IMG/VR virus record: IMGVR_UViG_3300001041_000018
Reading direction: 5' to 3' (one strand)
DNA length: 20,000 bases
From: an uncultured virus (IMG/VR IMGVR_UViG_3300001041_000018)
Lineage: Duplodnaviria; Heunggongvirae; Uroviricota; Caudoviricetes
Positions within the stretch are counted from its first letter, which is position 1; every line of letters starts with the position of its first letter. A model generated the notes under the pieces. The model had not been told where the DNA came from. It saw only the letters and a list, made by a program, of their open reading frames with translations, and did no database searches. Below are positions 1-20,000 of this stretch, piece by piece. Made by a program: the position numbers and the translations under genes.

Positions 1-1098
1 AATTGTAATGTTTAAGCCCGCGTCAGCTTGCGTCTGTACATACTGTCCTTCGCTGCCTGAGGGGTCTTGGTAAAATCCGTGAATTAGTTTATTTTTGTAC
101 CTACCAAAATACGAATACCCCCCTGTGGCATCATTTAAGTTCGCTACGACCTGTGGTGCTGAAAAGGTTGCACCGTTATCAGTTGACGTGAGAGCGTAAC
201 ACTCCTGTTGACTGCCGGAGGTGCTATCCCATCTGTTTCCCCCATATCCCGAACCCCGTTCAGCAGCAGCAACATAGATAGTCCCGTCAAAATCTTTGAA
301 TATCTGCGGTGGGAACCCATTACATAAAAAAGAAGGACTTGACCAATTAAGGAAGTTCGAACTACGTGTAATAAATGTTCCCTTCTTTCCCCCTGTTGCG
401 TTGCTTGATTCAACCCGCACTACTATGATTATTTCCCCAGAATTTGTTTCTACCCAGTCCGGTTCACTCATGTAACAGTTTGGGATTGGGCCTATGTCGG
501 CGTAAGTAGTAAAGCAGTCATTTTGACCTATGCTTGATACGGGTGCTCTCCAAATACGTAACCTATTCCCGGTAGTCGCGTTGGGTATGGCAGCTTCACG
601 AATGGCTTGCGTAGGGTCCAACCATGATAACCAATAAACATAGTCACCTCTTATGATTGGAAGTGCGGCCAAACCTGCGGCAAAGAAGTAATTTCCGCCA
701 TTTGATAACGTAGGAGCAACCCTTCTGAAAAGAGTGTCGTCTATTGATGGTGTGTGTGTTTCCTGGAAATAGTAATACAACGCATTTTCAGCGTATAGTT
801 GTGCATTGTTGTCTCTATAGCAATACCAACCCCAATAACCGGACCTACCATCAGGTAGATGGATTTTGCCACAATCTGGGGCGCGATAATCAATGGACGT
901 ACCTCTAACTACGTCTTCCCAATCCAACAAGTTTAGTGATCGTACAACACGAGTGTAGGGGGAATTGTCTGCACCACCCTCTTCTTCTGTCGCATTTCCA
1001 CCAAAAACGTAGAAATAGCCATCAGCAGCGTAACCTGTGCCGCAATAGAAAGGCTCCCAATCACCAACCCTTACGGGTTCTGACAGTTCAAGGGTCAT
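1..1098 (-). CDS. BNR/Asp-box beta-propeller protein, sialidase (GH33)-like; 3' end beyond the window (>=366 aa)
   Basis: Not in the ORF track; translated by hand. ATG 1098-1096 overlaps the upstream TGA (ATGA) and the frame is open to position 1 (MTLELSEPVRVGDWEPFYCGTG...DAGLNITI). Asp-box STDNGATFS at 160-186, degenerate boxes RSLNLLDW and RSSNFLNWS, SEPDWVETNSGEIIIVVR, and GYS after the last Asp-box. Confidence 0.8.
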   Translation of the reverse strand, partial: MTLELSEPVRVGDWEPFYCGTGYAADGYFYVFGGNATEEEGGADNSPYTRVVRSLNLLDWEDVVRGTSIDYRAPDCGKIHLPDGRSGYWGWYCYRDNNAQLYAENALYYYFQETHTPSIDDTLFRRVAPTLSNGGNYFFAAGLAALPIIRGDYVYWLSWLDPTQAIREAAIPNATTGNRLRIWRAPVSSIGQNDCFTTYADIGPIPNCYMSEPDWVETNSGEIIIVVRVESSNATGGKKGTFITRSSNFLNWSSPSFLCNGFPPQIFKDFDGTIYVAAAERGSGYGGNRWDSTSGSQQECYALTSTDNGATFSAPQVVANLNDATGGYSYFGRYKNKLIHGFYQDPSGSEGQYVQTQADAGLNITI

Positions 1099-3050
1099 AG
1101 AGTGCCACCATACCAATTATCTAATGTTATAGGTATTGCGCCTGTAGCCGAGACATAGAAGCCAGGATTGCCTGTTGCTATAGGTGACACGCTATCTGTA
1201 ACGGAGTCAATTAACGTCCAATTCGTCCCGTTGTTAGTTGAATAGTATGCTGTTAACAATGAACCTGAAATTTCCAATTTAAGAGTGATGTTTGCGTCCG
1301 GCCCACCTTCAATGTTAAGCAAGGAACCTATATAGGCACCCCCTACAATTTTTATGATGTCAAATACGTAGGTGTCGTACCAATAGCCATCGCTCTCCCT
1401 AGACTCCCAATATGTGCGTAGGGCATAATACGTTTTGCTCCCGTTATCTCTGACAGTCACCCCGTAAGCACTGCTATCTGAAATTGCTAGCGTATCAACA
1501 GTAATGCGTGAAAATTGATTTGAGCCGAAGCTGCCTGTCCATCGCTGTATTGCATTACCGTTCGATACTAACTTACCCCCTGTTTTTGTTGCGGTACCGG
1601 TATAGGGGTTAGCCCCCCAATTACTACCTAACGCGCCCTCTCCTGTAAAAGCATCATACAGAATAGCAGCAGCAGCAGCACTAGACGCGGCGGCTAGAGT
1701 GCCAAGCACTGTACCGTTTCTTCCACCTACTCTCACATAATAAGTTGTTCCCTGAGTAAGCATCCCATTAAGTACGTGCTGAACAGACCCCGCAGGTATA
1801 CCTGTAATATGTCCTGAGACAGCCGATTGCGGCGTAGCAGGGTAAGCAACTGTTGAGACGTAACCGGATAGCCCGTCTGTCGCCTCATTGAGTCCTGAGT
1901 TGGTTGAATAGAACAGTTCGTAGCTCGTTTCTCCTGTAAGGTCTGTCCATACCGCCGTAATCTGCGCGGGGGAGTTAGAAACGGAGAAGCCCGAAGGTGC
2001 GAGGGGCGCGGATGCCGCACCAACCCCTCCGACGCTAGCCACAGATGATGTAACCGCCACTCCAGTAGCAGCCCCAATGCCAACTACAACCCCAACTCCA
2101 GTCACAGTCCCACTGCTCGATGAAGTTGTAACTCCAGTCAGGGAGGCAATGCCGGGAATAGACACAACCTCACCTACTCCAGATATTTCAGCGACCACTG
2201 TGGATACAGTTACACTGGTCAAATCAGCGGCCCCAAGTGCTACACCGGTACCGGATATTTCAGCAACACTGGTTCCAGCACTCACATCTGTTAGTTCGCC
2301 CGTTCCTAGAATGACTACTTCACCAGAACCACTAATTTCCTCTACGGAGGTTCCGACAACGACTTCAGCCAAAGCCCCAATCCCTAAGGAGATTCCTGCG
2401 CCAAGAAGTTCTGCCACGCTCAATGTAGCCAGGACTCCGGTAACCGACCCAATTCCCTCCCCAGCAGCAATGCCGATTCCTCCGAGATCACTCATGGACG
2501 AAGCGGTTTGCACACCGGCAAGATTCCCGGTGCCTAGTGCTATGCCTGCCCCTGAAATCTCAGCAACACTGATTGCCCCGGAGATACCCGTGAGAGAACC
2601 AAGGCCAATTGCTACACCAACGCCGGAAATTTCAGCAGCATCTGCCGAAACAAAAATACCCGCGAGAGAGCCTAGTCCTGCTAATCCACCTACTCCAGAA
2701 ATTTCAGCGACACTCGCTGCAGCAGAAACCCCGACAAAAGTGCCAAGACCCCCGACAGATGTACCCATGATGCGAATGTGTATTGCATAGTCAGGCCAAC
2801 CCGCAGTGCGTTTTTCTTCTATCAAAGCTAATGTCGGGGTATCAAAATCACCTGACTCAGCGAGGTAGCCGAGGATCTGAGTCACTTCACCGTTGGCAGC
2901 ACGTTCAGAGGGAGACAAGGTGAGGGAGGAATAGCCGATCTTGTGGATGACACCACTACGCACGGAGACTAAGTAATCCCCGCTTTCAGGGCTCTCTTCA
3001 ATAGGAGCCCCTTCTAAAACTGATTGTAATGAAATTGGTTGAACCGACAT
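1095..3050 (-). CDS. Putative virion fibre/adhesin: Gly/Ser/Ala-rich repeats, FN3 domain, C-terminal beta-sandwich domain
   Basis: Track ORF 1095..3056. ATG at 3050 is preferred because GAGGTG lies just upstream. About 11 copies of an SVAEISGxGxxxGxGxLxGV-like repeat, an FN3-like segment (APLAPSGFSV..AVWTD..SYELFYS..TYYVRVGGRN), a poly-Ala linker, and an aromatic-rich C-terminal domain containing YSTNNGTNW. Confidence 0.7.
   Translation of the reverse strand: MSVQPISLQSVLEGAPIEESPESGDYLVSVRSGVIHKIGYSSLTLSPSERAANGEVTQILGYLAESGDFDTPTLALIEEKRTAGWPDYAIHIRIMGTSVGGLGTFVGVSAAASVAEISGVGGLAGLGSLAGIFVSADAAEISGVGVAIGLGSLTGISGAISVAEISGAGIALGTGNLAGVQTASSMSDLGGIGIAAGEGIGSVTGVLATLSVAELLGAGISLGIGALAEVVVGTSVEEISGSGEVVILGTGELTDVSAGTSVAEISGTGVALGAADLTSVTVSTVVAEISGVGEVVSIPGIASLTGVTTSSSSGTVTGVGVVVGIGAATGVAVTSSVASVGGVGAASAPLAPSGFSVSNSPAQITAVWTDLTGETSYELFYSTNSGLNEATDGLSGYVSTVAYPATPQSAVSGHITGIPAGSVQHVLNGMLTQGTTYYVRVGGRNGTVLGTLAAASSAAAAAILYDAFTGEGALGSNWGANPYTGTATKTGGKLVSNGNAIQRWTGSFGSNQFSRITVDTLAISDSSAYGVTVRDNGSKTYYALRTYWESRESDGYWYDTYVFDIIKIVGGAYIGSLLNIEGGPDANITLKLEISGSLLTAYYSTNNGTNWTLIDSVTDSVSPIATGNPGFYVSATGAIPITLDNWYGGTL
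2020..2775 (-). repeat. Intragenic degenerate tandem repeat, ~21-25 aa unit (AEISG-type)
   Basis: Recurrent AEISG/EEISG/AELLG/SDLGG motif. On the + strand (a)tttcagc / atctcagc recurs at roughly 65-75 nt spacing or multiples of it. Boundaries approximate. Confidence 0.8.
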
Positions 3051-3060
3051 TTCCACCTCA

Positions 3061-3288
3061 CTAAGCCATTAAAGGCGCTCCTGTAACTGCGTCGTATAGA
3101 AACGCGCCGGTTGTTGCGTCGTAGAGGTTTCCCTCAGCGGTCACGGCAGGAGGCCTAGTTTGCACCAGCGAATGAATTTCTCTAGGCGCTCTTACACCCC
3201 AATAGATTTCCTCCGAGACCACCGACGCATGGATTAGCCCAGCTAAAATCAGCCCGAAGATGGCTCTAGCCGCGACCACGGCGATCAT
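3061..3288 (-). CDS. Hypothetical protein (75 aa), hydrophobic N-terminus, C-terminal LYDAxTGA duplication
   Basis: ATG overlaps the upstream stop (TAATG). Fills the gap between neighbours. Contains LYDATTGAF/LYDAVTGAP. Confidence 0.7.
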   Translation of the reverse strand: MIAVVAARAIFGLILAGLIHASVVSEEIYWGVRAPREIHSLVQTRPPAVTAEGNLYDATTGAFLYDAVTGAPLMA

Positions 3289-3620
3289 TAAAGCACCTGC
3301 CCGGTCTTCACCGTGATCTGCCCAGACAAAGCCCGGTCGGTGGTGATATCGTCAGCGTCGTCAAGATCCAAATTGTAGAGGTACTGCCTAGGCTCTAGTG
3401 AGGCTGTGGTAGCACGAGGCATGGTCCAAGCGATCTTGCCTTCTAACGCAGCCAAAACAGCGCACCCGAAATCTGCCACGTGCAGGCCATTCTGAGTCAT
3501 GAGGGAGGCTCTGGGAGTCTTGTCAGTGAGGTTGATCGGTGTGGTTTTGCTTATGTCCGTGTAGAGGACCACCTCTCGATAGAAAGTGGCGCCCTGCTCA
3601 ATTGTGTCGTTGTGGTTCAT
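3288..3620 (-). CDS. Small phage structural beta-sandwich protein (possible fibre collar/attachment protein)
   Basis: GGAGGAG RBS. The IEQGATF...PINLT...Y.YNL.L...G.ITV pattern resembles small Ig-like proteins common near tail fibre genes. Function is inferred. Confidence 0.65.
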   Translation of the reverse strand: MNHNDTIEQGATFYREVVLYTDISKTTPINLTDKTPRASLMTQNGLHVADFGCAVLAALEGKIAWTMPRATTASLEPRQYLYNLDLDDADDITTDRALSGQITVKTGQVL

Positions 3621-3652
3621 TCTGGCTCCTCCAAGGATTCACATCTGAATTC

Positions 3653-3808
3653 TTATTCTTGCTCCTCAACCTTCTTTTCAGCCAACTGAGCATTCGCCTG
3701 CTTCATGATCTTGTCGATCAGCCCAACGACTTCTTTGAAGGGCTTTTCTTGGAGAGAAGCTAAAATGTAGTTGATTTCATTTTCTGCGAGTTCGATCTGA
3801 AAGTTCAT
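3653..3808 (-). CDS. Small helical phage protein (51 aa), possible tail fibre assembly factor
   Basis: Below the track cut-off; translated by hand as MNFQIELAENEINYILASLQEKPFKEVVGLIDKIMKQANAQLAEKKVEEQE*. AAGGA RBS upstream. Fills the gap between neighbours. Confidence 0.75.
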   Translation of the reverse strand: MNFQIELAENEINYILASLQEKPFKEVVGLIDKIMKQANAQLAEKKVEEQE

Positions 3809-3819
3809 TTTATTTCCTT

Positions 3820-4095
3820 TTATTGGTTGAGGTCTCGTGCTTCTCTAGCAGCGATTGTCTTCGCGTTCAGATGGTTGTAGACGAACATGTCATCTTCATT
3901 CTCAGGGTCGAAGGTCAGGCAGAGGTTCCCGTTGGGCTTGGCAGAAACTTTCACGCCTTCAGCATCTACGGTGATTACTTCCTCAACCGTCATTACGGAG
4001 GGCATCTGGCCGTAGGTGTTCTCAATCCTGATTGCACATGTGCGTTCCCAAGTGGTAGCGGAAACTGGCTTCTCGTTATAGTTGGGTGTGCCCAT
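3820..4095 (-). CDS. Hypothetical protein (91 aa), possible tail fibre chaperone
   Basis: AAGGAG RBS. Directly downstream of the fibre gene. Function inferred from position only. Confidence 0.7.
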   Translation of the reverse strand: MGTPNYNEKPVSATTWERTCAIRIENTYGQMPSVMTVEEVITVDAEGVKVSAKPNGNLCLTFDPENEDDMFVYNHLNAKTIAAREARDLNQ

Positions 4096-4109
4096 TTTTA
4101 TGGCTCCTT

Positions 4110-5411
4110 TTATGCGAGTGCTAGGGTGACAGAGCGGATAACACCATCAGACCCCCGCATCCCGAGCTGAATATGCGTGTTGTCAACCATTACTATATGA
4201 AAATCATAGTTATCTGTAAGGGTTTGTCCTGCGGCTATGTTGCACCTAACGTTGCCCGCGAAAGTAACATTCCCATTCGCCTGTAACACCGCGCCAGAGC
4301 CATTGTCTGTAGTTGTGCCTACTAAGAGATTCCCACCATACGGTACGACAGAGAGTGTTGCATTCCACGTACCTCCCGCCTCTGAGCACATAATCCGACC
4401 AATGCCGCCAGCGGTATCAATAGTAACTGCACTTGCTAATGGCGTTGACACAGCCGCACCACTGAATGTACCCGCGCCTGCAACCTGTAACACCGCGCCA
4501 GAGCCGTTTTCGGTGGTGGTGTTCACAAGTACAGTACCCGTACCCTTTATGCAAAGTGGTGTATTAATATTTGTGCTAGAAGTGCGCATTCTGAACATTA
4601 TTGATGCACTGGCACTGTCGTATGTTTGGTCGATGTATAGTGCTGTGTCTCCTGCTGCGGCATAGGTGAATTTACCTTGGTATGTGGGCGTGGTCCCGGC
4701 TATAAATGAGCCGTTATTAACGTCTCCTGCGTTTATAGAACCATTCACCTGCAACTTCGCACCAGAGCCGTTGTCTGTAGGGGTGTTGATGAGGAGGTTG
4801 CCTGTGTTTGTTAATCGCATATCCTCAACTATGGTTGTCCCGCCGTTGGTGGAATGACCGAACCTCAGCATCGGGAATGCTGCCTTACTGTGGATGATCC
4901 CGCCGTCATTGTCTGAGACGAAGACAAGCCCCTTGGCTGCGTCAGAAAATGCGTTAAGGCTGAGTTTAGGAGAGGTTGCTGCTATCGTTACACCCGCAGC
5001 ACTCAAAGCCCCCACACTAAACGCCTGCGCAGCCCCAGGCCCAGCCAAAGGAGATTTCCCCGCCAACGCATCGGTATAATCAGGAATTGCCGCGTCCAAC
5101 TTCCGGATGACCTCGTGGGTCAGGTGGAACGCGAATTCGGAATCCCCTGTCTCGATTTCTGCCAATCCTAAATTAGGCGTGAAGTCCTTAGAAATCTGGT
5201 ACTGGCTTCCTGCAACAGTCGTCCCGGCGTAATTTGGGCTTATCCTAATCTGCGTGTCGGAGTCCACCGCGATCACATTGTAAAGAGCATTTACTCCAGA
5301 GACCTTGAAGGAGTTGCCTACAGCCACATTTGCTAGAAATTGTGTTGAAGCCCCGGTGACGATGTTGGTTCCGTTAGTTATTGAAATTGTTCCGAGTTTG
5401 TATTGCGCCAT
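4110..5411 (-). CDS. Side tail fibre protein (433 aa)
   Basis: AAGGAG RBS. N-terminal MAQYKLGTISITNGTNIVTGASTQF anchor-type motif. Gly/Thr-rich shaft with three GxxLxxTxTxNGSGAxLQxxG repeats. Confidence 0.85.
   Translation of the reverse strand: MAQYKLGTISITNGTNIVTGASTQFLANVAVGNSFKVSGVNALYNVIAVDSDTQIRISPNYAGTTVAGSQYQISKDFTPNLGLAEIETGDSEFAFHLTHEVIRKLDAAIPDYTDALAGKSPLAGPGAAQAFSVGALSAAGVTIAATSPKLSLNAFSDAAKGLVFVSDNDGGIIHSKAAFPMLRFGHSTNGGTTIVEDMRLTNTGNLLINTPTDNGSGAKLQVNGSINAGDVNNGSFIAGTTPTYQGKFTYAAAGDTALYIDQTYDSASASIMFRMRTSSTNINTPLCIKGTGTVLVNTTTENGSGAVLQVAGAGTFSGAAVSTPLASAVTIDTAGGIGRIMCSEAGGTWNATLSVVPYGGNLLVGTTTDNGSGAVLQANGNVTFAGNVRCNIAAGQTLTDNYDFHIVMVDNTHIQLGMRGSDGVIRSVTLALA
4280..4769. repeat. 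Three dispersed direct repeats within the tail fibre gene
   Basis: cctgtaacaccgcgccagagcc is identical at 4280-4301 and 4484-4505. An 18/22 copy lies at 4748-4769. Confidence 0.9.
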
Positions 5412-5463
5412 CTAGGAGACTCCTTTGGTGGAGTGAATTTATGTGCAGAAGTGAATTTTTATG

Positions 5464-5492
5464 TTGACAGGTTGTTTGGGTTGAGGTACAGT
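5464..5492 (+). promoter_or_regulatory. sigma70-type promoter for the lipoprotein gene
   Basis: TTGACA (5464-5469), 17-nt spacer, TACAGT (5487-5492). AT-rich sequence upstream. AGGAGG RBS at 5511-5516. Confidence 0.8.
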
Positions 5493-5522
5493 TTGATTAA
5501 TTAAATTTCTAGGAGGTGGGTG

Positions 5523-5813
5523 ATGAAAAAAATGATTATTTTGCTGGTCGTTGGGTTGTTGGCTGGTTGTGGAGATCCGGATTATGTGGAGCCCGCTAAA
5601 AATTACAAAATTGGAATTGGGACTAGAGACCTGGGAACACAAGAGGCTGCTATCCAAGCGTGCTCAATTACGAGTAGTGTAATTACTGAGGGCACTGGTA
5701 TTTTACTCCCCGGTGATATGTATATCCCTCCGGTTCTAAGGGTTAGTGCCACCGATACCCAGATCAAATGCTACCGAGACACAGGCTCTTACGACTATGT
5801 AACAGTTAATTAA
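5523..5813 (+). CDS. Small lipoprotein (96 aa), putative superinfection-exclusion/receptor-blocking protein
   Basis: MKKMIILLVVGLLAG-C signal peptide with an LAGC lipobox. AGGAGG lies 6 nt before ATG 5523. Two further Cys in the mature part. Only convincing + strand gene. Its stop overlaps the convergent gene's stop (TTAA 5810-5813). Function is inferred. Confidence 0.85.
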   Translation: MKKMIILLVVGLLAGCGDPDYVEPAKNYKIGIGTRDLGTQEAAIQACSITSSVITEGTGILLPGDMYIPPVLRVSATDTQIKCYRDTGSYDYVTVN

Positions 5814-8800
5814 GACAGAGAGCTTGTTTTGAGTTCAATAGCGACCAACGACCGGTACTGAACACTTATGTTAGTACCGGTTATGCTATAAATATGAGTA
5901 CCAGCAGCGGGGGAATCCATAATAGAAAAACTGACAAACCCTGCGTGAGTTCCATCTTGGCTATTTGGACCTAGTAAGGTGGTTGTAACTCCTGATGTGG
6001 TTCTTTTTAAGCGTAACTGAGCAGACGTTCCACCTAACTGTTGGAAACTGACTGTCAATAAAATGGGCTTACCTGTTGCTACGATGGTTACGGACTGTAT
6101 ATCTGCTTCGGTTGTTATTATTACTGCGTCAGGCGTGTATGCAGACTCCGGATTGATGATAGAGTTGGGAGCGACTAAATCATCAACATTTAGTGTACCG
6201 GCTGTCATATCATCTGCGTTCAGTGCCCCCCTCACTTTAAACGCAGTCCCATCCCAAACGAACCCGTTGGTCAGAACTCCACCGCTCACAGTGCCCACGC
6301 GCATTCGCGAGTTGCTTGTGTCCTTGCTGATCCAGAAGCCGGTACCATCAGAAGAATAACTTGCCAGCCCGGAAGTTATTCCTGCGGCACTTCCTGAGAT
6401 GGTCAGGAGGGAGTTGATGGTCAGGGCTGCGTTCAGTGTTAAGGTGCCCACCTGCCCACTTTCATTACTTAAGATGGAACTGGTGTTGTCTGCGGTAACC
6501 GGAGGTCCTCCTGTAATCAGATTGTAGGTGGGAATCGTGTAGCCCAACCCTGATAAAGTAACGGTCCCGCCGCCGCCTCCGGACAAAACCCCAGTGGAAC
6601 TGATTGAGATGCTGCTGTTGAGGATGCTTGACGGGGCGTTGGAGGCGTCTGTCTTAACAACACTCAGCGTGTCCGCAGTCACGCTACTGTTCAAAATACT
6701 TGTGGGAGCGTTGCTCAAGTCAACAGCCACAGCACCAATACCTGCGGGATTAGGTGCAGTAAACGTAAGGGTAGCGCCTCCGATTGTCACCGAGCCTCCT
6801 ACCGCTACGCTACCGGTAACAGCTAAGTTTGCTATCTTAGTTCCGTCAATGTTTCCATCTGTGTGAAATATGGATTGCCCTGCTGCGTTATTTATGACTA
6901 GGCCATAAGATCCTGCTCCAGTATTACCTAAAATAACCCTGTCGTAAGTCCCATCGTTAACTGTGATTCGTTTATTCGTTCCGTCAATTTTAACCCTATC
7001 ATCCCCTACAGCTATAACTGAGGTTGCAGCCAAAGTCCCTGTAGTAATTTTACCTGCGGATAGGTCATTAATTTTAGCTGAGGTAATCGTAGCGTTGGCT
7101 ATCTTAGCATCTGTAATAGTGGCGTCTGCAATTTTACCTACGTCTACTGCTAGGTTTGCAATTTTAGCTGTACTTATGGCAGCATCCACTATGTTACTCG
7201 TATTTACTGCCAAAGTTCCTATTTTAGCATTAGTAATGGCGGCATCTTGAATTTGTGCTGAACCTACTGCGAGGGCTCCAATCTTAGCATTAGTAATGGC
7301 GGCGTCCTGGATTTGTGCTGAACCTACTGCAAGATTGGCAATAAGGGCAGAAGTGATATAAGCGTTAGCCATTACCCCGTCGCCTACAGTCAGGGTATTG
7401 GCTGCTATCTTACCAGCCACAACACTATTAGTGGATAACTCCGCTGCTGTGATAGCCCCCGCTGCAATGTTACTTGCGGTAATTGTGTCGGCAGCTATGT
7501 CAGCAGCAACAATAGCCCCCGCTGCGATTTTACCTGCTGTTATGGCTCCCGCTGCAATTTCAGTTGCGCCTATGGCCCCTGCAGCAATGTTACTTGCGGT
7601 AATTGTGTCAGCCGCTATGTCAGCAGCAACAATAGTGCCTGCGGCAATTGTACCTGCGGTTACACTGTTAGCGGCTAGGTTTCCGGAAGCGGGGTCTATC
7701 GCGGCAACACTAAGTTTTGCTGCGGTCACGGCGCTCGCTGCTATCGCGGTGGCGGTAACTGCATTAGCGACTAAATTCGAAGCGGACACAGTGCCTGCAT
7801 TAAGATTACCTGTGCTGCTATTTATGGCGGCTATGCTGGTCTTGGTTGCGTCTATAGCACTGGCTGCCACTTTAGCCGCGCTAATAGCTCCATCTGCAAT
7901 TTTGGTATTGTCTACTGCTCCTGCCGCTAACTTAGTACTTAGTATTGCTGCGTCTGCGATTTTACTTGTAATTATCAGGCTGTCTGCAATCTTAGTTGCG
8001 TCAGTAATTTGAGCTAAATTTGCATTAGCCAGCAATCCGGTTATTTTACTTCCACCTAAATCTATCTCTCCATTTGCGATATTACTTGCTGTCAAAGTTA
8101 AGGCGGCTATATCTATACCCGAAACTAACGCTGCGGTTGTGTTCAGCACGTTGCTGTAGTTAACTGAAACGTTACCTGAGAAGTCTACAGCTTTGGCCCT
8201 TACGTAGTAAGTTGAGCCAGAAACAGCGTCTACGGTTAGGCTTGTCCCTGTAACGTTAAAGGAACGAAGCCCTACGGTAAATCCTGAGTTAGTCGCTACG
8301 TCTATCTGGTAGTAATTGATATCGGTGTCAGTAGATGCTACCCAACTGATGAACACATTTTTAAAGGCAGAAGTAACTGAAGACAGAACTACATCATTTG
8401 GTATAGTTTCGTCCTTAGTCGTAGTTATAGCCACCCAGGGGGAGTACGCCGAGATGTTACCCCATTTATCGTAGGCAGACACCCTGACGCTGTAACTAGT
8501 ATTAGCCACAAGCCCGCTAAATTTAGTAGTCAGGGTGTCCTTGCCGTTTATAGCAGTTTCAATATAGTCAACCTCAGCACCCTTCTTGAGTTGAACTGAA
8601 TACCCCGCTAGGTCTACTGTAGGGTCTGCTGGTTGACTCCAAGTAGCTGTAATAAATGTGGTATCTTGGATAGCCTGCGTGGTATCTAAGCCAGTGTCTA
8701 AGGTTAAACCTGTAGGTGTGTCAGGAGCTACCAAGTCAAGAGGGTCTAAACTTGAAACGGCAACTGAATATAATGGTGTCCAATTGAGGGAACTATAGTT

Positions 8801-9049
8801 AATATTTTTGGTGTCCTCAAATGAATCGTAGGCGGCTGCTCTAACAAAGTAGGTTCCAGCTTGAGATACTTTGTAAGTAAAAGTAGTTTCAGGCCCTGCG
8901 TTAATCTGAGTAGAAGCACTGGGTACAAAATCACCATTTACCAAGTCGTCCTGATGTACTGCATGAATGGTGTACCCAACAACATCCATTTCTACTGATG
9001 GTAAAAATGAAATAGTGAAGAATTTAATTCCAGCATTTAGTTCTATCAC
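5810..9049 (-). CDS. Central tail fibre/spike: N-terminal FN3 domains, Ala/Ile beta-helix-type repeats, C-terminal putative receptor-binding domain (gpJ C-terminal half / T5 pb4-like layout)
   Basis: GTG start with AAGGAG RBS. Three FN3-like units (YFVRAAAYD, YSVRVSAYDKWGNIS, YYVRAKAVDFSGNVS). Long 10-aa periodic ITASNIAAGA-type repeats. DRVILGN motif. Confidence 0.85.
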   Translation of the reverse strand: MIELNAGIKFFTISFLPSVEMDVVGYTIHAVHQDDLVNGDFVPSASTQINAGPETTFTYKVSQAGTYFVRAAAYDSFEDTKNINYSSLNWTPLYSVAVSSLDPLDLVAPDTPTGLTLDTGLDTTQAIQDTTFITATWSQPADPTVDLAGYSVQLKKGAEVDYIETAINGKDTLTTKFSGLVANTSYSVRVSAYDKWGNISAYSPWVAITTTKDETIPNDVVLSSVTSAFKNVFISWVASTDTDINYYQIDVATNSGFTVGLRSFNVTGTSLTVDAVSGSTYYVRAKAVDFSGNVSVNYSNVLNTTAALVSGIDIAALTLTASNIANGEIDLGGSKITGLLANANLAQITDATKIADSLIITSKIADAAILSTKLAAGAVDNTKIADGAISAAKVAASAIDATKTSIAAINSSTGNLNAGTVSASNLVANAVTATAIAASAVTAAKLSVAAIDPASGNLAANSVTAGTIAAGTIVAADIAADTITASNIAAGAIGATEIAAGAITAGKIAAGAIVAADIAADTITASNIAAGAITAAELSTNSVVAGKIAANTLTVGDGVMANAYITSALIANLAVGSAQIQDAAITNAKIGALAVGSAQIQDAAITNAKIGTLAVNTSNIVDAAISTAKIANLAVDVGKIADATITDAKIANATITSAKINDLSAGKITTGTLAATSVIAVGDDRVKIDGTNKRITVNDGTYDRVILGNTGAGSYGLVINNAAGQSIFHTDGNIDGTKIANLAVTGSVAVGGSVTIGGATLTFTAPNPAGIGAVAVDLSNAPTSILNSSVTADTLSVVKTDASNAPSSILNSSISISSTGVLSGGGGGTVTLSGLGYTIPTYNLITGGPPVTADNTSSILSNESGQVGTLTLNAALTINSLLTISGSAAGITSGLASYSSDGTGFWISKDTSNSRMRVGTVSGGVLTNGFVWDGTAFKVRGALNADDMTAGTLNVDDLVAPNSIINPESAYTPDAVIITTEADIQSVTIVATGKPILLTVSFQQLGGTSAQLRLKRTTSGVTTTLLGPNSQDGTHAGFVSFSIMDSPAAGTHIYSITGTNISVQYRSLVAIELKTSSLS
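7000..8110 (-). repeat. 10-aa (30-nt) periodic intragenic repeat tract with recent duplications
   Basis: 7224-7270 vs 7284-7330 match at 44/47 nt. 7464-7515 vs 7584-7635 match at 50/52 nt. Tract boundaries approximate. Confidence 0.85.
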
Positions 9050-9059
9050 AAATGCTCCT

Positions 9060-12000
9060 TTAGGTTAATATAGCAGGCGCTGGATTATTGACAGTAATAC
9101 TAACTGGTTTACTGGATCTACCTAGTCTATCGACAGCAACTACAATTATCGAAAATGATCTAGTAGGTCTGCCTGAGCCGTCCACATAGTTCTGCTCATA
9201 TTTGTAATCGTATGCCTCTGCATATACCTTTGTAGTGTGCCTAATCGAGCCGTCCGTGTTCTTAACGGTAATTTGGTACTCTCTAAGCCAACTGTCGGCG
9301 TTTTGAACGCCCAGAGGATTATCTGAGGCAATCGAGTTGAGCCCGAAGTCAGTAGCCGATGGCCTCTTCCAAGTGAACTTGGCGTCTTTGCCTACGAATT
9401 CAGAGTCGTTCCCTTGGCCTACCAACTGAAGCCCAGAGACTCCTTTAAGGAACTCCGTGTTTTCCACGTAGGGCGTGAGATGGAGGGAGGTATAGGGCTG
9501 CTTGGGATCTGCCAGAGCATCTGCTACGGTTTGCCTGGTCCCGTCTGAGTAAAGGGATATGCAGATGAAATCGTAGTCGCCTTCCTCAGAGATTTCCGGG
9601 ATGAACACGATTCCGGTTTTATCCACAGGAGTCAGTGAGTAATTACCTGCGATCCCGTAGTAGACGATGCAGCCTGTCCAGAGGAGGTTGTTTTGAACTG
9701 CGTAGTAAACCGTGGCTCCGGTCTTCAGGTTTCCTGTGGTATCCACGTAGATGGTCTCTTCAGCCACGACTGATGTGACAGAAGATTTCTCCACGGGAGG
9801 TAATTGGCTGAACGAAGGCATTGCCACGACCGGCATGTTAGTGACGTCATCCGAGTAAGCGTCTTCTAAGTATTCAACGGCTGTGACTTCGGTAAGCTCG
9901 TCTGAGTCCCTTTTAAGATTCAGAATCTTGAATGGTTTCACCGTGTTGGTGACTTGGCCCAAGATGTATGTTGCTCCGACTACAGGAGTGAAGTTCTGGG
10001 TTGCTCCCTCAGAATCCACGTAGGTCTTAGAAATATTCACTTCTGAATATGTCCCGTTAACCCCAGGCTCAACCACTCCGATTTCAACTGGAACCTTTCC
10101 TGCGTTCGAGATGCTGATTGCCAATTGGCCCCAGAGGTTATCTCCTTCAAGTAAGGTGTAGACGAAGGAATCACTCAAGGTGACCAGCCAGGAAGATCCG
10201 GCATCTTCCACTTCCTGAATAAGCCCACCCGAGCCCCATTGGGGTACGTCGTGTTGAACGCCTACCACGGAAAATACGGTGCTCATCAGGCCTTCCGTGC
10301 CGGTCTTAAAACTAACGATGGTCCCGGTGTTGCTCGCTACGTTCATCGTCCTAAACAAAAGATTTCTAACCTGGCGCTCGTCGGTGACCCCGATATAACT
10401 CAGGGTCTGCTTGCGTTCTTCTGTGGTTAAGTCACTTGCTTGGTACTCAGGAGTCTCAACCAAGAACGAATCTTGATCGTAGTCCTTGTCCTTGTTGTAA
10501 AAGCTAACCTCGTAAGTATTGGGGATCGCTCTGAGCGAAGCACAACTCTGCGAATAATCCTTGATGTTGCTCATGTTGAAAATCTGCGTGATGTTCTTCG
10601 GCTGGTCTACATCGAGGTAGACCATCCCATCTGCTTGGAAGAGCAACGCGTTCATCGAGGCGCAAATAACGTTGACCCATTCTCTCGCTGACTTGCTTTG
10701 GTCGATGACCAGGTTCAGCGAATACCTTACCCGAGGAAACACATCTTCATCATCGACCTCGTTGTAGGAGGCAGCAACCGTACCGTCCTCAAACAAATAT
10801 TGGTCGCAGTAGTAACTCATCTGCACTAGGTTAGCCAGAACCAGATTCTTCTTTTCCGGCTTAATACTAAAATGCTCGTTGAGGCCGTGAATCGGGTTGG
10901 TCAAGAGGTCCCAGAGGCACCAGATGGGGGAGTCGGTCCAGATGACGTTATCGGGGTCGGAATCGGTGCTCATGGTGCCATCCCAAGTGTCTTCCCAGTA
11001 GCGGATCGAGCGGTTGGTCAGAGGGTCGTACTTGCTGACGTAGCCTGTCGGCAGAGACACACAGGAGCCTTCGATGATCGACGTGATCGTGGGGAGGCTC
11101 CCTGAGATTTGATCCGTAGCTCTGATCCTGGCTCCTAATAGTGCGACCCAAGGGTAAGCCAAGCCTTCCGATGATATCTCTATAAGGTCGGCTAAGTAGA
11201 TGTCGTCTGAGATCGTAATGTCTGAAGCGTTCCTCGGGGTTACTCTAACGATCTTGATGTCGTAGTAGTCGATGCTGGGTAGGGTGATGGTTCTCGCTAC
11301 GGAGACTTCAGTTTTGGATGGCTTGTCAGTTTTGAAGTAGTCCCAATCCTTATCTTCTACCCCAGACTCTTTATTTGCCGCGAAGTTGTAGAGGCTCCAG
11401 TCAGTCGCATTGCTTTGTTTGGTGTAGACCTTAAATTGGACCTCGGCGTGCTCATTGCCGCTTTTCGAGTAGAAACCTAGCGCATTCAATCTAATTTTAA
11501 CAGATTCCACAGGAGTTTCTGTGGAGACTATGGCTCCAATGTTTTGGTTGTCAGGGTCTTCGTCAGGGATAAGCTGGTTGAAGCTAATTGAATTCTCTAT
11601 CTGGTTGAACCCCTTCATTACTGCTAAATTATCTAGGGTAGTTTCCGAAGTGTTAACGCTCACGTAATCAATTATCTTTGCATCTTCTGGTGTGTATACC
11701 GCAGTAAGTTCCAGTCGAGTTTTTACTACTAAATTACCAGAAAGAATACTTCCGAAATTGTGATTAACATAGTAACATACTCGGTTATCATAATTATAAA
11801 GTGAACTGGTAGTCTCATATAGTAAAATAGTCTCGTTGTAGTTGTATATACCTATGTGCGCGGTAAACGTACCTCCCCAGTAGGACACCGCGAAAGAGAC
11901 CTCATCTACATCTCCTGCGTTGGGTAATACAAATTTATGATAGGTACCATCAAAACTTGTATAGGGCACTTCCTCTAGGAACTTCACTTCCTTTGGTTGT

Positions 12001-12731
12001 ATGAGTGGGTTGTCCGAAGGAGGCAGATTAAACTGATTCCCCTTTCTATAGTAAAATGCTATGTCCTGAAAATTGTTTGCTTTACGCTCATTGATTTCGA
12101 AGCTGTCAGGCTCAATCTTATTTATTGGTCCTGCTGCAATACCAAGCAGGACATAAAGATAACTGTACTTGCCTAGAACATCCACGTAAGCGTTCAGGAC
12201 GTGCCCGCCAACCCGGTGCCTGCCGTAGACAATCGGGATCGGGGTTCCGGAGACCGTCGTATTCTTGATTCCAGAGAAGGTGTAGGTGGCTGAGGTGGAG
12301 TTGCCTGAGTCGAATGTAGGGAGCTTGGGGGAGCCGATTATTAAGTCGGCAGCACCTCCGATGGCTAGTGCTATAGCAAACTGATATACATAGGGATTCT
12401 TGATGGTCAAGGTGTTGACTGCTGCAATAACCACCGCAGCTAAAATCTGTAGCCCACCCTTCTCACCCTCAGGGACATCCCTACCAAACTCAATAACATC
12501 CTCAGCGCAAACAACCCGATGAAGGTCCTTCGGATCGAACAGGTATTCGCCGTTCAGTTTGATCGAGGTCTTCTCGGCTTCGGCGCCTTTATACACCGTG
12601 AGGAAAACCAGGAACTGCGGGAATTTACCAAAAAGGTCTTCTAAGGCATCAACCACGGTTGTGCCTGAGACTTCTACTTCATCCTGAAGCGAGGTGTAGC
12701 GAATCAGTTCTTTATCCAGAAGTATTTTCAC
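9060..12731 (-). CDS. Tail tip hub protein: lambda gpI-like (ubiquitin/MoaD-like N-terminus) fused to gpJ-like host-specificity/baseplate hub
   Basis: GTG start with AAGGA RBS. N-terminal beta-grasp-like segment ending PEGEKGG, hydrophobic helices, then the gpI-type motif YTFSGIKNTTVSGTPIPIVYGRHRVGG. gpJ-type motifs follow (IKIVRVT, YPWVAL, WTDSPIWCLWDLLTNPIHG, YCDQ, RYSLN), then C-terminal FN3-like domains. Confidence 0.9.
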   Translation of the reverse strand: MKILLDKELIRYTSLQDEVEVSGTTVVDALEDLFGKFPQFLVFLTVYKGAEAEKTSIKLNGEYLFDPKDLHRVVCAEDVIEFGRDVPEGEKGGLQILAAVVIAAVNTLTIKNPYVYQFAIALAIGGAADLIIGSPKLPTFDSGNSTSATYTFSGIKNTTVSGTPIPIVYGRHRVGGHVLNAYVDVLGKYSYLYVLLGIAAGPINKIEPDSFEINERKANNFQDIAFYYRKGNQFNLPPSDNPLIQPKEVKFLEEVPYTSFDGTYHKFVLPNAGDVDEVSFAVSYWGGTFTAHIGIYNYNETILLYETTSSLYNYDNRVCYYVNHNFGSILSGNLVVKTRLELTAVYTPEDAKIIDYVSVNTSETTLDNLAVMKGFNQIENSISFNQLIPDEDPDNQNIGAIVSTETPVESVKIRLNALGFYSKSGNEHAEVQFKVYTKQSNATDWSLYNFAANKESGVEDKDWDYFKTDKPSKTEVSVARTITLPSIDYYDIKIVRVTPRNASDITISDDIYLADLIEISSEGLAYPWVALLGARIRATDQISGSLPTITSIIEGSCVSLPTGYVSKYDPLTNRSIRYWEDTWDGTMSTDSDPDNVIWTDSPIWCLWDLLTNPIHGLNEHFSIKPEKKNLVLANLVQMSYYCDQYLFEDGTVAASYNEVDDEDVFPRVRYSLNLVIDQSKSAREWVNVICASMNALLFQADGMVYLDVDQPKNITQIFNMSNIKDYSQSCASLRAIPNTYEVSFYNKDKDYDQDSFLVETPEYQASDLTTEERKQTLSYIGVTDERQVRNLLFRTMNVASNTGTIVSFKTGTEGLMSTVFSVVGVQHDVPQWGSGGLIQEVEDAGSSWLVTLSDSFVYTLLEGDNLWGQLAISISNAGKVPVEIGVVEPGVNGTYSEVNISKTYVDSEGATQNFTPVVGATYILGQVTNTVKPFKILNLKRDSDELTEVTAVEYLEDAYSDDVTNMPVVAMPSFSQLPPVEKSSVTSVVAEETIYVDTTGNLKTGATVYYAVQNNLLWTGCIVYYGIAGNYSLTPVDKTGIVFIPEISEEGDYDFICISLYSDGTRQTVADALADPKQPYTSLHLTPYVENTEFLKGVSGLQLVGQGNDSEFVGKDAKFTWKRPSATDFGLNSIASDNPLGVQNADSWLREYQITVKNTDGSIRHTTKVYAEAYDYKYEQNYVDGSGRPTRSFSIIVVAVDRLGRSSKPVSITVNNPAPAILT

Positions 12732-12734
12732 GGT

Positions 12735-13109
12735 TCAGTCCTTTTTGTACCTGAGGACTGCACAAATCTTGTCAGCCCAAAACCCGCTAACGTGTGAATG
12801 ACAGGCAGTGCCTTTTAGAGTTGTGTGGAGGAAATCCCCTTTGTCGATTACGACGCCCAAATGAGTTGGGAGCCCTCGGTGTTTCAAAACCAGAACGTCG
12901 CCAAATTCAGGTAAACCAGAAATTTCAAAAAATCCAAATTCACTAGCTTTCAAGAAAATCAGATCCGGATCTGAGTCGTGCCAATTTTCCTCGTAGTCGA
13001 AGTCAGGGAGTTCAATTTGAAATTCATTTTCATAAAATTTCCTGACCAGGCTGAAGCAGTCCGACTTTTTATGGCAGTAGGGGATCTGAAGATAGGCTAA
13101 AAACCTCAC
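12735..13109 (-). CDS. NlpC/P60 family protein (lambda gpK C-terminal domain equivalent)
   Basis: PY...DCFSLVRKFY, GDVL, HLGV and FLH give a Cys-His-His triad. GTGA overlap with the upstream gene. Confidence 0.92.
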   Translation of the reverse strand: MRFLAYLQIPYCHKKSDCFSLVRKFYENEFQIELPDFDYEENWHDSDPDLIFLKASEFGFFEISGLPEFGDVLVLKHRGLPTHLGVVIDKGDFLHTTLKGTACHSHVSGFWADKICAVLRYKKD

Positions 13110-14071
13110 AGCCTGATCCTTCGAACTCCTGAGGGAACCCCAGGAAATCCACCGTATCGTTCGTGATTTCCTCTACCGATTTTCCCAATACCTGAAGTGC
13201 CTAAAGTAGAAACAGAAGCCAATTGAATACTAACCCCTTGATACACAATCCTTTTGTAGACCACTTTGTGCCCATCAGTCGTGGTCGAGGTAGGCTGGTT
13301 GGTTAGTGGAGAACCTTCAATAACTCCTTCGATTTCAAATACTTCCGATCCAATTGTTAGAAAATCGCCTGCACGCGGAGTCACCAGATTTGTGACAGTC
13401 GCTATAGAACTCCCTGCAGCAATCGTAGTACTTCCTGCATCAGCCACTTCAAATAAATGAAGCTTGCAGTCATCCAACGTCTTCTTGCAGGTTGCTAGAT
13501 TCCCAGAGTACATGCAGGTCCGGGGATCTTTGTACCTGAATCGACATACGTTGGAGTTGAAGGCAACCCGAGGAAGCCGAATATTGAAGTCAACAATCGG
13601 GTCCAGGTTGAAGACAATCGAGGTTTCGTTGGAGGTGTAGCTGTCCACCACGAAGGCGTCCTCGATGTAGGCTGTTGAATCCGGGCCTGGATCAGTGTTT
13701 GCCTGCGGAGTGACCGAGCCATCGGCCCCAAACGTGTAGGTAAAATCCGCGAAGGATTCATAGGTGGTTTTAACCGAGACTCTGGTTCCTCTCAAAGCTT
13801 TGAAGTCGTTCACGTAGTACTGAAAAACCCTACCTGGGTTCGCTACGGTCAGCGTGGCTTTGTCGATGGAGCCGTCAGAGGACATCGTAGTTCCGGAATA
13901 TTGAACCGGGAATTTAGAATAAACCACCGAACCGAACGAGATGTCGCAGTTGCTATCCACGATCCTTAAAGTAGGATTGTCAGGGATTTCAATTTCTATC
14001 AGATGAAGAAGTTTGCCTTGTGAAGATTCGGTGGTTTTCTTCTGGAAAAGCGGGTGATTAATCCGGGCCAT
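13106..14071 (-). CDS. Tail tip protein, lambda gpL-like (4-Cys Fe-S motif) with C-terminal insertion
   Basis: ATLTVAN motif, CRFRYK..C.Y......C.K...DC four-Cys cluster, terminal YGGFPG. Confidence 0.9.
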   Translation of the reverse strand: MARINHPLFQKKTTESSQGKLLHLIEIEIPDNPTLRIVDSNCDISFGSVVYSKFPVQYSGTTMSSDGSIDKATLTVANPGRVFQYYVNDFKALRGTRVSVKTTYESFADFTYTFGADGSVTPQANTDPGPDSTAYIEDAFVVDSYTSNETSIVFNLDPIVDFNIRLPRVAFNSNVCRFRYKDPRTCMYSGNLATCKKTLDDCKLHLFEVADAGSTTIAAGSSIATVTNLVTPRAGDFLTIGSEVFEIEGVIEGSPLTNQPTSTTTDGHKVVYKRIVYQGVSIQLASVSTLGTSGIGKIGRGNHERYGGFPGVPSGVRRIRL

Positions 14072-14399
14072 CTAAGTACCTCCAAGAGGTAGACGAAACA
14101 ATCAGCATCGCATAGACAGATTTCTTCATAAACTCCAAGTCCTTCTCCGAGGGCTCCGGTGAAGCTCCAGGATGAGTGTGGAAAAGGCACAGTACTCCAA
14201 GGCCTGAACGGGAGAGGGAATTCAGGGTCCGGAAGTACTGTGCTTGGTCCATCAGGAAGGAGTTGCTCGGGGTTTTGGAGATGTTGGGGATGAAGAAGAC
14301 TTCTTGGTTTGTGCTGATAATTCCGCAGATTTCTTTATTCGATTTGGTGCATTCTTTCTGAAGGTTTGATAGGACTTCAGGATCAACAGGAACTACCAC
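14058..14399 (-). CDS. JAB/MPN/Mov34 metalloprotease (lambda gpK N-terminal domain equivalent)
   Basis: EICG, N, and HTHPGASPEPSEKD give a complete E...HxH-x7-S-x2-D JAMM motif. Overlaps both neighbours. Confidence 0.93.
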   Translation of the reverse strand: MVVPVDPEVLSNLQKECTKSNKEICGIISTNQEVFFIPNISKTPSNSFLMDQAQYFRTLNSLSRSGLGVLCLFHTHPGASPEPSEKDLEFMKKSVYAMLIVSSTSWRYLDGPD

Positions 14400-14800
14400 G
14401 TCTGCTCCAGCTTAAACGAGAGCGTGTATATGGGACCTTTGGGTCCGTGCTCGATGTACTTTTTTTCGAGCGTGTCCGACTGGAAACGGACGTGGTATTT
14501 TGTTTTGGTCACTGGGTGCCACCAATCGAAAGAGGTGACAGAGCCATACATTTGAAGAAAGAAGGTCTCGATTGCTAGCGCCTGGTTCGCGTAGAGCGCC
14601 AGGTAGTTGCAATCCCAGACTTTTATGGGGTTGCTTTTTACCCTGCGCTGGGTATGTCCCGAATCCGCCTGAAAAGTGATTGAGGGAACCTTGATTGCCT
14701 CGGTTAATGGTCGGGCGGGATTGGGTAGTCTGTGGTCCGTCCCTGTGGTAGAGGGCAGACCAGCCGTTGTATAATTTGTAGGGAAAACTGGGGTTGGCAT
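14393..14800 (-). CDS. Distal tail protein (lambda gpM-like)
   Basis: GAGGAG RBS. DSGHTQR, IETFF, SFDWWHP and terminal LEQ motifs. First structural gene after the tape measure. Confidence 0.85.
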   Translation of the reverse strand: MPTPVFPTNYTTAGLPSTTGTDHRLPNPARPLTEAIKVPSITFQADSGHTQRRVKSNPIKVWDCNYLALYANQALAIETFFLQMYGSVTSFDWWHPVTKTKYHVRFQSDTLEKKYIEHGPKGPIYTLSFKLEQTW

Positions 14801-14868
14801 GGGTTCTCCTCAAGTAAGAAAAAAAGCTGCTTCACTATTGGTATAGGTTTGAAAAAGCCACTTATGTA

Positions 14869-15402
14869 TCAATTTTCTTGGAAAGAAATATGCCAATCTG
14901 AATTCAAATCCGTTTCTGAATACATCCGGTCAAAATAATATTCCCGGAACTCAGTAAATTGCTCAGGGTTATTAAATTTGAACGAGAACATCTTGTGGAA
15001 TTCTTTGTGGCACTGATCACATAAAGTGATCCCGTTGGTTAACTCGATTCTCAATTCAGGATGAGCGTGGTAGGAATAGAGGTGGTGGGCGGCTAACTTA
15101 TTTGGGTGCTCACAGAGGAAACAGGATTTCCCATCTCTTGATTTAATAGCACCTGCCCATTTCATGTGCTCGACGCCGCGTCCCTTCAAGGTCCCTTGCT
15201 TCATCAATTCGTGGAACCTTTCTCTTCGCTTACAACCGCAGGAGGTGGTGCTGCCTCTTTTCAGGCTAGCAGCACGCACCTCCTTAAAAGTCCCACAGTT
15301 ACACAGGCAGAGCCAGCAGGTTCTTCCGTTTTTATTTGGCGCTCTTTTAAGCACCAGAAGTCTGCCGAAGGTTTTATTTGTTAGATCCTCTGGAGTACGC
15401 AT
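14869..15402 (-). CDS. Free-standing HNH (homing-type) endonuclease
   Basis: N-terminal DLT..FGRL.V...WLC.C.CG...SCGC Cys-rich domain. C-terminal RD..CFLC...AHH...NGITLCDQCH..FH HNH domain. Starts 2 nt after the tape measure stop. Confidence 0.9.
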   Translation of the reverse strand: MRTPEDLTNKTFGRLLVLKRAPNKNGRTCWLCLCNCGTFKEVRAASLKRGSTTSCGCKRRERFHELMKQGTLKGRGVEHMKWAGAIKSRDGKSCFLCEHPNKLAAHHLYSYHAHPELRIELTNGITLCDQCHKEFHKMFSFKFNNPEQFTEFREYYFDRMYSETDLNSDWHISFQEN

Positions 15403-15404
15403 TA

Positions 15405-18400
15405 TTATATTGCTAGCTTCATTGTTCTGTGTATGGTGCCTTTTTTGTTGATGTCAAAACTAACGATGTTGATAACCTGATTTGCATCCACTGGCTGCTG
15501 CGGGATGCTATTTACGTCAGCTACGTTGATCAAAGTTAAATTGACTGGGATTTCTCCTGAACTACCTTTGCCTCTGCTGGTTCCGCCTACCAAACCCCCT
15601 TCTGCAAATTTCTGTGCTCGGAGGTTTTCAAGGAATCCGATACCCACCTTCCGGGTTACTGACGCCGGTAAAATAAATTCACCTGGCTGCAGAAGTGCAT
15701 GAACACTGTCTTTGTTGGGGTCAGCCCCAGGCATCATCGGGACTAATCCACCTGACGCAAAGGCCATCAAGGGGTTCTTGCCAATCCTGTTGGTGCCTAC
15801 CAAACCGCCTGTGGCTCCTGTAGCAGCCAGGCCTGTGGCAATATCCTGCCCACCTACGTTTTCGATAGCGGGGATAGTTCCCTCACCGCCCGACCCTGCG
15901 GCGACACCCGCGATCTTCTTAACCAAAGCCACAACCATCAGCTTGATTATGTATTCTTGCAGCGTCTTCAGGATCAGCTTCATGGTCTCAGCAAGCCCAT
16001 CTTTAAAACGAGACCAAGCATTGCCCTGCTTATCTAACAACTTTTCCTGCTCTCTTAAAGAAGCATTAACCGCCTCCAATCCAGACGCCTGCTCATTCAA
16101 CGCGGACTTGTCGGCGCCGGTCATGAACTCGCCTTTCGACGTGATCGAACTAATTGAGGCCTGGATCTGTGCCTTCTGAACATTCAACTCGTTGATCTTG
16201 GACTTGATGCTGTCAATGGCATCTTGATCGGGCAGCGTGAAGGTGGAGAGGGTGTTGCTGAGGGTGCCTGTGATTCCGTTGAATGCTGAGTTGGTGATGT
16301 CGGAGCCGAACCGCTCACTAAGCGCCCCAGTGTCTGTCTGCTCCCGAAACGCGCCACGAACACCCTGACTGAAGCGAATGGAATCTGTAAGGGAAGCTAT
16401 CCGCTTCAGTTCCTCGCGCTGCTCTGCGAGTAGTGCGTTCTGTGCCTCCATCGCCACTATGTTGTTATCATGTAATGCCGTGTACTTCTCGAACTCAGCG
16501 CGGGTTGCTTCCGTGCGCTCCGTCTTCTTCATCCAAAGCTGGATTTCCTCGTTGTCTTTTGTGAGGTTGTGTGTCTTCATCTCCCCCATTTTAATTGTTT
16601 CACTTAGTAACTCTTGGTCGAGTTTATTTACCTCTTCTGCTGTCCACGCCTCTTCCTTCCGCAATGTAATCCGCTGCTGCACGGACTTCATTGTCATCAT
16701 GTCCTGCTTTTCAAGCCGTGTTGCAATCAGGTTGGGCGATTTAGGACCATGCCCATCCTTCTTGGCTTCAGCCATCTTAGCAATCTCAGCCTGCTCTTTA
16801 ATTTTTCTGGCCTGATCTGCTTTCTCTTGTTCTTTCTGTGTCATTTCTACTTCAGCAAGACCCAACTTAACTTGGGCAGGAGTGACTTTTTTCTTGTTGT
16901 AACCTGTGATGCCGTAGGACCCGTCTGCATTCAACTGAGCAGAACCACCGAAGTCGCCCGCGAGTTGCGCGAATGCTGCTGCCCTCTCCGCTTTCCTCCG
17001 GGCAGCATATTCCTCATCAAGCTGTTTCTCTACTGCAAGCTTTTTATCTTTGGTTTCGTCACCAGCCTTTTGTAGCGCTTGGAGTTCCGCCTCACCGGTC
17101 AAACGTGCTTGATGAAGAGCTTCCTGCTTGAGTTCCTCGCGATTTTTCTCTTCCCTGTTTTTGACCCGTTTGAGAATGTCAACGCCACTTTCTTCCGCTG
17201 CGTGTGAAGGAGGTGGTTTATCAGGCTTCTCCGGTTTGGGCTTGTCAAAAATTGGGAAGACCTGTCCTAATTCGTCGGACGCGTAGGGCATTTGAACAGG
17301 CTTCAGAGTTTCAGTGCGTAAAAGATTCAACTCACCAATACTTTTCTTCATCCTGTCAACGTCACGCTGAATGTCGTCTTTAGTCCTGCCTGGATTATAC
17401 GCACCAGAATTCTTTGATTTGACCAACTCCTGCTCATATAAAGCAAGAACCGATTGAGAGGAGGAAATATCGCGGCGGATGCTGTTTGCCTTATTCAGGC
17501 GCGAGATATCATCAGCCTGGCTTTCCTTGTTGATCCGAACTTTAATGTTGTAGAGTTCCGTAAGACTAATTTTTTCTTTGTTCAGAAGTTCTAAGTACTC
17601 CGGATGCTTCTCTGCAAATTTAGTAATTTCAGTCCTAAGTTCAGCACTGAGCTTGATGGATTGGCCCTTGAGCTTGGCTATTTTGGGCAAGGCGAGTTCG
17701 CCTTCTTCCCGATAAAGCTTAGCTGCCTCCTTCATCGACTCATTATGGGACGAGTTTTCAGTCGCAGCGCGGTTCAGGAGCTTTACATACTCGCCAGTGA
17801 TGGTCCTCTTTTTGGTCAAGGCTTCGTTGCTCGCCTTAATTGCATCTTCCTCTTTGTGGAGGTAGTCGCCTAGCTTACCTATAGCAAAGCCAAGCAAAAC
17901 CACCGCTCCTAGCAACTGGCCTATCCCTGTTGCACTAGCAGCGATGCCCAGAAGAACTAGACTCCCTGACAGTGCTTTCACAGCCAAAACAATCCCACCA
18001 ATTGCAGCAGCAACCAACAGGAGTTGTCCTGGTGCGGAAGCGAGCCCCCTGACGAACGAAGTAATTCCTTCGGTGAGCATAGATAAGGCACCACCCAACC
18101 CACCCTGGCCTAAAGTCACCACCGTGCTCGCGAAGGTCTGCTTGATCACGTTGAGGCGGGCCTGGGCACCCTGCATGGATTTGTCGAAGGCGATCATTGT
18201 CGCGTTGGTGCCTGTGACGTTCTCGGTCATCAGGCGGAACGCATCTCCTCCGAGGGTCATGGAGGTGATCATCGCACGGCCCACACGAGTGTCCATCGCA
18301 GCCATCAGGTCCTGCACCCTGACGTTGTGATTCCGGAACACGTCGGCTACTTCGTCCAAGGTGTGCTTGGTCGTGTCGATGGACTCTTCATCGATCCCAT

Positions 18401-19667
18401 AAACTTCGAGAAGCTTCTTGAGGCGAGGCTTAGGAGCCGCCAAATCCTTTATCAACTGAGACAAGCCCGTACCGATTGTAGAGGGCTCGATGCCTGCCTG
18501 GGCTTGGGTCGCAATCATCCCAAGGGTCTGCTCCATCGACATGCCCATCTGCGCGGCTTGCGGAGCCAGGTAGTTGAAAGCCGTAGCCAAACCTTCCGTT
18601 GAAAGTTTGGATTCGTTCAGGGCAGCGGTCATTGCATTCGTGATTCTTGCTACATTTTCCGCTGCGATGCCATACACGTTCATCGCGGTGGTGGTGAGAT
18701 CTGCAGAAACAGCAGGGCTGGAGCCTGTGGCTGTAGCGAACATACCAACCGCTTCAGACACGGCAGGCAACTGCTCCATCTTCACGCCCGCCTGAGCGAG
18801 AACCTTCATGAGTCCGGATACTTCATCCGCTGTGAACCTGGAGTTCTTGGCGATCTTCAAGATGGCATCACTGAACACGTTCACACTGTCTACAGGAGCC
18901 CCCGAAATAGCCGCGATGTCGTACATCGCCTGATTCAAGGAGATCGCGGAACGCGTGGCTTCCTGAAGCTGGTTCGTAACTGCGAACATCGCTCCTCGGA
19001 TGGAGTAGAACTCCGCGATCCGAGCAGTTAGTTTACCGAGTGCGCCATTCAGCACATTTACGTGCTTCGGGCTTTGGCTGAGCGCTGCGTTCATCTTTGT
19101 AGCTTCTGCCCGAATATGGGCAAGGGCTTCAGGGTTCAGATTCTGAGCCTGCACAGAGGACCTAACGAAACCGCCCTGTACCCCTTGGTACTTAGCGCCT
19201 TGAGTCCTGGCTGCTGCATTCCAAGCTAACTGCTGCTGAGAGGACTGAGCCTGTATCTGCTGCACAGCCCTTTTACGTTCTTCAAGCTCCTGCTGAGTCT
19301 GCCTGCGGATCAGGACCATCCGCTCATTGCCTGCGGTTTCAAGGTCCTTATTGCGCTGCCTGATCATCGCTTTTTCGGCATTCAGGACTTTCTCAGTTCC
19401 TTCTCCAAACTTACCTAAGTTCTTGAAGAACTTCTCGAACGAGGAAGAGTCCTCAAAAGCCTTCATCAAAGATTTGACCTTTTCCGGAGCTAAGCCCGTA
19501 GCCTTACCCAAAGCCTCAATCCGAGCAGTCAACTTCTCCAAGCTCTTCTGAGCAGCGTCTGGCGACTGACCAAGCTTCGCCAACAAGCCATTCAGCCGGT
19601 CGATCTGCTCCTTGGCCTTACCCAAATCTATATTTATCTCAATTCCCAGTTTCTCATTCTGCGACAT
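15405..19667 (-). CDS. Phage tail tape measure protein (1420 aa)
   Basis: GGAGAG RBS. Helical Ala/Lys/Glu-rich sequence with a TP901-type core (LAQAG...FATATG...LAPQAAQMGMSMEQ), a hydrophobic central segment, coiled coils, and C-terminal FASGG..DSVHALLQPGEFI motif. Confidence 0.95.
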   Translation of the reverse strand: MSQNEKLGIEINIDLGKAKEQIDRLNGLLAKLGQSPDAAQKSLEKLTARIEALGKATGLAPEKVKSLMKAFEDSSSFEKFFKNLGKFGEGTEKVLNAEKAMIRQRNKDLETAGNERMVLIRRQTQQELEERKRAVQQIQAQSSQQQLAWNAAARTQGAKYQGVQGGFVRSSVQAQNLNPEALAHIRAEATKMNAALSQSPKHVNVLNGALGKLTARIAEFYSIRGAMFAVTNQLQEATRSAISLNQAMYDIAAISGAPVDSVNVFSDAILKIAKNSRFTADEVSGLMKVLAQAGVKMEQLPAVSEAVGMFATATGSSPAVSADLTTTAMNVYGIAAENVARITNAMTAALNESKLSTEGLATAFNYLAPQAAQMGMSMEQTLGMIATQAQAGIEPSTIGTGLSQLIKDLAAPKPRLKKLLEVYGIDEESIDTTKHTLDEVADVFRNHNVRVQDLMAAMDTRVGRAMITSMTLGGDAFRLMTENVTGTNATMIAFDKSMQGAQARLNVIKQTFASTVVTLGQGGLGGALSMLTEGITSFVRGLASAPGQLLLVAAAIGGIVLAVKALSGSLVLLGIAASATGIGQLLGAVVLLGFAIGKLGDYLHKEEDAIKASNEALTKKRTITGEYVKLLNRAATENSSHNESMKEAAKLYREEGELALPKIAKLKGQSIKLSAELRTEITKFAEKHPEYLELLNKEKISLTELYNIKVRINKESQADDISRLNKANSIRRDISSSQSVLALYEQELVKSKNSGAYNPGRTKDDIQRDVDRMKKSIGELNLLRTETLKPVQMPYASDELGQVFPIFDKPKPEKPDKPPPSHAAEESGVDILKRVKNREEKNREELKQEALHQARLTGEAELQALQKAGDETKDKKLAVEKQLDEEYAARRKAERAAAFAQLAGDFGGSAQLNADGSYGITGYNKKKVTPAQVKLGLAEVEMTQKEQEKADQARKIKEQAEIAKMAEAKKDGHGPKSPNLIATRLEKQDMMTMKSVQQRITLRKEEAWTAEEVNKLDQELLSETIKMGEMKTHNLTKDNEEIQLWMKKTERTEATRAEFEKYTALHDNNIVAMEAQNALLAEQREELKRIASLTDSIRFSQGVRGAFREQTDTGALSERFGSDITNSAFNGITGTLSNTLSTFTLPDQDAIDSIKSKINELNVQKAQIQASISSITSKGEFMTGADKSALNEQASGLEAVNASLREQEKLLDKQGNAWSRFKDGLAETMKLILKTLQEYIIKLMVVALVKKIAGVAAGSGGEGTIPAIENVGGQDIATGLAATGATGGLVGTNRIGKNPLMAFASGGLVPMMPGADPNKDSVHALLQPGEFILPASVTRKVGIGFLENLRAQKFAEGGLVGGTSRGKGSSGEIPVNLTLINVADVNSIPQQPVDANQVINIVSFDINKKGTIHRTMKLAI

Positions 19668-19681
19668 AAATGCTCTCCATA

Positions 19682-19733
19682 CGGAAATAGCGGGTTAAAC
19701 TTGAGGCTTAACCCAGTTCAACCCGCTATTCCG
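19682..19733 (-). promoter_or_regulatory. Long intergenic stem-loop immediately upstream of the tape measure RBS
   Basis: Minus strand CGGAATAGCGGGTTGAACT pairs with AGTTTAACCCGCTATTTCCG (19 bp, one G-U, one bulge). No U-tract follows. Confidence 0.8.
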
Positions 19734-19739
19734 ATTGCT

Positions 19740-20000
19740 TTATTTTCCGTACAGACGCTCGAACTCAGCATCACCCAAAATCTCACGCCAATCTTGCTCT
19801 TGTTCAGGCGTCATCTCATCCAACCCATCTCCCCCATCCAACCCGTATTCTCCCTCCCCTTTTTTCTTGCCTCCCAAAGCTGCACTCGCGAGGTCAATCA
19901 GGAACTCGTAATCGAGCTTTCTTTTGGAAGCCCAATCCTTCGTCTTGACTTGGTAAAGTCGTTTGATTTCGTCCCAGGAGTAATTCCACTTGTAGTAGAT
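19740..20000 (-). CDS. 3' end of a probable tail assembly chaperone (5' end beyond the window)
   Basis: Hand translation is open from 20000: IYYKWNYSWDEIKRLY...WREILGDAEFERLYGK*. Function inferred from its position just before the tape measure gene. Confidence 0.65.
   Translation of the reverse strand: MYYKWNYSWDEIKRLYQVKTKDWASKRKLDYEFLIDLASAALGGKKKGEGEYGLDGGDGLDEMTPEQEQDWREILGDAEFERLYGK

What the first reader, a model, noticed from the sequence alone, without database searches (positions are those of the whole stretch)
12453..14399. Ubiquitin-like leader ending in Gly-Gly fused to the tail hub, with an intact stand-alone JAB protease nearby
Seen: residues 1-93 of the 1223-aa protein look MoaD/ubiquitin-like and end EGEKGG (GG at 12453-12458). 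The gpI-like part is fused directly to gpJ. Three genes upstream is a separate JAB with a full JAMM motif, and a Cys-His-His NlpC/P60 is adjacent. No E1/E2 is in the window. Known: JAB proteases cleave after the C-terminal Gly of Ubl domains; lambda gpK (JAB+NlpC) and gpI (Ubl) form such a pair; bacterial Bil defence conjugates Ubls to phage central tail fibres. Inference: a deubiquitinase-like maturation switch in which JAB removes the Ubl cap from the hub polyprotein during tail tip assembly. More speculatively, JAB could strip host-conjugated Ubls.
Basis: partly seen in the sequence, partly recalled or inferred. Interest (0 to 1): 0.7.

Follow-up and report, generated by a model that had tools for sequence, protein, structure and literature searches.

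The report
Rearranged phage tail ubiquitin-like/protease pair
An uncultured phage of about 100 kb builds its tail tip with the known lambda-type pair of a ubiquitin-like cap and a deubiquitinase-like protease, only with the genes split and fused differently, so it is a variant of something already described rather than a new system.

Summary
The 1223-aa protein (9060-12731, minus strand) is a lambda I-J fusion. Residues 1-89 fold as a MoaD/CysO/SAMP-type beta-grasp. Two hydrophobic helices and the gpI plug region follow, then gpJ. The third gene upstream is a 113-aa JAB with a complete JAMM motif. A Cys-His-His NlpC/P60 lies directly upstream.

One correction: Gly92-Gly93 is not conserved. The conserved tail is Pro87-x-Gly89 (G89 in 67 of 71 cluster representatives, GG at 92-93 in 1 of 71).

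- Iyer, Burroughs and Aravind (2006) predicted that the JAB of lambda K cuts the ubiquitin-like domain off I, and noted I-J fusions.
- A 2026 meeting report says the Davidson group has shown this cleavage in lambda.
- Hör and Sorek had already floated the anti-Bil idea.

This scan also found the lambda K/I pair before on other DNA.

What is particular here is the gene layout: M, JAB, L, NlpC/P60, I::J, so K is split and I is fused. All 13 related viral contigs share it, with the JAB catalytic residues invariant.

A JAB-Ubl complex prediction gave only weak support. Three Nickievirus genomes carry N-terminally extended J proteins with a poly-Gly linker but no detectable JAB, so a JAB may not be universally needed.

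The parts
9060..12731 (-). I-J fusion protein (1223 aa): ubiquitin-like domain, gpI-like hydrophobic helices and plug region, then gpJ-like hub/central fibre
   Evidence: phrog_32 at residues 86-182, phrog_31 at 371-1013, PF13550 at 677-842; 15 full-length homologues of 1207-1886 aa, the window's own protein among them, share the same N-terminus. The GTG start has an AAGGA motif upstream.
12465..12731 (-). Ubiquitin-like beta-grasp domain, residues 1-89, ending in the conserved P87-x-G89
   Evidence: AF2 pLDDT 83.5. Foldseek top hits are CysO, SAMP1 and MoaD. P87 occurs in 64 of 71 and G89 in 67 of 71 representatives.
12453..12464 (-).
   Evidence: Read. G92 occurs in 23 of 71, G93 in 5 of 71, and GG at 92-93 in 1 of 71 representatives.
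12318..12452 (-). Two hydrophobic helices (residues 94-138), counterpart of lambda gpI H1/H2
   Evidence: Helix 93-109 in the model. Colinear with lambda gpI in the alignment and in phmmer alignments to solved tail assembly proteins. H1/H2 of gpI are described in PMC11101478.
12162..12317 (-). gpI C-terminal (plug/beta-augmentation) region, residues 139-190
   Evidence: phmmer hits to 8iyk_I, 9e7m, 25vf_9 and 9l9p_A 'tail (tip) assembly protein (I)'. tblastn hits to annotated 'tail assembly protein I' genes of lambdoid phages.
12735..13109 (-). Stand-alone NlpC/P60 peptidase (124 aa), the C-terminal half of a split gpK; C18-H83-H95
   Evidence: PF00877 E 3e-10. phrog_30 profile positions 405-521. 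The triad columns are conserved with lambda K and the nickie protein.
13106..14071 (-). gpL-like minor tail protein (321 aa)
   Evidence: PF05100 E 8e-10; phrog_18 E 1.9e-21.
14058..14399 (-). Stand-alone JAB/MPN+ metallopeptidase (113 aa), the N-terminal half of a split gpK. E23 is at 14331-14333; H74-D87 (HTHPGASPEPSEKD) is at 14139-14180.
   Evidence: PF14464 E 4.7e-16. phrog_5556 E 1.1e-20 and phrog_30 positions 306-385. A profile of the family hits solved JAMM1 5lda_A at E 2.8e-11. E23, C25, G26, H74, H76, S84 and D87 are invariant in 12 sequences down to 30% identity.
14393..14800 (-). 135-aa protein in the gpM (distal tail protein) position
   Evidence: Assigned by position only: no Pfam hit, weak PHROG hits. 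BLASTP E 0.003 to the protein in the same position in phage nickie.
15405..19667 (-). Tape measure protein (1420 aa), which marks the start of the tail-tip module
   Evidence: PF10145 E 3.3e-34.

Best explanation
This is the lambda K/I tail-tip maturation pair in a rearranged layout.

The hub/central-fibre protein is made as an I-J fusion. Its first 89 residues are a MoaD/SAMP-like ubiquitin-like domain. During tail-tip assembly the stand-alone JAB zinc peptidase binds this domain and cuts the peptide bond after its C-terminal glycine. That glycine is most likely G89 of the conserved P-x-G, not G93. Cutting releases the cap and leaves a mature hub protein that begins with the two hydrophobic helices and the lumen plug, which in this phage stay covalently joined to J. 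The Ubl probably keeps the hydrophobic I segment soluble or ordered until the tip is assembled. The JAB is not expected in the virion.

Shown here: the folds, the motifs, their conservation and the gene order.

Inferred from lambda: the cleavage itself, its timing and its site.
For: 1. Ubl fold.

2. JAB: complete JAMM motif with catalytic residues invariant across 12 sequences at 30-86% identity. Its closest solved relative is archaeal JAMM1, which I recall as a protease of MoaD-like SAMPs.

3. Synteny: all 13 related viral loci fetched through the Ubl have M-like, JAB, L, NlpC, I::J in that order.

4. Approached from the JAB side, 17 of 19 further JAB loci have an I-family gene with its Ubl region directly downstream of the JAB(-NlpC) gene. 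The other 2 are JABs outside tail modules.

5. The JAB and the NlpC protein match consecutive parts of one gpK-family profile, phrog_30 positions 306-385 and 405-521, so K is split.

6. The genes are tightly packed. JAB overlaps the M-like gene by 7 nt and the L gene by 14 nt.

7. There is no E1 in the genome, so the Ubl is a cleavage module, not a conjugation module.

8. Literature:
- The prediction is in PMC1779556.
- In lambda virions only gpI residues 101 or 134 onwards are resolved, and gpK is absent (PMC10721106, PMC11101478, PMC12617516).
- A meeting report states that gpK cleaves the Ubl of gpI after gpI joins the tip complex (PMC12908700).

9. Complex prediction of JAB plus Ubl residues 1-97 plus Zn gave weak support only.
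- Score 0.32; best of 3 controls 0.01.
- The mark was reached by 116 of 157 solved complexes and 2 of 215 mismatched pairs. At 0.60 or under it was reached by only 18 of those 157 and by both mismatches that passed.
- The runs agree in at least 83% of contacts, and the partner's pLDDT is at least 82.
- A like complex (JAMM1 with SAMP2, recalled) is solved, so the pass may be from memory.

10. Site: G89 lies 6 residues after the last strand (79-83) of the model, like the tails of ubiquitin and MoaD. G93 would be 10 residues out (inference).
Against: - No experiment or read-out here shows cleavage in this phage.
- The complex prediction was only weak and gave no contacts. It therefore cannot say which glycine sits at the zinc.
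- Three Nickievirus genomes have M-like, L, NlpC and a J with an ~80-residue N-terminal extension plus a poly-Gly linker, but no Prok-JAB match at E<=1. Lambda and BUCTxx99 rang as positive controls. A JAB may therefore not be universally required. That nickie's extension is a beta-grasp is not shown: hhalign gave E 0.15, and the fold tool does not take that protein.
- A Gly-Gly just before the first hydrophobic helix recurs in lambda gpI (G100-G101) and in solved 9l9p_A. Cleavage there cannot be excluded.
- The lambda experiment is known to me only from one paragraph of a meeting report. Three searches aimed at the primary work and two earlier ones on the K/I pair found no full paper.
Confidence: 0.7

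Rival explanations
1. The Ubl is a permanent or merely flexible N-terminal domain of the hub protein, acting as an intramolecular chaperone for the hydrophobic helices, and is not cut off. The JAB then has another substrate, for example the tape measure protein, whose C-terminal processing in lambda has no known protease.
For: Nickieviruses keep an N-terminal extension and a poly-Gly linker on J without any detectable JAB. PMC12617516 states that it is unknown how gpH cleavage is catalysed.
Against: The JAB and the Ubl-bearing I are adjacent or near each other in 30 of 32 JAB loci examined. The meeting report says gpK cleaves the gpI Ubl. The N-terminal domain of gpI is not seen in any of the lambda virion structures read.
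Confidence: 0.12
2. The stand-alone JAB is mainly a counter-defence deubiquitinase. It strips Ubls that host Bil-type systems conjugate to the central tail fibre.
For: Bil conjugates its Ubl to the central tail fibre, and Hör and Sorek speculate that DUB domains of phage tail assembly proteins may undo this (10.1101/2023.09.04.556158, passages read). Here the JAB is a free protein encoded beside its potential target.
Against: The JAB co-occurs with the phage's own Ubl, which is explanation enough. Matches to PADLOC JAB models are weak (best E 1e-6), against E 1.1e-20 for a phage 'tail protein' PHROG. No host, no Bil system and no assay are available. This role is not exclusive of the main reading.
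Confidence: 0.07
3. The papain-like NlpC/P60 peptidase, not the JAB, releases the Ubl. The JAB is auxiliary.
For: NlpC/P60 lies directly upstream of I::J in every locus, and it is the only peptidase kept in nickieviruses. Iyer et al. raise this possibility.
Against: JAMM enzymes are the known proteases of MoaD-like Ubls. The meeting report attributes the cut to gpK, described there by its deubiquitinating domain. The JAB catalytic residues are invariant.
Confidence: 0.07

Closest known systems
Phage lambda gpK / gpI (TAPK / TAPI of Iyer, Burroughs and Aravind 2006, PMC1779556)
   Same: Same tail-tip module after the tape measure protein. It has a MoaD-like Ubl with a conserved C-terminal Gly, then hydrophobic helices and a plug, plus a JAB with a JAMM motif and an NlpC/P60 with Cys-His-His. 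The I region matches solved gpI by sequence.
   Different: K is split into two genes with L between them, so the order is M-JAB-L-NlpC instead of M-L-K. I is fused to J, so after any cut the plug stays covalently on the hub. The Ubl tail is P-x-G instead of lambda's P-R-V-A-G.
TAPI-TAPJ fusions noted in prophages by Iyer et al. 2006 (Table 1 row 5)
   Same: The Ubl-bearing I is fused to J. Fusions are common: 63 of the 150 best cluster representatives are 900 aa or longer.
   Different: [quoted passage not shown] In this clade the JAB is kept, as a separate gene upstream of L.
Archaeal JAMM1 with SAMP1/2, and mycobacterial Mec+ with CysO (functions recalled)
   Same: The closest solved sequence relative of the JAB is JAMM1. 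The closest solved folds of the Ubl are CysO and SAMP1. Each is a JAMM enzyme that cuts after the C-terminal Gly of a MoaD-like Ubl.
   Different: Those Ubls are free proteins activated by an E1 for sulfur transfer or conjugation. Here there is no E1, and the Ubl is a cis N-terminal cap on a structural protein.
Pseudomonas phages of genus Nickievirus (nickie, hairong, Nican01)
   Same: Genomes of about 112 kb with M-like, L, a 126-aa NlpC/P60 and a J carrying an N-terminal extension, hydrophobic helices and the I plug motif.
   Different: No JAB is detectable in 0 of 3 genomes. They have a poly-Gly linker. The fold of the N-terminal extension is untested.
Phage T5 baseplate hub pb3 plug domain
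   Same: The lumen plug is part of the hub polypeptide, as in this I-J fusion (comparison made in PMC10721106).
   Different: In pb3 the plug is an internal insertion, and that paper describes no Ubl or JAB for it.

Membership tests
Lambda K/I tail-tip maturation pair (TAPK/TAPI) | I has an N-terminal ThiS/MoaD-like beta-grasp domain | tested here: met
   AF2 pLDDT 83.5; all 7 Foldseek hits at E<=1e-3 are CysO, SAMP1 or MoaD-related.
Lambda K/I tail-tip maturation pair (TAPK/TAPI) | [quoted passage not shown] | tested here: met
   G89 in 67 of 71 representatives and invariant in 11 of 11 close homologues. The GG at 92-93 is not conserved (1 of 71).
Lambda K/I tail-tip maturation pair (TAPK/TAPI) | An I C-terminal part (hydrophobic helices plus plug) homologous to gpI | tested here: met
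   phrog_32 E 1.8e-15; 8iyk_I E 8.5e-5, 25vf_9 E 3.2e-6; tblastn to annotated I genes.
Lambda K/I tail-tip maturation pair (TAPK/TAPI) | A JAB/MPN+ domain with the E...HxHx7SxxD zinc site | tested here: met
   PF14464 E 4.7e-16. E23, H74, H76, S84 and D87 are invariant. One subclade has x6 instead of x7.
Lambda K/I tail-tip maturation pair (TAPK/TAPI) | An NlpC/P60 domain with the Cys-His-His triad | tested here: met
   PF00877 E 3e-10. C18, H83 and H95 align with lambda K.
Lambda K/I tail-tip maturation pair (TAPK/TAPI) | JAB and NlpC/P60 fused in one K protein directly upstream of I | tested here: not met
   They are two genes with the L gene between them, and likewise in all 13 related loci. 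This is an architectural feature, not a functional one.
Lambda K/I tail-tip maturation pair (TAPK/TAPI) | I is a separate small protein upstream of J | tested here: not met
   A single 1223-aa ORF. Fusion is a known variant.
Lambda K/I tail-tip maturation pair (TAPK/TAPI) | The JAB cleaves the Ubl from I during tip assembly | not testable with these tools
   Only a weak complex prediction, plus a meeting report for lambda.
Bil-type / bacterial ubiquitination systems | E1 (ThiF-like) and E2 enzymes encoded together with the Ubl and the JAB | tested here: not met
   No ThiF match at E<=0.1 in the 102,669-bp record. E2 families were not searched.

The most novel reading that the evidence does not exclude
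In this clade the JAB has been freed from K and placed ahead of L. This makes it a diffusible deubiquitinase with two jobs. It uncaps the phage's own hub polyprotein at a checkpoint tied to L joining the tip. It also strips host Bil-type Ubls from the same protein. JAB-less relatives such as the nickieviruses would then show that the cap can work uncut or be cut by NlpC/P60, so that the Ubl's primary role is chaperoning the membrane-active I segment.
Probability: 0.08. Interest if true: 0.6.

Novelty: new variant of a known kind. Interest (0 to 1): 0.25.

Why it matters
The window gives a natural 'split' version of lambda's K protein, with the JAB and NlpC/P60 as separate small proteins, and a hub protein that carries the ubiquitin-like cap in cis. 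Such a layout would let the two peptidase activities be tested separately on a single substrate. It also amends the 2006 statement that I-J fusions go with JAB-less NlpC proteins: here the JAB is kept, elsewhere in the module. Beyond that, the biology is the known lambda K/I maturation step, so the general significance is modest.

Tried and rejected
1. Gly92-Gly93 as the conserved Ubl end. Rejected on conservation, though not excluded as a cut site.

2. A broad survey of Ubl against JAB co-occurrence starting from the I side.
- The search for related loci with a diverse alignment (A3) failed for lack of a conserved stretch.
- A single distant fusion protein (P0093) found no viral locus.
- The survey was therefore done only from the Ubl of the close family (13 loci) and from the JAB side (32 loci). 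The frequency of Ubl-bearing I without a JAB remains unmeasured.

3. Virion mass spectrometry for the lambda gpI N-terminus. Table S2 of PMC10721106 gives 1 peptide and 9.87% coverage without naming the peptide, so it is not informative.

4. hhalign of the window's Ubl profile against lambda gpI (E 0.003, probability 10%) and against nickie's N-terminus (E 0.15). Both are too weak to use alone.

5. tblastn of the JAB against cultured phages found only actinophage stand-alone metalloproteases near head genes, 93 records at under 40% identity. This says nothing about tail function.

6. No PADLOC model matched the Ubl or the NlpC/P60.
Full report
**Setting**

The window is the minus strand of bases 22906-42905 of a 102,669-bp viral record, estimated 91% complete. 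Its genes run right to left.

| Gene | Coordinates | Length | Main evidence |
|---|---|---|---|
| Tape measure protein | 15405-19667 | 1420 aa | PF10145 |
| HNH endonuclease | 14869-15402 | 177 aa | phrog_374 |
| Protein in the gpM position | 14393-14800 | 135 aa | position only |
| JAB | 14058-14399 | 113 aa | PF14464, E 4.7e-16 |
| gpL-like protein | 13106-14071 | 321 aa | PF05100 |
| NlpC/P60 | 12735-13109 | 124 aa | PF00877 |
| I-J fusion | 9060-12731 | 1223 aa | see below |
| fn3-bearing fibre | 5810-9049 | 1079 aa | fn3 |

The genes are tightly packed. JAB overlaps its neighbours by 7 and 14 nt, L overlaps NlpC by 4 nt, and the fusion starts 3 nt after the NlpC stop, behind an AAGGA motif.

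**The observation**

Residues 88-93 of the 1223-aa protein are E-G-E-K-G-G, and G92-G93 are bases 12453-12458, exactly as reported.

- **The fold.** An AF2 model of residues 1-110, built on 11 homologues, has mean pLDDT 83.5 and pTM 0.78. It has strands at 2-5, 18-20, 56-59 and 79-83 and helices between them, followed by a helix at 93-109. All seven Foldseek hits in PDB at E<=1e-3 are CysO, SAMP1 or MoaD-related proteins, and MoaD, Urm1 and ThiS follow. The N-terminus is therefore a MoaD-type beta-grasp.
- **The I part.** Residues 86-182 match the PHROG of lambda-type tail assembly protein I (E 1.8e-15). Residues 115-183 match solved lambda gpI, 8iyk_I, at E 8.5e-5, and other solved 'tail assembly proteins' match better. 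tblastn hits annotated I genes of lambdoid phages.
- **The J part.** Residues 371-1013 match gpJ (E 7e-75). The protein is an I-J fusion.
- **The JAB.** It has E23, H74-T-H76, S84 and D87, which is the full JAMM motif.
- **The NlpC/P60.** It has C18, H83 and H95, aligned with the triad of lambda K.
- **A split K.** The JAB and the NlpC protein match consecutive parts of one gpK-family profile, phrog_30 positions 306-385 and 405-521. Together they are a split K.
- **No conjugation machinery.** The whole record holds one JAB, one copy of the Ubl and no ThiF-type E1.

**Correction to the observation**

The Gly-Gly is not the conserved end of the Ubl.

- In 11 close homologues the invariant residues near the end are G83, P87 and G89.
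- I used the 71 cluster representatives that a profile of the Ubl aligns through this region. These are 71 of the 75 that the profile matched, drawn from the best 150 of 726 hits. Among them, P87 is kept in 64, G89 in 67, G92 in 23, G93 in 5, and GG at 92-93 in 1.
- G89 lies six residues after the last strand of the model, which is the usual length of a ubiquitin or MoaD tail. G93 would lie ten residues out (inference).
- Lambda gpI reads ...IVPRVAG96AKSG100G101VFQIV.... By analogy G89 corresponds to lambda G96.
- A Gly-Gly just before the first hydrophobic helix does recur, in lambda and in solved 9l9p_A. It cannot be ruled out as a cut site.

**Relatives**

Fifteen full-length fusion proteins, 38-100% identical over residues 1-200 and including the window's own, were found. 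Several sit on contigs of 105-115 kb.

Thirteen viral loci were fetched through the Ubl. All of them show the same order: M-like, small JAB (101-113 aa), L, NlpC/P60, I::J. In all 13 the JAB keeps E...CG, HxH and SxxD, and one subclade has a loop shorter by one residue.

Thirty-two loci were fetched through the JAB.
- 13 are the same contigs as above.
- 17 of the other 19 have the ordinary lambda order, with a JAB(-NlpC) gene directly followed by an I-family gene that includes the Ubl region. Four of these have a stand-alone 136-aa JAB.
- The remaining 2 are JABs outside tail modules.

Fusion of I to J is common: 63 of the best 150 representatives are 900 aa or longer.

Stenotrophomonas phage BUCTxx99 (109 kb) has the canonical M-L-K-I-J order.

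The three Nickievirus genomes examined (about 112 kb) have M-like, L, a 126-aa NlpC/P60 and a J with an ~80-residue N-terminal extension ending in a run of 3 to 8 glycines, one of the linkers being broken by a Gln. None has a Prok-JAB match at E<=1, whereas lambda and BUCTxx99 rang in the same search. Whether that extension is a beta-grasp is untested.

**What is known**

- **The 2006 prediction.** Iyer, Burroughs and Aravind described the Ubl of tail assembly protein I, its conserved C-terminal glycine and the flanking K with JAB and NlpC/P60. They predicted that the JAB releases the Ubl by cutting at that glycine, and they noted that in some prophages I is fused to J (PMC1779556; passages read).
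- **Lambda structures.** Cryo-EM papers resolve gpI only from residue 101 or 134 onwards, inside the tip lumen, and find no gpK in virions (PMC10721106, PMC11101478, PMC12617516; passages read).
- **Reported experiment.** A report of an October 2025 meeting states that the Davidson group showed gpK cleaves the Ubl from gpI. It adds that this happens only after gpI has joined other tip proteins (PMC12908700; one passage read). Three searches aimed at the primary work and two earlier ones on the K/I pair found no primary paper.
- **The anti-Bil idea.** Hör and Sorek printed it as a speculation (10.1101/2023.09.04.556158; passages read).
- **This scan.** Earlier notes had reached the same reading for lambda-type K/I pairs on other DNA.

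**Mechanism**

The most likely reading (about 0.7) is the lambda mechanism in a new layout. The Ubl caps the hub polyprotein. The free JAB cuts after G89 during tip assembly. The mature hub then begins with the hydrophobic helices and the plug, which remain joined to J, much as the plug of T5 pb3 is part of its hub.

A prediction of the JAB with Ubl residues 1-97 and zinc gave weak support only.
- Score 0.32; best of 3 controls 0.01.
- The mark was reached by 116 of 157 solved complexes and 2 of 215 mismatched pairs. At 0.60 or under it was reached by only 18 of those 157 and by both mismatches that passed.
- The runs agree in at least 83% of contacts, and the partner's pLDDT is at least 82.
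- No contacts were given.
- A similar solved complex may explain the pass.

The rivals are an uncut cap with a different JAB substrate, a counter-defence role for the JAB, and cleavage by NlpC/P60. They are kept at low odds, mainly because of the JAB-less nickieviruses.

**Verdict**

What is particular here is the architecture: K is split with L between its halves, and I is fused to J, conserved across a clade of uncultured phages of about 100-115 kb. Interest is low to moderate.

Noticed in passing
window 14869-15402 (-): An HNH endonuclease gene (phrog_374, E 4.9e-24) sits between the tape measure gene and the M-like gene. Among relatives it varies. L004 has this gene plus a second upstream ORF of 345 aa with a similar N-terminal motif, which I did not scan. 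The L007-type loci have none. It looks like a mobile insertion in the tail module.
   Followed up: partly
window 13106-14071 (-): The gpL-like protein is 321 aa here, 213 aa in L007-type relatives and 357-361 aa in L010/L013/L014. An insertion of variable size appears to lie near the C-terminal Cys-rich region, before the HERYGGFPG end.
   Followed up: no
window 5810-9049 (-): The 1079-aa protein after the hub has fn3 domains, followed by a long Ala-rich run of short repeats of the type 'IA.GAI.A.KIA'. It is probably a fibre shaft.
   Followed up: no
L016 / lambda NC_001416 14139-14443: In the lambda reference the Prok-JAB match is split over two frames (14139-14252 and 14258-14443), and the annotated K starts inside the JAB domain. 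I did not check that.
   Followed up: partly
L038-L041 (e.g. L038 6920-14201): A third layout: a stand-alone 136-aa JAB directly upstream of a 254-aa I-family protein and a J-like protein of more than 2000 aa. No NlpC/P60 ORF was recognised between them.
   Followed up: partly
L043 415-756; L045 6914-7294; actinophage records: These are stand-alone JAB proteins of 113-126 aa with intact JAMM motifs that are not next to an I gene. In Mycobacterium and Gordonia phages they lie among early structural genes (genes 10-12) and are annotated as metalloprotease. Their substrate is unknown to me.
   Followed up: no
proteins P0024-P0167: 54 of the best 150 I-family representatives are 260-449 aa, many of them 300-350 aa. 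That is longer than lambda gpI (223 aa) and shorter than fusions. They may be I with an extra C-terminal domain, or gene fragments at contig ends. No genomic context was available.
   Followed up: no
L001 8551-9300; L050 2548-; L051 2572-: In all three nickieviruses the J protein carries a glycine run (GGGGGGG, GGGQGGGG, GGGGGGGG) between the N-terminal extension and the hydrophobic helices, and the genome has no detectable JAB.
   Followed up: partly
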